In this document: positions 1 to 58,685 of the stretch, piece by piece
Layout of the letters: the number at the start of each line of letters is the position of its first letter
How positions within the stretch are numbered: the stretch's first letter is position 1
Assembly (NCBI GenBank): GCA_026388765.1
Contig: JAPLJC010000088.1
Span: forward strand, 1-58,685
DNA: 58,685 nucleotides
Direction of reading: 5' to 3'
Origin: Deltaproteobacteria bacterium
GTDB lineage: Bacteria > Desulfobacterota > Desulfobaccia > Desulfobaccales > 0-14-0-80-60-11
Made by a program: the position numbers and the translations under genes
Notes under the pieces: generated by a model
Database searches by the model: none
The model's input: the letters and a program-made list of their open reading frames with translations, nothing else
What the model was told of the DNA's origin: nothing

Positions 1-177
1 GCAAGGATTGCGGTCTAAGGCTTGATTATGACCATGGAGTCGGTAGGCCTACCCCACGCGAAGCGTTTAGTTCATGATCCGGATAATATGTATGATAATA
101 GCAACCTTTAAAGGGACGTTCATTTACTCAAGTCTTGACCATTAAAATTTTAATCGAGTAAATAATTCTCGCCCAAC

Positions 178-211
178 CTCCAGGGGGTCAGTTTATGATG
201 CCCCCGGAGGG
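178..211. terminator. Possible hairpin downstream of the PAS gene
   Basis: ctccaggggg...cccccggagg imperfect inverted repeat; no clear U-tract. Confidence 0.3.
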
Positions 212-220
212 CCTGATCAG

Positions 221-715
221 TCATCCTTCTCTTTCTTTACGGCGCAATGCTTCCTCTGCCTCCTTAAAATCGGTGATGTCCTGAATCATGGCCATCTTGG
301 ACATGGTGCCGTCGGGGTGGTGTATGGGAGTGTTTACCACCCGATACCAGCGGTGGTCTTTGGGGCTGAGCACCTCCCAGGTCACCTTTTCTCCCCGGAA
401 GACCCGGTCGTTGACGCACCAGGGACAGACGTCATCCAGATCATGTAGGGTCTTGTAACATTTCTGCCCGAGGGGGTAATAGCCGGTCCGGTCGATGAAG
501 CGCTGGTTCATAAACTCCACTTCATAGTTCTCAGAGCAGATATAGATCAGCCCATCAAAGGCCTCAATCATGGCCTCATATTGGGCCCACAAATCCCGCC
601 AGGCTTCTACCACCCGCTGATTTCTGTCCTTTTCCTCTTCCAGTTCAGCAATCTTTCGGCGCAACCCGGTTAATTCTTCGATAAGTTGCTCTTTGGTTTT
701 TGCTTCATCTTTCAT
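221..715 (-). CDS. Stand-alone PAS-domain protein with N-terminal coiled coil
   Basis: MKDEAKTKEQLIEEL coiled-coil leader; PAS features (GQKCY...CPWC, TPIHHPDG...IQDITD). Start moved to ATG 715 because the ORF extension runs into a REPIN. Confidence 0.8.
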   Translation of the reverse strand: MKDEAKTKEQLIEELTGLRRKIAELEEEKDRNQRVVEAWRDLWAQYEAMIEAFDGLIYICSENYEVEFMNQRFIDRTGYYPLGQKCYKTLHDLDDVCPWCVNDRVFRGEKVTWEVLSPKDHRWYRVVNTPIHHPDGTMSKMAMIQDITDFKEAEEALRRKEREG

Positions 716-728
716 GTTGGACCTCAAG

Positions 729-814
729 AAAAACAGGGACACCTCCTATTTTTCAAGGCAAGACTTTAATCTGTCAGGAAAAAAATAAGAAAAATAGGAG
801 GTGTCCCTATTTTT
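729..814. repeat. REPIN/MITE family A, copy 1
   Basis: Inverted pair of AAA(T/C)AGGGACACCTCCTATTT palindromes with a spacer homologous to copies at 19740 and 32705. Confidence 0.85.
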
Positions 815-1988
815 CCACCAGCCGGTAAACCTCCAGCAGTGGCAGGCCCGTTTCCTCGGCCATTTGGCGGCAGGCCTCGTACTCCGGCATCAGCCTCCGT
901 TTGCCGCCGTACTCCATGACCTTGACCGTCAGCGGCCCGTAAGGGGTGTCGAGGCTCTCCTGCCAGCGCCGGGCCGCCACCCGCTCCACTTCCGCCAGCC
1001 GCACCCCGAGGGTGGTGGACTCGGTGAACAGGCGCTCCAGCAGGCCCTCCCGGGCCGCCGGCGGCGCCACCACCGTGAGGGCCACCCCGGGGCGGTTCTT
1101 CTTCATCTGGATGGGGGTGAGAGCCACATCCAGGGCTCCGGCGGCAAAGAGCCCGGCCATCAGGGGCTCGTAAAGCTCCGGATTCATGTCATCGATGTGG
1201 GTTTCCAGGACCAGCACCCGCTCCCGTCGGCCCGGGGCCGCAGTCAGGGGCTCGCCCAGGTAAATGCGCAAGAGATTGGGGTGCCCCGGCAGGTCCCGGG
1301 AGCCGGCGCCGTAGCCTACCCGTTCCAGACGCAGGGGCGGACAGGGCTCGTAGATGGCTCCCAGCCCTTTAAGGATCACTGCCCCGGTGGGAGTCACCAA
1401 CTCCCCGGGAAGATCGGTGCCGTAAACCGGGAGCCCCTTAAGTAACTCCAGGGTGGCGGGGGCCGGGTTGGGCAGCCGGCCGTGGCCCGCGCTGATCATG
1501 CCATAGCCCATGGGCAGGGAGCTGCAAAAGACCCGGGTGATACCCAGTTTCTCCACCCCGTAGGCCACCCCGACGATATCCAGGATGGTATCCAGGGCCC
1601 CCAGTTCGTGGAAGTGCACCTCCTCCAGGGGCTGGCCGTGGATCCGGGCCTCCACCTCCCCCAGGAGGCGAAACATGGCCAGGCTGCGCGCCTTCACCCC
1701 GTCGGTCAGGGGGGCGCCGGCAATCAAGGCGTGGATTTCCCGATAGCTCCGGGTAGGCTGGGGGTGGCGAAAGCGGAAATCCACCTGGAGGTGCACCCCG
1801 GTGAGGTGGTCTTTGGTAATCCGCGGGGCCGTGAGGTGCATCTCGGCCAGACCCAGGAGCTTCAGGAGTTCCTCCAAGGCCGAGACCGGCAGGCCCAGGT
1901 CGATGAGGGCCCCGAGGGTCATGTCGCCGCTGATGCCGGCGAAGCAGTCAAAGAAGGCCCAGCGTTCACTGGCCGGTGCGGTCGACAT
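807..1988 (-). CDS. larC: Nickel-pincer cofactor nickel insertase LarC
   Basis: FDCFAGISGDMTLGAL, VHFHELGALD, ETHIDDM, MKKNRPG, ESTTLGVR and PEYE motifs; start ATG 1988. Confidence 0.9.
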   Translation of the reverse strand: MSTAPASERWAFFDCFAGISGDMTLGALIDLGLPVSALEELLKLLGLAEMHLTAPRITKDHLTGVHLQVDFRFRHPQPTRSYREIHALIAGAPLTDGVKARSLAMFRLLGEVEARIHGQPLEEVHFHELGALDTILDIVGVAYGVEKLGITRVFCSSLPMGYGMISAGHGRLPNPAPATLELLKGLPVYGTDLPGELVTPTGAVILKGLGAIYEPCPPLRLERVGYGAGSRDLPGHPNLLRIYLGEPLTAAPGRRERVLVLETHIDDMNPELYEPLMAGLFAAGALDVALTPIQMKKNRPGVALTVVAPPAAREGLLERLFTESTTLGVRLAEVERVAARRWQESLDTPYGPLTVKVMEYGGKRRLMPEYEACRQMAEETGLPLLEVYRLVEK

Positions 1989-3210
1989 GGAGTTCCACCT
2001 CCTTGATAGTGCGGGCCTCGGTGGAGCGCACGGTAAACGCCAGGTTATGGTACTGCACCCGTTCCCCCCCCCGGGGCAGGTCGCCCAGTTGGGCGATGAG
2101 AAATCCCGCCAGGGTTTCGTAATCACCGGAAGGCAGATTCAGCTTCAGGGATTCGTTCAAGGTCTTGATCTCGGTGCGGGCGTTGATGAGGAAATGGCCC
2201 TCTCCCAACTTGCGGAAGGGGATCACCTCCTGGTCGAACTCATCGGCTATTTCGCCGACGATCTCTTCCAGCAGGTCTTCGATGGCGACGATGCCCACCG
2301 CGCCGCCGTATTCGTCCACCACCACCGCCAGGTGGCTGCCGTCCCGCTGCATCTCGGCCAGCAGGCGGTCAATCTTCTTGAGTTCCGGCACGTACTTCAC
2401 CGACCGGACGGAGGACTTGATGGGCTGATCCCGGTGTTCTTCCCCCAGGAGATCGAAGCTGTGGAGCACGCCGGTGAGGTTGTCGATGCGGCGATGATAT
2501 ACCGGCAGGCGGGAGAACCGGGTGTTGCGGAACTCCTCCTGGGCCTGGGCAATGCTCAAGGTGTCCGGAATGGCCGTCACCCGGATGAGAGGGACCATCA
2601 CCTCTTTGACGGTGCGCAGGCTGAATTGGAGAATGCGGTGGATGAAGAGGCGCTCTTTGCCTTCCAGGTCCACTTCCGGACCGCTTTTGCTCACCACCAG
2701 ACTCAGGTCTTCCCGGGTGATGAAGGGTAGCTGGCCGGTCTTTCGAACTCCGGCGGCCAGCAGGACCAAGCGGCTGAGGGTGGCGAAGACCCAGGTTATC
2801 GGATACATGACCCGGGAGACAATCCGCAGGGCCGGAGCCAAACGCTCCGCCAGCAAAGTGGCCTGCTGGCGGCCGATGGATTTGGGAATGATCTCGCCTA
2901 AGATCAGGATCAGGGGCGGCAGCGCCAAGATCACCGGAATCTCGGCGGCATCCCCAAACAGTCCCAGGAAGAAGGCGGTCACCAGGATGGTGTTCACCGC
3001 TGCGGCCATGGCCGCCCCCAGCAGGGTGGTGGCCAGGAAATACTCCGGCCGGGCCAGGAGCTGCAAGGCCAGGCGGGCATTCCGGTGCCCTTCCTCGGCC
3101 CGGTGGTGCAGACGGCGGCGGTTGGCGGAGACCAGGGCGATCTCCGACATCGCGAAGAAGCCTTCCAGGAGCAGGAGCGGGATGAAGATGAACAGGATGC
3201 CGTAGGTCAT
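1966..3210 (-). CDS. CNNM/CorC-HlyC (DUF21-CBS-CBS-CorC) metal transporter/hemolysin-like protein
   Basis: FFAMSEIAL, GEIIPK, FSRLPVY and VVDEYGGAVGIVAIEDLLEEIVGEI motifs. Confidence 0.9.
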   Translation of the reverse strand: MTYGILFIFIPLLLLEGFFAMSEIALVSANRRRLHHRAEEGHRNARLALQLLARPEYFLATTLLGAAMAAAVNTILVTAFFLGLFGDAAEIPVILALPPLILILGEIIPKSIGRQQATLLAERLAPALRIVSRVMYPITWVFATLSRLVLLAAGVRKTGQLPFITREDLSLVVSKSGPEVDLEGKERLFIHRILQFSLRTVKEVMVPLIRVTAIPDTLSIAQAQEEFRNTRFSRLPVYHRRIDNLTGVLHSFDLLGEEHRDQPIKSSVRSVKYVPELKKIDRLLAEMQRDGSHLAVVVDEYGGAVGIVAIEDLLEEIVGEIADEFDQEVIPFRKLGEGHFLINARTEIKTLNESLKLNLPSGDYETLAGFLIAQLGDLPRGGERVQYHNLAFTVRSTEARTIKEVELHVDRTGQ

Positions 3211-4478
3211 GACTGGGCCCTTCGCACCTCCACCTCCAGGATGCGGGTGCCCTTCATGCGGGTCACTCGAAAGCGGAGATGATCTAAAGACACGGTCCGG
3301 CCTTCTCGCGGCAGGGCCCCGAAGAGATTCAGGACCAGGCCGCCGATGGTGTCGAACTCCGCGGTCGGCAGTTCCAGACCCAGGGCCTCGTTGAAGTCCG
3401 CCAGTGACAGGGTGGCCTTGGCCCGCCAGACCCCCGGTCCGATTTCCTCCAGGGGCTTCACTTCTTCTTTGAACTCCTGGGGAATCTCACCGCAAAGCTC
3501 CTCCAGCAGGTCCTCCACGCTCACCAGACCCACCAGGGAACCGTATTCGTCCACCACCAGGGCCAGACGCAGGTGCTGGGCCTGCAACTCCGTCAGCAGG
3601 TCGAAGGCCTTTTTGTTTTCCGGCACATAATAGGCCGGCCGCAAGAGATTCTCGATTGCCCCATCATCACACAAGCCTTTGGGGCCAACCTCCAGAATAT
3701 CCTTGGCATGCAGGATCCCCAGCACGTCATCAGGGTTGTCCCGATAAATGGGGACCCGGGAAAAACGGAAGCGCTTGATGGCCTGGAGCATTTCAGGGCA
3801 AGGCATATCCAGGGGCAGGGTGAAGAGGTCGGGGCGGGGCACCATGATCTGCCCCACCCGAAGCTCGCCGAAGCTCAGGAGATTCTGGATAAAATCCCGT
3901 TCCATTTCGGCGATCAAGCCACGCAGGTGGCTCTCTTCCACCATGCGGACAAAATCCTCCTGGTGCAACGCGGGCACCTGAAGCTCCGGGCGAAATCCGA
4001 GGGTGGCCAAAAGTCCCCGGCTGATCTGCATCAGCACCACCCGGAAGGGGCTGAACACCAGGATGGCCGGCTTCACCAGAAAGGCCAGCAATGGGGCCAG
4101 GCGACTGGCGTAGATCAGGGCCAGGGATTTGGGGATGAGTTCCCCCACGAAGAGGAAGGCCGGGGCGATGAGGCCGATGGCCAGCCATTTCCCGTTAGGC
4201 CCCCAGAGGCTCAGGGCCAGTGAGGTAGCCAGGATGGAGGCCAGGATGTTGACCGTCTCCACCCCCATGAGCACCGTCACCAGGAGGCGCCGGGGCCGGG
4301 CCAAGACAGCTTCCACCCGGTCGCCCCGGACCCGGTTTTTCTCCCGGAGGCGCAGGCGGTCCAGAGGGCTTAAAACGAAGAGGGAGGTTTCGGTGGCGGC
4401 AAAAAAGGCGCACAGGACCGCTAGCACCCCCAGGGTGAGATAGCGAGACAGATTAGGGTCTGACCAGATGGAGTCCAA
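3207..4478 (-). CDS. CNNM/CorC-HlyC family protein (second paralog)
   Basis: [22 protein letters not shown] and [20 protein letters not shown] motifs; 4-nt overlap with the downstream paralog. Confidence 0.9.
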
Positions 4479-4548
4479 TTTCCGATAGAGCTTTCAGTGT
4501 CGTAGTTTAGCCGTCAGCAAAGAAAAAATAGCGCCTTGGGCGGAAAAA

Positions 4549-5103
4549 TCAGGCGTTTTCAGCCCCGAAAGGGGGCGTGGCGCCTTCCGGCAAGGGCACG
4601 TCGAAGGCGAAGATCACCCCGGCGATCATCTGATAGAAGCCCACCAGCACCACTAATTCGATCACCCCCGGCAGGCCGATCCTGACAGTCAGGACATCCT
4701 GGACCTCCGGGGGAATGGAGCGCCGCTCCAGGACGCACCGGGCCACGGTTAAGACCTCCGGCTGAAGTTGATCATGGCTCTGCAACTCTTTCCCGGTGCG
4801 AATGGCCTCAATAATCGCCTCCGATACTCCCGCTTGCCGGGCCGGCTCCAGGTGTTTGACCCACTCATACGCCGCCCCCAGCCGCCGAGCCACCCAGAGG
4901 ATGGCCAGTTCCCTCAAGGCCGCGGGTAATACGCCGCCAAAACGCAAAAAAGTCCCCAACTCACTGACCTGGCGGGTGAGTTCCGGATAATTAAGCAGGC
5001 TACGGTACATGCCGTCGATGCGGCCGCGCCGGGCCGCCAGCTGGTCGTAAAGCTCTTGAGCTTCGGGAGTAAGCGCTGCCGTAGGGTCGGGTAACCGGGC
5101 CAT
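4549..5103 (-). CDS. Carboxymuconolactone decarboxylase (CMD/AhpD-like) family protein
   Basis: MARLP start; RELAILWVAR...YEWVKH and ELVVLVGFYQM motifs; no CxxC. Confidence 0.8.
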   Translation of the reverse strand: MARLPDPTAALTPEAQELYDQLAARRGRIDGMYRSLLNYPELTRQVSELGTFLRFGGVLPAALRELAILWVARRLGAAYEWVKHLEPARQAGVSEAIIEAIRTGKELQSHDQLQPEVLTVARCVLERRSIPPEVQDVLTVRIGLPGVIELVVLVGFYQMIAGVIFAFDVPLPEGATPPFGAENA

Positions 5104-5108
5104 GAGCC

Positions 5109-6839
5109 CTAATCCTCGTCCATCCATTCTTTCTTGGCCTGGCTGAAAGGGCTCACCGGGGTGGAACAGGACCGGTCGCAATGCACATCCACCAGGTAGG
5201 GGACCCCAGCCGCCAGGGCTGCCTGGAAAGCCGGCCCCAGTTCGGCGGGGGTAGTCACGGTGGCCGCCTGCAAGCCCAGAGACCGGGCGAATCCAGCCCA
5301 ATCATGCACCGGCAGTTCCGTCAGGGCCGCCGCCCCTGGGCCTTCTTTGACGGCCCGCAGCCAAACGTTGCCCAGGGCGCCGTTATTGATGACCACAAAG
5401 ATGACCGGAATCTGATAACGAGCCGCCGTCTGGATCTCCATGCCATGCATCAGCATACAGCCGTCGCCGGTGACCACCGCCAGGGGCAACTCCGGCCGGG
5501 CCGCCTTGGCGCCGATCCCCGCGGGGATGGCCCAGCCCATGGGACCCAGGTTGGTGGCCGAAATGTAGCTCCGCGGTGCATAAGACTCCCAATAGTGGCC
5601 ACAAAAGGCCCGGTGCGCCCCGGAGTCCACCACCAGGACCGTCTCCCGGGGCATGACCCGGCGCAGTTCGGTGATTACCCGGGCCGGGTGCAGCGGCGTT
5701 GCCTCGCTAGCGGTGTTTTCCCCATCATAGTGGCGCGGCCCGATGCCCCTGATTTGTTCCAGCCAGGCGCGGCGCAGTCCATTGCTGCCTGCCAGGGCCT
5801 GAACTATCTGGTATTCATAAGACATAACGACTTGCAGCACCCGGCCACAGTCGCCCACCATCGGCACCTGGGTGGGCCAGGTGCGCCCGATGACCTGGGG
5901 ATCGATGTCCACTTGCACCAGGGCCCGACTGGGCAGCATCCTCCGGTCCCAAAACAGGGTATCCCGCTGGCTGAGGCCGGAGCCCAACACCAGGAGAATC
6001 TCCACCTCATCGGAGAGAATGGCTTCGATGGCATGGCGGTGGCCGGCGTAGCCGAAAACCCCCAGGGAGAGACGGTGATCTTCCGGAAAAACGCCTTTGG
6101 CCCGCAGGGTGGTGGCTACGGGAATCTCAAAGCGCTCGGCAAAGGCCCGCAAGTCCTCGGTAGCCCCGGACTTCTCCACCCCGGCACCCGCCAGGGCCAG
6201 AATACGCACCGGCGCGGCCGCCGTCTCCTGGGGAACCAGGAGACGCCAGAGCCGGTCGATGCCATGCCGATCCAGAAACCGGGGGGCATAGAGGGATTCA
6301 TCCATGCCTTGCCAGGGCGCCTGGATGTCGCTCTTCTGGATATCCAGGGGTAGGCTGAGATGCACCGGTCCCTGGGAGCCTGCCAGCATTCTGGTCAGCG
6401 AAGTCCGCAGGTGGTGGTGGATCAGGTGGATATTTTCCACCGCCAGGGAAGATCTGGTGATGGGCTGCAAGACCGCCACGTCGTTTAAGGCCGCGGGGCT
6501 GGAATCCTGGAAACCGCCCCGCCCCTCCCAGTTGGTGGGCACCTGGCCGGAAACGACGACTACGGGGGAAGAATCGGTGCTGGCCGCGGCCACGGCGGTG
6601 ACCATATTGGTGATGCCCGGGCCGCCAATGGCGAAACAGACGCCAAAACGACCGCCAGCCCGGGCATAGCCGTCGGCCATGCAGGCCGCCCCGGCCTCAT
6701 GGGCCGCCACCACCGGGGTAATGCCGGCGGTGTCAGCGAGGGCCGGCAAGAACGGGTCGATCAGGCCTCCGGGCACCAGAAAAACGTGGCCCACTCCTTC
6801 GCCCCGAAATGCCTCAAGAAGGTAGCTGGTGGTCAACAT
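5109..6839 (-). CDS. Thiamine-pyrophosphate-dependent enzyme, acetolactate synthase large subunit-like
   Basis: HEAGAACMADGYAR (catalytic Glu), GPGITN, and GDGCMLM...NNG TPP-binding motif. Confidence 0.9.
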   Translation of the reverse strand: MLTTSYLLEAFRGEGVGHVFLVPGGLIDPFLPALADTAGITPVVAAHEAGAACMADGYARAGGRFGVCFAIGGPGITNMVTAVAAASTDSSPVVVVSGQVPTNWEGRGGFQDSSPAALNDVAVLQPITRSSLAVENIHLIHHHLRTSLTRMLAGSQGPVHLSLPLDIQKSDIQAPWQGMDESLYAPRFLDRHGIDRLWRLLVPQETAAAPVRILALAGAGVEKSGATEDLRAFAERFEIPVATTLRAKGVFPEDHRLSLGVFGYAGHRHAIEAILSDEVEILLVLGSGLSQRDTLFWDRRMLPSRALVQVDIDPQVIGRTWPTQVPMVGDCGRVLQVVMSYEYQIVQALAGSNGLRRAWLEQIRGIGPRHYDGENTASEATPLHPARVITELRRVMPRETVLVVDSGAHRAFCGHYWESYAPRSYISATNLGPMGWAIPAGIGAKAARPELPLAVVTGDGCMLMHGMEIQTAARYQIPVIFVVINNGALGNVWLRAVKEGPGAAALTELPVHDWAGFARSLGLQAATVTTPAELGPAFQAALAAGVPYLVDVHCDRSCSTPVSPFSQAKKEWMDED

Positions 6840-6841
6840 GA

Positions 6842-7010
6842 TCAGTAGCCAGTAGTTAGTAGTCAGTAGTCAGTCAGTGGCCAGTAATCAGTAATCAGGG
6901 GAAACTTCTCTTTCCTCAGCCTTATATGATTGTCTCCTGCACCGGAGCCAGACCAGGACATCCCCCAGAAACCAACACTGGCAACTGGCAACTGACTACT
7001 GGCTACTGCC
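6842..7010. repeat. Inverted pair of 7-bp tandem arrays (CAGTAGY)n ... (RCTACTG)n
   Basis: Left arm 6842-6898, right arm 6976-7010; arms abut the TPP-gene start and the lon stop. Confidence 0.85.
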
Positions 7011-9437
7011 TCACACCACCGGCAGCCGGGTCGCCGGTGCCATCCGTCCTTTGCCGGACCTGGGCTTCTTGCCCTCCCGGAAAGGCGAGCGGATCAAGGC
7101 CTCGTTCAGCACCTGATCCACGTCGGTCACCGGCACGAACTTGAGGCGCCGCTTGATGTTGGCGGGAATCTCCACCAGGTCTTTTTTGTTGGCCTCCGGG
7201 ATGATGACCTTCTTGACCCGGGCCCTGAGCGCCGCGATCGCCTTTTCCTTCAAGCCGCCGATGGGCAGGACCTTGCCCCGCAGGGTGATCTCCCCGGTCA
7301 TGGCCACATCCCGGCGCACCGGAATTTTGGTCAGGGCGGAGATCAGGGCGGTGGCCATGGTGACCCCGGCGGAGGGACCGTCCTTGGGGGTGGCCCCGGC
7401 CGGCACATGGATATGGATGTCCAGCTTCTCATAAAAATCCTCGGGCAGATTGAGCAGCTCCGCCCGGGAGCGGGCATAGCTCAAGGCCGCCTGGCCCGAC
7501 TCTTTCATGACGTCCCCCAACTGCCCGGTGAGGAGCAGTTGGCCTTTGCCCTTCATCAAGGTGGCCTCGATCGCCAGGGTCTCGCCCCCCACCTGGGTCC
7601 AGGCCAGACCGGTGGCCACCCCCACTTCGTCTTTCTCCACCTCTCCTTCGGGGAGATACCGGGGCGGTCCCAGGTAGCGGTGCAGGTTGCCCCGGGTGAC
7701 GGCAAAGGGGCCCGTTTCCCCTTCGGCCAGGCGCCGGGCCACCTTGCGGCACAGGGAGCCGATCTCCCGCTCCAGGTTCCGCAAGCCCGCCTCCTGGGTG
7801 TAGTAGAGGATAATTTTTTTCAAGACCTCCGATGAGATCTTCAGGTCTTCGGGATGCAGACCGTTTTCCGTGAGTTGCCGCGGCATCAGGTGGCGCTTGA
7901 CAATCTCCAGCTTCTCGTCCTCGGTGTAACCCGGCAAACGGATGGTTTCCATGCGGTCCCGCAGGGCCGACGGAATGGGGTCGATCAGGTTGGCGGTGGT
8001 GATGAACATCACCTTGGACAGATCAAAGGGCACGTTGAGATAGTGGTCGCTGAAGGAATGGTTCTGCTCCGGGTCCAAAGCCTCCAGGAGGGCGGCGGAG
8101 GGGTCGCCCCGGAAGTCCATGCCGATCTTGTCCACTTCATCCAGGAGAAAGACGGGGTTGTTGGAGCCGGCGTTCTTGACCCCCTGGATGACGCGCCCCG
8201 GCAGGGCGCCGATATAGGTGCGGCGGTGACCCCGGAGCTCGGCCTCATCCCGCATCCCCCCCAGGGAAACCCGGGTGAATTTGCGCCCCAGGGCCCGGGC
8301 AATGGACTGGCCCAGGGAGGTCTTGCCCACCCCGGGCGGGCCCACGAAGCAGAGGATGGGACCTTTCATTTTTTTATTGAGCTTGCGCACGCTCAGGTAT
8401 TCCAGGATGCGGTCCTTCACCTTCTCCAGGTCGTAGTGGTCTTCATCCAGAATGGCCTTGGCTTCCTTGACCTCCAGCTTGTCCCGGGTGCTTTTGCTCC
8501 AGGGCAGCTCCACCAGCCAGTCCAGGTAGGTGCGGACGATGGAGGCCTCGGCCGCGTCGGGGTGCATCTGCTCCAGGCGGGAGAGCTGTTTGAGGGCCTC
8601 CTCTTCGGCCTGCTTGGTCATGCGGGCCCGGGCGATCTTGAGACGGTAGTCCTCCATCTCCTTGCTGGTCTCGTCGATGTCGCCCAGTTCTTTCTTGATG
8701 GCCCGCAACTGCTCCCGGAGGAAATATTCCCGCTGGCTGCGGTCCATCTCCTCCCGAGCCTGGGACTGAATCTTGGCCTGGATGGCGGAGACCTCCAACT
8801 CTTTGCGCAGGAAGTCGTTGACCTTGATGAGGCTGCGGATGGGGTCCGTCTCTTCCAGGACCGCCTGGGACTCGTCGATCTTGAGCCTAAGGTTGGCTGC
8901 CACCAGGTCCGCCAGGTGGCCGGGGTCCTCGATGGACTCCAGGATGGCCAGCAGGTCCGGGGACATGATGCCCTTCAGGGTGAGAATCTTTTCCGACATC
9001 TCCCGGGCGTTGCGCATCAGGGCCTCGGCCTCGGGGGAAATTTCGGTGATGGTTGATTCGGGGATGAGCTCCTGTCCCACCTGAAAATAGGGGCGCTCCT
9101 GGAGATATTCCTTAATCAGCGCCTTGGCCTTGCCCTGGACCAGAATCTTCAGGCGCCCGTCCGGGAGCTTCAACATTCTCAGGATGAGGCTCACCGTGCC
9201 CACGGAGTAGATATCCTCCGGCTCGGGATTCTCAACGGCCTGGTCCTTTTGGGTAGCCAGAAATAAGAGGCGATCCTGGGCCAGGGCCGCTTCAATGGCC
9301 AGGACCGAGGTCTCCCGGCCCACGAACAGGGGGAGCACCATGTTGGGAAACACCACGACATCCCGCACCGCCAACAGGGGCAGGGTGGCAGGGATGATAA
9401 TTTGCTGTTGATCTTCGTCTTCTTCTCTGGTGGCCAT
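7011..9437 (-). CDS. lon: ATP-dependent protease La
   Basis: LON N-domain, Walker A GPPGVGKT, catalytic PKDGPSAG. Confidence 0.97.
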   Translation of the reverse strand: MATREEDEDQQQIIIPATLPLLAVRDVVVFPNMVLPLFVGRETSVLAIEAALAQDRLLFLATQKDQAVENPEPEDIYSVGTVSLILRMLKLPDGRLKILVQGKAKALIKEYLQERPYFQVGQELIPESTITEISPEAEALMRNAREMSEKILTLKGIMSPDLLAILESIEDPGHLADLVAANLRLKIDESQAVLEETDPIRSLIKVNDFLRKELEVSAIQAKIQSQAREEMDRSQREYFLREQLRAIKKELGDIDETSKEMEDYRLKIARARMTKQAEEEALKQLSRLEQMHPDAAEASIVRTYLDWLVELPWSKSTRDKLEVKEAKAILDEDHYDLEKVKDRILEYLSVRKLNKKMKGPILCFVGPPGVGKTSLGQSIARALGRKFTRVSLGGMRDEAELRGHRRTYIGALPGRVIQGVKNAGSNNPVFLLDEVDKIGMDFRGDPSAALLEALDPEQNHSFSDHYLNVPFDLSKVMFITTANLIDPIPSALRDRMETIRLPGYTEDEKLEIVKRHLMPRQLTENGLHPEDLKISSEVLKKIILYYTQEAGLRNLEREIGSLCRKVARRLAEGETGPFAVTRGNLHRYLGPPRYLPEGEVEKDEVGVATGLAWTQVGGETLAIEATLMKGKGQLLLTGQLGDVMKESGQAALSYARSRAELLNLPEDFYEKLDIHIHVPAGATPKDGPSAGVTMATALISALTKIPVRRDVAMTGEITLRGKVLPIGGLKEKAIAALRARVKKVIIPEANKKDLVEIPANIKRRLKFVPVTDVDQVLNEALIRSPFREGKKPRSGKGRMAPATRLPVV

Positions 9438-9529
9438 GTTTATCTCCTGGGAGATTAGCTATCTAGGTTTGAATGCCAGAAACGAGTTAGTTCCGGCGAA
9501 TTCATAATCTGGGCGAATTTAACCTTTAT

Positions 9530-9558
9530 ATGATAATGCCTTTGAAGCCAGATAGCAA
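9530..9558 (-). promoter_or_regulatory. Candidate sigma70 promoter for lon
   Basis: Minus strand TTGCTA-N17-TATCAT. Confidence 0.4.
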
Positions 9559-9655
9559 TTGTCTGGGGCACCTAGATTTTTCTCTCGGGACGACCGCTGG
9601 GGCGTTGCCCACCACCTGGCCCGTTAATGCCAATTAATTTTAAGGGCTTCGCCCA

Positions 9656-10069
9656 TCACCACCACGAATGCCAGTCGCCATAGAGAGTCAAAACCGCGCG
9701 GCGATATTGCCGGGCAAATTCTTCATCCCGGGCATAAACCTGGAGGCCCCGAATGGCGGCATGTTGGACGTGCGCATTTTCTTCCTCCAACAACAGCAGG
9801 TGCAAGCGCACCGGAGTGAATAGGGGTGCCAACTCTTCCTGCAAACGCCGGCGCAGCTTTTCGCCTTCCCGGTAGTCCCACGGGTGCTCCAGAAGAACCA
9901 CCCCCAGGTCCAGGTCGCTCTCCGGGTCGCCGGCCACCAGTTCCCCGTCCAGAAGCTGGGGGCCCAATTTCTTTTGCGAGCCGAGGAAATAGGCCAGGCC
10001 AACCCCAAAAGCCTGCAAGATATTGAGAAAACTATTAAACTTGGTCTCCGGCCCTTGATTACTCAACAA
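9656..10069 (-). CDS. Minimal nucleotidyltransferase (MNT/MntA-like) domain protein, degenerate
   Basis: LAYFLGS...PESDLDLGV...GLQVYARDEE pattern of the Pol-beta-like MNT fold. Confidence 0.7.
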   Translation of the reverse strand: MLSNQGPETKFNSFLNILQAFGVGLAYFLGSQKKLGPQLLDGELVAGDPESDLDLGVVLLEHPWDYREGEKLRRRLQEELAPLFTPVRLHLLLLEEENAHVQHAAIRGLQVYARDEEFARQYRRAVLTLYGDWHSWW

Positions 10070-10167
10070 TTAATCCCTACATTAAACTCGCAAAATACTT
10101 TGGCCCTATTTGGGGCTATGGTATAGTATGCGGATTCAGAAGACAATGCGGTGGGGGGGACAAAGTT

Positions 10168-12123
10168 TTGGGGGGGGAATCCATAGCAGCCCGCAGTGAA
10201 GCGGCGAACGAAGCGCTGCCGAAGATCTTTTTAAGTCGGATTGAGCGCGCCGTGCGCCGGGCTCAGGCCGCCATGCTGGGGATGCAGCATCCCGACGGCT
10301 ATTGGTGGGCCGAGTTGGAGTCCAACGTCACCATCACCGCCGAATATATCATGCTCCACCGCTTTTTAGGACTGGATGAGAGCCGGGTTCCCCGGATGGC
10401 GGCAGACATTCTGCACCGGCAACTGCCCAACGGCGGCTGGTCCGTCTGGTCTGGCGACGGCGGCGAGATCAGCACCACCGTGGAAGCCTATCTGGCTCTG
10501 AAAATCGCCGGATTCTCCCCCGACGACCCCCGGATGTTAAAGGCTCGGAAGTTTATCCTGGCCCGGGGCGGGGCCTTGAAAACCCGGGTCTTCACCCGCA
10601 TTTTTCTGGCCCTCTTCGGCCAGCTCAGCTGGGACGGCATCCCCCTCCTGCCGGTGGAGTTCATGCTCCTGCCCCCCTGGTCCGGCTTCAGCATCTATGA
10701 ATTCTCCAGTTGGAGCCGGTTAACCATTGTCCCGCTGATGATCATCATGGCCAAACGGCCGGTGCGCCCCCTGCCCCAGGACCAATGGGTGACTGAGCTG
10801 TTTCTGGACCCCAGCGAACCTTTCCTAAAGCACCGGGTGGCCTGGAAGCCCAGGGCCCATTTAGAGAACTTCTTCGTCCTGGTCGACCGCTTCCAGAAGC
10901 TTTATTACCGCCTGCCCATCCCCTGGCTGAGGAACCTGGCCATCAAGCAGGCGGTGAACTGGGTGCTGGAGCACCAGGAAGAGAGCGGCGATTGGGGCGG
11001 TATCCAACCCCCCATGGTCAATTCCCTGCTGGCCCTGTCCATCCTGGGGTATCCTGCGGACCATGAGGTGATGCGCCGTGGTCTCAAGGCCCTGGAGTTT
11101 TTTGAACTCCATGAAGATGACCGCACCTGGCTCCAGTCCTGCATCTCTCCGGTCTGGGACACGGCCCTGGCGATGCGGGCCCTGGCCGCGGCCGGCCTGC
11201 CGCCGCAGGACCCCGCCATGACCAAGGCCAGCCATTGGCTGCTCGCCAAACAAATTTTCAAGCCGGGAGATTGGCGCCACAAATGCCGCAATCTGCCCCC
11301 GGGGGGCTGGGCCTTCGAGTTCGTCAACAACTGGTACCCGGACGTGGACGATAGTTCCATGGTCCTGATGGCCTTAAAAGAAGGCCTGGCCGACCCCGCC
11401 AAACATCAGGCCGCCCTGCAGCGGGGCATCAACTGGTGCCTGGGCATGCAGTGCCAAAACGGCGGTTTCGGCTCCTTCGATAAGGACAACACCAAGGAAT
11501 GGCTCAACGCCATCCCTTTTGCCGACCTGAAGGCCCTGGTGGACCCACCCACCGAGGATATCACCGGCCGCGTCCTCGAGATGATGGGAGCCTTCGGCTA
11601 CGGCCTGGACCATCCCGCCGCGGTCCGGGCCCTGGACTTCGTGAAGCGCACGCAGCACCCCGACGGCGCCTGGTGGGGCCGCTGGGGGGTGAATTACATC
11701 TACGGCACCTGGTCGGTGTTGGCGGGTCTGGCCGGCATCGGCGAAGACCTGCGCCAGCCTTATGTGCGCCGGGCGGTGGCCTGGCTCAAAGAGCACCAAC
11801 TCCCCAACGGCGGCTGGGGCGAATGCTGTGAATCCTACCCCAACGCTGAAATGATGGGCCAGGGGGTGGGCAGCGCCTCCCAAACCGCCTGGGCCTTGCT
11901 GGGGCTCATCAGTGCGGGCGAGGCCCAGGCTCCCGAAGTGAAGGCCGGGGTGGAATACCTCTTGCGTACCCAAAACTCCCAGGGCCGCTGGAACGAGGAG
12001 CATTACACCGGCACCGGCTTCCCCGGCCACTTCATGATCCGCTACCATCTCTATCGGGACTGTTTTCCTCTGCAGGCCCTGGGCCGATATCATCAGGCAG
12101 TAAAAGACCTGGAAGAAGAATAA
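10168..12123 (+). CDS. shc: Squalene-hopene cyclase
   Basis: ELESNVTITAEY, catalytic YPDVDD, QW repeats, GRWGVNYIYGT and TGTGFP motifs. Confidence 0.97.
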   Translation: MGGESIAARSEAANEALPKIFLSRIERAVRRAQAAMLGMQHPDGYWWAELESNVTITAEYIMLHRFLGLDESRVPRMAADILHRQLPNGGWSVWSGDGGEISTTVEAYLALKIAGFSPDDPRMLKARKFILARGGALKTRVFTRIFLALFGQLSWDGIPLLPVEFMLLPPWSGFSIYEFSSWSRLTIVPLMIIMAKRPVRPLPQDQWVTELFLDPSEPFLKHRVAWKPRAHLENFFVLVDRFQKLYYRLPIPWLRNLAIKQAVNWVLEHQEESGDWGGIQPPMVNSLLALSILGYPADHEVMRRGLKALEFFELHEDDRTWLQSCISPVWDTALAMRALAAAGLPPQDPAMTKASHWLLAKQIFKPGDWRHKCRNLPPGGWAFEFVNNWYPDVDDSSMVLMALKEGLADPAKHQAALQRGINWCLGMQCQNGGFGSFDKDNTKEWLNAIPFADLKALVDPPTEDITGRVLEMMGAFGYGLDHPAAVRALDFVKRTQHPDGAWWGRWGVNYIYGTWSVLAGLAGIGEDLRQPYVRRAVAWLKEHQLPNGGWGECCESYPNAEMMGQGVGSASQTAWALLGLISAGEAQAPEVKAGVEYLLRTQNSQGRWNEEHYTGTGFPGHFMIRYHLYRDCFPLQALGRYHQAVKDLEEE

Positions 12124-12171
12124 CCTTTCGGCATTTGCCACTGTCCTCTGAGAAGGGGAGAATGAAGGGCT

Positions 12172-12199
12172 GTAGGGGCGGTTCTCGAACCGCCCCTAC
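12172..12199. repeat. GTAGGGGCG-type REP palindrome
   Basis: GTAGGGGCGGTTCTCGAACCGCCCCTAC; related copies at 17862-17932, 34524-34552, 50924-50951 and 54229-54255. Confidence 0.75.
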
Positions 12200-12332
12200 T
12201 TCAGTTTTGAGGAAACCTTAAAGCATCATAATTTCTGCAGTTAGTTTTTTGGCAAAATAACTTTTTTGGATTATTATAACGGCAATTACCGGCGCAAAAT
12301 TTGAGTCGTTGATCAGGCTATAAATTAGAGAA

Positions 12333-13364
12333 ATGACGGCATCCCCCACCGACAACCAAAAATCGCCAACCGTAAACCAGCTCAAAACCCTGGTCACCGG
12401 CGGCAGCGGCTTTGTGGGCCGGGCCGTGGTACTGGAACTCCTGGCCCAGGGGCGGTCCGTCCGGGTCCTGGCCCGCAACCCCCAACACCCCGCCCTGGCA
12501 GGACTCCCGGTGGAAGTGGCCCTGGGGGATTTGCGGGACCGGGCCTCACTGGAATCGGCCTTGACCGGCTGCTCCCGCCTGTTCCACCTAGCCGCCGATT
12601 ATCGCCTCTGGGTGCCCGATCCGGAGGAAATGTACGCCGTCAATGTCGAGGGCACCCGCAATCTCCTGGCCGCAGCCCTTGACCAGGGGGTGAGCCGGGT
12701 GGTTTATACCAGCACCGTGGGCGCCCTGGGCAATCCCGGCGACGGCACCCCGGGCTCTGAGGCGACCCCGGTGAGCCTGGCCGACATGGTGGGCCACTAC
12801 AAGCGCTCCAAATTCATGGCGGAGCAGGTGGCCCTGGAGTTCGCCGCCCGAGGCCTGCCCCTGGTGGTGGTCAACCCCAGCACCCCGGTGGGCCCCTGGG
12901 ACTGGCGCCCCACCCCCACTGGCCAGATGATCGTCGATTTTTTGAAAGGCCGCATGCCCGCCTACCTGGAAACCGGCCTCAACCTGATTCACGTCAATGA
13001 TGTGGCCCGGGGGCACCTCCTGGCGGAGGCCAGGGGGCAGGCGGGCGAGAAATATATCCTGGGACACGAAAACCTGAGCCTGTCCCAAATCTTTCAGCTG
13101 CTCTCTAAGATCAGCGGCCGCCCGGCCCCCCGGGTCAGACTGCCTTACTGGCCGGTGCTGGCCCTGGCCTATGTCGATGAGTTCTGGACCGGCCAGATCC
13201 GCGGCAAGACACCCCGCATGCCCCTCACCGCCATTCGCATGGCCAAGAAATATATGTACTTTGACAACCAGAAAGCGGTAAAATATCTAGGACTCACGTT
13301 AACCCCGGTGTGCCAGGCCCTGGAAGATGCGGTGGCCTGGTTCCGCCAGCAGAACTACATTTAG
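12333..13364 (+). CDS. hpnA: Hopanoid-associated sugar epimerase HpnA
   Basis: TGGSGFVG, HLAADYRLWVPDP and GHYKRSK (YxxxK) motifs; adjacent to shc. Confidence 0.92.
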   Translation: MTASPTDNQKSPTVNQLKTLVTGGSGFVGRAVVLELLAQGRSVRVLARNPQHPALAGLPVEVALGDLRDRASLESALTGCSRLFHLAADYRLWVPDPEEMYAVNVEGTRNLLAAALDQGVSRVVYTSTVGALGNPGDGTPGSEATPVSLADMVGHYKRSKFMAEQVALEFAARGLPLVVVNPSTPVGPWDWRPTPTGQMIVDFLKGRMPAYLETGLNLIHVNDVARGHLLAEARGQAGEKYILGHENLSLSQIFQLLSKISGRPAPRVRLPYWPVLALAYVDEFWTGQIRGKTPRMPLTAIRMAKKYMYFDNQKAVKYLGLTLTPVCQALEDAVAWFRQQNYI

Positions 13365-13497
13365 ATAACTTTTTCTTTATTTCTATATCTAATAAATTGA
13401 AAGTAGTTTAAAATCATACATTATTTGGATCAATCAGGTTCGATGGACTGATTTTTGCAACTAATAACCGGAAACCGAAAACCGTTTCTCCATAGAG

Positions 13498-14499
13498 GTG
13501 AACTTGCGTTTTCCGCTCAGTCTTAGTTTCGATTTGGGTCGCTACCTGCTAAAGAAACGGCTAGCGGGAAAAGATAAATTCCCCCTGGTCCTGATGCTGG
13601 AGCCCACCCATCAATGCAACCTGTCCTGCCAGGGCTGCGGCCGCATCCAGGAATATCGGGAGACCGTGGGACAGACCCTCACCCTGGAAGAGTGCCTGGG
13701 GGCCGTGGAAGATAGTGGCGTTCCGGTGGTTACCATCACCGGCGGCGAACCCCTGCTCTATCCCCCGGTCTTCGAGCTGGTGCAGGAGCTGGTGCACCGC
13801 GGCAAGCACATTTATCTTTGCTCCAACGGTATTTTGCTGGAAAAATCTTTACCCCGACTGCCCCAATCCGACCACCTGGCGCTGAGCGTCCACCTGGACG
13901 GCCTGGCCTCCACCCACGACCGCCTGCTGGGGCGGCCGGGGTTGTTCCACCTGGTCATTAAGGCCATCAAGGCTGCCAAGGCCCAGGGGCACAGGGTGTG
14001 CACCAACACCTCCATCTACAAGGCCACCGACCCCCGGGAGATTGAAATTCTTTTATCCTACCTGGGACATATCGGCGTAGACGGCCTCCTGGTGTCGCCG
14101 GCCTTTAGCTTTGCCGGGGTCGATGATGAGCTGTTTATGAGCCGGGAGGAGATCAAAGACAAGTTTATCCGCTTAACGGGCAACGGCAACCGTTTCAAGT
14201 TCTTCAGCACCCCGCTGTACCTGAGCTTCCTGCGGGGGGAACGGGACTACGAGTGCACCCCTTGGGCCAACCCCACTCGCAATCCCCTGGGCTGGCGCGC
14301 CCCGTGCTATCAAATCGTCGACAACCATTACCCCAGCTTTCAGGAGATGATGGCGCACACCAACTGGGACAGTTACGGGGTGGGTAAGGATCCCCGCTGC
14401 GCCCAGTGCATGATGCACTCCGGCTTCGAGCCCAGCGTGGTCCGGCGGATGAGCAGCCTGGCCGATTTCTGGACCATGTTCCGCTGGAACCTGACTTGA
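13498..14499 (+). CDS. hpnH: Adenosylhopane synthase, radical SAM HpnH
   Basis: FPLVLMLEP, CNLSCQGC, CTPWANPT and DPRCAQCMMHSGFEPS motifs. Confidence 0.93.
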   Translation: MNLRFPLSLSFDLGRYLLKKRLAGKDKFPLVLMLEPTHQCNLSCQGCGRIQEYRETVGQTLTLEECLGAVEDSGVPVVTITGGEPLLYPPVFELVQELVHRGKHIYLCSNGILLEKSLPRLPQSDHLALSVHLDGLASTHDRLLGRPGLFHLVIKAIKAAKAQGHRVCTNTSIYKATDPREIEILLSYLGHIGVDGLLVSPAFSFAGVDDELFMSREEIKDKFIRLTGNGNRFKFFSTPLYLSFLRGERDYECTPWANPTRNPLGWRAPCYQIVDNHYPSFQEMMAHTNWDSYGVGKDPRCAQCMMHSGFEPSVVRRMSSLADFWTMFRWNLT

Positions 14500-14611
14500 T
14501 GACAAGGAGTTGTCAGCAGTCAGCTCCCAGCGGTCAGCAGAGACCAAAGATTGAGGGGTCGGCGCCGCGGGTTTTAGATCTTCTGTCTTTGGTTATATCT
14601 TTCACCGGTCC

Positions 14612-16288
14612 ATGGGCCTGAACCGCAGCGTCCCGTTCCCCCTGGCCAACGGCTGGACCCTGCTGCTGGCCTGCTTGGCGGTTTATCTTCCCCTTTTCTG
14701 GCAGATTCCCCTGATCCGGGCCGAGGCCATGTACGCCCTCATCCCCAGGGAGATGCTGGCCTCGGGCTCCTGGCTGACCCCCACCCTCAACGGGGTTCCT
14801 TACCTGGACAAGCCCCAACTCATTTACTGGCTCAATCTGCTGGCCTACAAAATTTTCGGCGTCTCCGACCGGGTGGCCCGTTTACCGCTCCTGGGGGTGA
14901 CCTTGGGAGAGGTCTCGGTCACCTACCTCATCGGCCGGCGCCTGTTGGGGAGAGAGGCGGCCTGGTTGGGGGGCTTCGTCCTCTTGACCAGCATCGGCTT
15001 TTTTACCTTACACCTGCAGCTGCTCACCGACCATCTCATCACCCTCACCCTGATAACGTCTCTTTACTTTCTCCTGCGCTGGCAGGAGGAGCCGGCTTTC
15101 AAGTGGGCCGGGCCCTTCTTCCTGGCCCTCGGGTTGGGGTTTCTGAGCAAGGGGTTCATCGGCCTGGTTTTTCCCCTGCTCATCGGTGTCCTGTACGCCT
15201 GGCAATTGCGACAGAGAAGCTTGCTTGCCTTGTTTTGGTCTCCCGGGGGACTGATTCTGCTGATCCTCCTCCTGGTTCCCTGGCTGGTGGCGTCGGAATT
15301 GGCCAACCCGGGGTTCATCAAATTCCAAATCGTCAATGAACAAATCCTGCGCTTCCTGGGGCAGCGGCAGCCGCCGGACATCAACTCCTTTTCCCTCCCC
15401 GGCTTCTGGCTCTTCCTGGGCATCTGGCTGATGCCTTACACGCTCCTGCTCCCCGAGGCGCTCTGGCGGTTTTGGAGGGCAACGGACGCTGCGGCGCACC
15501 GCCAAGGCAGGCTGCTCATCATCTGGGCGGCAGTGGTCCTGGTCTTTTTTACCCTGTCCTCCAGCCGCATCGAATACTATTCCCTGCCGGCCCTGCCGCC
15601 CCTGGCCCTGATCATCGGCTGGAGAATCAAGGGCTATCTGGATACCCCGACGGACCGCTCCCTCCTCTGGGCCGTTTTGGCTATCGCCCTGCTGGGGCTC
15701 ACCACCCTCTTCCTACTGCCCTACCTGGAACAGGTCTGCGCCGGCAACCGCCGGGAGTTCGAGGGCATGTTTTGCCTCATCGCCCCCATCGCCCGGCCGG
15801 TGACCATCCTGATCCCGGCCCTGGCCCTGGCCGGCTTTTTTGCCGGCCTGGCCCGGCGACCCCGGCTGGCGGTGGTTTGCTACGGCGTCCTGGCGCTCTT
15901 CCTGGTCCTGTTCACCTTTCGCACCTGGCTGGCCCTCTCGCCCCTGATGAGCGACAAAGTTCCGGCCGAACTAATCCGGCAAAGTGCGGCGCCCCGGGAC
16001 GTGGTGGTCATGGAGCAGATCGAAGAGTTCGAATACGGCGCCTCCCTGGCCTTTTATTCCGGCCGCCGCATCCTGATGGTGAAGCGCCGCGGCCTACCCC
16101 AGTTTCCTTATCCGGTGCCAGCCGGGCGGGACTACCTCATCACCCCGGAGCAACTGCGGGAATTGTGGCAGGGGCCGGCAAGAGTCTTTGTGCTAGTGGA
16201 TGACGCCACCCCGTTGGAGTCCTTCCTGACCGGGGCCCGCCTGGTCCTGGCCATGCCCAGTAAACGCCTGCTGGCCAACCGGCCCTAA
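14612..16288 (+). CDS. ArnT/GT39-GT83 family membrane glycosyltransferase
   Basis: REMLASGSWLTPTLNGVPYLDKP and LSKGFIG motifs; many TM helices. Confidence 0.85.
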   Translation: MGLNRSVPFPLANGWTLLLACLAVYLPLFWQIPLIRAEAMYALIPREMLASGSWLTPTLNGVPYLDKPQLIYWLNLLAYKIFGVSDRVARLPLLGVTLGEVSVTYLIGRRLLGREAAWLGGFVLLTSIGFFTLHLQLLTDHLITLTLITSLYFLLRWQEEPAFKWAGPFFLALGLGFLSKGFIGLVFPLLIGVLYAWQLRQRSLLALFWSPGGLILLILLLVPWLVASELANPGFIKFQIVNEQILRFLGQRQPPDINSFSLPGFWLFLGIWLMPYTLLLPEALWRFWRATDAAAHRQGRLLIIWAAVVLVFFTLSSSRIEYYSLPALPPLALIIGWRIKGYLDTPTDRSLLWAVLAIALLGLTTLFLLPYLEQVCAGNRREFEGMFCLIAPIARPVTILIPALALAGFFAGLARRPRLAVVCYGVLALFLVLFTFRTWLALSPLMSDKVPAELIRQSAAPRDVVVMEQIEEFEYGASLAFYSGRRILMVKRRGLPQFPYPVPAGRDYLITPEQLRELWQGPARVFVLVDDATPLESFLTGARLVLAMPSKRLLANRP

Positions 16289-16311
16289 AAGAAAGTTTTC
16301 GGTCACCTGAC

Positions 16312-16986
16312 ATGATCCCGCTCCGAGACCACCTCCGCCAAGCACCGCCACCGCATGTCAATTACTGCCTTATCACCCTTAATTTCCTGGTTTTTGCCTG
16401 GGAATTGTCTTTAGGCTTCCGCCTACCCAAGGCCACGCAAATCCTGGGGTTCATCCCGGCCCGCTTTGTCGGTTACTTCCACCACTCCGGGACGGCCTTC
16501 TCCCAGGCGGTAATGCCCCTGCTCACCTCCCTGTTTCTGCACGGCAACCTCCTGCACTTTCTGCCTAACATGTGCTTTCTCTTCATTTTTGGGGGCAAAG
16601 TGGAGGACGTCCTGGGCCCCGGCCGTTATCTTTTGTTCTACCTGACCGGCGGCGTGGGGGCCGGCCTCATCTATTTCTTGGTTGCCCCTTCCTCCGCCGT
16701 GCCTCTCATCGGCGCCAGCGGCGCCATTGCCGCGGTGATGGCCGCCTATTTCAGCCTTTTTCCCGGGGAGAGATTTTCAACCCTCTTCATCATCACCTGG
16801 GTTCTGCTGCAATTTTTTTATGCAACCTTTGCCTTGATGAGCAAGTCGACCGGCCAGGCCGGGATGGCCTGGTGGGCCCATGTGGGCGGCTTCCTGCTGG
16901 GCCTGGTGCTGATCCACCTGCTGGCTCCCAGGGCGGTGCGCCTTCTTCCTTTCCGAAGCAGGCCCCAGAAACCGCCGGTCGATTGA
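16312..16986 (+). CDS. Rhomboid family intramembrane serine protease
   Basis: MIPLRD start; FLHGNLLH, GASG and AHVGG motifs. Confidence 0.9.
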   Translation: MIPLRDHLRQAPPPHVNYCLITLNFLVFAWELSLGFRLPKATQILGFIPARFVGYFHHSGTAFSQAVMPLLTSLFLHGNLLHFLPNMCFLFIFGGKVEDVLGPGRYLLFYLTGGVGAGLIYFLVAPSSAVPLIGASGAIAAVMAAYFSLFPGERFSTLFIITWVLLQFFYATFALMSKSTGQAGMAWWAHVGGFLLGLVLIHLLAPRAVRLLPFRSRPQKPPVD

Positions 16987-17069
16987 CGCCTCCGTGGGTC
17001 CCGGCTCGCCCCCTCCCCTTCCGCGTCTATTTTTAATATACTGAGGAAAATCCTTTTCCCAACGGAGAG

Positions 17070-17840
17070 TTGCTGATGCTGAAAACTGTGGCAGGACGAG
17101 CCGTGATGGCCGGGTTGTTCCTGCTGACCATATTAGCTGTACCGCTCCCGGCCCAACAGGACCGGTACGAGGAAGAAAGTGGCGTCCAGGGTAAGGCCCA
17201 GGAGCTCTTTAACAAGGCCCAGAAGTTGGAACAGGCCGGCAAACCGGAGGAGGCCATCAAAACCTACCAGTCTGCCATCCGCCTGGAGCCTAATTATCCC
17301 GAAGCCTACCAACAGATGGGCCTGGCTTATGCCAGCCTGAACCAATACCCGGAAGCGGTCAAGGCCTTCCAGGAAGTCATCCGCCTCCGACCCCAGTCAA
17401 GCCTGGCCCAGGGAAACCTGGGGGCGGCCTACATGAAAATGGGCCGTTTCCAGGAGGCCCGCAACGCCTTCCAGGAAGCGGTGCGCCTGCGCCCCGATGA
17501 CGGGGAAGCCCACTATAACCTGGGGCTGGCCCTGGGCAAACTGAAGCGCGACCAGGAGGCCCTGGGGGAGTTCAGCCAGGCCGTCAAGCTGCAGCCCGAT
17601 CTGGCCCGGGCCCACCGCAATCTGGGGCTGGCCAACCTCAACCTGAATCGCCTGGATGAGGCCCGCCAGGCCCTGCAAGAAGCTGCGGCCCTGGACCCCA
17701 AGGATCCCCAGGTCCATTACGCCCTGTGCGTTTACTACGCCAGGACCGGGAATGTCCAGGCCTTCAATAAGGAATTTAAGGCGCTCCAGGCCCTGGATAA
17801 GGACCTGGCCCAGAGTCTGAAGGAGCAGATTAAGAAGTAA
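17070..17840 (+). CDS. Secreted tetratricopeptide-repeat protein
   Basis: Signal peptide followed by several 34-aa TPR units (AHYNLG, AHRNLG). Confidence 0.88.
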   Translation: MLMLKTVAGRAVMAGLFLLTILAVPLPAQQDRYEEESGVQGKAQELFNKAQKLEQAGKPEEAIKTYQSAIRLEPNYPEAYQQMGLAYASLNQYPEAVKAFQEVIRLRPQSSLAQGNLGAAYMKMGRFQEARNAFQEAVRLRPDDGEAHYNLGLALGKLKRDQEALGEFSQAVKLQPDLARAHRNLGLANLNLNRLDEARQALQEAAALDPKDPQVHYALCVYYARTGNVQAFNKEFKALQALDKDLAQSLKEQIKK

Positions 17841-17943
17841 TAGTGCCAGGCTTTTAGGCCTATAGGGGCACGGCTTGCCGGTCCCGGGCTGGTTCTGCTC
17901 CTAATATTGGGCCCAGCAAGCTGCGCCCCTACAACCGAATTCC

Positions 17944-19020
17944 ATGCTCCCGCAAACCTTCATCGATCAGGTAGACTCCAACTGCCAGCTGGCCAGCGCC
18001 GGCCAGGCCGGCCAGTTTTCCCTATGCAGCACTCTGTTACGGCTGCGCCAGCTCTACAAGTGGGAGCACCAGCTGCCCCCCTGGCAGGAGCCGGAGTCCG
18101 CCCAGGTGCTGGAGTGGATCGAGATCAAAGAGCGCACCTGGGAGGCCCTGGAAGGGGCGGCCTGGCAGCAGCTCGTCTGGAATGGGCAGACCTTCGAGCC
18201 CCTGGCGGTGGCAGAGCTCAATCAGCGCCTGGTTCCCCAGGGGTTCGCCTACGGCGCCGGCTTGAGCCGGGGCCAGACCCCCACCTGTTTTCTGGGGGAA
18301 CTGCAAGAAATTCGGCCCCACGATGATTTGACCATCCTGGTCCTGGGCCGGGAGCTGGCCCGGGACCTGGGCGCCGCCCCGGCCCTACGCCAGGGGCCTT
18401 TGATTTACGCCCGGCAGGAGACCCTGTCCTATTATCTCTGGGACCGCCTCTCCGACCCCACCCAACAGAAAAACGCCTTCCTACGGATCGCCCTGGCGGC
18501 CTACAGGCTGGACCTGGCCGGCCTGCTCCGGCATCCTACGGCCCACCGGGACGCCTATGCCGGCTTCCTGGCCGGGGAGTTGGAGGCCGTCATCCACCAC
18601 GAAGTGGGCGAGGCGCTGGAAACCAGTCTGGGGCCGACCTTTGCCACCCTCCTGGACCTCTTCCCCCAGAGCCGGGTGGAGCTGTGGCTCCGGGCCCTGA
18701 AAGACGCCCTGGCCGAAGTGAACGAGTTTGGCCGCCTCTCCTACCTGATTGCGGGACGCCGGCTGGCTTCCCTGGCACTGATGCTGGCCTTGCGCCCGCC
18801 CCTTTACCATCTGCTCATGCCGGAATTGGAGCCGGCCTTTTGCCGCTTGCAAACCGACGGTGACTGGGGGGAACTGGAGATGGCCCGGATTCTTATCCTA
18901 ACCCGCTTGCGCGGCGTGGCCCAGGAGTTGCAAAAGCTCATGGACAGCCCGGATAACCTTGCAACCGAGGGGCTCCGGGCTGAAATCCAGCAGCGCTATT
19001 TGGCACCTTTGGGGCTTTAG
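17944..19020 (+). CDS. Conserved hypothetical protein, resembles Sfum_1244 family
   Basis: NCQLASA...SLCSTLLRLRQLYKWE, YGAG and HHEVGE motifs; family recalled from memory. Confidence 0.65.
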   Translation: MLPQTFIDQVDSNCQLASAGQAGQFSLCSTLLRLRQLYKWEHQLPPWQEPESAQVLEWIEIKERTWEALEGAAWQQLVWNGQTFEPLAVAELNQRLVPQGFAYGAGLSRGQTPTCFLGELQEIRPHDDLTILVLGRELARDLGAAPALRQGPLIYARQETLSYYLWDRLSDPTQQKNAFLRIALAAYRLDLAGLLRHPTAHRDAYAGFLAGELEAVIHHEVGEALETSLGPTFATLLDLFPQSRVELWLRALKDALAEVNEFGRLSYLIAGRRLASLALMLALRPPLYHLLMPELEPAFCRLQTDGDWGELEMARILILTRLRGVAQELQKLMDSPDNLATEGLRAEIQQRYLAPLGL

Positions 19021-19022
19021 AT

Positions 19023-19045
19023 AAATAGGGACACCTCCTATTTTT
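19023..19045. repeat. Solo REP of family A upstream of RAYT-1
   Basis: AAATAGGGACACCTCCTATTTTT. Confidence 0.85.
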
Positions 19046-19081
19046 CTTGACAATTCCGTTATGCCAGCCTAATCATTAGCC

Positions 19082-19747
19082 ATGCCCAGAATGGCCAGAT
19101 TGGTAGCCGTAAACTACCCCCACCATATCACCCAGCGCGGTAATAATAGCAGCGCGGTCTTTTTTGAAGACCAGGATAAGCAATTTTATCTCCAGACCCT
19201 GAAGAAATACAGTTCCCTGTGGGGGTTGGAGATCTGGGCCTACTGTCTCATGCCGAATCACGTACACGTCCTGGGGGTGCCCAGAAACCCCGAATCCCTG
19301 GCCAAAGGGATAGGCGGCACGAATCTTCTCTATACCCAATATGTTAACCGGCATTACGCGAGAAGCGGTAGATTGTGGCAAAACCGATTTTTTTCCAACA
19401 TCATTGAGAAGGAATCATATCTCTGGGCCGTAGCCCGGTACCTAGAGAGAAATCCCGTCAGAGCCGGTTTGGTCAAATTCCCCGAGGACTATCCCTGGTC
19501 TAGCGCTGCCGCACATTTGTTGGGTGAGCAGGATAAGGTACTCTCCGGGGAGTCATGGCTGGATGAGTTGGAAGTTCATGCCTACAGGAAATTCTTGCAA
19601 GCAGAAGCCGAACACGCCGAGACGGTTATCAGGAAGGCGGCCATGACCGATCGACCTCTGGGAAGCGAGATGTTTGTCAAAGGCCTGGAGATGACTTTGG
19701 GGCGGGATCTTGTTTTTCGGAAACGGGGTCGGCCGAGAAAAAAATAG
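19082..19747 (+). mobile_element. REP-associated tyrosine transposase (RAYT-1, Y1 HUH)
   Basis: HHITQRGNN, AYCLMPNHVH (HUH), GRLWQNRF and RYLERNPVRAG motifs; flanked by family A REPs. Confidence 0.9.
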
Positions 19748-19826
19748 GGACACTTCCTATTTTTTCTAATTTTTCCCCGCCACAATAAGGTCCTGCCTCG
19801 AAAAATAGGAAGTGTCCCTATTTTTT
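19740..19826. repeat. REPIN/MITE family A, copy 2 (reverse orientation)
   Basis: AAAATAGGGACACTTCCTATTT...AAAATAGGAAGTGTCCCTATTT; spacer is a reverse-complement homolog of copies 1 and 3. Confidence 0.85.
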
Positions 19827-19832
19827 ATGCTT

Positions 19833-19860
19833 TTGCTTTTTGCCCCCTCCCGGCTATAAT
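19833..19860 (+). promoter_or_regulatory. Candidate sigma70 promoter for guaA
   Basis: TTGCTT-N16-TATAAT. Confidence 0.45.
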
Positions 19861-19981
19861 TGAATTGAAAAATCATTTTAAGGGGTTGTGGGTCTATTCG
19901 TCCGGCCACCGAGGGGCAGGCGACCCAGCGGGTCCTCCCTACCGCGTCTATTTACCAAAAACTGAAAACTCGAAACTTATT

Positions 19982-21529
19982 ATGATCGATCCCCACAAAC
20001 AAAAAATCCTGATCCTGGATTTCGGCTCCCAGTACACCCAACTAATCGCCCGGCGGGTGCGGGAGCTTAAGGTCTATTGCGAAATCCACCCCTTTATGAT
20101 GCCACTGGAGGAAATCCGGAAGTTCGGCCCCAAGGGTATCATTCTTTCCGGCGGCCCCCGGAGCGTCTACGAGCCCAACGCCCCCACCATCGACCCGAAA
20201 GTCTTCAATCTGGGGGTGCCGGTTTTGGGCATCTGTTACGGCATCCAGCTCATGAGCCATCTCCTGGGTGGCAGGGTGGTCCCGGCCGTGGCCCGGGAAT
20301 ACGGGCGCAAACTATTCAGCATCATCGACACCCAGGACCTGTTCTCCAACCTCAACCGGGAAGAGCCGGTGTGGATGAGTCACGGCGACAAGGTGGAAGA
20401 AGTGGCCCCGGGGTTTGAAATCATCGGGGCCAGCGACACCTGCCCCGCCGGCGCCGTGGCCGACCGGGCCCGGCGGCTTTACGGGGTGCAGTTTCATCCG
20501 GAGGTGCATCACACCCCCCGGGGCAAGGTAATCCTCAGCAATTTTCTCTTCCGCATCTGCCGGCTTGCGCCCTTATGGACCATGCACTCCTTCATCGAGG
20601 CCACCACCGAAGCCATCCGGCTGGAGGTGGGGGGCGAACGGGTGATTTGCGCCCTGTCCGGGGGGGTGGATTCCTCCATCACCGCCATCCTGGTGCACCG
20701 GGCCATCGGCGATCGCCTCACCTGCGTCTTTGTGGACAACGGCCTGCTGCGGAAGAATGAGGCCGCCGAGGTCCTTAACCTCTTCCGGGACCATCACCAC
20801 CTGAATTTGGTGCACGTGGACGCCACCGACAGCTTCCTCAGCCTCCTGGAGGGGATCACCGACCCGGAAGAGAAGCGCAAGCGCATCGGCCACGAATTCA
20901 TCCGGATCTTCGCGGCGGAGGCGGAGAAGCTGGGCGGGGTTAAATACCTGGCCCAGGGCACCCTGTACCCGGACGTCATCGAAAGCGTCTCCTTCAAGGG
21001 CCCTTCGGCCACCATCAAGACCCACCACAACGTGGGGGGCCTGCCGGAGATCATGCCTCTGAAGCTGCTGGAACCGCTGCGGGAACTCTTTAAAGATGAG
21101 GTCCGGGAGGTGGGCCGGGAACTGGGGCTGCCGGACCGGTTAGTCTGGCGGCACCCCTTCCCCGGGCCGGGGCTGGCTATCCGCATCTTAGGCGAGGTCG
21201 ACCGGGAACGCCTGGACATCCTCAAGGAGGCGGACGCCATCGTCATCGAAGAAATGCTGGCCGCCGGGTATTATCGCCAGGTGTGGCAGGCCTTTGCGGT
21301 GCTGCTGCCCATCCGCACCGTGGGGGTCATGGGCGACGAGCGCACCTATGAGAACGTCATTGCGCTCCGGATCGTCGATTCCGCCGACGCCATGACCGCG
21401 GATTGGAGCCGCCTGCCCCACGACTTCCTGGCCCGGCTGGCCAACCGCATCATCAACGAAGTCAAACGGGTGAACCGGGTGGTTTACGATATTTCGTCCA
21501 AGCCGCCCAGCACGATTGAGTGGGAGTGA
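19982..21529 (+). CDS. guaA: GMP synthase (glutamine-hydrolysing)
   Basis: [24 protein letters not shown] and KPPSTIEWE motifs; start ATG 19982. Confidence 0.97.
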
Positions 21530-21532
21530 GAA

Positions 21533-21723
21533 AGTAGCCAGTAGTTCAGTAGTCAGTTTTTGGTTGTTAAAAATAATCCCCCCTGCCCCCCTTTAGAAAA
21601 GGGGGGTATGAAAATCAGGTTTTTAAGTCCCACTTTTTTAAAGGGGGATTTAGGGGGATTATAAGATGCTGAAAATATGAGAAATGCCTCTGGTTCCCAA
21701 GTTTAACTTGGGAACCAGAGGCA
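21533..21723. repeat. Stack of three repeat types after guaA
   Basis: CAGTAG heptamers 21533-21560; AATCCCCC...GGGGGATT element 21575-21660; perfect 19-bp-arm palindrome 21685-21723. Confidence 0.75.
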
Positions 21724-21732
21724 ACAAATAAC

Positions 21733-22818
21733 ATGGCAAACCCCAAAAAAGACAAGGCAACCGCCGCACCGCCGGCCCCGGCCCCCGGCCCCAGGTTCTT
21801 CCGGGAGATCCTCGGGCAGGAGTGGGTGGTTTCCCATCTAAAGACCGCCCGGCAAAAGGGCCGGCTGGCCCATGCCTACCTGTTCCTGGGACCGGAGGGG
21901 GTGGGCAAGGCGTCCACCGCCCAGGCCCTGGCCGCGGCCCTGAATTGCCAGGCGCCTCTGGAAGACGGGGACGCCTGCGGGGTCTGCCCCTCCTGCCGCC
22001 GCCTGGCGGCCGGGACGCATCCAGATTTTCTGGTGATTGAGCCCACTTCTGAGGGGCACCAGCCCCAGATCAAGATCGAGCAGATCCGGGAGTTCCGCCG
22101 CCTCACCAGCTATCCGCCCTTGGGCGGCGGCTGGCGGGTGGCCCTGATCAAACCGGCGGAAGCCCTGACCGCCCAGAACGACGCGGCGGCCAATGCCCTG
22201 CTGAAGACCCTGGAGGAGCCGCCCGACCGGCACCTGATCATTCTCACGACCCAGGTGGAGGCCGACCTCCTGCCCACCGTGGTCTCGCGGTGTCACAAAC
22301 TGGCCTTCGCCCCGCTGCCCGCCGCCCTGATAGCCGGGGAACTGGAACGGCGGCGGGGTCTGGCCCCACCCCAGGCTCAGCTACTCGCCGCCCTGAGCGG
22401 CGGCTCCCTGGGCCGGGCCCTCAGCCTCGACCCGGAAGCCATTCTGGCTCAGCGCCGCCAGGTGCTGGCAGACCTGGGGGCGCTCGCCACCGGCTCCGCC
22501 GCGGCCGCCCTGGACTGGGCCCAACGCCTGGCCAAAAGCCGCCCTGACCTGGATCATTTCCTGTCGTTGGCCCAAATGTGGTATCGTGACTTGTTGCTGT
22601 GTCATTTCCAGGCCCCGGCGGCCTTGCTGGCCCACCAGGACTTGCTGGCCGACCTGGCCCGTGAGGCGGCCGCGACGAAGCCGACAACCGTATTTCAGCA
22701 ATTCACCGCCCTGAGCACGGCCCAGCGTCACCTCCAGGCCAATCTCAACCCGGAGTTGACCCTGGACATCCTGGGGCTGCGCTTACAGCGCCGAGGTCAG
22801 TCACATGGCTCTCGCTAA
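21733..22818 (+). CDS. holB: DNA polymerase III subunit delta'
   Basis: HAYLFLGPEGVGK, CGVCPSC zinc module, HPD, ANALLKTLEEP and SRC motifs. Confidence 0.93.
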   Translation: MANPKKDKATAAPPAPAPGPRFFREILGQEWVVSHLKTARQKGRLAHAYLFLGPEGVGKASTAQALAAALNCQAPLEDGDACGVCPSCRRLAAGTHPDFLVIEPTSEGHQPQIKIEQIREFRRLTSYPPLGGGWRVALIKPAEALTAQNDAAANALLKTLEEPPDRHLIILTTQVEADLLPTVVSRCHKLAFAPLPAALIAGELERRRGLAPPQAQLLAALSGGSLGRALSLDPEAILAQRRQVLADLGALATGSAAAALDWAQRLAKSRPDLDHFLSLAQMWYRDLLLCHFQAPAALLAHQDLLADLAREAAATKPTTVFQQFTALSTAQRHLQANLNPELTLDILGLRLQRRGQSHGSR

Positions 22819-23629
22819 AGTTTGCCTCGGACCTGGAAATAAATGCTGCCTGCTGGATTCCGGCTCGGTGGAGCTCAAGGCCAACGACCGCGTGGTGCTG
22901 GAAAACGAAAACGGCCTCAGGCTGGGCCGGGTGAAGGTGGTCTTCGGCGATGCCGACCCGCAGTCGTTTCCGGGCCAGATCAAGGCCTTGGTGCGCCTGG
23001 CCACCCCGGAGGACCTCAGGCAGGAGGAAAAAAATCGCGGCCTGGAAAAACGAGCCCTGGAGTTTTGCCTGCGCCGCATCCAGTCCCATCGGCTGCCCAT
23101 CTACCTGGTGCAGGTGGAATGCCTCTTCGACGCCTCCAAGATCATCTTTTACTTCACCGCCCCGGGCCGAGTCGATTTCCGGGAATTGGTGAAGGACCTG
23201 GTTCAGGAATTCCGCATCCGCATCGAGTTGCGCCAGATCGGGGTGCGGCACCGCGCCAAGATGGTGGGGGGCCTGGGGATTTGCGGCCGGGGCTTGTGCT
23301 GCTCCTCCTTTCTCCAAGACTTCGAACCGGTGAGCGTGCGCATGGCCAAAGAACAGCAGCTCAGCCTCAATCCCAACAAGATCTCCGGTATTTGCGGACG
23401 CCTCATGTGCTGCCTCACCTACGAGTACGCCGCCTACCAGGAGATCAGGAAGCACCTGCCCCGGGTGGGCAAACGCATCCAGACCCCCGAGGGGGAGGGC
23501 AAGATCATCCGCTACAACCTGGTCCGGGAGACGGTGACCCTGGAGTTGGAGGATAAACGGGAACTGGAAGTCCCCATCGCGGACCTTACCGGGGATGGCA
23601 CCCCGGCCGAGTCCGTTAAGGGAGAATGA
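22805..23629 (+). CDS. ricT: PSP1/RicT (YaaT) family protein
   Basis: RVDFRELVKDL, RIELRQIG, CGRGLCC and KISGICGRLMCCL motifs. Confidence 0.9.
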   Translation: MALAKVCLGPGNKCCLLDSGSVELKANDRVVLENENGLRLGRVKVVFGDADPQSFPGQIKALVRLATPEDLRQEEKNRGLEKRALEFCLRRIQSHRLPIYLVQVECLFDASKIIFYFTAPGRVDFRELVKDLVQEFRIRIELRQIGVRHRAKMVGGLGICGRGLCCSSFLQDFEPVSVRMAKEQQLSLNPNKISGICGRLMCCLTYEYAAYQEIRKHLPRVGKRIQTPEGEGKIIRYNLVRETVTLELEDKRELEVPIADLTGDGTPAESVKGE

Positions 23630-23647
23630 AAGCCGCGGCGAGGAAAC

Positions 23648-24331
23648 ATGGACGATAGCGACCGAGTTATAGAATCCTTAAAATTTCAGATCAAGAAAGA
23701 GATTGTTGACAACTACTTCGCCGACCGGGTCTACCTGGAAGAAGAGCTGGAACTGCTGCGCCAGGAGTCCGAGGCCTACCGCAAGGAGTTCGAGTTGCTG
23801 GGCCGCCGCTTCATGGCCCTGTACCACGCCCTCGGCTCCGAGGCCGGCTGCCGCCTGACCATGGAGGTCCTGAACCTGAAGGATTGGCCCTTTTACGAGC
23901 AGTATTGCGCCCTGGCGGACGGGGAACGCCAGGAACTGGTCAAAAGCTGCCGCATCCGGGGCCTCACCGCCTACCGCCGCTTCCGCAACCGGATCCTGGA
24001 CCTTTACGAGCTGCTGCACCAGGACAGCGTCCTGCTCCAGGAAAGTTACGAGAAGATCCAGACCCACCTGAAACTCCTCAACGAAGATATCGACAAGTTC
24101 AACCTGTCCTACGACTTCGGACTCCTCGCAGCCCAGATCGAGGCCATCGAGGGCCGGGGCGAGGTCATTTCCGGGGGCCTCCTGTCTCCGGAGCGGGAGG
24201 AGCTCTCCACTCGCATGCGCTTCAAGCGCGCCAGGCTCAGCGGCGAGGAACTGCCCCCGGCGCCGGACCTGCCGCCGCTCGACCAAATTAAAGACAGACT
24301 GCTGGAAATAATTGAGCGGATTTGTCCGTGA
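23648..24331 (+). CDS. Hypothetical helical protein
   Basis: 227-aa ORF with RBS (gaggaa) and host-like codon usage. Confidence 0.7.
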   Translation: MDDSDRVIESLKFQIKKEIVDNYFADRVYLEEELELLRQESEAYRKEFELLGRRFMALYHALGSEAGCRLTMEVLNLKDWPFYEQYCALADGERQELVKSCRIRGLTAYRRFRNRILDLYELLHQDSVLLQESYEKIQTHLKLLNEDIDKFNLSYDFGLLAAQIEAIEGRGEVISGGLLSPEREELSTRMRFKRARLSGEELPPAPDLPPLDQIKDRLLEIIERICP

Positions 24332-24350
24332 AGACCAGGGCCGGTTAATT

Positions 24351-25013
24351 ATGCAAAAGACCCTTATATCCATGTTTATCCTGGTGGCAGGCAATTGCTT
24401 CTGCGGCTGCGGCCCGACTCTTTATAACATCAACGTCAACGGTTACACCGACCCGGTGGCGCCAGGGGGCATCAACCCGGGCAGCAGCTTTTTTGTCATC
24501 GACAACCAGACGGCCCCAAACCCTCTGCTGGAAAAGGAAATCAAGGAAAAGATCAACAAGCTCCTGACCATGCAGGGCTATCAGGTGGTCGCCTACGACC
24601 AGGCCCAGTATTATCTGTTCTTCTCTTATGGCATCGGCCAGGAGCGCGCCGCCAGCGTAGTCATGCCGGACTACTACCCCTCCTACGGCTTCGGCCTCGG
24701 CGGTGGCACCGGCTGGCGCGGCAGCCCTTTTGTCTTTGCGGCGCCCTTCTTTAGCTTCTACCCCGGTCCGGAGAGGGTTTACGACCGCTGGCTCCTGATC
24801 AACGCGGTGGATGGCAAATACTACCGGGAAAAGGGCGAGTTCCGGACCGTTTGGGTGGGCGAGGCCCGGAGCACCGGCACCTCTCAGGATCTCCGGGTGG
24901 CCCTCGACTACTTGTTGCTGGCAGACTTCCAGCAGTTCGGCAAGAACACCGGCAAGGCGGTGACCGTGGAGATCAACCAGGAGGCCCCCCAGGTGCAGGG
25001 CTTGACCAAGTAA
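24351..25013 (+). CDS. Putative lipoprotein (DUF4136-like)
   Basis: Hydrophobic signal with lipobox-like CGC, Gly/Tyr-rich loop and TVWVGEA motif. Confidence 0.65.
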   Translation: MQKTLISMFILVAGNCFCGCGPTLYNINVNGYTDPVAPGGINPGSSFFVIDNQTAPNPLLEKEIKEKINKLLTMQGYQVVAYDQAQYYLFFSYGIGQERAASVVMPDYYPSYGFGLGGGTGWRGSPFVFAAPFFSFYPGPERVYDRWLLINAVDGKYYREKGEFRTVWVGEARSTGTSQDLRVALDYLLLADFQQFGKNTGKAVTVEINQEAPQVQGLTK

Positions 25014-25083
25014 TGATTTTAATCCCGTCGACCGAGTCTTCTTTTTTCCATCTTTGCTCGAGCCTGTGCCGCGGATAGCGCCC

Positions 25084-25845
25084 ATGGAAATTCTTACTAA
25101 AGTCAGTTCAGTCTTATTCGGCTTAATTATCGGATTCCTGGTCTACAAGACTTCCGGTAAATCTGAAATCGACGGAATGCTGAGTATCCTGGTCGGATTA
25201 GTGGCGACTGCCGTTATCAGCAATCTTGTCGAGTTTTATCTGCAATCGCGCGAGACCCGCAGGATCAATGCGAACCTTACTAATCTCCTGGTTAAGATAG
25301 GGAAGTGCTTCCATTCAGTCACCGAATTAAATCATATTCTACGTTACGGAGTAACGATATTTAAACGGGAACAGATACCGAATATTTGGATTGAATTATT
25401 ATGGAAAATGGAAAATAGATATTATGGAGTGAGCTATTCCAGCCCCGATTTATGGTGGAGTCAGGCCTTTACCAAACTGGCCATCGAGATACAAAAAACC
25501 AAAATCATCGTTAATAAAGCCGATATCCGCAGGGTATTCATCTATGAAGACGAGAAAGAAAAAAATAATATCTATGAGACGATGCGTGAACAATCTTTAG
25601 CCGGCATTAAAGTAAAATCTATTTCAAAACAGAGTATTGCCGAAAGTTACCTCTTAAAACAAATGGCCGGCAAACTAGAAACCTTGGATTATGCCGTGAT
25701 AGATACAAAAATCGCCTGGTTGGTGGTTATCGATAAGAATCGTAAATTTAAGATGGGCAAGGCCATAATCGATGAGGCCCTGATAGATAATTATAAGGGG
25801 TTTTTTGACCATCTGTTTGAAGAAGCTGAGAATTTTGCCGGCTGA
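25084..25845 (+). CDS. AT-rich membrane-anchored hypothetical protein
   Basis: Two N-terminal hydrophobic segments; A/T-ending codons contrast with neighbours. Confidence 0.7.
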   Translation: MEILTKVSSVLFGLIIGFLVYKTSGKSEIDGMLSILVGLVATAVISNLVEFYLQSRETRRINANLTNLLVKIGKCFHSVTELNHILRYGVTIFKREQIPNIWIELLWKMENRYYGVSYSSPDLWWSQAFTKLAIEIQKTKIIVNKADIRRVFIYEDEKEKNNIYETMREQSLAGIKVKSISKQSIAESYLLKQMAGKLETLDYAVIDTKIAWLVVIDKNRKFKMGKAIIDEALIDNYKGFFDHLFEEAENFAG

Positions 25846-25906
25846 TGAGTTATAATGGCCGCGGCAGCTAGCCTGGACCAGAATAAAACCAAGAAATTCA
25901 CCAACT

Positions 25907-27295
25907 TTGGCTAACCTCATAATTCATTTCCAGGATTTTTTCCGGCACCGTATCTGGCAGGATAAAGACCAGCGGCCCGCGGCCCGGTTCGCCCTGAAAG
26001 GCCTGCGCCTCCTGGTCCTGGCCGGCCGTGGCTTGATCAAGAACCAGTCCCTGGTGCGCTCCTCGGCCCTGGCCTACGCCACCATCCTGGGTTTTATCCC
26101 CCTGTTCGCCTTGCTCTTCGCCATCCTCCAGGCCATCGGCCTGCCGCGCCTGTTGGCCACCTATTTCCTGGAGAACCTGGCCCCCGGCTCCCAGGACTTC
26201 GTCACCCAGATCCTGTTTTACATCGAAAACACCAAGGTGACCTCCCTGGGGGTCTTCGGAGTGGTGGTTCTACTGTGCGACCTGGTCATCGTCATGACCA
26301 ACGTCGAGAAGGCCTTCAACAAGACCTGGCAGGTGTCCCGGACCCGCACCTGGAGCCGCAAAATCAGTGATTATCTCAGCATTTTCCTCATCTTCCCCAT
26401 CCTGATTGCCGTGGCCATTTCCATCTCCTCTTCGTTCCTGGGGATTCAACAGATCCACCAAATCCTGAAGGCGGTGATGCCCGAGTTCTTTTTTACCGCC
26501 ACCCGCTGGCTGGTGTCCCTGGGCGTGCTGTGGCTGGCCTTTATCTTCATCTATCTGGTGATGCCCAATACCCGGGTCAATTTCTGGTCCGCGGTCCTGG
26601 GCGGGATGGTGGGGGGCAGCGTCTGGCAAGTGGCCCAATGGATTTTCATCTGGATCCAGGGGGCCTCGGCTTATTACAACGCCATTTACGGCGCCTTATA
26701 CAATCTGCTCTTTATCTTTATCTGGATGTTTTGGTGCTGGCTCATCCTGCTGTTCGGCACCGAAGTGGCCTTTGCCCATCAGAATCTGGAGCGCCTCAGC
26801 CGCTGGTTCCGACGCTCGGCCCTGCCGCCGGAGCCGGTGGACGAATACCTGGGTCTGGCAGCGCTGCTCAGCATCAGCGCCCGGTTCTACCGGCGGCTGC
26901 CACCGGTATCGCTGGAGGAACTGGCGGACCTCCTGCCCATCAGCAACGACCTGGCCGGCCGGGTAGTCCAGATGCTCCAGGACTGCAATCTGGTGATGGA
27001 GGTCGTCCCACCCAAACCGGCGCCGTCACCCCAGTTCCTCCCCAGCTTCCCCCTGGACCAGGTGACGGTGGCGGAGGCCCTGGCCTGCCTGCGGCGCTCC
27101 CGGGAGGCGGCCCTCAGCCAGGCCCTGGAAGTGGAGCCGCGGCTGGCCGGGGCAATCGAGCACCTGCTGGAAGGCCGGATCATGTGCGCCGAGCCCTCTC
27201 CCACCCTCAAGGAAGTGGCGGAGTCTTTGGCGGAGACGGAGACGGCGGCCGGGGAAGCAACACCGGCAATTACGCCGAGAATGACCACGACTTGA
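25907..27295 (+). CDS. YihY/virulence factor BrkB family membrane protein with C-terminal Rrf2-like HTH
   Basis: SALAYATILGFIPL, EKAFNKTW, MPNTRV and YNAIYGAL motifs. Confidence 0.88.
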   Translation: MANLIIHFQDFFRHRIWQDKDQRPAARFALKGLRLLVLAGRGLIKNQSLVRSSALAYATILGFIPLFALLFAILQAIGLPRLLATYFLENLAPGSQDFVTQILFYIENTKVTSLGVFGVVVLLCDLVIVMTNVEKAFNKTWQVSRTRTWSRKISDYLSIFLIFPILIAVAISISSSFLGIQQIHQILKAVMPEFFFTATRWLVSLGVLWLAFIFIYLVMPNTRVNFWSAVLGGMVGGSVWQVAQWIFIWIQGASAYYNAIYGALYNLLFIFIWMFWCWLILLFGTEVAFAHQNLERLSRWFRRSALPPEPVDEYLGLAALLSISARFYRRLPPVSLEELADLLPISNDLAGRVVQMLQDCNLVMEVVPPKPAPSPQFLPSFPLDQVTVAEALACLRRSREAALSQALEVEPRLAGAIEHLLEGRIMCAEPSPTLKEVAESLAETETAAGEATPAITPRMTTT

Positions 27296-27299
27296 GGCT

Positions 27300-27890
27300 T
27301 CAGGCCGGGACTGGCAAAATTGACTGCGGATCGATGAGCCTTATGGTCCGGTCGGCGCCCAGATTTCGCCAATTGAGCTGATCCGTGGGCAGTGAGGCGG
27401 GAATCCAGGCCAGGGTGAGATGCAGGTGGCTGGGAATCTTGGGACTTTTGCCGGGACCGGCCGCTAGTGCCGCAATTATTTCGCCTGCCGCCACTACCTG
27501 GCCGACGTGAATCGCAGCCAACGGCTCGGTGTGGCCATAAGCCGTATAAAGCTGCCGGCCGTCCGCCGCAAAGATCTCATGGCTGAGATAGATTGATTTA
27601 CCGAGAAAATCGTGGCCGATTTTGACAATTTTTCCGGCAAAGGCGGCAGGTATTTTAATATTCGTATCCAGTTGTTTAATTTGGCCGGTTAAATCTTCAA
27701 ACCAACAAAGATCGAGACCTTCATGCGGCGTTGGTCTCGGCTTCTTCTCCCCCCACCAGGTTTCCAGAGAATTGAATAGCATGCCCGGCTGTAAGAGCCA
27801 CTTTTTAAAACCCGCCAGATAAGGTCTATTGCTGGCCAGCAGGTAGTCAAAAAATCTGCTGTTAATCTCATTTGGTCGTGAAGTTTTCAT
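27300..27890 (-). CDS. M23 family metallopeptidase-like protein
   Basis: HEGLD (HxxxD), TAYGH and HLH motifs. Confidence 0.75.
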   Translation of the reverse strand: MKTSRPNEINSRFFDYLLASNRPYLAGFKKWLLQPGMLFNSLETWWGEKKPRPTPHEGLDLCWFEDLTGQIKQLDTNIKIPAAFAGKIVKIGHDFLGKSIYLSHEIFAADGRQLYTAYGHTEPLAAIHVGQVVAAGEIIAALAAGPGKSPKIPSHLHLTLAWIPASLPTDQLNWRNLGADRTIRLIDPQSILPVPA

Positions 27891-27988
27891 CTCAGCGGCA
27901 GTTCGCCAACCCTATTACCAAAAATCTAGGGCGGCCTATGGCCGCCTCAATTCGGCGGGCACAGCCCGCCCTAGAATAATTCTTAGAC

Positions 27989-28966
27989 TTACCTGAACTT
28001 GAAATCACCACGGCCCAGCAGGTCGTGCAGGTGCACGATGCCCAGGACTTTTTGGGTCTCGTCCACCACCGGCAACACCGTGATGGCGTGGTGCTCCATG
28101 AGCTCCAGGGCCTGGGAGGCCAGGGCCCCGGGGCCGATGTGGCGCGGTTTCGGGGTCATCACCGCTTTCACCTTTTTATCCTGGACGTCGCCCCACTTTT
28201 TCAAGGCCCGGCGCAGATCGCCATCAGTAATGATGCCCTGCAAAATGCCGCCGCGGTCCACCACCAGGGTGACCCCCAGCCTTTTGGCGTCGATCTCGGC
28301 GATGGCCTGGCTCAAGGTATGCGACAGTGGGGTGAGGGGAACCCGGTCGCCGGTGAGCATCACCTCGGAGATAGCCAGCGACAGGCGCTCCCCCAAACTG
28401 CCGCCCGGATGGAAGCGCTGAAAATCCGCGGCCTGAAAGCCGCGTTTGGTGAGGAGCGCCACCGCCAGGGCGTCACCCATGGCCAGCATGGCGGTGGTGC
28501 TGGCGGTGGGAGCCAGACCCAGGGGGCAGGCCTCCCGGGGCACCCCGGTATCGATGGCCACCCGGGCCAGACGGCCCAGGGTGGAGGCGAGCCGCCCGGT
28601 CATGGCGATGAGCGGCGCCTTCAGGCGCTCCAGGCTGGGGAGGAGGATGGTTAGCTCCCTGGTTTCGCCGCTGTTGGATAGGGCCAGAACCACGTCTTGG
28701 GCAGACACCATGCCAAGGTCGCCGTGCATGGCCTCCACCGGATGGAGGAACAGGGCCGGGGTGCCGGTGGAGTTGAAGGTGGCCACGATTTTTCTGGCCA
28801 CGATGCCGGATTTGCCCACCCCGGTGACGATGACCCGGCCCTTGGCCTGATACATCAGGTCCACCGCCTTGACGAAGCTGACGTCCAGCTTGGCAATCAG
28901 GGTGGTCAGCCCCTCGGCTTCGATGGTCAGGACTTCCCGTGCCAGGTCAAGGATATTAGCAGCCAT
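27989..28966 (-). CDS. kdsD: Arabinose-5-phosphate isomerase (KpsF/GutQ)
   Basis: TGVGKSG, HGDLG, EACPLGLAPTAST and FHPGG motifs plus two CBS domains. Confidence 0.95.
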   Translation of the reverse strand: MAANILDLAREVLTIEAEGLTTLIAKLDVSFVKAVDLMYQAKGRVIVTGVGKSGIVARKIVATFNSTGTPALFLHPVEAMHGDLGMVSAQDVVLALSNSGETRELTILLPSLERLKAPLIAMTGRLASTLGRLARVAIDTGVPREACPLGLAPTASTTAMLAMGDALAVALLTKRGFQAADFQRFHPGGSLGERLSLAISEVMLTGDRVPLTPLSHTLSQAIAEIDAKRLGVTLVVDRGGILQGIITDGDLRRALKKWGDVQDKKVKAVMTPKPRHIGPGALASQALELMEHHAITVLPVVDETQKVLGIVHLHDLLGRGDFKFR

Positions 28967-29000
28967 TTAGTATTTTTCCGTTTTCCGAAATAATCGTTTA

Positions 29001-29100
29001 GTGGCACAGGCTTCCAGCCTGTGATGCACAGGTTGGAAACCTGTGCCACCAAGCCTTGGTGCGCCGGGCGCACCTGGACAGCCGAGGGCGGCTGTCCCAC
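29001..29100. repeat. GTGGCACAGG-type REP doublet cluster
   Basis: GTGGCACAGGCTTCCAGCCTGTG with inverted mate; identical unit at 44135-44157 and 51559-51581, variant at 34464-34517. Confidence 0.8.
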
Positions 29101-29126
29101 ATATGAAATGGGGGGCAATGCCCACC

Positions 29127-30203
29127 CTACACCTCTTCCGCCGGGGTCAGTTCCCGCCCCAGCATGATACGGTCCTTACCCCGGCCCTTGCTGGAAAACA
29201 TAGCCCGGTCGGCTATGAGGAGCAATTCCTCCCGGTCCCGGGCGTCCTCCGGCAGGGTGGCGATGCCGTAGCTGGCGGTGACCCGGATATCCAGACCCTC
29301 GTCGGTCAAAAAGCTGGTCTGATTGAGCTTTTCCCGCAGGCGCCGGGTCAGCTCCAGGGCCTGGGCTTTGCCGCGGTGGGGCAGGAGAAGGATAAACTCG
29401 TCACCGCCGTAGCGCACCAGGCTGTCGTCGGGTCCCAGAACCGCGTGGATCACCCGGGCCACCGCCCCCAGGACCTTGCTGCCCCGGAGATGACCATAGC
29501 CATCCACCACCGCTTTAAAATTGTCCAGGTCCAGGAAGACCACGGAGAACTCCCCGCCTTGTTCACGAATCTGGGGGATGAGGTGGTCCAGGCTGAAGAT
29601 GAGATAACGGGTGTTGTAAAAGCCGGTGACATCATCGATGAAGGTGAGGGCCTGGAGCTTCTGGAGATTGCGCACGTTGTCCACGGCGATGGCCACGTAG
29701 TCCGCCAGGATGGAGAGATGCGGCAGATATTTTTCCCGGAAGAACTTCTCATCCTCCACGTTGATGACTTCGAAGACCCCGATGACCTCGCCCCGGACCA
29801 CCAAGGGGAGAGCGATGATGGAGCGGGTGCCGAAGCCGGTGGCGCTGTCTACCCGGGCGGAGAAGCGGGGGTCCTGGTCCACGTCGGGGATGAAGATGGG
29901 CTGGCCCGTTTGGGCCACGACGCCGGCAACGCCTTCCCCCAACCTGAGCCGGATGGACTTGACCGACGCCAGATCTACCCCCACCGTCACGGCAAAGCAG
30001 AGCTCCCGGGTTGGCGGGTCCAACAAGAGCAGGGACCAGTTGCGGGCCGGCAGGAGGAGCTTGATGCGCTCCAGGACCGCGGAGAGCAGGGTCTCCATGT
30101 CATAGGCGCTCGCCAGGGCCTTGGAGAACTCGATGGCGGCCAGCAGGCGCTCCACCTGTCCCGTACCGGATTGCGCGTAGGGTAGACCTTCTCTCTTATC
30201 CAC
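29127..30203 (-). CDS. GAF-GGDEF diguanylate cyclase
   Basis: GAF domain (GEGVAGVVAQTG, DPRF), DLDNFK and RYGGDEF motifs; start uncertain (GTG 30203 chosen). Confidence 0.88.
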   Translation of the reverse strand: MDKREGLPYAQSGTGQVERLLAAIEFSKALASAYDMETLLSAVLERIKLLLPARNWSLLLLDPPTRELCFAVTVGVDLASVKSIRLRLGEGVAGVVAQTGQPIFIPDVDQDPRFSARVDSATGFGTRSIIALPLVVRGEVIGVFEVINVEDEKFFREKYLPHLSILADYVAIAVDNVRNLQKLQALTFIDDVTGFYNTRYLIFSLDHLIPQIREQGGEFSVVFLDLDNFKAVVDGYGHLRGSKVLGAVARVIHAVLGPDDSLVRYGGDEFILLLPHRGKAQALELTRRLREKLNQTSFLTDEGLDIRVTASYGIATLPEDARDREELLLIADRAMFSSKGRGKDRIMLGRELTPAEEV

Positions 30204-30409
30204 CGACCTGAGCTCCAAACAGATTCTATGGTTAACGGCCCGGTATTGCAAGGGGTTTGTGGGACGGCCCCAGCCGGTTAAAGGCGGGAAAGACGTCCGT
30301 CCTGCCCGGGGCAATATGGTTCGTTCCGTCTGGCAGTCGTTGACTCCGGGAAGGGGGATGATTAAAGATGTTAAAACAACGCTTATTCCCATGGAAAAAG
30401 GAGGCAGTC

Positions 30410-30889
30410 ATGGCCAAGTTGCTGATCGCGCTGGATAGTTCCGCAGGGGCCTGGCGCGCCGTGGAATACGTGGCTAAAACCTTCGGCCGGACCCCGGGGG
30501 TTGAGGTCACTCTACTGCACATTCTGTCGGGCCTCCCCCCGGCTTTCTGGGATGACGGCCACGTCCTCCAGGAAAAGGAACGGGAAGCCCGGAAACGACT
30601 GGTAGCCGGCTGGCAGCAAGATCAAGAAAAGAAATGGCAGGACCTGGTCAGCCAGGCCCACCAGCACCTCACTGCCGCCGGACTGGCCAAGGGTGCGGTG
30701 GCCAACAAATTTAAACCCAAATATTATGACGTGGCGGACGATATTATTGACGAAGCGCAGACGGGAGGATACGACACCATCGTCATGGGCCGCCGGGGAC
30801 TGGGGAAGGCCAAATCCCTGCTCCTGGGCAGCGTCACCCGCAAGGTCGTGGACGGCGCCAAGGGCTGCGCCGTGACCATAGTGGGGTAG
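30410..30889 (+). CDS. Universal stress protein
   Basis: LLIALDSS and IVMGRRG...LLGSVT motifs; RBS ggagg. Confidence 0.92.
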   Translation: MAKLLIALDSSAGAWRAVEYVAKTFGRTPGVEVTLLHILSGLPPAFWDDGHVLQEKEREARKRLVAGWQQDQEKKWQDLVSQAHQHLTAAGLAKGAVANKFKPKYYDVADDIIDEAQTGGYDTIVMGRRGLGKAKSLLLGSVTRKVVDGAKGCAVTIVG

Positions 30890-30910
30890 GTTACCCAGGC
30901 GTAAAAACAG

Positions 30911-30938
30911 AGGGCGGGATGATACCCGCCCTTTTTTT
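30911..30938 (+). terminator. Rho-independent terminator
   Basis: AGGGCGGG-ATGATA-CCCGCCCT followed by a T tract. Confidence 0.8.
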
Positions 30939-30982
30939 GGCTTTGGCTTACCGCGGCACCGGCCGGAGGCCCCTGCCGCCAA

Positions 30983-31849
30983 TTAGCGCCTAAACTGCAT
31001 CTCGATAAAGTTATCGTTGAGAATGCGGGCCAGGTCAAACCCCCGGGCCACCTCGGCTTTGCTGATGACAATACCCTTGTCGGCCAGTTCCTTGACCGTC
31101 AACTCCGGGGCGTGGCCGGCGAACAGGCGGCGCACGACGTTGTGCATAGTGGCGGAAGAGACGTTGCCCCGGGCCGGCACCCCGCGGGGCACGTCATTAT
31201 GGATCCGCTGGAAGAAAAAATCCACCTGGTGTTCCCCGGCCTGGCTGGAGAAGCGCACCACCCGGTCACCTTCGGCTCCTTCGTTCAAGATCTCCTGGGG
31301 CACATAATGGCTCAAAATTTGATCCGTGCGGTTCTGCTGGGCCAGATAGAGAATGGAAACCAGGTCGTAGTGGTCCAGGGAGCGCTGCTCGTCTTGTTCC
31401 ACCCGGCTGGTGCCGAACTTGCGAAACCGGTGCTCCGGGGCGCCGGCGGTGCGGTTCACCACCATGTCCACCCCGATGGTGCCCACCGAGCAGGAAAGGT
31501 TAAACTGGTTCTCGTCTTCGATGGGGACCCCGTTGCGCTTGAGTTTGTCCACGATGAGGCCGTGGCGGTGGCCGCAGAGGAGGCGGCGAATCAGGGCCTG
31601 CATCAAGTTGGGGGAGGCCTGGTACTTGGGTGACAGGGCCAGGGAAGCGAGCTTCTCCACGGTCATCTCCACGTAGTAGCCATCACTGCTCAGCCTCAGG
31701 TCAATCTTCCCGGCCGGCGCCCCGCCGGGGCCATAGCGCCGCCAGATCTCCTTCCAGTCATATTCCTTCAGGAGTCCCAGTACCGTAATCAAATCAAAAG
31801 AATCCAGTTCGCGCCCTTCCAGTTCCTCAACCTGACATTTGGCTTGCAT
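30983..31849 (-). CDS. Hypothetical protein with a tandemly duplicated domain
   Basis: 288-aa ORF with RBS ggagg; two alignable halves. Confidence 0.75.
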   Translation of the reverse strand: MQAKCQVEELEGRELDSFDLITVLGLLKEYDWKEIWRRYGPGGAPAGKIDLRLSSDGYYVEMTVEKLASLALSPKYQASPNLMQALIRRLLCGHRHGLIVDKLKRNGVPIEDENQFNLSCSVGTIGVDMVVNRTAGAPEHRFRKFGTSRVEQDEQRSLDHYDLVSILYLAQQNRTDQILSHYVPQEILNEGAEGDRVVRFSSQAGEHQVDFFFQRIHNDVPRGVPARGNVSSATMHNVVRRLFAGHAPELTVKELADKGIVISKAEVARGFDLARILNDNFIEMQFRR

Positions 31850-32129
31850 AGGCGGGCCTCCGGTATATTTTGAGATTAAAGATAAGCATCCGGCAGGCCC
31901 GACGCAATCTCTGCACTTAATTTCTAATAGCGCTGTCCTATTTTTTACCAGTTATTAATTCACGGCTCTTTGCCCTTGCCTGCCTTGCGTTTTTTCCGGA
32001 GATGCTTAGGTTTTAACTAAATCGAGGCAGTCACCGACTGCTGCTGTTTAATTGAAAATCCCTGGCCACCGAGGGCGCCCGGGCCGCTCCCTTGGCGGCG
32101 CGGAACCTGCTTAAGGGAAAGGAGAAAAC

Positions 32130-32705
32130 ATGGCAATAGAGATTTGCTGGTTGGATGATTTGCTCAAGGCCCAGGAAACCGCCCGGAAGGTCAATAAACC
32201 GATCCTACTGGATTTTTACAATCCCCAGTGACTGGGCTGCCAACAGCTGGGTGCGGTTACGTACCCTGACGAGCGCGTGGCCAAGTTTCTGTCCTTAAAC
32301 TTTGTCCCGGTGCAGCTCCAATCCTCCAACACCGCCATGATGCAGAAATTTTCGGTTAGTTGGACCCCTACCCTGATAGTGTTGGACGCGGACGGGCGGG
32401 AACATTACCGGGCCGTGGGCTTTTTCACCCCGGAGGACATGATCGCCACCTTCATGGCGGCCAAAGGTAGATGGGCCCTGGATACGGACCAGCTGGCCGA
32501 CGCCCGGGCCCTGTTCGAGGAGGTCATCTCCACCTACCCGGATAAGGACGCGGCCGCGGAGGCCCTCTTTTTCCTGGGGGTGGCCAAGTACAAGATGAGC
32601 CACGACCCCAAACCGTTGCGGGAAACCTACGATCAGCTCAAGGCCAGGTTTCCCCAAAGCATGTGGACCAAACAGGCGGACCATTATCGCCTGATCGGCA
32701 AGTAA
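32130..32705 (+). CDS. Thioredoxin-fold selenoprotein (UxxC) with C-terminal TPR-like helices
   Basis: RBS aaaggag, ATG 32130, KPILLDFYNPQ-TGA-LGC in frame with ORF 32277-32705, and WTPT cis-Pro motif. Confidence 0.85.
32249..32266 (+). promoter_or_regulatory. Candidate bacterial SECIS hairpin
   Basis: GGGTGCG-GTTA-CGTACCC; the loop starts with GT, 24 nt after the UGA. Confidence 0.65.
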
Positions 32706-32794
32706 AAAATGGGGACACCTCCTATTTTTCCGGGCAAGACCTTAATTTGGCGGGGATAAAAAATTAGGAAAAATAGGAGGTGTCCCTGTTTTTT
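32705..32794. repeat. REPIN/MITE family A, copy 3
   Basis: GGGGACACCTCCTATTTTT...AAAAATAGGAGGTGTCCC with homologous spacer. Confidence 0.85.
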
Positions 32795-32806
32795 CAGGGC
32801 GAAACC

Positions 32807-33364
32807 ATGGAAGTAATGATCGGCGGGGCTAAACTGGAACTGGTGGAGGGGGATATCACCCGGCAAGACGTGGACGCCATCGTCAATGCCGCCAACTCCT
32901 CCCTGCTGGGCGGCGGCGGGGTGGATGGGGCCATCCACCGGGCCGGGGGCCCCAGGATCCTGGAGGAGTGCCGCCAGCTAGGGGGCTGCCCCGCGGGCGA
33001 GGCCCGCCTCACCACCGGCGGCAACCTCAAGGCCCGCTACGTCATTCATACGGTGGGTCCAATTTATCAGGGCGGCGGTCAGCGGGAGGCCCAGTTGTTG
33101 ACTTCCTGTTACCGGGAGAGCCTCAAGCTGGCCACCGCTAAGGGGCTAAACTCCGTGGCCTTTCCGGCCATCTCCACCGGCGCCTATGGTTATCCCCTGG
33201 CCGAAGCGGCCCGGATCGCTCTGAAGACGGTAATGGACTATTTGGTCCAACATCCGCAGATTAAACTGGTCCGTTTCGTCTTGTTCGGCGCGGCAGCCTA
33301 CGAGGCGTATGAACAGGCCCTGCGGGAATTGCTGCGGGTTTTTCCGGGCGCCCGGGAGCAATGA
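32807..33364 (+). CDS. ymdB: Macro-domain O-acetyl-ADP-ribose deacetylase (YmdB-like)
   Basis: GDIT, VNAANSSLLGGGGVDGAIH and AFPAISTGAYGYP motifs. Confidence 0.92.
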   Translation: MEVMIGGAKLELVEGDITRQDVDAIVNAANSSLLGGGGVDGAIHRAGGPRILEECRQLGGCPAGEARLTTGGNLKARYVIHTVGPIYQGGGQREAQLLTSCYRESLKLATAKGLNSVAFPAISTGAYGYPLAEAARIALKTVMDYLVQHPQIKLVRFVLFGAAAYEAYEQALRELLRVFPGAREQ

Positions 33365-33380
33365 CAGCCTGGCAAATGAC

Positions 33381-33408
33381 AAAAAAGGCCCCACCCTTCG
33401 GTGGGGCC
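33381..33408 (-). terminator. Rho-independent terminator
   Basis: GGCCCCACC-CTTC-GGTGGGGCC with A6 on the left (U-tract on the minus strand). Confidence 0.75.
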
Positions 33409-33435
33409 CAGAAAATGACAAATTAATTCGTGGCT

Positions 33436-33852
33436 TTACTTCGTGGCTTCGATGCGGCCTTCCAGCTCGGCGACGTAATTTTCCAAAAATTCCTCGATGA
33501 GATATTCCCGACCCAGCTTTTTATCACTGCGGGGGAAAACTTCCACCGGAGCCCGGTCACCTTTCTTGGTATAACAGCACAGGGCCGGAATGGTTTTGCC
33601 GAAGTATTCCTTGTAATCCGAACCCCGAACCTCGCCGAAAATCGGGCGATACTCGGAAGCCGGACCACTGGAAGCTTTATGATACTGCTTGAAGGGGTCG
33701 GCCACATCGCCCAGGTCAATGGCCGCGGTCTCTACCCCATGGGACCCCACGCTTTTCAGCAAATTGAGCACGTTGGCGTTGTCGCACTTATATTTATCGA
33801 CCGGTTTGTGCTTAGTGCTGTAATAAAATTCTATGTAACCCAGTCTTGCCAT
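33436..33852 (-). CDS. Hypothetical protein
   Basis: 138-aa ORF with RBS ggagg and a downstream terminator. Confidence 0.7.
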   Translation of the reverse strand: MARLGYIEFYYSTKHKPVDKYKCDNANVLNLLKSVGSHGVETAAIDLGDVADPFKQYHKASSGPASEYRPIFGEVRGSDYKEYFGKTIPALCCYTKKGDRAPVEVFPRSDKKLGREYLIEEFLENYVAELEGRIEATK

Positions 33853-34046
33853 GTTTTTGCCTCCTCCCGATTTTTGGCAGAATTATTTGTGCACTCTTTC
33901 ACTAGACCCTGAAGTTAAATACCATCCATCGGCAAAATATGTCAAGGTTTTTTGTGGCCCACCGCCCGTTAGCAAAAAAAAATGGACCCTTAAGGCACGA
34001 TTATGTTAGAAAAATCTAGCCGAAAAATCTTGCCGGGGAGGAAACT

Positions 34047-34457
34047 TTGACCCAGAAATGGCTGCACCTGCCGAAATGGCTGCCCTGGCCCGAGGGCCAA
34101 CGCCTCAGCGCGGTCATCCAGGAGGCCGGCACCGGCGCCGTGTTGATGCTGGTGGAACTGGACCACGAGGCCCTGGAGCGCATCAAGGCCACCGGCCGAC
34201 TACATTATTACGATCCGCAGCGGCGCAAGGTGGTGGCCAAGGGCGAGGCCTCGGGCCATTTCCAGGAGGTGGAGGAGATTCGCCTCAACTGCCGGGGCGA
34301 CCAACTGCTCCTTAAGGTGCGCCCCGCCGGCGGCGCCTGCGAACTGGGTTACCAGTCCTGCTTCTTCCGCCGCCTGGGCCCGGACGGCTGGGAGATCGCC
34401 GACCCCAAGGTCTTCGACCCCGCGGAGGTCTATCCGGAGATCGCCTTTTCGCATTGA
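34047..34457 (+). CDS. Phosphoribosyl-AMP cyclohydrolase (HisI)-like protein, catalytic residues altered
   Basis: AVIQEAGTGAVLM, KGEASGHFQ and GAC.LGYQSCFFR match the HisI fold. Confidence 0.8.
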   Translation: MTQKWLHLPKWLPWPEGQRLSAVIQEAGTGAVLMLVELDHEALERIKATGRLHYYDPQRRKVVAKGEASGHFQEVEEIRLNCRGDQLLLKVRPAGGACELGYQSCFFRRLGPDGWEIADPKVFDPAEVYPEIAFSH

Positions 34458-34654
34458 TGCTTGGTAGCGCAGGCCTCCGGCCTGTGTAGCAAGGCACAGG
34501 CGAGACGCCTGCGCTACTAAAAGATAGGGGCGACCCAGCGGGTCGCCCCTACGTTTTTTACATATGGGATTGGGGATGGGGGTTTGGGGGAATTTTTTGT
34601 AAGGGTAAGGGCCCGCGGCCCTTAACCCCTTCCACCAAAACAATTATCCCTTCC

Positions 34655-35557
34655 TTAAATCTTAATCAATCCAGCCGCGGCCTTGGCGGCCATGACGGTG
34701 TTTTTCATCAGCATAGTGATGGTCATGGGGCCGACCCCGCCGGGGACCGGGGTGATGAAGGAGGCCTTGGCGGCACAAGACTCAAAGTGGACGTCGCCCT
34801 TCAAGATGGCCTTGCCGGTCTTCTCGCTGATGCCGACCCGGTTGACGCCGACGTCGATGACACAGCAGCCTTCCTTGATCCAGTCGCCCTGGACGTATTC
34901 AGGCACACCGGCGGCCACGATAAGGATGTCGGCCCGGCGGCAGTGCTCGATGATCTTCTCTTTGGGGGTGCCGGTGTGGACGCAGGTCACGGTGGAGTTG
35001 GCGCCGAGCCGCTTCTGGATCATGATGGCCACCATGGGTTTGCCCACGATGTTGGAGCGGCCTACCACCACCACTTCCTTGCCCTTAGGATCGCCGTAGG
35101 AGCGATTGATGAGCTCCTGGCAGCCCGCCGGGGTGCAGGGCAGAAAAACGTAGTTGCCGATCAGGATGCGGCCCACGTTCACCGGATGGAAGGCGTCCAC
35201 GTCCTTGTCGGGATTGATGGCTAACAGAATCTTGTTGGAGTCGATGTGCTTGGGCACCGGCAACTGGATCAGGATGCCGTGGATCTTGGGGTCCTTGTTG
35301 TATTTGTCGATCAGGGCCAGCAGGGCCGCTTCGGTGATGTCGGCGGGCTGGCTGTCCTGGATGGAATAGAAGCCCAGCTCATGGGAGGTCTTCTGTTTGG
35401 CGGTAACGTAGCTGACGGAAGCGGGGTTCTCGCCCACCAGGATGGTGACCAGGCCGGGAGTAACCTTATGTTTGGCCTTCAGTTCGTCAACTTCCTTCTT
35501 CAACTCCTCGCGGATCTGGGCGGCAACCTCCGCCCCTTTGATCAATTTAGCAGCCAT
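34655..35557 (-). CDS. folD: Methylenetetrahydrofolate dehydrogenase/cyclohydrolase
   Basis: YVTAK, KDVDAFHP, PCTP, GRSNIVGKP and TPVPGGVGPMT motifs. Confidence 0.96.
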   Translation of the reverse strand: MAAKLIKGAEVAAQIREELKKEVDELKAKHKVTPGLVTILVGENPASVSYVTAKQKTSHELGFYSIQDSQPADITEAALLALIDKYNKDPKIHGILIQLPVPKHIDSNKILLAINPDKDVDAFHPVNVGRILIGNYVFLPCTPAGCQELINRSYGDPKGKEVVVVGRSNIVGKPMVAIMIQKRLGANSTVTCVHTGTPKEKIIEHCRRADILIVAAGVPEYVQGDWIKEGCCVIDVGVNRVGISEKTGKAILKGDVHFESCAAKASFITPVPGGVGPMTITMLMKNTVMAAKAAAGLIKI

Positions 35558-36079
35558 GTACCTGGCCTCCTCACTTGTGATTTATTTCATTAATATCATC
35601 AATTTTTCATCAGCGTCAATCAAAAAATCCATTCCCGGGGTCAGCCGGGGAGCAAGGATTAGATGGGTAGACGGTACCGAGGTGAGGGTGAGGCATGAAC
35701 TGTAATGGTCAAGAATTGACCAGGCAACCTCCCCATCAAGGCACAATATCATCAGACAAAAAAGGATTCTGGCCCCCCCCCACACAAAAGGTCAATTTCG
35801 CTATTCAGATCATATCCGGATTTTTCGCTTATCTGAGGATAATTGTCTACTGTGGCAAGTTATCTTACTTTCCAAGGGTTCCCTTCTCATCCAAAATGCC
35901 CCTATCAAGCTGGCAGGGAATTTAAACAAGAAAAGTAGGTAACCACCCTGCAATTTAAATTGTCCTTAGATCCCAAAGGGCCTAAGATGTTACCGAGCGT
36001 CGGCCTGCTCAGCGGCGCAAGAGACAACCAGCGTCCTGGGTCTGCCTTGTTTTCTTGGCTTACATCGGAATGAAAAACC

Positions 36080-37030
36080 ATGAATCAAGCCGAATCGCCC
36101 CGGCATCCCCGGGTAGCGAGCCTCATACTGGGCATAATGCTGACACTCATCGGATTCCAACCCCGAGTCTGGGCTGCTGAGTCCGCCACCGGGGTGTATC
36201 TGCTGGGTTATCAAAGTACCATGTCCGGCTATCTGCCCGGCCCAGGCTTTTATTTGCGGGATGATTTCTATGTCTATCAGGGAAACGCCAAAAACGTGCC
36301 CTTTTCCCGGCGAATCGAGGTGGATGTGCGCAGTCGCTTCATCACCGATCTGGTAGCAGCCACCTATGTGACACCTCTGGAAATTCTCGGGGCCCACTAC
36401 GCCGCGGGGATCATCTGGTCATCGGTGGCCAATGACTTTTTGAAAGGGCGCCTGCACCCGGTACTCCGCACCGGGGAAGGGAACTATACCGGGGTGTCGG
36501 ACCTGACGGTTACTCCCGTTAATCTCGGCTGGCATCTGGGACAGTTTCATATCATGGCCATGGGAAATTTCTATGCCCCAGTGGGGTCGTATGATCCCAA
36601 TCGCCGGCTGAACACCGGCCTGAACCGCTGGGCCCTGGAGCCCAATCTGGCGGTCACCTGGCTCCAGCCCAAATATGGGCAGGAATTCTCCATTTCCATG
36701 GGCTATACGGTGAACTTCGAAAATCCCGCCACGCAGTATAGAACCGGCAACGAATTCCATCTGGAGTACTTCCTGGGCCAGCACCTGCCCAAGGGCTTCG
36801 CCGTGGGTCTGGCGGGCTACGTCTATAACCAGATGACCGCGGACACTGGTCCCGGCGCCACCCGGGGCGCTTTCCACGGCCAGGCCATCGCCCTGGGACC
36901 ATGCCTCACCTTCAATGGCAAGATCGCCGGTCATGACATCGGCCTGAATGCCAGATATTACAACGAAGTAAAGCTAGTTAACCGTTTCAATGGGCAGACC
37001 TTTTTTTTAACCTTGAGCCTCGGAATTTGA
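36080..37030 (+). CDS. SphA/phenol-MetA-type outer-membrane beta-barrel channel
   Basis: Signal peptide; PGPGFY, YAPVGSYD, LNTGLNRW, NFENPATQYRTG and GYVYNQMTAD motifs. Confidence 0.8.
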   Translation: MNQAESPRHPRVASLILGIMLTLIGFQPRVWAAESATGVYLLGYQSTMSGYLPGPGFYLRDDFYVYQGNAKNVPFSRRIEVDVRSRFITDLVAATYVTPLEILGAHYAAGIIWSSVANDFLKGRLHPVLRTGEGNYTGVSDLTVTPVNLGWHLGQFHIMAMGNFYAPVGSYDPNRRLNTGLNRWALEPNLAVTWLQPKYGQEFSISMGYTVNFENPATQYRTGNEFHLEYFLGQHLPKGFAVGLAGYVYNQMTADTGPGATRGAFHGQAIALGPCLTFNGKIAGHDIGLNARYYNEVKLVNRFNGQTFFLTLSLGI

Positions 37031-37082
37031 ATATTTGCTGGAAGACCTGCAAGACCAGTGGACCTAACCGAAAGGAGGACAC

Positions 37083-38588
37083 ATGGAACAAAAGGCACAC
37101 AGCAAGGCTATGAAGTGGGCGGCGGTAGGCAGCGTCCTGGCCGCGGCTACCATCCTGTGCGCCGCTCTGGGGCCGGGGCCGAGCAAGGCGGAGGAGGCGC
37201 CCAAGGCCAACAAGAAACCCAACATCGTCTTCATGTTCATGGACAACATCGGCTACGGCGAGCTGGGTTGTTACGGCGGCGGTATCTTGCGCGGCGCGCC
37301 GACACCGCGCATCGACAAGCTCGCCAGCGAAGGCATGCGCCTGCTCAACTTCAACGTCGAGGCGCAGTGCACGCCTTGCCGGTCGGCATTCATGACGGGC
37401 CGCTTCTCCATCCGGTCGGGCACGTACGAAGTCCCGATCGGGGGCGTCCCGGACGGGCTCACGCTGTGGGAGGTCACCATTGCGAAGTTGTTGTCGGCGC
37501 AGGGCTACGCCACCGGCATGTGGGGCAAGTGGCATCTCGGCAGCGCCGAAGAGCGGTTCCCCACCCATCAGGGTTTCGATGAGTGGTACGGCATCCCGCG
37601 CACCTACGACGAGGCGATGTGGCCGTCGTTGAATGAGACGAATAGCATGTGGCCCTCGATTGGCAACAAGCAGGGTTGGAATGCGAAGATCGTCCCGCCC
37701 CAATACATTTACGAAGCGCGGAGAGGCGAGAAGGCCAAGAAGGTCGCAGTACTGGACGTGGAACAGCGGCGGAACATGGAAAAGGAGATCACGACCCGCG
37801 CCGTGGAGTTCATCAAGCGCAATGCGAGTGCGGGCAAGCCGTTCTTTGCCTACGTTCCGTTTTCGTTGGTTCACTTCCCGACCCTGCCAAATCCGGAGTT
37901 TGCCGGCAAAACCGGCAACGGCGATTGGGCCGATTGCCTGGCCGAGATGGACTACCGGACCGGACAAATCCTCGATGCCATCAAGGAAGCCGGCATTGAA
38001 GACAACACGCTGGTCATCTTCACGAGCGACAATGGCCCGGAGGCGACCCACCCTTGGGAGGGCGACAGCGGACCGTGGCGGGGCACGTATTTCACGGCGA
38101 TGGAGGGCTCGCTACGCGCACCGTTCATTATCCGCTGGCCGGGCAAAGTGCCGGCGGGCAGCGTCAACAACGAGATTGTTCACATCGTGGACCTCTTCAC
38201 GACCCTCGCCCGCGTGGGCGGAGCAAAGATCCCGAAGGATCGCCCGATTGATGGCGTGGACCAGTTGGATTTCTTCTTGGGCAAGCAGGAGACCTCCAAC
38301 CGTGAAGGATTCCCCGCCTTCGTGGCCGACCGGTTGTCGGCCGTCAAGTGGCGCAACTGGAAGGCGCACCTGATCTGGCAGGAGAACATGTACGACCCGC
38401 CGCAGAGACTTCCCTTGCCGAAGCTCTTCAACCTCCTGACCGATCTGAAGGAGGAGCGCGACGTGGGCGCCCAGAACTCCTGGGTCTCCTACCCGATGAC
38501 GAGGATAATCGGTGAGTTCGAGGCCAGCCTGAAGAAATACCCGCCGATCAAGATCGGCACGCCGGACCCGTATGTTCCCCCGAAATAG
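37083..38588 (+). CDS. Secreted arylsulfatase (Cys-type)
   Basis: KPNIVFMFMDN, CTPCR (CxPxR), GKWHLG, FTSDNG and LFNLLTD motifs. Confidence 0.93.
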   Translation: MEQKAHSKAMKWAAVGSVLAAATILCAALGPGPSKAEEAPKANKKPNIVFMFMDNIGYGELGCYGGGILRGAPTPRIDKLASEGMRLLNFNVEAQCTPCRSAFMTGRFSIRSGTYEVPIGGVPDGLTLWEVTIAKLLSAQGYATGMWGKWHLGSAEERFPTHQGFDEWYGIPRTYDEAMWPSLNETNSMWPSIGNKQGWNAKIVPPQYIYEARRGEKAKKVAVLDVEQRRNMEKEITTRAVEFIKRNASAGKPFFAYVPFSLVHFPTLPNPEFAGKTGNGDWADCLAEMDYRTGQILDAIKEAGIEDNTLVIFTSDNGPEATHPWEGDSGPWRGTYFTAMEGSLRAPFIIRWPGKVPAGSVNNEIVHIVDLFTTLARVGGAKIPKDRPIDGVDQLDFFLGKQETSNREGFPAFVADRLSAVKWRNWKAHLIWQENMYDPPQRLPLPKLFNLLTDLKEERDVGAQNSWVSYPMTRIIGEFEASLKKYPPIKIGTPDPYVPPK

Positions 38589-38649
38589 GCAAACCGGGGG
38601 TCTGTCGCCGTATTACGCCGAGGACATTGTCACTATACCTTTTGTCCTG

Positions 38650-38919
38650 CAAATTGCCCAGGAGAGCGTGTCCCTGAAGCGGCAGGCATCCCCGCTCTTT
38701 TACCGGAACAGCCGGACCCTCGCGGTGACCTGTGGGGTGATATTTCTGATAGCCACCTGGATGAGCCTGGGGAAAACCTATGGCTGGTGGACAGGAGGGC
38801 TGGGCTATCAGGCGGTGTCCTTCGGCTTGATTGGGTTAGGCCTATGGCTCAACCGTTGGGATCCTCAATATGCGCGCAGTAGGGCAACGTCATTTGTTAA
38901 CCCGGATCAGCCGGGATGA
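38650..38919 (+). pseudogene. Possible C-terminal remnant of a membrane protein
   Basis: Two TM-like segments and no convincing start or RBS. Confidence 0.3.
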
Positions 38920-39012
38920 TTTCGGATTAAATGCGCATAGTATTTCAGGATAAAAAATTTCCGGGGCTCCAGTTTCTTACGCCCTGGAATTTTCGCGTTG
39001 GAGCCTAAATTA

Positions 39013-39858
39013 ATGAAAAACCTTCTCCAAATGGAAATTTCTCGCAGGAAATTTATGACCCTTGCCCTCGGGGCGTCTGTTTGTTGCCTGTGGCCCGCAC
39101 CCTCTTGGGCTGGATCAATGGGGCCGATCTCGGCCGGGGGAGAGAAAAACTACTATCTGGCCCATAGGGAAGATTTGTTGAAGGCGTTTCATGAAACCAA
39201 CAATGGGGCCTGGCAATATCTGGCGGCCAGGGATGGGGAAAAGCTGGCCCACGCGGTTACCCGGGAGGCGGCGAGCCGGTTCTCGTCCTTGCTCCCCCGC
39301 TTGCCCGACGTGGGCGGGGAGCAAAATATCGACACCCCGTATCTCCCCATTGCCGCCTGGTACCTGGCCTACTACCAACCCATGCAGGCCTATGGGAAGA
39401 CTGCGGCGGACGTGGGCCGCATGATTTATGACCTGAATGAAACGGGTTTGACGAGATACCCAAAGGCCCAGGCCCTGACGGAGGGGGCCCGCTGGTTCAC
39501 CCGTTCCAATCTGGAAAATATGCAAAAGTGGGCCGCATGGACCCAGAAGTGGGAATATCCGGCCAATTGGGAGGCTACGTTAATCCAGGGAGACGGCAAG
39601 GACTTTGATTTCGGCTATGACTATCAAGAGTGTGCCGTAGTCAAGTATCTCCAATCCCAGAGGGCTTCGGAACTGGCACCTTATGTCTGTTTGAATGATT
39701 TTCTCAAAAGCCGGGCCTTTGGCACCGGCCTGAGGCGCAGCAAGACCCTGGCCCAGGGCGATGCGGTCTGCAACTTTCGCTATAAGAAAGGCCGGCAGGT
39801 GACCCAGGATTGGGACACCGAGGTTCCCAAATTTTCGGTCCGGGGAAGAACGTCTTAA
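39013..39858 (+). CDS. Tat-exported protein with L-2-amino-thiazoline-4-carboxylate hydrolase-like domain
   Basis: SRRKFM twin-arginine signal; DYQECAV, YVCLND and LRRSKTLAQGDAVCNFRY motifs. Confidence 0.8.
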   Translation: MKNLLQMEISRRKFMTLALGASVCCLWPAPSWAGSMGPISAGGEKNYYLAHREDLLKAFHETNNGAWQYLAARDGEKLAHAVTREAASRFSSLLPRLPDVGGEQNIDTPYLPIAAWYLAYYQPMQAYGKTAADVGRMIYDLNETGLTRYPKAQALTEGARWFTRSNLENMQKWAAWTQKWEYPANWEATLIQGDGKDFDFGYDYQECAVVKYLQSQRASELAPYVCLNDFLKSRAFGTGLRRSKTLAQGDAVCNFRYKKGRQVTQDWDTEVPKFSVRGRTS

Positions 39859-40400
39859 TTAAGAAGGGATTTATTAATCGGGTAGATAAGCGGTGTGTGG
39901 AGATAACCCCACAATTTTGCGTTTGTTTGCCATCGAAAAGAATTAAAGGCAAATTTGCCCTATGACGGCCGCGGATGCTGGTGGACATTGGGGCGCCCCC
40001 AAACGACTCGAAGCTATCACTGGTCTCCGAAGACCAAAAAGTTAGAGGCGTCGTTATCTGCTATCTATCAATCCTTATAAAATCCATCAAAGTGGGTTTG
40101 ATATAGATATCATAGCTGTATCCAAGTCCCTGGCGACATTTAAAGTTTTAGTCCCAAGGGTCAGGTCTAATCTGATCTCGGTTTGATGATTGTCAGCTCA
40201 AATCTTGGTCATTACACCAGAATTGTTTTTAAACTTTCTGAAAAACCGGGGGGAAGACCGTGAGCCGGAAAGTGCCACCTCGCCAGCCGCGCCTGGTGCC
40301 CCCCCGTTAATGCGCCAAAACTTGCCTGCCCGTCAGCCCAGACTTTATTTCTTTGGCAAATTAGGATATAATCAAAAATTCATTATATTATCTGAGGTTT

Positions 40401-41642
40401 ATGCGCGTGGCTTTGATCGTCCAAAAATACGGCGGCACTTCGGTGGCCAATCCGGACCGCATCGCCAACGTGGCCAACCGGGTGGTGAAGAGCTGGGAGC
40501 AAGGCCACCGCATGGTGGTGGTCTTGAGCGCCATGGCCGGCGAGACCGACCGCCTCATCAGATTGGCTAAGGAGTTGGCGGAAGACCCCGATCCCCGGGA
40601 ACTGGATGTCCTCTTGGCCACCGGGGAGCAGACCACCGTCTCCCTGTTCAGCATTTTTTTGCGGGCCCAGGGCGTGCCGGCCACTTCGCTGCTCAGCCAC
40701 CAGGCCCGCATCTACACCGACCGGGCCTATGGCCGGGCCCGGATCCTGGGCATCGATACCGACCGGATCAAGGAAGAATTAAAGAAAAACCGCATCGTCA
40801 CCGTGGCCGGCTTCCAGGGGGTGGATGAAGTGGGCAACATCACCACTTTGGGCCGGGGCGGCTCCGACACCACCGCGGTGGCCATGGCCGCGGCCCTGAA
40901 GGCCGACCTGTGCGAAATCTACACCGACGTGGACGGGGTCTACACCACCGATCCCCGCCTTTGCCCCAAGGCCCGGAAGCTGGAGCGCATCTCGTATGAC
41001 GAAATGCTGGAGTTGGCCTCCATGGGGGCCAAGGTCCTGGAGATCCGCTCGGTCGGTTTCGCCAGGCGTTATAGCGTCCCCCTGGTGGTGCGCAGCAGTT
41101 TTTCCGAGGAGCCGGGCACCCTGGTGACCGTGGAGGATGAAGAAATGGAAATTGTGCCGGTATCCGGTGTAGCTCTGAGCAGAAATGACGCCCGGGTCAC
41201 CATCACCCGGGTTCCCGACCGCCCCGGCGTGGCGAGCCACCTGTTCCAGCCGGTGGCCGCGGCCAACATCGTGGTGGATATGATCATCCAGAACACCAGC
41301 AGCGAGGGGCACACTGACCTCACTTTCACCGTGCCCAAGGGCGATCTTAAAAAGACCATGGAGATTGTCAGGCCGGTGGCCGCCGATGTCGGGGCCGAGA
41401 AGGTCTTGAGCGAGGAGAATATCGCCAAGGTCTCCATCGTCGGCGTGGGCATGAAGAACAACGCCGGAGTGGCGGCCAAGATGTTCGAAGCCATGGCCGC
41501 CGAAAACATTAACATCTTGATGATCAGCACCTCAGAAATCAAGATTTCCTGCGTCATCGAGGACAAGTACGGCGAATTGGCGGTGCGGGTCCTCCACGAC
41601 GCCTTCGGTCTGGATCAGCCCCCGCCGCCGAAGAAACGATAA
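40401..41642 (+). CDS. lysC: Aspartate kinase
   Basis: QKYGGTSV, TTLGRGGSDTTA and DVDGVYTTDPR motifs plus two ACT domains. Confidence 0.96.
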   Translation: MRVALIVQKYGGTSVANPDRIANVANRVVKSWEQGHRMVVVLSAMAGETDRLIRLAKELAEDPDPRELDVLLATGEQTTVSLFSIFLRAQGVPATSLLSHQARIYTDRAYGRARILGIDTDRIKEELKKNRIVTVAGFQGVDEVGNITTLGRGGSDTTAVAMAAALKADLCEIYTDVDGVYTTDPRLCPKARKLERISYDEMLELASMGAKVLEIRSVGFARRYSVPLVVRSSFSEEPGTLVTVEDEEMEIVPVSGVALSRNDARVTITRVPDRPGVASHLFQPVAAANIVVDMIIQNTSSEGHTDLTFTVPKGDLKKTMEIVRPVAADVGAEKVLSEENIAKVSIVGVGMKNNAGVAAKMFEAMAAENINILMISTSEIKISCVIEDKYGELAVRVLHDAFGLDQPPPPKKR

Positions 41643-41667
41643 GCATATTTGAGGGAAAGGCCTTATT

Positions 41668-41755
41668 AAAAAGGTTAAAGGGGAAAAGGTTAAAAGGGGA
41701 AAACCCCACATGTTCCCGGGTTTTTTTCCCTTTTCCCCTCTTCTCCTTTTCGCCC
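41668..41755. repeat. Inverted pair of ~8-bp purine/pyrimidine tandem arrays
   Basis: (AAAAGGGG-like)n 41668-41703 and (TTTTCCCC-like)n 41721-41755. Confidence 0.7.
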
Positions 41756-41811
41756 AAGCTTCATCTGGCTGCTCCCTCAAAAACTTATAACCCCGAATAC
41801 AGAGGTACATC

Positions 41812-43469
<1,658 letters not shown>

Positions 43470-43470
<1 letters not shown>

Positions 43471-43555
43471 GGGGAAAAGGGGAAAAGGGAAAAAGGCGAA
43501 AAGGGAAAGAGACCTTTTACCATTTCCCCTTTTCACCTCTTGCCCTTTCGCCCCT
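43470..43555. repeat. Inverted pair of ~8-bp tandem arrays
   Basis: (GGGGAAAA-like)x5 then (TTTCCCCT-like)x5, filling the cimA-comEA gap. Confidence 0.75.
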
Positions 43556-43559
43556 TATC

Positions 43560-44129
43560 ATGAGATTGCCTTATTTCAGCCGCGCTCAACAGGGTGTCAT
43601 CCTTCTCTTAGGGGCCGCCCTGTTTTTTTTATGGGCCTGGCGGGCTAATTTTTTCCTGGCCCCCTCCCCTCCCCCGCCCCGGAACCTGACCCTGGTATTC
43701 GTGGAAGTAAACGGCGCAGGCGCCCATCCCGGGGTCTATACCTTTGAGCACGCCCCCACGCTGGCGGAGGTCTGGCGCCAGAGCGACGGGGCCGGGACGG
43801 CGCCGGCCTGCCCGGATAAAGTAGCCTCGGGCAGCCGGGTAGAGATCGGGGAGGATGGCCATTATCAGTTGGCCCGCATGCACGGCGCCGAACTGCTCAC
43901 CCTCGGCCTGGCCATCGATCTGAATACCGCCACCGCCGCCGACCTGGACGCCCTGCCCGGCGTCGGCCCGGCCCTGGCCCAGGGCATTATCGACTACCGG
44001 CGGGAACATGGCCTTTTTAAGAAAATTGACGATTTGGAAAAGGTCTCGGGAATCGGCTCGAAGAAGTTGGAGAAGATTAAACCTTATTTGGTTATTTCAG
44101 AGACTGAGGGAACCACTGAGGCTCGCTGA
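43560..44129 (+). CDS. comEA: ComEA family DNA-binding protein
   Basis: N-terminal TM; IDLNTA..LDALPGVGP and VSGIG HhH motifs. Confidence 0.9.
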   Translation: MRLPYFSRAQQGVILLLGAALFFLWAWRANFFLAPSPPPPRNLTLVFVEVNGAGAHPGVYTFEHAPTLAEVWRQSDGAGTAPACPDKVASGSRVEIGEDGHYQLARMHGAELLTLGLAIDLNTATAADLDALPGVGPALAQGIIDYRREHGLFKKIDDLEKVSGIGSKKLEKIKPYLVISETEGTTEAR

Positions 44130-44218
44130 TGATAGTGGCACAGGCTTCCAGCCTGTGTCTAGCACAGGCCAGAGGCCTGTGCCACTTTTAGCTGCGGACA
44201 TCGGCGACTAAATTCATC

Positions 44219-45217
44219 ATGTTAATCTTAGGCATCGAAACTTCCTGCGATGAAACCGCTGCGGCGGTAGTAGAGGACGGCCGCCGCGTCTTATCCTCCG
44301 TGGTGGCCACCCAGTTCGAGTCCCACGCCCAATATGGCGGAGTGGTGCCGGAGATCGCCGCCCGGCGGCACCTGGAGAACCTCCTGCCGGTGCTACAGGG
44401 CGCCCTGGACCAGGCCGGGGTGACCCTGAAGGACGTGGACGGCCTGGCCGTGACCCAGGGGCCCGGCCTCATCGGCGCCCTGGTCATTGGCATGGCCGTG
44501 GCCAAGGTGTTGTCCTATACCTTAAAAAAACCATTGGCGGGGGTCCACCATTTACAGGCCCATATCCTGGCGGCCTTCCTGACCGAGAACCCGCCGGCCC
44601 TTCCCTTGGTGGCCCTGGTGGTCTCCGGCGGCCACACCAACCTTTACCGGGTCAACAGCTTCCTGAAGATGGACCTGCTGGGCAGAAGCCGGGATGACGC
44701 CGCCGGGGAGGCCTTCGACAAGGTGGCCAAGCTCATGCAACTGGGTTACCCAGGCGGGGTCAAGGTCGAGGCCCTGGCCGCCCGCGGCAACCCCGCAGCC
44801 TTCTCCCTGCCCCGGCCCCGCATCGCGACAGAACCCCTCACCTTCAGCTTCAGCGGTCTCAAGACCGCGGTGGCCTTGCAGCTCAAACGACATCCGGAGA
44901 TTCTCGCCGACCCCGGGGCCCAGGCCGACCTGGCCGCCAGCTTCCAGGAAGCGGTGGTGGAGTCGCTCACCAGCCGGGCCTGGCTGGCCCTCAAACAGAC
45001 TGGCCTAAACCGCCTGGTGGTCTGCGGCGGGGTGGCGGCCAACGGCCATCTGCGCCAGGTTTTGCGTGATCTGGCCGCAACCGCCGGCACCGAGCTGTTC
45101 CTGCCTACCTTAGACCTGTGCGGCGACAACGCCGCCATGGTGGCGGCCCTGGGCTTCCACCTGCTGGCGGCCGGGCAGCGCCTGGACCTGGACGCGGATG
45201 TCTTTTCCCGGGGGTAG
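44219..45217 (+). CDS. tsaD: tRNA t6A threonylcarbamoyltransferase TsaD
   Basis: GIETSCDET, GGVVPEIAAR, HLQAH, VSGGHT, DDAAGEAFDK and DNAAM motifs. Confidence 0.96.
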   Translation: MLILGIETSCDETAAAVVEDGRRVLSSVVATQFESHAQYGGVVPEIAARRHLENLLPVLQGALDQAGVTLKDVDGLAVTQGPGLIGALVIGMAVAKVLSYTLKKPLAGVHHLQAHILAAFLTENPPALPLVALVVSGGHTNLYRVNSFLKMDLLGRSRDDAAGEAFDKVAKLMQLGYPGGVKVEALAARGNPAAFSLPRPRIATEPLTFSFSGLKTAVALQLKRHPEILADPGAQADLAASFQEAVVESLTSRAWLALKQTGLNRLVVCGGVAANGHLRQVLRDLAATAGTELFLPTLDLCGDNAAMVAALGFHLLAAGQRLDLDADVFSRG

Positions 45218-45245
45218 GAGTATGACAATGGTGCGTAGGACGCAC
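45171..45245 (+). repeat. 75-bp direct repeat, copy 1 (tsaD 3' end plus REP)
   Basis: Matches 45884-45958 with 4 mismatches. Confidence 0.92.
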
Positions 45246-45284
45246 CCTACCGTGATTGCCACCGTAGGGTGCGTCCTACGCACC
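45230..45284. repeat. GTAG-type REP doublet (family B) left of RAYT-2
   Basis: GGTGCGTAGGACGCACCCTAC and its reverse complement; further copies at 45860-45880, 45943-45961 and 45971-45991. Confidence 0.9.
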
Positions 45285-45307
45285 ATCATTTAGGGGTTGC
45301 CTTAAGA

Positions 45308-45856
45308 ATGCCGGAATATCGTCGGGTTAAGACCAAAGGTGGTACGTATTTTTTCACGGTGAACACCCACTTGCGTCGGCCTATTTTAACGACAGAAAGC
45401 ATTCGCCAAGCCTTGCGAGATGGCATTAATAGAGCTCGGCAAACCTTACCGTTCAAGATCGAAGCCTGGGTTTTGTTACCAGACCATCTCCATGCCATCC
45501 GGACCCTGCCTTTGAACGATCATAATTATTCCTCCCGCTGGGCCATCATTAAGCGCCAGGTAAGTAAAAATTGCCCTGCACAATTCGACAGCAGCGCCCA
45601 GATAAGTAATTCCAGGCTTAAACGTCAGGAAAGCGGTATCTGGCAAAGGCGTTTTTGGGAGCACCAGATTAGGGATGACCTCGATTTTGAACGTCATATG
45701 GATTACTTGCATTGGAATCCGGTAAAGCATGGCTATGTTCGGAAGGTGATAGATTGGCCGTTTTCATCCTTTCACCGATTGGTGGCTCAGGGGGTTTATC
45801 CGCCTTATTGGGGTGGAGAGGAGGTTGATAAGGATGAGTACAGTTTTGGCGAATGA
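45308..45856 (+). mobile_element. REP-associated tyrosine transposase (RAYT-2, TnpA-REP/YafM type)
   Basis: GGTYFFTV, WVLLPDHLH (HUH), IWQRRFWEHQIRD, DYLHWNPVKHG and DWPFSSFH motifs. Confidence 0.92.
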
Positions 45857-45883
45857 ATTGGTGCGTAGGACGCACCCTACAAA

Positions 45884-45958
45884 CCGGGCAGCGCCTGGAT
45901 TTGGACGCCGATGTCTTCTCCCGGGGGTAGGAGTATGACAATGGTGCGTAGGACGCAC
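45884..45958 (+). repeat. 75-bp direct repeat, copy 2 (orphan tsaD 3' end plus REP)
   Basis: Encodes GQRLDLDADVFSRG*, the same peptide as the tsaD C-terminus. Confidence 0.92.
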
Positions 45959-46130
45959 TACAGAAAGGGCATAGGGTGCGTCCTGCGCACCATGAAAAAA
46001 TGCCGCGCCGGAATTTGAAGACCGCTAATTTCTTTTTTAGATATTCCCATTTAGTTATAATTATTTGATATAGTCGCCTTTACGGGAGGAGTGGCAGGGC
46101 GGATTAGCGCCCCGCCGATGCGCAGAGATC

Positions 46131-47501
46131 ATGGAGCAGTCCCTGGGACAACGCCTGGCCCTGTTGACCGATCTTTATCAGTTGACCATGGCGGCCTGCT
46201 ATTTCGAGCAGGGGATGGAGGCAGAGGCCACCTTTAGTCTGTTCATCCGCAAATACCCCGCCGACCGCGGCTACTTTGTCGCCGCCGGCCTGGCCGAAGC
46301 CCTCACCTACCTGGAAAGTTTGAGATTTGCCGAAGAAGACCTGGCCTTTCTTTCGAGCACCGGGCTCTTTCAAACCTCTTTCCTCGATTACCTGGCTAGG
46401 GTCCGGTTCACCGGGGAGGTGCACGCCCTGCCGGAAGGGACCATCTTTTTCAAGGACGAGCCCATTTTAGAGGTGAGCGGACCCATCCTGGAAGCCCAAT
46501 TGGCGGAGACCTTCATCATCAACGCCGTCAGCCTCCAGACCATGATCGCCACCAAGGCCTCCCGCGCCGTCTATGCGGCTCAGGGGCGCCCTCTGATCGA
46601 TTTTTCCCTGCGGCGCACCCAGGGAACCGACGCCGGCCTGAAGGTGGCCCGGGCCAGTTATCTGGCCGGGTTCCTGGGGACCAGCAACGTCCTGGCGGGG
46701 AAACTTTACGGTCTCCCCACCTTCGGCACCATGGCCCATTCCTACATTACCAGCTTTACCCGGGAGATTGACGCCTTCCGGGTCTTCGCCCGGGTCTTCC
46801 CCAAGACCACCACCCTGCTCATCGACACCTATGACAACCTGGCCGGGGCCAGGAATGCCGTGACGGTGGCCAAGGAGATGGAGGCCCGGGGGGAGCGACT
46901 GCGTTACGTACGCCTGGATTCCGGAGATATGGCCGCCATTAGCCGGGAGGTGCGCCGCCTCCTGAACGACCACGGCCTCAATTACGTCCGCATCCTCGCC
47001 AGCGGCAGCTTTGATGAGCACAAGATCGCCAAGGTGTTGGGCGCGGGCGCCGAGATAGACAGCTTTGCAGTGGGCACCAAAATGGGGGTGTCCGCCGATG
47101 CCCCGTACTTCGACATCGCCTATAAACTGGTAAAATATGCCGAACGGCCGGTGATGAAACTCTCCACCGGCAAGGTCACCCTGGTGGACAAGAAACAGGT
47201 TTTCCGCCATTATGACGATAAGGGTAAGATGCAGCGGGATGTTATTGCCCTGCGGAATGAAGACGTTGCCTGGGCCTTGCCGCTGCTGCGGCCGGTGATG
47301 CGCCGGGGCCAGATCGTCCGGCCTTTGCCATCCCTGAACGACCACCGAGAACATTTTCAGGCTCAGTTTGCACACCTACCCGAGCCTTACAAGGCCCTGG
47401 AGAACCCGCCGGTTTATCCGGTGGAGTTGAGTCCCGGACTCCAGGACTTGCAGTCCCGAGTGGAGTGCAAACTGCGTCAGGGCGAAATGGGAGAAAGTTG
47501 A
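46131..47501 (+). CDS. pncB: Nicotinate phosphoribosyltransferase
   Basis: LLTDLYQLTM, DFSLRR, GTMAHS, LIDTYD and VRLDSGD motifs. Confidence 0.95.
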   Translation: MEQSLGQRLALLTDLYQLTMAACYFEQGMEAEATFSLFIRKYPADRGYFVAAGLAEALTYLESLRFAEEDLAFLSSTGLFQTSFLDYLARVRFTGEVHALPEGTIFFKDEPILEVSGPILEAQLAETFIINAVSLQTMIATKASRAVYAAQGRPLIDFSLRRTQGTDAGLKVARASYLAGFLGTSNVLAGKLYGLPTFGTMAHSYITSFTREIDAFRVFARVFPKTTTLLIDTYDNLAGARNAVTVAKEMEARGERLRYVRLDSGDMAAISREVRRLLNDHGLNYVRILASGSFDEHKIAKVLGAGAEIDSFAVGTKMGVSADAPYFDIAYKLVKYAERPVMKLSTGKVTLVDKKQVFRHYDDKGKMQRDVIALRNEDVAWALPLLRPVMRRGQIVRPLPSLNDHREHFQAQFAHLPEPYKALENPPVYPVELSPGLQDLQSRVECKLRQGEMGES

Positions 47502-47507
47502 GCTGAC

Positions 47508-48119
47508 ATGGGACTTACCGAGACTCTCTGTTACTATAATACCCTGTTCATCAACCAGTGCAGCTACCTGGGCATCTTCACGCTGATGGCCCTGGAGAGC
47601 ATGATCGCCCCCATCCCCAGCGAATTGGTCATGCCCTTTGCCGGCTTTTTAATCTTCAGCGGCCACTTCGATCCCCTGACGGTGATGGTGGCCGCCAGTC
47701 TGGGGTCCGTCGTCGGCTCAATGCTGTCGTACGGCATGGGAATGTTGGGAGAGCCGGTGGTGCTGCGCTACGGGCGCTACCTGTTCCTCAATCCGCACCA
47801 CCTGGAATGGACCAAAAAGTTTTTTGACCGCCATGGCGGCAAGACGATCTTCATCTGCCGGTTCATTCCGGTGGTGCGCCATCTCATCTCCATCCCCGCG
47901 GGATTGGCCCGGATGCCCCTGGCGGCGTTTGTGCTGTACACCGCGGTGGGCGCCACCTTGTGGAACGGCTTTCTCACCTACCTGGGGGTGCGGCTCAAGG
48001 AAAATTGGCCCATCGTCCAGCGATATACCCATATCCTGGATTTTTTTGTGGTGGGCGCCCTGATAGGCTTGGCAGGTTACTTCGCCTGGAAGCTGAAAAC
48101 CGCACGGAAAACGGCATGA
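47508..48119 (+). CDS. DedA family membrane protein
   Basis: PIPSELVMPFAG and RFIPVVRHLISIPAG motifs. Confidence 0.92.
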   Translation: MGLTETLCYYNTLFINQCSYLGIFTLMALESMIAPIPSELVMPFAGFLIFSGHFDPLTVMVAASLGSVVGSMLSYGMGMLGEPVVLRYGRYLFLNPHHLEWTKKFFDRHGGKTIFICRFIPVVRHLISIPAGLARMPLAAFVLYTAVGATLWNGFLTYLGVRLKENWPIVQRYTHILDFFVVGALIGLAGYFAWKLKTARKTA

Positions 48120-48925
48120 GTCAGGAATCCGGCCGGACGGCGGCAAACCCGAAAATCGTTTCCGGAACTTCGGAACTCCGGCCAGCAGGCAACGAAGCCC
48201 TGATCAATCCCTGCCGCGGGAAGAGCGAAGCGGCCGTCTCGGCCAGGGTGATCCTCACTTTTGTCCGTCCAGACTACGAGTATTTGTGCCGCCTGGTCCA
48301 GGCCAAGGCGAGCCCCCGCTCTCTCTGGGAATGCGCCCTGCGGGGAGGTCTCTGGGAAGGGCAGCCCATTACCATTGTGGCCCCGGCGATGGGCGCGCCT
48401 TATGCGGTGATGGTCCTGGAGAAGCTCATCGCCCTGGGAGCCCGGATGGTGCTGGCTTTAGGGTGGTGCGGCTCCCTGCAGCCAGGGGTGTGCAACGGCG
48501 ACCTGTTGTTACCCACTCTGGCGGTGGCGGGCGAGGGAACTTCCAGGCACTATTCCCGGGGAGACGGCGACCCGACCCCGGCCGCGGCCTTGACTGCGAG
48601 GCTGCAGCAGGCCTTAAAAAATTCGGCTAGACCCTGGCATGCCGGCCCCATCTGGACCACCGACGCCGTCTTCCGGGAAACGGCCGATTTAGTCCAGCAC
48701 TATCAGGCCCAGGGGGTTCTCGGGGTGGAAATGGAGATGTCGGCTCTGTTCGCGGTGGGCCGTTTCCGACAGGTTCCGGTGGCCGGGTTGCTCGTGGTTT
48801 CCGATGAGCTCGCCACCTTAAGCTGGCAGCCCGGCTACCGCTCGGAGGGCTTCCGCCAGGCTCGGGAGCAGGCGGCCAGGCTGGTGTTGGACGTCGCGGC
48901 CCAATGGGAAGCCGACCATGTTTAA
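48116..48925 (+). CDS. Nucleoside phosphorylase (PNP/UDP family)
   Basis: MGAP, GWCGSL, EGTSRHY, WTTDAVFRET, VEME and VSD motifs. Confidence 0.88.
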   Translation: MSQESGRTAANPKIVSGTSELRPAGNEALINPCRGKSEAAVSARVILTFVRPDYEYLCRLVQAKASPRSLWECALRGGLWEGQPITIVAPAMGAPYAVMVLEKLIALGARMVLALGWCGSLQPGVCNGDLLLPTLAVAGEGTSRHYSRGDGDPTPAAALTARLQQALKNSARPWHAGPIWTTDAVFRETADLVQHYQAQGVLGVEMEMSALFAVGRFRQVPVAGLLVVSDELATLSWQPGYRSEGFRQAREQAARLVLDVAAQWEADHV

Positions 48926-49976
48926 AGGCTCCATCATGGCTCTGGATGTGGGGGGCGGCACCCAGGATCTCTTTATCTGGGAGCCGGGCCAGGCGGTGGA
49001 AAATGCCGTGAAAATGGTGTTGCCGGCCCCCACCCAAATCCTGGCCCGCCGCATCAAACGCCTGGGTGAGGCCGGGCACCCCATCTTCCTGCATGGGCAG
49101 GTGATGGGCGGCGGGGCCATCACCCAGGCGGTGCGGCGTCATCTGGCCCGAGGGCTGCCGGTTTATGCCACGCCTCAAGCTGCCTTTACTTTAAGCGACC
49201 GCCTGGAACAGGTGACGGCCTGGGGGGTGGCGCTCACCGAAAGTCCGCCCGGGGAGGCAACGGCCATCACCTTGGGTGACGTGGACCTGGAGGGCATGGG
49301 AAGCCTGCTGGCGGCCTTTGAAGTCCCTTTCCCGAGTCACTTCGCGGTGGCGGTCCAGGACCACGGTTTTGCCCCGCAGGAAAGCAATCGGCGCTGCCGC
49401 TTCCGTTATTGGGAGGACTTTCTGAGCCGGGGCGGGGAACTCCGGGATCTGGCCTTTCGCCAGCCGCCGGCCTCTTTCACCAGGATGCTCTCCGTGGCCG
49501 AAACCCTGCCGGGGGTGTTGCTGATGGATACCTGCGCCGCCGGGGTCCGGGGGGCGTTACAAGACCCCCAGGCCCGGGAGCACCTCGCCGCCGGCCTGCT
49601 GGTGGTCAACCTGGGCAATGCCCACACCTTTGCCGGGCTGGTCCGGGGGCAACGCCTCTGGGGCATCTACGAGCACCACACCGGGTTGTTGGATCAGGGC
49701 AAGCTCTTCGACCATTTGGCCCGGTTTCAGGCCGGCGAACTCACCAATGACGAGGTCTTTGCCGACCAGGGGCATGGCTGCGCTTACGCCCCCGGCTATC
49801 CTCCCGCCGGCCCGTTCTCCTTTACCGTCATCACCGGTCCCCGGCGGCGCCTGGCCCGTGGTTGGCCCGGAGTCTTCGCAGCCCCCCTGGGGGACATGAT
49901 GCTCACCGGCTGTTTTGGCCTGGTGGCGGCTTGGTTGGAGATGGAGCAACTTCCCGCACTTCCGGCAGATTACTGA
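48918..49976 (+). CDS. DUF1786 family protein (ASKHA-like)
   Basis: ALDVGGGTQD, AVQDHG, NLGNAHT, YEHHT, GHG and GDMMLTGCFG motifs. Confidence 0.8.
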   Translation: MFKGSIMALDVGGGTQDLFIWEPGQAVENAVKMVLPAPTQILARRIKRLGEAGHPIFLHGQVMGGGAITQAVRRHLARGLPVYATPQAAFTLSDRLEQVTAWGVALTESPPGEATAITLGDVDLEGMGSLLAAFEVPFPSHFAVAVQDHGFAPQESNRRCRFRYWEDFLSRGGELRDLAFRQPPASFTRMLSVAETLPGVLLMDTCAAGVRGALQDPQAREHLAAGLLVVNLGNAHTFAGLVRGQRLWGIYEHHTGLLDQGKLFDHLARFQAGELTNDEVFADQGHGCAYAPGYPPAGPFSFTVITGPRRRLARGWPGVFAAPLGDMMLTGCFGLVAAWLEMEQLPALPADY

Positions 49977-50004
49977 CGCGGTCCCGAGATGAGGAGATAA
50001 CTTT

Positions 50005-50847
50005 ATGGAGATCAAATTTTGGGGTACCAGGGGCTCAATTCCTTCTCCGGGGCCCCATACCCTGGAGTTCGGAGGCAATACCTCTTGCGTCGAAGTCTTG
50101 CTGAATAGCGGCAGGCGCCTCGTGATCGACGGCGGCACCGGCCTGCGCCTCCTGGGCAAGCATTTGATGGAAGCGGCCTCTCCCGTCAGTATCCATCTCC
50201 TCCTCAGCCACGGGCACTGGGATCACCTCCTGGGTATCCCCTTCTTTACCCCCATTTATCAAGCAAGCACGGAGATCCTGGTGGATGGCTGGCCGCCGGC
50301 TTTCCAGGCCATGACCCGGGTCTTCGACAGCCATATGGGCGACGGTTTCTTCCCGGTGGCCTTCGACCATCTCAAGGCGCGCATCGATTATCTCAACCGC
50401 CTGGCCCACGGGCCCCTGGAAGTGGAGGGCGCCCGCATCGATGCCATCCCGACCAATCATCCCCAGGGCGGCTTCGGCTTCCGGATCAAGGAAGACGGCC
50501 ACACCATGGTCTTCATCACCGATAGCGAATTGGGGGCGGACCGGGGTCAGCGGCTGCCGGAATTTGCCGAATTCGTCCGGGACTGCGACCTGCTGATCCA
50601 TGACGCCCAATACCTGCCCGAGGATTTCCCTGAGCGCCGGGGCTGGGGCCACTCGACTTATGAAGAGGTGGTGACCCTGGCCCGGGAGGGGGGAGTCCAC
50701 AATTTAATTCTGACCCACCACGATCCCGGCCGCACCGACGCGGAGGTGGAGAAAATTATTGAATTGGCCCGGCAACTGGCAACCGGAGGTCCCAACCCGC
50801 ATTATATCGACGCCGCCCGGGAAGGGGCCTGTTACCGGCTGCCTTGA
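50005..50847 (+). CDS. Metallo-beta-lactamase fold hydrolase
   Basis: FWGTRGSIP, GGNTSC, HGHWDH, WGHS and THHDP motifs. Confidence 0.9.
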   Translation: MEIKFWGTRGSIPSPGPHTLEFGGNTSCVEVLLNSGRRLVIDGGTGLRLLGKHLMEAASPVSIHLLLSHGHWDHLLGIPFFTPIYQASTEILVDGWPPAFQAMTRVFDSHMGDGFFPVAFDHLKARIDYLNRLAHGPLEVEGARIDAIPTNHPQGGFGFRIKEDGHTMVFITDSELGADRGQRLPEFAEFVRDCDLLIHDAQYLPEDFPERRGWGHSTYEEVVTLAREGGVHNLILTHHDPGRTDAEVEKIIELARQLATGGPNPHYIDAAREGACYRLP

Positions 50848-50977
50848 GTTAGTTTCGAGTTTCGAGTTTCGAGTTTTTAGTAAAATCGGTTAAGCCTTGG
50901 AAAAATATCCTATTTCGCAACCTGTAGGGGCGGGGAGCACACCGCCCCTATAACCTTTTTAGCGGCAATGGAGTCAT

Positions 50978-51547
50978 ATGGAAGGTTTTTGGCTGGCCCT
51001 ATTCCTGATTTTCGTAGCTGAAATGGGGGACAAGACTCAGTTGGTGGCCCTCACCCTGGCCACCCGTTTCAAGGCCGGGGTGGTCCTTGCCGGGGTGTTT
51101 GTGGCAACGCTGCTGGTCCACGCTTTTTCCGTACTCTTGGGCGACCTCACCGGCAAACTGCTGCCGCCCGGCTGGCTCGAGTTGCTTTGCGGCCTGGCCT
51201 TTGTGGCCTTTGGCCTCTGGACTCTCCGCGGCGATCAGGCCGACGAGGGCAACGGCCGGATCAACCGGCTGAAATCTCCTTTCCTGATCGTGGCCGTCAC
51301 CTTTTTCCTGGCGGAATTGGGCGACAAGACCATGTTGGGCACGGTCACCCTGGCCGCCCAATACTCCCCTGTACAAGTCTGGCTCGGTTCCACCCTGGGC
51401 ATGGTAATCTCTGACGCCCTGGCCATCTGGGTGGGGCTGACCCTGGGCCGCCACCTGCCGGAAAAGGCCATCAAGATCGGGGCCGCGGCCATCTTTTTCG
51501 GGGTGGGAATTTACTATGCCGGGCAGGGGATAGCCCTGCTTTGGTGA
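50978..51547 (+). CDS. TMEM165/GDT1 (UPF0016) Mn/Ca transporter
   Basis: Two ExGDKT motifs. Confidence 0.93.
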   Translation: MEGFWLALFLIFVAEMGDKTQLVALTLATRFKAGVVLAGVFVATLLVHAFSVLLGDLTGKLLPPGWLELLCGLAFVAFGLWTLRGDQADEGNGRINRLKSPFLIVAVTFFLAELGDKTMLGTVTLAAQYSPVQVWLGSTLGMVISDALAIWVGLTLGRHLPEKAIKIGAAAIFFGVGIYYAGQGIALLW

Positions 51548-51793
51548 CCAGGTCTTCAGTGGCACAGGCTTCCAGCCTGTGGAGTGCAGGCTGAAAGCGC
51601 GGCTGCATTTTTCCCACGTTTCAAGGACAAACAAGGTTCGATAAATCGAAATAGCTGTTATCCCCTTTCTTTCCGCCCCTAATTTTAGTAAACTAAGGGC
51701 CAACCGACTGCCATTATTAATATTTTGGCGAACCAAGCCTCAACCCGGCAATTATCTGTAGCCGCAGGCGTTAGCCTGCGCCAGCGGGGCTCA

Positions 51794-52375
51794 ATGCCAC
51801 CAAAGCAGACCAAATCACCCACTCCAAAGGCGGAACGCAACCTGGTCCTCATCGGCTACCGGGCCACGGGCAAAACCGCGGTGGGCGCCGAACTGGCCCG
51901 GGTCATGCAGCGCCCTTTCGTGGACCTGGACCGGGTCCTGGTGGGCGAGGCCGGTAAATCCGTGGCCGAAATCGTGGCCCAGGGCGGCTGGGAGGAATTT
52001 CGCCGCCTGGAGAAAGAGCTGGTGGCCCGCTACCGCGCCAGCCGGGGCCAGGTGCTGGCCACCGGCGGCGGGGTGGTTTTGGACCCGGAGAACGTGCAGG
52101 CCCTGCGGGAGAACGGCACCATCATCTGGCTCACCGCCGACCCGGCCACCATCCAGTCCCGGCTCGAGGCGGACCGGCCCCGGGACGCCTTCCGCCCCAG
52201 CCTCACCGGCGGCGACGCCGTGAACGAGGTCCTGGAGGTGTTGACAGCCCGGGAACCCCTGTACCGGGCGGCGGCCCAGATTATCATCGCCACTGCCCAT
52301 CAATCCATCCCCCAGGTGGTTAAGTCAATCCTGGCGGCTCTGGAATTCAAGGAGGCGGCCAATCTTGGCGGGTAA
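51794..52375 (+). CDS. aroK: Shikimate kinase
   Basis: LIGYRATGKT, FRRLE, ATGGGVV, RPSL and REPLY motifs. Confidence 0.9.
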   Translation: MPPKQTKSPTPKAERNLVLIGYRATGKTAVGAELARVMQRPFVDLDRVLVGEAGKSVAEIVAQGGWEEFRRLEKELVARYRASRGQVLATGGGVVLDPENVQALRENGTIIWLTADPATIQSRLEADRPRDAFRPSLTGGDAVNEVLEVLTAREPLYRAAAQIIIATAHQSIPQVVKSILAALEFKEAANLGG

Positions 52376-53423
52376 TACCTTTGGCCAGGTCTTCCGGGTC
52401 ACCACCTGGGGCGAGTCCCATGGCCCGGCCCTGGGCGCGGTCATCGATGGCTGCCCGCCCCGGCTGTCTTTAAGCGCCGGGGATGTCCAACACGAGTTGG
52501 ACCGGCGCCGTCCTGGGGTCCAGGCCCATGCCAGCAGCCGGCGGGAGCCCGATGCGGTGGAAATTCTTTCCGGGGTCTTCGAGGGCCGCACCACCGGCGC
52601 TCCTATCAGCCTCATCGTCTACAACCGGGACGTTAGGAGCCAGGACTACGACGCCCTGCGGGATCTCTTCCGGCCCGGCCATGGCGACTTCACCTTTCAG
52701 GCCAAATACGGCATCCGGGACCACCGCGGCGGCGGCCGGGCCTCGGCCCGGGAGACCGTGGCCCGGGTGGCCGCGGGCGCCGTGGCCCAGAAGGTCCTGG
52801 ACCGGGAAAATATCCAGGTGACGGCCTATACCTTGGAGTTGGGCGGGGTGCGGGCCGAAAAAATCGACGAAGCGCTTATTTGGGACAACCCCTTCTTTTG
52901 TCCTGACCCGGAGGTCGTGGAGGCCATGGCCGCCCGGGTGCAGGAGGTCAAGGCCCAGGGGGACTCCCTGGGCGGAGTGGTGCAGGTGCGGGTGCGGGGC
53001 TGCCCGGCGGGCCTGGGGGAACCGGTCTTCGACAAATTGGACGCGGCCCTGGCCCAGGCGGTGATGTCCGTGGGCGCGGTCAAAGGCGTGGAGATCGGCG
53101 CCGGGTTTGCCGCCGCCCGCCTGCTGGGTTCCGAGGACAACGATCCCCTGATCCCCGGCGGCTTCGCCTCCAACCACGCCGGCGGCATCCTGGCCGGCAT
53201 CAGCAACGGCGACGACATCGTGGTCTCCGCCGCGGTCAAGCCCATCCCCTCCATCTCCCGAAAGCAGCAGACCGTCAATCTGGAGGGCCTCCCCCGAGTC
53301 ATCCGGGTGGGCGGACGCCACGACATCAGCGCCATCCCCCGCATCGTCCCGGTGATTCTGGCCATGGTGCGACTCACCTTAACTGATTTTCTCCTGCGCC
53401 AGAGGGCTAATTTATGGCCGTAA
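52365..53423 (+). CDS. aroC: Chorismate synthase
   Basis: TWGESHG, RPGHGD, GGGRASARET and GRHD motifs. Confidence 0.96.
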   Translation: MAGNTFGQVFRVTTWGESHGPALGAVIDGCPPRLSLSAGDVQHELDRRRPGVQAHASSRREPDAVEILSGVFEGRTTGAPISLIVYNRDVRSQDYDALRDLFRPGHGDFTFQAKYGIRDHRGGGRASARETVARVAAGAVAQKVLDRENIQVTAYTLELGGVRAEKIDEALIWDNPFFCPDPEVVEAMAARVQEVKAQGDSLGGVVQVRVRGCPAGLGEPVFDKLDAALAQAVMSVGAVKGVEIGAGFAAARLLGSEDNDPLIPGGFASNHAGGILAGISNGDDIVVSAAVKPIPSISRKQQTVNLEGLPRVIRVGGRHDISAIPRIVPVILAMVRLTLTDFLLRQRANLWP

Positions 53424-54214
53424 AGATTGCCCTGATCGGCGGCCGGGGGCAGATGGGCCACTGGTTCCAGCGCTTTTTCACGGCCCAGGGGCTGGAGGTC
53501 CTGGTGGCCGACGTGGACACCAGGCAGACTCCCGAGGAAGTGGCCCGGTTGGCGGACGTGGTGGTGGTTTCCGTGCCGATTCCCAAGGTGAGTGAGATCG
53601 TCCGGGCCATAGCTCCCCATCTGCGTCCCGAAGCCGCCCTGATGGACCTGACTTCGGTGAAACAGGGACCCATGACCGCCATGCTGTCGCACTTCCCGGG
53701 CGAAGTGGTGGGGACTCACCCCCTTTTCGGGCCCGGCGCTAAGACCATAACCGGCCAGACCGTGGTCCTCTGTCCCGGCCGGGGGGAGCGCTGGTTCTCC
53801 TGGCTTAAGGAGCTTTTAGAAAACGCCGGGGCCCGGGTGAAAGTCACCACCGCCACGGAACACGACCGCCTCATGGCCGTAGTTCAGGGCCTGTCCCACT
53901 TTACCCTCATCGCCCTGGAGATGGCCATCCGGGAGTTGGGAGTTGCTCCTAAAGATCTGGAGGATTTTGCCACTCCCACCTTTTCCACCCTGCATAACCT
54001 GGCCCGCCGTCTTTTCAGTCAGGATGCGAAATTGTATGCCTGCATCCAGCTCCAGAACCCGGCCAATCGGGCGGCCTTGCGGGCCTTGGAAGATTCGGTG
54101 GCGGACATCCTCTACTTCATCCAGCGCCAGAACGCCGACGGCCTGGTAAAGCTCATCGAAGGCGTCAAGGAAGGATTCTTTGCGGAAGATAATGATAAGG
54201 CAGAAGGCGGCTAA
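53414..54214 (+). CDS. tyrA: Prephenate/arogenate dehydrogenase
   Basis: IGGRGQMG, DLTSVK, THPLFGP and EHDRLMAVVQGLSH motifs. Confidence 0.9.
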   Translation: MAVKIALIGGRGQMGHWFQRFFTAQGLEVLVADVDTRQTPEEVARLADVVVVSVPIPKVSEIVRAIAPHLRPEAALMDLTSVKQGPMTAMLSHFPGEVVGTHPLFGPGAKTITGQTVVLCPGRGERWFSWLKELLENAGARVKVTTATEHDRLMAVVQGLSHFTLIALEMAIRELGVAPKDLEDFATPTFSTLHNLARRLFSQDAKLYACIQLQNPANRAALRALEDSVADILYFIQRQNADGLVKLIEGVKEGFFAEDNDKAEGG

Positions 54215-54289
54215 GGAATGCTGACCTTGTAGGGGCGGGGAAACCCCGCCCCTACGGTAATCGTTTCTCACTTTTAATAAGGGAAAATC

Positions 54290-55573
54290 ATGCTGGATCT
54301 CAAGTTTGTCCGGGACCATCTGCCGGAAGTGGAACAAGCCATGAAGAATCGGGGGCTGGCAATCTCCCTGGACGATTTTCACCTCCACGAAGGTGAGCGC
54401 CGGCGACTGCTGACCCAGGTAGAGGATTTGCGCCACCAACGGAACACGCTGTCCCAGGAGATCGGCAAGTTGATGAAGGCGGGCAACACCGAAGAAGCCC
54501 AATCCCTCCGGACCAGGGTGGCGGTCATCAATGAGGACACCAAGGACCTGGAGAACCGGGCGGAGCAGCACGACGCCTGGGTGCGGGATTTTCTCTTGAC
54601 CCTGCCCAACCTGCCCCATGCCACGGTGCCCATCGGCGCCAGCAGCGACGACAACCCGGTGGTCAAGACCTGGGGCGAGCCGCCCAGCTTCGCCTTTAAC
54701 CCCAGGCCCCATTGGGAGATCGGCGAGGCCCTGGGCATCCTGGACTTCGAACGGGCCGCCAAGATCACCGGAGCCCGCTTTGCCCTGCTCAAAGGCGCCG
54801 GCGCCCTGCTGGAGCGGGCCCTGATCAACTTTATGCTGGAGCTGCACACCAAAAAGCATGGTTATCTTGAGGTGCTGCCCCCTTTTATCGTTAATGAGGA
54901 CTCCCTGAGGGGAACTGGTCAATTACCCAAGTTTCAGGAAGACCTGTTTAAGCTCGAAGGGTGTAATTACTATTTGATCCCCACGGCCGAAGTGCCGGTG
55001 ACCAATATCCACCGGGACGAAATTCTCCGGGCCGAGGATCTGCCCCTCTATTACACCGCCTACACTCCCTGCTTCCGGTCCGAGGCGGGCTCTTACGGCA
55101 AGGATGTCCGCGGCCTGATCCGCCAGCACCAGTTCGACAAGGTGGAGCTGGTGAAATTCACCGCGCCCGAGACCTCCTATGACGAGTTGGAAAAACTGCT
55201 GGCTGATGCCGAAGAAGTCCTCCAGGAACTGGGACTCTCCTACCGGGTGGTGGTGCTGTGCACCGGGGACATGGGCTTCTCTGCGGCCAAGACCTACGAC
55301 ATCGAGGTCTGGCTGCCGGGCCAGGGGCTATACCGGGAGATCTCTTCCTGCAGCAACTTCGAAGACTACCAGGCCCGCCGGGCGGCCATCCGTTTCCGGC
55401 GGCCCGGGGTCAAGGGCACCGAACTGGTGCACACCTTGAACGGCTCCGGCCTGGCCGTGGGCCGCACCATGGTGGCCATCCTGGAAAACTGCCAGCAGGC
55501 TGACGGCAGTGTCGTCATCCCCGAAAAGCTGCGGCCTTATATGGGGGGAATGGAGAGAATCAGTAGTCAGTAG
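54290..55573 (+). CDS. serS: Serine--tRNA ligase
   Basis: [31 protein letters not shown] and HTLNGSGLA motifs. Confidence 0.97.
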
Positions 55574-55707
55574 CCAGTAGCCAGTAGTCAGTTGCCAGAG
55601 ATAAACCAAATTTCAGCAGTCGACTTTGCTAGATAAAAAAAGTCCCCTTTCGATGGTGAATGGGGACTTTTTTTGCCTTTACTGACTACTGGCTACTGGC
55701 TACTGCC
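55560..55707. repeat. Inverted pair of 7-bp (CAGTAGY) arrays enclosing a bidirectional terminator
   Basis: Left arm 55560-55598 (contains the serS stop), right arm 55681-55707. Confidence 0.85.
55635..55674. terminator. Bidirectional Rho-independent terminator
   Basis: A7-GTCCCC...GGGGAC-T7 between convergent genes. Confidence 0.85.
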
Positions 55708-56916
55708 TCATTTCGCCGCCCGGACGCGCTCGTTGGGTTTGAAGGGGCCGCCACTCGTCGGCGTGGCCACGGCCCCGGTGTTTCCCAGGAGTTCCGTCAC
55801 CTTCAGCTCCCCTTGGGACTCATCCGAAGTGTAACCCAGGACGGCGTGGGTCGTGGGGTTCACCACCTCTTTGCCCGGCGCCACCACCTTCAGACGGTCA
55901 CCCACCTTAACGCCGGCATTCTGACCCAGATTGAGATAGGTCTTGCCCTCTTTGACAAACTCCACCCGGCCGAACCAGCGGATGTTAATGAGTTCCCCCC
56001 CAACCCGCAAGGCATTGGCGTTGGCGAATTTGGTCACCGCCTCAGCATTCAACGGGCCGGTCTCCACCGTACCGGCGATGGACTGTTCCTTGGTCCCCAT
56101 GAAGGTGTCGTAGACCTGCATAACCATGGCTGCCTGGGACCCCTTCTCCGGCGGCATGATGCCGGTGAGAACGATGCCTTGCACCCCCAAGTAATCACCG
56201 AGGGCCTTAATGTTGGGACTCAGAGAGAGCTTCCCATTGATGCCGGCCTTGCCCAAGGCCTCCCTGACCTGGTCCTGGCCCACCACCCGGAGGTCTTTGG
56301 TCCGGCCTGCGGCGTCTCCCAGGGCTATGGCCAGGGTGCGGTTGAGACCCTCATAGCTCGTGGGGGTGTCCAGATCCGGGATCACCGCCACCGAGCGGCC
56401 CACATACGGGGCCTTTTCCCCCCGCCCCTGGGAGACAAAGCCGCCCATCCCCTGCTCCCGGAGGATGCGGTCCACTTCTGCCTTCACCAGCTCCTGCAAC
56501 TTATCGGGCGGCAGAGTCTTGGCTCCCTTATCCTTCTCTTTACCCACCGCCTTGGAAATGGCATCGACCAAACGCTGCTGCATGCCCTTGAACTCCCGGC
56601 CCTTCTCCACGTAAAGATATTCCGGCTGCTCCGGGTAGGTGAGCCAGTACGGATTCTTGCTGCGGACGTAAGGCTTGCCGTCGATCATCACCGTCTCTTG
56701 CTGGGCCTCGGCCGGCACAGTCTCCTCGTCTTCCTCACTTGTTGGATTCCCGGTCACCCAATTCTTGACGCTGGTAGCGGCGCCGCAACCCGTGAAGGTC
56801 GGGACCACGAAGGTCAGCAAAACGATGAATGCCAATAACCCGCTAAACTTCCTGGACCTTGGGTTTTCGGTTTTCGGTTTTCGGTTTTCGGCAAAAGCGA
56901 AAAGACTCCACAGCAT
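55708..56916 (-). CDS. Lipoprotein, CsgG/FlgT-like
   Basis: Lipobox FTGC; C-terminal YLNLGQNAGVKVGDRL...NPTTHAVLG; RBS aagga before 56919/56916. Confidence 0.75.
   Translation of the reverse strand: MLWSLFAFAENRKPKTENPRSRKFSGLLAFIVLLTFVVPTFTGCGAATSVKNWVTGNPTSEEDEETVPAEAQQETVMIDGKPYVRSKNPYWLTYPEQPEYLYVEKGREFKGMQQRLVDAISKAVGKEKDKGAKTLPPDKLQELVKAEVDRILREQGMGGFVSQGRGEKAPYVGRSVAVIPDLDTPTSYEGLNRTLAIALGDAAGRTKDLRVVGQDQVREALGKAGINGKLSLSPNIKALGDYLGVQGIVLTGIMPPEKGSQAAMVMQVYDTFMGTKEQSIAGTVETGPLNAEAVTKFANANALRVGGELINIRWFGRVEFVKEGKTYLNLGQNAGVKVGDRLKVVAPGKEVVNPTTHAVLGYTSDESQGELKVTELLGNTGAVATPTSGGPFKPNERVRAAK
56862..56891. repeat. (GGTTTTC)x4 tandem array
   Basis: Four perfect heptamers; inverted relative to 57341-57373. 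Confidence 0.9.
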
Positions 56917-56965
56917 CACATTTTTCCTTTTTAATTTTTGGGTTCTCGGAAAAAGAGAAAAATCA

Positions 56966-57337
56966 TTATTTTATACCCATGGACAATCCTTTAATCATCT
57001 TCCTTAATCGGTCCAGAGTGGACAAGAATGGATTTAATTCTTCAAGAGTCAGGTAGCCAATTTCGTTGGATAGGATTAGCTGGGTTTCCAATTCGGCCAG
57101 GGAACCTAAGCCTATTGACAAAAATTGCCGGAATTCTTTGGGTGAATTTCTCCCCTGACCTTCAGCGATATTAGACGGAATTGATACCGCGGCTCTTCTG
57201 ATCTGATTTGTCAAGCCAAAATTCTCTGAACGTGGAAATTTGCTCGTTAGGCAATACAGCTCTTTGGCAAGCTCAATGGACAATTTCCATACTTCTAAAT
57301 CCCGAAACGATCTGGATTTCGATTTTGTCGTATGCAT
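56966..57337 (-). CDS. Four-helix-bundle protein (23S rRNA intervening-sequence protein / Avd-like family)
   Basis: FRDLEVW, FP.SE.FGLTNQIRRAAVSIPSNIAEG and GSLAELETQL motifs; AT-rich. Confidence 0.92.
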   Translation of the reverse strand: MHTTKSKSRSFRDLEVWKLSIELAKELYCLTSKFPRSENFGLTNQIRRAAVSIPSNIAEGQGRNSPKEFRQFLSIGLGSLAELETQLILSNEIGYLTLEELNPFLSTLDRLRKMIKGLSMGIK

Positions 57338-57340
57338 TTT

Positions 57341-57373
57341 AACCGAAAACCGAAAACCGAAAACTGAAAACCG
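57341..57373. repeat. (GAAAACC)n tandem array
   Basis: aaccgaaaaccgaaaaccgaaaactgaaaaccg, 3 nt upstream of the four-helix gene ATG. Confidence 0.9.
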
Positions 57374-57381
57374 TCTTTAAT

Positions 57382-57415
57382 AAAAAAGCCCACAGGGATA
57401 TTACCCCGTGGGCTT
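57382..57415 (-). terminator. Rho-independent terminator of the porin gene
   Basis: AAGCCCAC..GGG/CCCC..GTGGGCTT stem with A6 on the left. Confidence 0.75.
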
Positions 57416-57436
57416 GGTTAAGTCAACCGTTTTAGG

Positions 57437-58685
57437 TTAGAAGAACATGAAGGCGACGAACTGCACGCGATGGGCTTCGCCAAAGTCCTTGGCCCCAGCG
57501 CTGGGCTGCCCCTGAACCTGACCAGGAACTAATGGTCCCACACCGGTGAGGCTTTGCGGGTTATTGACCTTCTGCAAGTAGTCGGTGCGGCCGTAGGTAT
57601 ATTGCAAGCCGAACTTGATTGCCTCGATGGGCCGGTACCACAGGGTCAGGTCGAACTCCTGCCACAGCTTCACCTGGTCGTTGAGGGTGGCATACATATA
57701 ACCATACGGGTTGTTGGCTCCCTGCGTGCGCGCCAGGGCGGCGGAGGCGCCGCTTTCGATCCCATAGGACCGCTGCATGCCCCAGACCGCGTTCAGGAAC
57801 CACTGGTTAGTGAAATAGTATTGTCCTTGGAGGTAACCGCCGAACTGATTCATCAGTATTCGATTGAAAAAGATGGAGCCGGTGGGCCCAATTCCCGTGA
57901 ATTTAAACCAGCTGGCGTCAGAGTCCTGGGCCTCGCCGAAGGCGCTGAGCCCCTGGCCGATGAACCACTGGGCGCTCAGGGAGGCGGTGCCTGCCAGGTT
58001 GGCGCTATAGGTGGGCAGCACCGGGATGAAGAGATTGGCCTGCACCATCCAGGGATCTAGATACTGCTGGCCGCGTTGAAAGCCGGTATTGGTGCTATAG
58101 GCGTTTTGGCCAAAGGTGCCAAAGGCTTGAGCCGCAGTATTGGCGCGATAGCGGATCTGCTGCCAGCCGGCCGTCACCTGGGCCGCGAAGCCCCGGGGCC
58201 GGCCAAAAAAACCCGCCTTGCCATAGAGGTCCTTCTCGTAGGCAATTTTGGCATCGATGTGCGGAATCTCGGAAGACTGGCCCGGCAACCCGACGCTGGC
58301 GGACTGGACTCCAGCCGGTGGGGCGACTGGGGCGCCTCCTGGGGCGGTTAATACTTGGCCATCAAAGGCAGCGTCAGCCGTGCTGGGATCATACGGTTTT
58401 AAGATGGCCGCGGCCACGGTCCAGTTCCCGGCGAACTTCTGGGTCAAGCGGATCTGAGGGACCCGGCCGCTGGGCATGCCGTGGTTATTCAATGGGGTGT
58501 CCTGGGCGTTTTCAGGAGTGTACTCACAGAACATGGTCCAATACTGGCCCAACATCAGTTCGGTTTCGGGCCAGTTCAGGCGGAACATGGCGTGCCGCAG
58601 CCGCGCGCTGTAGGAGGAGGTATTGCTTTGCCGCGGATCCTGGACCGGGTCGAAGTCAATTTCAATCAAGCCGGTGGTGGTGGCG
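57437..58685 (-). CDS. Outer-membrane porin-like beta-barrel (DcaP-like), 5'-truncated by the window edge
   Basis: IEIDF, ARLRHA, LGQYW and RVPQIR motifs; alternating strands and terminal Phe. Confidence 0.75.
   Translation of the reverse strand, partial: ATTTGLIEIDFDPVQDPRQSNTSSYSARLRHAMFRLNWPETELMLGQYWTMFCEYTPENAQDTPLNNHGMPSGRVPQIRLTQKFAGNWTVAAAILKPYDPSTADAAFDGQVLTAPGGAPVAPPAGVQSASVGLPGQSSEIPHIDAKIAYEKDLYGKAGFFGRPRGFAAQVTAGWQQIRYRANTAAQAFGTFGQNAYSTNTGFQRGQQYLDPWMVQANLFIPVLPTYSANLAGTASLSAQWFIGQGLSAFGEAQDSDASWFKFTGIGPTGSIFFNRILMNQFGGYLQGQYYFTNQWFLNAVWGMQRSYGIESGASAALARTQGANNPYGYMYATLNDQVKLWQEFDLTLWYRPIEAIKFGLQYTYGRTDYLQKVNNPQSLTGVGPLVPGQVQGQPSAGAKDFGEAHRVQFVAFMFF

What the first reader, a model, noticed from the sequence alone, without database searches (positions are those of the whole stretch)
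45171..45991. RAYT-2 cassette bracketed by a duplicated tsaD 3' end with only synonymous differences
Seen: 45171-45245 is repeated at 45884-45958. The four mismatches (GAC/GAT, CTG/TTG, GCG/GCC, TTT/TTC) are all synonymous in the tsaD frame. Five GTAG-type REPs surround the RAYT, and the second copy starts 3 nt after a REP end. Established: RAYTs are usually regarded as domesticated and rarely seen to move, and integrative elements often restore the 3' end of their target gene. Inference: both copies evolved under coding selection, so one came from another strain's tsaD allele. This suggests a ~713-bp RAYT unit arrived by integration or recombination at tsaD, a rare footprint of RAYT mobility.
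Basis: partly seen in the sequence, partly recalled or inferred. Interest (0 to 1): 0.75.

Follow-up and report, generated by a model that had tools for sequence, protein, structure and literature searches.

The report
RAYT cassette inside duplicated tsaD end
A domesticated transposase gene (RAYT) sits inside the tail of the essential gene tsaD and supplies a replacement tail, and the left-over second tail looks like another strain's version, which points to exchange by recombination between relatives rather than to the RAYT jumping.

Summary
45171-45245 and 45884-45958 are a 75-nt direct repeat with 4 mismatches, all synonymous in the tsaD frame. Five REPs surround an intact RAYT, and copy 2 starts 3 nt after a REP.

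Contigs from three separate studies carry the RAYT-to-copy-2 junction unchanged, so it is not an assembly chimera.

The tsaD-pncB spacer is an old RAYT home. 8 of 49 family genomes, in 4 genera, hold a RAYT or a remnant there. Carriers are scattered on the host tree, two RAYT lineages share the site, and the nearest relative (95% identity) has no cassette.

In two other genera a displaced tsaD tail also lies 2-3 nt after the REP that closes the cassette, followed by the relatives' native spacer. The genome's second RAYT, between trpC and trpF, shows the same build.

Best reading: the cassette carries its own tsaD terminus, and copy 2 is the displaced terminus of a cassette-less or decayed haplotype. 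The two copies are different natural alleles brought together by homologous recombination between relatives. How the REP-end junction first formed is unknown.

I found no evidence for RAYT self-transposition or a 713-bp circle. This is a new variant of a known kind, of moderate interest.

The parts
44219..45217 (+). tsaD, complete (332 aa); its last 47 nt are copy 1 of the repeat
   Evidence: ORF; TIGR03723 416.8 bits against cutoff 296; Pfam TsaD 1e-90
45171..45245 (+). Repeat copy 1: functional tsaD 3' end (to the stop at 45215-45217), an 11-nt spacer (45218-45228) and the first 17 nt of a REP
   Evidence: family D1; at the four variable sites it matches genus relatives G002 and G004
45229..45250 (-). 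REP 1 (GTAG head reads on the minus strand); with REP 2 it forms a REPIN with a 13-nt spacer
   Evidence: (I3, 27-nt arms, 96%)
45264..45285 (+). REP 2, 22 nt upstream of the RAYT start; perfect inverted partner of REP 3
   Evidence: I4 (22-nt arms, 100% complementary)
45308..45856 (+). RAYT (REP-associated tyrosine transposase), 182 aa, intact, with the HUH and catalytic Tyr regions aligned to E. coli TnpArep
   Evidence: Pfam Y1_Tnp is only 21 bits, below its cutoff of 23
45859..45880 (-). REP 3, which closes the cassette; it is followed by AAA (45881-45883) and then copy 2
45884..45958 (+). Repeat copy 2: displaced, non-functional tsaD 3' end (45884-45930 including a stop), the same 11-nt spacer (45931-45941) and a REP start
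   Evidence: D1; contigs of 3 studies bridge REP 3 into it with 0 differences; it shares 2 of its 4 variant states with G003's tsaD
45942..45963 (-). REP 4 (2-nt deletion)
   Evidence: D2 (82%)
45972..45993 (+). REP 5 (2 mismatches); with REP 4 it forms a worn REPIN
   Evidence: (I11)
45994..46025 (.). About 30 nt that align with decayed spacers of G003, G004 and G002; probably a relic of an older, deleted RAYT (inferred, alignment ambiguous)
   Evidence: pairwise alignments: 44 of 56 to G004 and 39 of 53 to G003; MAFFT gives a different placement
46026..47501 (+). pncB leader (46026-46130, 1 mismatch to G003) and pncB (46131-47501)

Best explanation
Anatomy (shown). The RAYT cassette is REP 1, a spacer, REP 2, the RAYT gene and REP 3. 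It sits inside the 3' end of tsaD and brings its own copy of the last 16 codons and stop, so tsaD stays whole. The 47 nt of tsaD tail after REP 3 (copy 2) are a displaced terminus. It is followed by a worn REPIN and then the normal pncB leader.

Origin of the two copies (inferred). They are two natural alleles of tsaD. The spacer between tsaD and pncB exists in this family as alternative haplotypes: with a cassette of one of two RAYT lineages, with decayed remnants, or empty. Related strains exchange these haplotypes by homologous recombination. A crossover in tsaD on the left, and one in the displaced tail, spacer or pncB on the right, puts a cassette with the donor's tsaD end next to the recipient's own tail. 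A recombination tract from a cassette-less strain could instead overwrite the displaced tail.

Consequence (inferred). The direct repeats also allow clean loss of the cassette with tsaD restored.

Open. The junction 'REP end + 2-3 nt + gene tail' must have formed once by an illegitimate or REP/RAYT-dependent event. Its mechanism is not shown. The RAYT itself acts on REPs and is not seen to move.
For: (1) The repeat and the synonymous-only differences hold (P 0.005-0.011). The 28 non-coding bases show no change, so copy 2 has hardly decayed as a pseudogene.

(2) The junction is real in contigs of 3 studies and in a diverged strain.

(3) The five closest RAYT homologues outside G000 (G043, G044, G042, G058, G076; 64-77% aa) all lie between tsaD and pncB. 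Six further homologues (60-64%) do not.

(4) 8 of 49 family loci hold a RAYT or remnant in this spacer. The 5 carriers of the window's RAYT lineage need 4 changes on the PncB tree. The nearest sampled relatives of four of them (G003, G045, G048, G023/G083) lack it; the fifth, G043, groups with G042.

(5) Two RAYT lineages share the site. G002's remnant groups with genus g9 (95/99), while PncB puts G002 with G000. The AU test rejects G000+G002 (p = 0.0003) and G058+g9 (p = 0.008).

(6) Displaced tsaD tails occur 2-3 nt after the closing REP in other genera. G058 has 26 of 29 identical, with 0 of 500 shuffles as high. G043 gives p = 0.006.

(7) In both, the tail is followed by sequence colinear with the native tsaD-end-to-pncB spacer of cassette-less relatives. 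In G058 the likeness stops at the stop codon.

(8) The genome's second RAYT (G000:C213), between trpC and trpF, has a displaced trpC tail 2 nt after its closing REP (score 44, 0 of 1000 shuffles). The tail is open to a stop and ends like G002's trpC.

(9) Control: in 96 tests on about 70 unrelated RAYT loci, one reached p = 0 (a REP flank) and one p = 0.005.

(10) Weak: divergence from G003 drops from 10 of 158 in the last part of tsaD to 9 of 500 just right of the cassette.
Against: No donor haplotype and no same-species cassette-less genome was sampled. The metagenome scan gave 80 loci, the best at 66% aa, and none next to tsaD or pncB.

The 11-nt spacer and REP start are identical in both copies (28 of 28). 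That fits a local copy of 'REP plus flank' at least as well.

tsaD shows no change in SNP density against G003 along its length.

G003 holds almost as many copies of this REP as G000 (24 against 31 at up to 1 mismatch). This suggests recent RAYT loss in G003 rather than gain in G000.

The homology of the relic at 45994-46025 is ambiguous.

The junction positions differ between genera (47, 29 and about 15 nt before the stop), so one origin or several cannot be told apart.

The AU-test groups were taken from the host tree after the RAYT tree had been seen. G002's remnant is only 64 aa.

Four of the eight spacer loci tested show no displaced tail.
Confidence: 0.5

Rival explanations
1. Local duplication followed by allele replacement. 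A RAYT- or replication-driven event copied REP 1 together with its 58-nt flank (spacer plus tsaD tail) into the spacer of the REPIN downstream of the RAYT. Later, ordinary recombination replaced the functional tsaD end with a foreign allele.
For: The repeat ends exactly at a REP end and includes the spacer and REP start with 28 of 28 identity. Removing 45884-45963 would leave REP 3, 13 nt and REP 5, the same spacer length as the first REPIN. Nunvar et al. 2010 (PMC2817692, passages read) report rayt 3' termini 'captured between REPs' in BIMEs. G013's trpC locus shows such repeated RAYT-tail-plus-REP units.
Against: It needs three steps: an ancestral cassette with loss in G003, the copy event, and an allele swap. 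In G058 and at the trpC locus the displaced tails are not followed by the flank and REP of the functional copy, and the likeness ends at or near the stop codon. The displaced tails there sit where relatives have their native gene end.
Confidence: 0.22
2. A roughly 713-bp RAYT unit is itself mobile: it is excised, possibly as a circle cut at the REP end, and integrates at the tsaD 3' end, with the RAYT cutting at the REP boundary.
For: In four cases the junction lies 2-3 nt from the GTAG end of the closing REP: G000 tsaD, G058, G043 and G000 trpC. On the minus strand REP 3 and REP 1 are direct, like the two ends of an IS200/IS605 element. TnpArep cleaves and joins single-stranded REP DNA in vitro, 5' or 3' of the REP (PMC8266576, passages read).
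Against: The published cleavage sites are C|T or C|A dinucleotides, and the junctions here are not at such a dinucleotide. There is only one copy of the unit in the genome; the next RAYT is 49% identical. No circle or empty-site joint is among those listed. The insertion points in tsaD differ between genera. IS200/IS605-type insertion makes no long target duplication (PMC2817692, passage).
Confidence: 0.12
3. An old duplication kept alike by gene conversion between the two copies, or the four synonymous differences are chance.
For: Direct repeats 713 nt apart can convert each other. Four sites is a small sample.
Against: P(4 of 4 synonymous) is 0.005-0.011. Outgroups G002 and G004 carry copy 1's states at all four sites, so the changes would lie in the unconstrained copy and yet all be synonymous. 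The G058 (29 nt) and G043 (about 15 nt) tails are, from recalled knowledge, near or below the lengths usually given for RecA-dependent conversion.
Confidence: 0.08
4. Assembly chimera of two strains in a metagenome-assembled genome.
For: G000 is a 263-contig assembly at 93.5% completeness.
Against: Contigs from three different studies bridge RAYT, REP 3, AAA and copy 2 with 0 differences. Others bridge the tsaD body, copy 1 and REP 1.
Confidence: 0.02

Closest known systems
REPtron / RAYT (TnpArep) with flanking REPs and a REPIN population (E. coli TnpArep, PDB 4ER8; Nunvar 2010; Bertels & Rainey)
   Same: Full-length RAYT, flanked by inverted REPs with a GTAG head and a 7-bp stem. The REP family is spread over the genome. 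There is one copy of this RAYT lineage per genome, and it sits in the same spacer in several genera.
   Different: The literature passages I read describe RAYTs as vertically inherited and rarely moving between hosts (bioRxiv 10.1101/2021.07.10.451892; PMC5581495). Here carriers are scattered on the host tree and two RAYT lineages share one site. The cassette also interrupts a gene end and replaces it. I did not find that in the passages read; searches.
Integrative elements that insert into the 3' end of a gene or tRNA and restore it (integrase-borne islands and prophages; recalled knowledge)
   Same: The element-borne copy completes the target gene. The displaced end remains as a direct repeat. 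An empty site exists in a close relative.
   Different: There is no integrase or other recombinase besides the HUH-type RAYT in the 713 bp. The repeat spans 75-80 nt including a REP. The insertion point in tsaD varies between genera.
BIME growth with 'captured' rayt 3' termini between REPs (Nunvar et al. 2010, PMC2817692, passages)
   Same: A gene tail lies directly beside a REP and is repeated; the junction is at a REP boundary.
   Different: Here the tail belongs to a housekeeping gene and differs from the source only at synonymous sites. In two of the four cases the flank is not co-duplicated.
IS200/IS605 insertion sequences
   Same: Related Y1 HUH enzyme, with hairpins next to both ends.
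   Different: Single copy, a long direct repeat, and REPs in inverted orientation around the gene. Pfam Y1_Tnp scores below its cutoff.
Homology-facilitated illegitimate recombination in natural transformation (recalled; no paper seen here)
   Same: One homologous anchor (tsaD) and one illegitimate joint would give exactly this structure, with the donor allele next to the insert.
   Different: Not tested. The joint lies at a REP hairpin end in all four cases, which plain HFIR does not predict.

Membership tests
RAYT / TnpArep (REPtron) | Y1 HUH transposase matching the RAYT-specific model | tested here: met
   NF047646 at 190 bits against cutoff 80, covering 146 of 146 profile positions; 4ER8 at E = 2e-46 over residues 1-174
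RAYT / TnpArep (REPtron) | [quoted passage not shown] | tested here: met
   45264-45285 and 45859-45880, 22 nt, 100% complementary (I4)
RAYT / TnpArep (REPtron) | REPs with a GTAG head plus palindrome, dispersed in the genome | tested here: met
   66 matches at up to 3 mismatches against 0 for the control; flanks listed
RAYT / TnpArep (REPtron) | Vertical inheritance, phylogeny congruent with the host | tested here: inconclusive
   Same spacer in 4 genera, but 4 changes are needed for 5 carriers and the AU tests reject host-tree groupings. Small sample, and two of the genes are broken (G042, G044)
RAYT / TnpArep (REPtron) | Cleavage and strand transfer on single-stranded REP DNA | not testable with these tools
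   Biochemical assay needed
Integrase-borne element restoring a target gene's 3' end | Site-specific recombinase (integrase) encoded in the element | tested here: not met
   RAYT is the only gene identified between the repeats; the other ORFs of 40 aa or more overlap it or the repeats and were not scanned, and RAYT itself gave no recombinase hit
Integrase-borne element restoring a target gene's 3' end | Direct repeats made of the target's 3' end; empty site in relatives | tested here: met
   G003 has tsaD, 168 nt, then pncB without a REP or RAYT
Integrase-borne element restoring a target gene's 3' end | Excised circular form | tested here: inconclusive
   No joint skipping 713 nt among the 15 joints listed; 10 were not shown; contigs only, no raw reads
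IS200/IS605 insertion sequence | Several near-identical copies of the whole element; no long target duplication | tested here: not met
   One copy, with the next RAYT at 49% aa; a 75-nt direct repeat
REP-captured flank (BIME-type local duplication) | The copy derives from the neighbouring source in the same genome and so has no coding history of its own | tested here: not met
   4 of 4 differences are synonymous, P 0.005-0.011. The G058 and trpC tails lack the co-duplicated flank

The most novel reading that the evidence does not exclude
RAYT cassettes of this bacterial family are a so-far undescribed kind of mobile cassette. They travel between genomes carrying the tail of the upstream housekeeping gene as a built-in homology arm and replacement terminus. 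Their far end is defined by a cut at the closing REP, made by the RAYT or set by the hairpin. A 'domesticated' transposase could thus be lost and regained at its home site, rescuing orphan REPIN populations.
Probability: 0.15. Interest if true: 0.8.

Novelty: new variant of a known kind. Interest (0 to 1): 0.55.

Why it matters
RAYTs are held to be immobile, vertically inherited genes. [quoted passage not shown]

Here one family shows an old RAYT home site with frequent decay, two RAYT lineages at the same site, and carriers scattered on the host tree. Four loci also hold a displaced gene tail that records which allele came with the cassette.

This gives a directly testable handle on how RAYTs are lost and regained: population sequencing of the tsaD-pncB and trpC-trpF spacers. 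It also raises the question of whether the REP boundary is a recombination joint.

Practically, such duplicated gene tails can mislead gene callers and assemblers.

Tried and rejected
A metagenome scan with the RAYT protein gave 80 loci, the best at 66% aa, and none with tsaD or pncB beside it. One locus had a weak TsaB-like hit. No closer strains were gained.

A broad search for direct repeats around about 70 unrelated RAYTs was swamped by whole REPINs and one coordinate error. I replaced it with a test based on gene ends.

SNP density along tsaD against G003 is flat, so no tract boundary is visible.

A 20-kb comparison with G003 shows blocks of 85-97% identity. Next to the cassette there is only a weak step.

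Read laying on contigs cannot show rare variants. I saw no joint skipping 713 nt among those listed, and this is not evidence of absence.

The earlier-findings look-up returned nothing.

REP counts across the family did not separate gain from loss.

I considered that 45994-46025 is the 5' end of the window's own RAYT lineage rather than an internal relic of the other lineage. This stays unresolved.

I did not assign a RAYT group (2 or 3) because no reference set was at hand.
Full report
**The observation**

The window is a whole contig (C180) of a 263-contig, 93.5%-complete assembly. tsaD runs 44219-45217, the RAYT 45308-45856 and pncB 46131-47501, all on the plus strand.

The repeat finder gives a 75-nt direct repeat, 45171-45245 / 45884-45958, with 71 of 75 identical. 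The four mismatches are GAC/GAT, CTG/TTG, GCG/GCC and TTT/TTC in the tsaD frame, all synonymous. None falls in the 28 non-coding bases (an 11-nt spacer plus a REP start).

Four random substitutions in the 45 in-frame bases are all synonymous with P = 0.005-0.011.

Five REPs (GTAG head, 7-bp stem, 3-nt loop) lie at 45229-50, 45264-85, 45859-80, 45942-63 and 45972-93. The family has 66 members in the genome at up to 3 mismatches, against 0 for a reversed control.

Copy 2 begins 3 nt after the REP that closes the cassette. The RAYT is intact and full length: NF047646 scores 190 bits against a cutoff of 80, and E. coli TnpArep 4ER8 matches at E = 2e-46.

**Is it an assembly artefact?**

Logan contigs of three different studies (X1, X5, X7) cover 45216 (X1, X5) or 45206 (X7) to 45948/58 without a single difference. 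They run from just after the tsaD stop, through both REPs, the RAYT, REP 3 and AAA, into copy 2.

Contigs of X1 and X7 join the tsaD body to copy 1 and REP 1. A more distant strain in X10 has a contig (92% identical) that bridges the RAYT end, REP 3 and the start of copy 2.

The structure is therefore real and stable in this species. No joint that skips 713 nt is among the 15 listed. Ten more were not shown, and contigs drop rare forms, so this says nothing about rare excision.

**The site in relatives**

The nearest genome, G003 (95-96% identity), has tsaD, 168 nt and pncB, with no REP or RAYT. G004 is likewise empty apart from a decayed REP. G002 keeps the last third of a RAYT and a REP. Six genus members carry a thioredoxin-reductase-like gene on the other strand instead.

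I searched the family (69 genomes) with the RAYT. The five best hits outside G000 are G043 (74%), G044 (72%), G042 (77%), G058 (67%) and G076 (64%). All lie between tsaD and pncB. Six further hits of 60-64% do not.

Of the 49 family genomes for which I held both the tsaD end and the pncB start, 8 have a RAYT or remnant in the spacer, in 4 genera. Several more have lone REPs there. So the spacer is an old RAYT home, not a new target.

**Not simply vertical**

On a PncB tree, the five carriers of the window's RAYT lineage need four changes. Four of them have as nearest sampled relative a genome that lacks the cassette: G000/G003, G042/G045, G044/G048 and G058/(G023, G083); the fifth, G043, groups with G042.

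Two RAYT lineages occupy the site. One has its REP 1 nt after the tsaD stop (G022, G076 and G002's remnant). The other is the window's type, with a stop, 11-30 nt, an inverted REP, a spacer, a REP and then the RAYT.

G002's remnant groups with genus g9 (95/99), although PncB puts G002 next to G000. AU tests reject G000+G002 (p = 0.0003) and G058+g9 (p = 0.008). The groups came from the host tree but were named after I had seen the RAYT tree, and G002's piece is only 64 aa.

G042 and G043 share an orthologous cassette; G042's RAYT is broken by a 77-nt deletion and G044's by a stop.

**The same footprint elsewhere**

I aligned the last 60 nt of each genome's own tsaD to the stretch between the RAYT stop and pncB.
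- G000 scores 74 (0 of 500 shuffles as high).
- G058 scores 43 (0 of 500), with 26 of 29 identical.
- G043 scores 25 (p = 0.006).
- G076 gives p = 0.05.
- G044, G042, G022 and G002 give nothing.

In G000, G058 and G043 the tail starts 2-3 nt after the closing REP.

In G058 and G043 the tail is followed by sequence colinear with the native tsaD-end-to-pncB spacer of cassette-less relatives: G023 and G083 for G058, and G052, G053, G055 and G045 for G043. In G058 the likeness ends at the stop codon and the flanks differ. That is expected of two alleles and not of a local copy.

The genome's second RAYT (G000:C213, 49% identical) lies between trpC and trpF. It has a displaced trpC tail 2 nt after its closing REP (score 44, 0 of 1000 shuffles). 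The tail is open to a stop codon. It has four synonymous codon differences and two amino-acid changes, and it ends like G002's trpC.

As a control I ran 96 such tests on about 70 unrelated RAYT loci. One reached p = 0, which was a REP flank, and one reached p = 0.005. The footprint is therefore not a general property of RAYT loci.

**Reading**

Shown:
- The cassette carries the functional tsaD terminus.
- Copy 2 is a displaced terminus, followed by a worn REPIN and the pncB leader.
- Copy 2 has the marks of a sequence that was coding until recently.

Inferred: the two copies are different natural alleles.
- Copy 1 has the states of G002 and G004 at all four sites.
- Copy 2 shares two states with G003.
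- All states occur in family tsaD genes.

The simplest process is exchange of spacer haplotypes (cassette, relic, empty) between relatives by homologous recombination. One crossover falls in tsaD and the other in the displaced tail, spacer or pncB. This places a donor-linked terminus beside the recipient's own tail and needs no new illegitimate event.

A weak step in divergence from G003 fits this: 10 of 158 in the last part of tsaD against 9 of 500 right of the cassette. Against it, tsaD as a whole shows no tract boundary.

The first formation of the junction 'REP end + 2-3 nt + gene tail' remains unexplained. It could be a RAYT cut and join. However, published TnpArep sites are C|T or C|A (PMC8266576, passages), and the junctions here are not at such a dinucleotide. 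It could instead be illegitimate joining at a hairpin-protected DNA end, which is my inference from recalled knowledge of homology-facilitated illegitimate recombination.

**Rivals**

A local copy of REP 1 with its flank, followed by an allele swap, fits the 28 of 28 identity of spacer and REP. It also fits Nunvar's 'captured rayt 3' termini' (PMC2817692, passages) and the 13-nt spacing that removal of 45884-45963 would restore. It does not fit G058 or the trpC locus.

Literal RAYT transposition of a 713-bp unit has no direct support. Gene conversion or chance is disfavoured by the synonymous pattern together with the outgroup states. Chimeric assembly is excluded.

**Comparison with the literature**

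The passages I read state that RAYTs sit in the same extragenic space within species, are vertically inherited and rarely move. [quoted passage not shown] PMC5581495 notes rare or long-term horizontal transfer.

I found no description of a RAYT cassette that replaces the end of a neighbouring gene and leaves the old end behind. This rests on searches, with passages only read in four papers and no supplements opened. It is not proof of absence.

**Verdict**

- Observation: confirmed.
- Interpretation: partly supported. Two alleles: yes. Arrival by recombination: plausible. RAYT mobility: not shown.
- Novelty: a new variant of a known kind.
- Interest: 0.55.

Noticed in passing
G000:C213 (locus L002 about 1330-2170, displaced tail L002 1397-1438): The genome's second RAYT (168 aa, 49% identical to the window's) lies between trpC and trpF with its own REP family. 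It is bracketed by the functional trpC end and a displaced trpC tail 2 nt after the closing REP. G003 has a decayed copy at the same site (75% nt against flanks of 97% and 92%). Six genus members have only a REPIN there.
   Followed up: yes
window 44124-44196: A pair of palindromes of another repeat family (stem CACAGGC ... GCCTGTG) lies between the comEA-like gene and tsaD. There are 148 hits in the genome against 0 for the reversed control. Contig depth is high here in all four runs.
   Followed up: partly
L154 (G013:C78, trpC-trpF spacer): Two extra tandem units, each made of a RAYT 3' terminus plus a REPIN, precede the full RAYT. This resembles the 'captured rayt 3' termini' described by Nunvar et al.
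   Followed up: no
G008 (C14:268146-269989 and elsewhere): At least 10 RAYT matches (49-55% aa) in one genome, three of them in tandem within 2 kb. This is unusual for a gene family said to be single copy.
   Followed up: no
L011, L013, L014, L017, L018, L019 (G005, G008, G006, G007, G014, G012): In one clade of the genus, a 322-aa thioredoxin-reductase-like gene on the opposite strand fills the tsaD-pncB spacer.
   Followed up: no
L010 552-554 (G003 tsaD): The tsaD of the nearest relative reads in two frames (aa 1-37 and 38-332). This is a frameshift or a sequencing error.
   Followed up: no
window 35714-40310: About 4.6 kb present in the window has no counterpart in the colinear stretch of G003. 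The block 29123-31889 is only 85% identical, against 93-97% around it.
   Followed up: no
window 46026-46130: The pncB leader is almost invariant between G000 and G003 (1 mismatch in about 105 nt) and is recognisably conserved across the genus. It may be a regulatory element.
   Followed up: no

What the first reader, a model, noticed from the sequence alone, without database searches (positions are those of the whole stretch)
56862..57373. Four-helix-bundle gene enclosed by inverted heptamer arrays: candidate undescribed mobile or RNA-processing cassette
Seen: an AT-rich four-helix-bundle gene lies between (GGTTTTC)x4 at 56862 and its reverse complement (GAAAACC)n at 57341, with no transposase or integrase. 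Established: this family was described from 23S rRNA intervening sequences, where the ORF lies in an RNase III-excised stem-loop, and it is structurally related to the DGR accessory protein Avd. Inference: the two arrays can pair into a ~30-bp stem that loops out the gene, reproducing the IVS architecture in an mRNA context. This may be the 'full' form of an element whose 'empty' forms are the other array pairs in the window.
Basis: partly seen in the sequence, partly recalled or inferred. Interest (0 to 1): 0.8.

Follow-up and report, generated by a model that had tools for sequence, protein, structure and literature searches.

The report
Heptamer-armed four-helix-bundle gene cassette
A small gene of the family first found inside ribosomal-RNA intervening sequences sits here in the leader of a lipoprotein gene, closed off by two mirror-image runs of a 7-base repeat, and this gene-plus-arms package recurs around the same gene family in many bacterial phyla.

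Summary
(GGTTTTC)x4.3 at 56862-56891 and its reverse complement at 57341-57373 bracket a 123-aa PF05635 gene (56966-57337, minus strand). The arms pair into a stem of about 33 bp.

It is not a local oddity. All 6 of 6 PF05635 genes in this genome have such arms. So do 21 of 28 loci in relatives and 58 of 76 loci from many phyla, against 3 of 968 shifted control windows.

At this orthologous porin/lipoprotein site, across 30 genomes:
- 15 carry gene plus both arms.
- 3 carry decayed genes.
- 1 carries a gene-less hairpin that is a deletion derivative.
- 11 carry neither arms nor gene.

So the arms come and go with the gene. The two arms change their 7-mer in step across species (23 doubly changed cells against 6.6 in shuffles). 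The protein is under purifying selection (median dN/dS 0.10).

This is the architecture of the ORF-bearing 23S rRNA intervening sequence of Coxiella, placed in an mRNA leader. RNase III processing, protein binding to the repeats and the insertion mechanism remain untested.

Earlier reports of this scan describe the same cassette class on other DNA. I found no paper that states the general rule.

The parts
57338..57373 (-). 5' arm of the cassette. On the coding (minus) strand it reads as about 4.7 tandem GGTTTTC units, one of them AGTTTTC, and ends 3 nt before the ATG.
   Evidence: TRF 57341-57373, period 7, 4.7 copies, 92%. Inverted-repeat arm 57338-57372. Pairs with the 3' arm in the RNA fold.
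56966..57337 (-). PF05635 / TIGR02436 four-helix-bundle gene (23S rRNA intervening-sequence protein family), 123 aa, in a 40% G+C stretch.
   Evidence: ORF. (family scores). PDB 2gsc, XCC0516, E 4e-24, entry with 5 chains; orthologues under purifying selection.
56892..56965 (-). Spacer between the 4HB stop codon and the 3' arm. It holds an AAGGA Shine-Dalgarno-like motif and the GTG/ATG (56919/56916) from which the lipoprotein frame is open.
   Evidence: The MMLKNL..ENRKPKTEN..FRK start is conserved in 7 species.
56862..56896 (-). 3' arm. On the coding strand it reads as 4.3 perfect GAAAACC units. It lies inside the open frame of the lipoprotein gene.
   Evidence: TRF 56862-56891, 100%. Inverted-repeat arm. 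Frame analysis.
57386..57426 (-). Terminator-like hairpin plus T-run after the upstream outer-membrane gene. A TTGACT-17-TAATAT promoter-like site is embedded in it. The block is conserved in relatives with and without the cassette, and the cassette starts about 10 nt downstream of it.
   Evidence: scan. (conservation in empty and filled alleles).
57437..58669 (-). It has no Pfam or NCBIfam hit. Its position is conserved across the order.
55708..56919 (-). Downstream lipoprotein-like gene. A signal peptide ending in FTGC is seen by eye. The cassette lies in its leader.
55560..55705 (.). Gene-less inverted heptamer pair (TCAGTAG/CCAGTAG against its complement) that fills the serS/lipoprotein convergent gap. 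A terminator-like hairpin sits in its loop.
   Evidence: The same gap holds a full PF05635 cassette in 6 of 30 related loci.

Best explanation
The 512-bp feature is one copy of a compact gene cassette. On the coding strand it reads: G-rich tandem-heptamer arm, PF05635 four-helix-bundle gene, complementary C-rich arm. It is the same kind of element as the ORF-bearing intervening sequences of 23S rRNA. Here it sits in the leader of a lipoprotein mRNA, just downstream of a conserved promoter and terminator block.

Shown here:
- The cassette entered this site as a unit. Alleles have either arms plus gene or neither.
- It was then inherited vertically through a genus and several allied genera.
- The protein has been kept under purifying selection.
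- The two arms have stayed complementary while their 7-mer changed.
- The cassette can decay into a gene-less hairpin.

Inferred:
- The cassette is transcribed by read-through from the host promoter. PF05635 genes are co-oriented with their neighbours and mostly lack a Shine-Dalgarno motif.
- In the transcript the arms zip into a stem of about 33 bp that sequesters the 4HB start codon.
- As in the Coxiella IVS, this stem is a substrate for RNase III, which the genome encodes. Folding or cleavage would then set how much 4HB protein and how much downstream lipoprotein are made.

How the cassette inserts is unknown.
For: Anatomy.

Family assignment.

Generality:
- 6 of 6 PF05635 genes in the own genome have such arms.
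- 21 of 28 loci in relatives and 58 of 76 loci from many phyla pass (inverted-repeat score of at least 27, period 7-9). Controls give 3 of 968 shifted windows.
- 85 of 115 loci pass when the own copies are added.

Unit character, from 30 orthologous porin/lipoprotein loci:
- 15 full.
- 3 decayed.
- 1 gene-less hairpin, whose two ends match the G010 cassette at 96% over 49 nt and 83% over 131 nt.
- 11 with neither arms nor gene.

Maintenance of pairing, for a 24-bp helix across 15 orthologues:
- 93.6% of cells are paired.
- 8 pairs changed on both sides.
- 23 doubly changed cells against 6.6 +/- 2.0 in shuffles (0 of 500 shuffles reach it).
- 0-1 doubly changed cells when partners are slid.

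Protein constraint: median dN/dS 0.10, range 0.04-0.33, over the 27 of 91 pairs with finite dS.

Gene and arms travel together. In 59 loci from many phyla, protein identity is 0.66, 0.575 and about 0.50 at unit distance 0, 1 and 2 or more (0 of 2000 label shuffles reach it). The same unit turns up in Acidobacteriota and Verrucomicrobiota with 62-71% identical proteins.

Dependence on host transcription:
- The upstream neighbour is co-oriented in 72 of 80 loci and the downstream one in 69 of 78.
- An SD-like motif is present in 23 of 85.

RNase III: an RNase III gene is present in this genome. In the Coxiella IVS, RNase III cuts in mid-stem, and tandem heptamers precede the S23p ORF (PMC4990558, passages).
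Against: - No RNA evidence at this locus. Metatranscriptome contigs cover the upstream gene but not the 4HB gene, which gives no verdict.
- Stem mismatches are not enriched for G-U wobble on the sense strand: 82 sense-wobble, 109 antisense-wobble and 230 other. Selection acting only on an RNA stem would be expected to tolerate wobble.
- In G000, G004, G007, G009, G010, G013 and G014 the lipoprotein frame opens at an ATG upstream of the 3' arm. G009, G010 and G014 have no in-frame start codon after the arm. A cut in the stem would therefore separate the start codon from the body of the gene.
- In Coxiella the ORF looks expendable, whereas here it is conserved. The two cases may differ in function.
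- 30 of 115 PF05635 loci fail the arm test.
Confidence: 0.6

Rival explanations
1. The arrays are a generic intergenic repeat of this lineage, like the STRR repeats of cyanobacteria. They arise at operon junctions by slippage. The four-helix-bundle gene merely lands in such hairpins, or survives best there, so the arms are a property of the site and not of a cassette.
For: - The genome holds 491 non-overlapping period-7 arrays. 360 of the 432 arrays with at least 3 copies are intergenic, although only 24% of the genome is non-coding by my gene calls.
- There are 126 inverted pairs within 3 kb. 79 are gene-less pairs with loops of 300 nt or less.
- Other low-GC genes also lie between array pairs: an Mrr endonuclease and a DUF429 protein.
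- The ATPase/permease gap carries different arrays in different relatives.
- Gene-less loops show no remnant of the gene.
Against: - At the orthologous site, 11 of 30 alleles have neither arms nor gene, and no allele has arms with an unrelated loop.
- Arms accompany the gene in phyla and genomes where arrays are otherwise rare. G039 has 6 genes with arms (L018) but 0 arrays in the 60 kb sampled.
- Protein similarity tracks the 7-mer across phyla.
- The G-rich arm lies upstream of the gene in 75 loci against 8. Gene-less pairs show no such polarity, 32 against 28.
Confidence: 0.12
2. The arms act at the DNA level. They are terminal inverted repeats, or single-strand hairpin ends, of a non-autonomous mobile element that is moved by an enzyme encoded elsewhere or by recombination between like arrays. 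The RNA stem is a by-product.
For: - Gain, loss and relocation occur between close relatives. G000 and G003 have 97% identical flanking permeases, yet the cassette sits in different gaps of the same operon and is only 76% identical over 500 nt.
- The same 7-mer with similar proteins occurs across phyla.
- There is no excess of wobble in the stems.
- The gene's G+C is lower than its flanks in 81 of 85 loci.
- 33 plasmid records carry the gene.
Against: - No transposase, integrase or reverse transcriptase is associated. RVT_1 was not found in this 93%-complete genome.
- No target-site duplication is visible when filled and empty alleles are compared.
- No phage record carries the gene.
- The copy at this site has been inherited vertically over a whole genus under purifying selection.
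- The gene is strongly co-oriented with host transcription, which a DNA-only element does not need.
Confidence: 0.15
3. The protein reads the repeats. The pentameric ring binds about five tandem heptamers. The arms would be its own operators (autoregulation), and the hundreds of gene-less arrays would be its targets.
For: - Array length peaks at 4.0-4.9 units (200 of 491) and falls sharply above 5.5, unlike arrays of period 6 or 9.
- Arms have a median of 4.4 units over 85 loci.
- The relatives 2gsc and 2rld are deposited with 5 chains. A homopentamer is stated in PMC4990558.
- Protein identity tracks the 7-mer.
- Arrays of at least 3.5 copies number 0-2 per 100 kb in three related genomes that lack an intact gene, against 5-16 in four genomes that have it.
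Against: - There are 94 distinct 7-mers but only 6 genes in this genome.
- Genome-wide arrays do not follow the cassette's 7-mer. (GGTTTTC)3 and (GTTTTCT)3 are both abundant in G000 (35 and 20), G008 (56 and 46) and G016 (30 and 12), whichever unit flanks the orthologous cassette.
- G039 (6 genes) had 0 arrays in 60 kb, and G027 (19 matches) had 3 in 100 kb.
- The link between protein and 7-mer is equally explained by co-inheritance.
- An earlier report of this scan that claimed base-by-base reading is flagged 'part of it fell'.
Confidence: 0.15

Closest known systems
ORF-bearing intervening sequence (IVS) of 23S rRNA, e.g. the Coxiella burnetii helix-45 IVS (Warrier et al. 2016, PMC4990558; passages read)
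   Same: - An S23p/PF05635 ORF lies in sense orientation in the loop of a stem of about 28-35 bp formed by terminal inverted repeats.
- Tandem heptamers lie directly before the start codon.
- The Shine-Dalgarno motif is poor.
- There is no mobility gene.
   Different: - It is not in rRNA. It lies between protein-coding genes, and no Rfam family matches.
- Both arms are regular heptamer arrays.
- The protein is under purifying selection here, whereas it is reported as decaying in Coxiella.
- RNase III cleavage is shown there and not tested here.
Unexplained bacterial heptamer repeats: cyanobacterial STRR, GGGAATC in Xanthomonas/Nostoc (PMC4692102), TAACTGA in Beggiatoaceae (PMC4679880), GGGACCG x4 in Geobacter metallireducens (PMC2700814)
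   Same: - Tandem 7-mers of 2-6 copies.
- Intergenic, often directly after a stop codon or before a start codon.
- Sometimes found as inverted pairs.
- Many units per genome.
   Different: In these three papers the terms '23S', 'S23', 'four helix' and 'intervening' gave 0 occurrences. The supplementary tables that list neighbouring genes could not be read.
DGR accessory protein Avd
   Same: Distantly related four-helix-bundle fold and pentameric relatives. PF22296 scores 18.5 bits and NF033474 scores 21 bits.
   Different: - Both scores are below their cut-offs of 40 and 80 bits.
- No reverse transcriptase was found in the genome.
- There are no template or variable repeats.
REP/REPIN elements and their RAYT genes
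   Same: A single gene is flanked by inverted copies of a short repeat that is also dispersed, mostly as gene-less hairpins, in intergenic regions of the same genome.
   Different: - The gene encodes a small helical bundle, not a tyrosine transposase.
- The repeats are tandem 7-mers of many sequences, not one palindromic family.
- The dispersed arrays do not track the flanking unit.

Membership tests
PF05635 / TIGR02436 four-helix-bundle protein (23S rRNA IVS protein, 'S23p') | Scores above the curated cut-offs of the family models | tested here: met
   PF05635: 138.5 bits against 33.8. TIGR02436: 125.8 against 24. NF008911: 141.7 against 137.
PF05635 / TIGR02436 four-helix-bundle protein (23S rRNA IVS protein, 'S23p') | Conserved core motif and a length of about 110-130 aa | tested here: met
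   123 aa. P54, N56, I57, A58, E59 and G60 are invariant in 10 aligned sequences.
PF05635 / TIGR02436 four-helix-bundle protein (23S rRNA IVS protein, 'S23p') | Homopentameric ring | not tested
   Sequence similarity only, to 2gsc (E 4e-24) and 2rld, each deposited with 5 chains.
ORF-bearing 23S rRNA intervening sequence | Inserted in a 23S rRNA helix (25 or 45) | tested here: not met
   It is flanked by protein-coding genes. There is no Rfam match in 55400-57600. No 23S gene is assembled in this genome.
ORF-bearing 23S rRNA intervening sequence | S23p ORF, in sense orientation, in the loop of a long stem formed by terminal inverted repeats | tested here: met
   Arms of 35 nt, 91% complementary. 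They pair in the fold. The gene is co-oriented with both neighbours.
ORF-bearing 23S rRNA intervening sequence | Tandem heptamers next to the ORF start (Coxiella) | tested here: met
   4.7 units end 3 nt before the ATG. Coxiella passages were read.
ORF-bearing 23S rRNA intervening sequence | Excision by RNase III | not testable with these tools
   An RNase III gene is present. The RNA contigs gave no verdict.
DGR Avd | Equivalog score, plus a neighbouring reverse transcriptase and template/variable repeats | tested here: not met
   NF033474 scores 21 bits against a cut-off of 80. RVT_1 was not found in the 93%-complete genome.
Transposon / MITE | Terminal inverted repeats with a target-site duplication, and a transposase in cis or identifiable in trans | tested here: inconclusive
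   Inverted arms are present. No duplication is visible between filled and empty alleles. There is no transposase ORF inside. A trans-acting enzyme was not searched for systematically.
REP/RAYT-like system | The flanked gene is a Y1 (IS200/IS605-type) transposase | tested here: not met
   The gene is PF05635.

The most novel reading that the evidence does not exclude
PF05635 proteins are the long-missing partner of the bacterial heptamer repeats. In this reading, a five-subunit ring reads about five tandem 7-mers, on RNA or single-stranded DNA. Each cassette is a master copy flanked by its own sites. The hundreds of gene-less arrays placed exactly at operon junctions are its targets. Together they would form a genome-wide layer of post-transcriptional or recombinational control, and the rRNA intervening sequences would be one special case of it.
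Probability: 0.15. Interest if true: 0.9.

Novelty: new variant of a known kind. Interest (0 to 1): 0.65.

Why it matters
Two old loose ends may be one problem. The first is the over-representation of 7-base tandem repeats in many bacterial genomes. PMC4692102 says no detailed literature focusing on them was available and calls a functional role only potential. The second is a very large protein family of unknown function, known mainly from rRNA intervening sequences and from its distant relative Avd.

This locus supplies a clean natural series at one site: empty, full, decayed and gene-less alleles. It also shows compensating changes in the two arms and a conserved protein. The questions of whether the arms are cut, and whether the protein binds them, therefore become directly testable.

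It also matters for annotation. The arrays can be read into neighbouring genes, as in the lipoprotein N-terminus here.

Tried and rejected
1. RNA evidence. Four metatranscriptome runs from one study (X1-X4, contigs only) were laid on 56500-57700. Contigs cover 57436-57700 and, in X1, 56553-56703. The matches at the arms come from contigs with unrelated flanks, so they belong to other array loci. Nothing covers the 4HB gene. This gives no verdict on expression or processing.

2. One-to-one match of repeat families to paralogues. The genome has 94 canonical 7-mers and 6 genes. Not supported.

3. Genome-wide switch of the 7-mer together with the cassette. The pattern counts show both units abundant in all genomes tested. 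Not supported. I stopped after 2 of 5 planned patterns.

4. Wobble asymmetry as a sign of an RNA stem. Not seen.

5. G/C polarity of gene-less pairs relative to transcription: 32 against 28, so none.

6. Remnants of the gene in gene-less loops of this genome. None apart from the four full cassettes that were in the 40-460-nt loop set.

7. Density of arrays against gene count in 8 sampled relatives. The trend is only weak and imperfect, the samples are 60-106 kb each, and the genomes are kin and so not independent.

8. Cassettes inside rRNA among the fetched loci. Flanks are coding in nearly all. Four doubtful loci gave only one tRNA.

9. Phage carriers: none at E 1e-8.

10. Literature. Six searches found no paper stating that PF05635 genes outside rRNA are enclosed by inverted heptamer arrays. 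One search was swamped by unrelated uses of 'AVD'. Supplements are closed. Table S4 and Figure S2 of PMC2700814 and the tables of PMC4679880, which list genes next to repeats, could bear on this claim.
Full report
**What is there.** The window is a whole 58,685-bp contig (C180) of a 3.72-Mb draft genome with 58% G+C. Its nearest named relative in the species collection is a 'Desulfobaccia bacterium' MAG, 72% identical for this protein.

- Tandem Repeats Finder reports (GGTTTTC)x4.3 at 56862-56891 with 100% matches, and the reverse-complement array x4.7 at 57341-57373 with 92% matches.
- As an inverted repeat the arms are 56862-56896 and 57338-57372: 35 nt and 91% complementary. Four further registers are possible because the arms are periodic.
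- Between them lies one real ORF, 56966-57337 on the minus strand, 123 aa. It scores 138.5 bits on PF05635 (cut-off 33.8) and 125.8 on TIGR02436 (cut-off 24). The Avd models score below their cut-offs.
- Its closest solved relative is XCC0516 of Xanthomonas campestris (2gsc, E 4e-24), deposited with five chains.
- Folded as minus-strand RNA, the arrays pair with each other in both the minimum-energy and the centroid structure, and the stem runs on over the start codon. The z-score is -2.99, and 2 of 100 shuffles fold as well.

**Context.** All three genes are on the minus strand: an outer-membrane-type gene (57437-58669, no family hit), the cassette, and a lipoprotein-like gene (55708-56919).

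- Directly after the first gene lies a terminator-like hairpin with a T-run. A TTGACT-17-TAATAT promoter-like site is embedded in it.
- This block is conserved in relatives whether or not they carry the cassette, and the cassette begins about 10 nt after it.
- The cassette therefore lies in the leader of the lipoprotein mRNA.

**The arrangement is a rule for this gene family.**

- The genome has six PF05635 genes. All six are bracketed by inverted arrays of 7- or 8-mers, each locus with its own unit.
- PF05635 was found in 38 of 41 related genomes. I examined the best locus from each of 30 genomes.
- A scan of one genome per species returned 595 relatives, of which the best 80 were kept. They span Bacteroidota, Planctomycetota, Cyanobacteria, Acidobacteriota, Verrucomicrobiota, Proteobacteria, Spirochaetota, Firmicutes, Patescibacteria, Gemmatimonadota, Nitrospirota and others.
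- I used one test throughout: the local alignment of the 200-nt left flank with the reverse complement of the right flank scores at least 27, and the arm has its best period at 7-9 with periodicity of at least 0.55.
- By this test 21 of 28 relatives' loci and 58 of 76 analysable loci from many phyla pass. Four of the 80 had flanks that were too short or contained Ns. Only 3 of 968 windows shifted by 600-1000 bp pass.
- A stricter test gave 18 of 29, 31 of 76, 0 of 392 shifted windows (107 in relatives' loci and 285 in the loci from many phyla) and 0 of 3000 random windows of this genome.
- Arms have a median of 32 nt, or 4.4 units.
- On the coding strand the upstream arm has 34% G and 13% C. 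G exceeds C in 75 loci and C exceeds G in 8.
- The gene is co-oriented with its upstream neighbour in 72 of 80 loci and with its downstream neighbour in 69 of 78. It has lower G+C than its flanks in 81 of 85 loci. An SD-like motif is present in only 23 of 85. These figures rest on a crude longest-open-frame call.

**The arms belong to the gene, not to the site.** I fetched the lipoprotein locus from 29 relatives and added the own locus, then mapped the outer-membrane gene, the arrays and PF05635 in each.

- Fifteen loci have the gene with both arms: G000, G003, G004, G006-G012, G015, G016, G019, G022 and G024. The G008 copy carries a stop codon.
- Three have decayed genes. G002 is split but keeps both arms. 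G014 is truncated with one arm. G005 is a fragment with one arm.
- One, G013, has both arms around a 146-nt loop and no gene.
- Eleven have neither arms nor gene, and only about 100-250 nt between the two host genes: G017, G018, G020, G021, G026-G029, G031, G033 and G034.
- The G013 hairpin matches the G010 cassette at 96% over its first 49 nt and at 83% over its last 131 nt. It is therefore a deletion derivative.
- No target-site duplication is visible.

**Two further sites behave the same way.**

- The convergent gap between the lipoprotein gene and serS holds a gene-less inverted pair in the window (55560-55705). It holds a full PF05635 cassette in 6 of 30 loci, in either orientation. In G017, G027 and G028 it holds no array.
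- The gap between an ABC ATPase gene and a permease gene (own contig C77) holds the cassette in 3 of 29 loci. In 4 loci it is only 9-18 nt long with no array. Elsewhere it holds assorted arrays.
- In G003 the permease is 97% identical to the own one, yet that gap lacks the cassette. A related cassette, 76% identical over 500 nt, sits one gap further down the operon.

**Evolution at the orthologous site.**

- The 7-mer differs among species: GGTTTTC, TGTTTTC, GGTTTGC, GGTTTTT, and AGTTTTT alternating with GGTTTTT. It is always the same in both arms.
- On a MAFFT alignment of 15 orthologous cassettes, a 24-bp helix has 93.6% of cells paired. Eight pairs changed on both sides.
- There are 23 doubly changed cells against 6.6 +/- 2.0 in shuffles (0 of 500 shuffles reach it), and 0-1 when partners are slid by 1-3 columns.
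- Two caveats apply. The species are kin, and positions one unit apart are not independent. These changes are therefore few events spread by concerted evolution.
- The protein is constrained. Median dN/dS is 0.10, range 0.04-0.33, over the 27 of 91 pairs with finite dS.

**Gene and 7-mer travel together.** In 59 loci from many phyla, mean protein identity is 0.66 for identical units (7 pairs), 0.575 at one mismatch (29 pairs) and 0.47-0.51 beyond. None of 2000 label shuffles reaches the observed value. The unit ACGAGTG occurs in two Acidobacteriota and two Verrucomicrobiota with 62-71% identical proteins. Either co-inheritance of the whole cassette or specific recognition would give this result.

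**The wider repeat landscape.**

- Period-7 arrays dominate the short tandem repeats of this genome. There are 188 with at least 3.5 copies and at least 85% matches, against 33 of period 6, 16 of period 8 and 4 of period 9.
- Their copy number peaks at 4.0-4.9 (200 of 491) and drops sharply above 5.5.
- 360 of the 432 arrays with at least 3 copies are intergenic. In the window they often start 1-13 nt after a stop codon.
- There are 126 inverted pairs within 3 kb. Loops are low in G+C.
- A few array pairs enclose other genes: an Mrr endonuclease, a DUF429 protein and several ORFs without a family.
- Gene-less loops carry no trace of PF05635.

**How it most likely works.** The closest characterised thing is the Coxiella burnetii 23S rRNA intervening sequence. 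The passages I read report:

- an S23p ORF in the loop of a 28-bp stem of terminal inverted repeats;
- three tandem GACAGAT heptamers, variable in number among strains, directly before the start codon;
- RNase III cuts mapped in mid-stem, and a weak Shine-Dalgarno motif that the cut removes.

The window's element has every one of these features except the rRNA host. I therefore commit to an IVS-type cassette that is transcribed from the host promoter. Its arms zip up in the transcript, mask the 4HB start codon and offer RNase III a substrate. The genome encodes RNase III.

What is shown: the anatomy, the unit character, the maintained pairing and the conserved protein. What is inferred: transcription by read-through, folding in vivo and cleavage.

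**Against this reading.**

- Stem mismatches show no excess of wobble on the sense strand (82 sense, 109 antisense, 230 other).
- In seven species including this one, the lipoprotein frame opens at a conserved ATG upstream of the 3' arm, so that the arm is translated as ..ENRKPKTEN... Three of these species have no in-frame start codon after the arm. Constitutive cleavage would then destroy the lipoprotein message.
- Folding or cleavage may therefore be regulatory or partial, or the arms may act mainly at the DNA level.

**The protein-reads-repeats idea.** The peak at about five units and the pentameric relatives fit this idea. It did not gain support from the tests I could run.

- There are far more 7-mers than paralogues.
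- The genome-wide arrays do not switch unit with the orthologous cassette.
- Array density follows gene count only loosely in the eight sampled relatives.

**Literature and earlier notes.**

- The heptamer-repeat papers I opened do not mention this gene family: PMC4679880, PMC2700814 and PMC4692102 (passages).
- Only 6 papers in the library contain any of the family's names, and none concerns the repeats judging from their titles and abstract openings.
- PMC10053308 notes only the Avd likeness.
- PMC10910872 lists '23S rRNA IVP' among proteins associated with CRISPR adaptation modules (figure legend).
- Supplements could not be read.
- After my own analysis I found that earlier reports of this scan describe the same cassette class on other genomes. 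One of them, which claimed base-by-base reading by the protein, is flagged as partly fallen.
- This report adds the allelic series at one orthologous site, the formal count of compensating arm changes, the dN/dS estimate, the leader position with the translated arm, and negative tests of trans-specificity.

Noticed in passing
window 56862-56919 (minus strand); loci L112, L115, L117, L120, L121, L124: The 3' heptamer arm lies inside the open frame of the lipoprotein gene and would be translated as ..ENRKPKTEN.. in the signal-peptide N-region. The frame opens at a conserved MMLKNL start with an AAGGA motif before it. This holds in 7 species, and 3 of them have no in-frame start codon after the arm. 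In 9 other species the ATG lies after the arm.
   Followed up: partly
window 57386-57426 (minus strand): A TTGACT-17-TAATAT promoter-like site has its -10 hexamer in the loop of the terminator hairpin of the upstream gene. The block is conserved across the order, in both empty and filled alleles.
   Followed up: partly
own genome C233:1009-1942, C33:13046-13817, C70:877-1731, C51:29465-29888, C228:31485-31783, C189:7302-7651: Other low-GC ORFs also lie between inverted heptamer arrays: an Mrr-type restriction endonuclease, a DUF429 protein, a 237-aa membrane-like protein, and ORFs of 109, 85 and 90 aa without any Pfam family.
   Followed up: partly
window 43471, 50851, 21533, 14512, 6842-7008, 41669-41751: Heptamer or octamer arrays begin 1-13 nt after stop codons, or fill whole gaps between co-directional genes.
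   Followed up: partly
G027:C1:3065483-3086641: A cluster of at least seven near-identical PF05635 matches within 21 kb, each with an in-frame TAG (some also with a TAA). It is either a repeated region of pseudogenes or something else.
   Followed up: no
loci L115, L120, L124 (G007, G009, G010), between the 4HB stop codon and the 3' arm: These cassettes carry an extra 150-200 nt with further short arrays. A direct-orientation GGTTTTC run lies right after the stop codon, and TCGAAAA repeats follow. The cassettes are thus nested or compound in this subclade.
   Followed up: no
L181 (Nostoc sp. PCC 7120 plasmid alpha, 3776-4126): The annotated 'four helix bundle protein' has a CTCTGCC-type heptamer array after its stop codon but none before its start. 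A transposase gene ends about 550 bp upstream of the four-helix-bundle gene.
   Followed up: no
PMC10910872, figure legend: [quoted passage not shown] I did not check whether the repeat arrays that flank these genes could contribute to that signal.
   Followed up: no
loci L120, L137 (G009, G005), gap between the lipoprotein gene and serS: Inverted AGTGAGC-type arrays of 5-10 units enclose loops of about 410-470 nt with no PF05635 hit. They may hold another cargo or a fully decayed gene.
   Followed up: no
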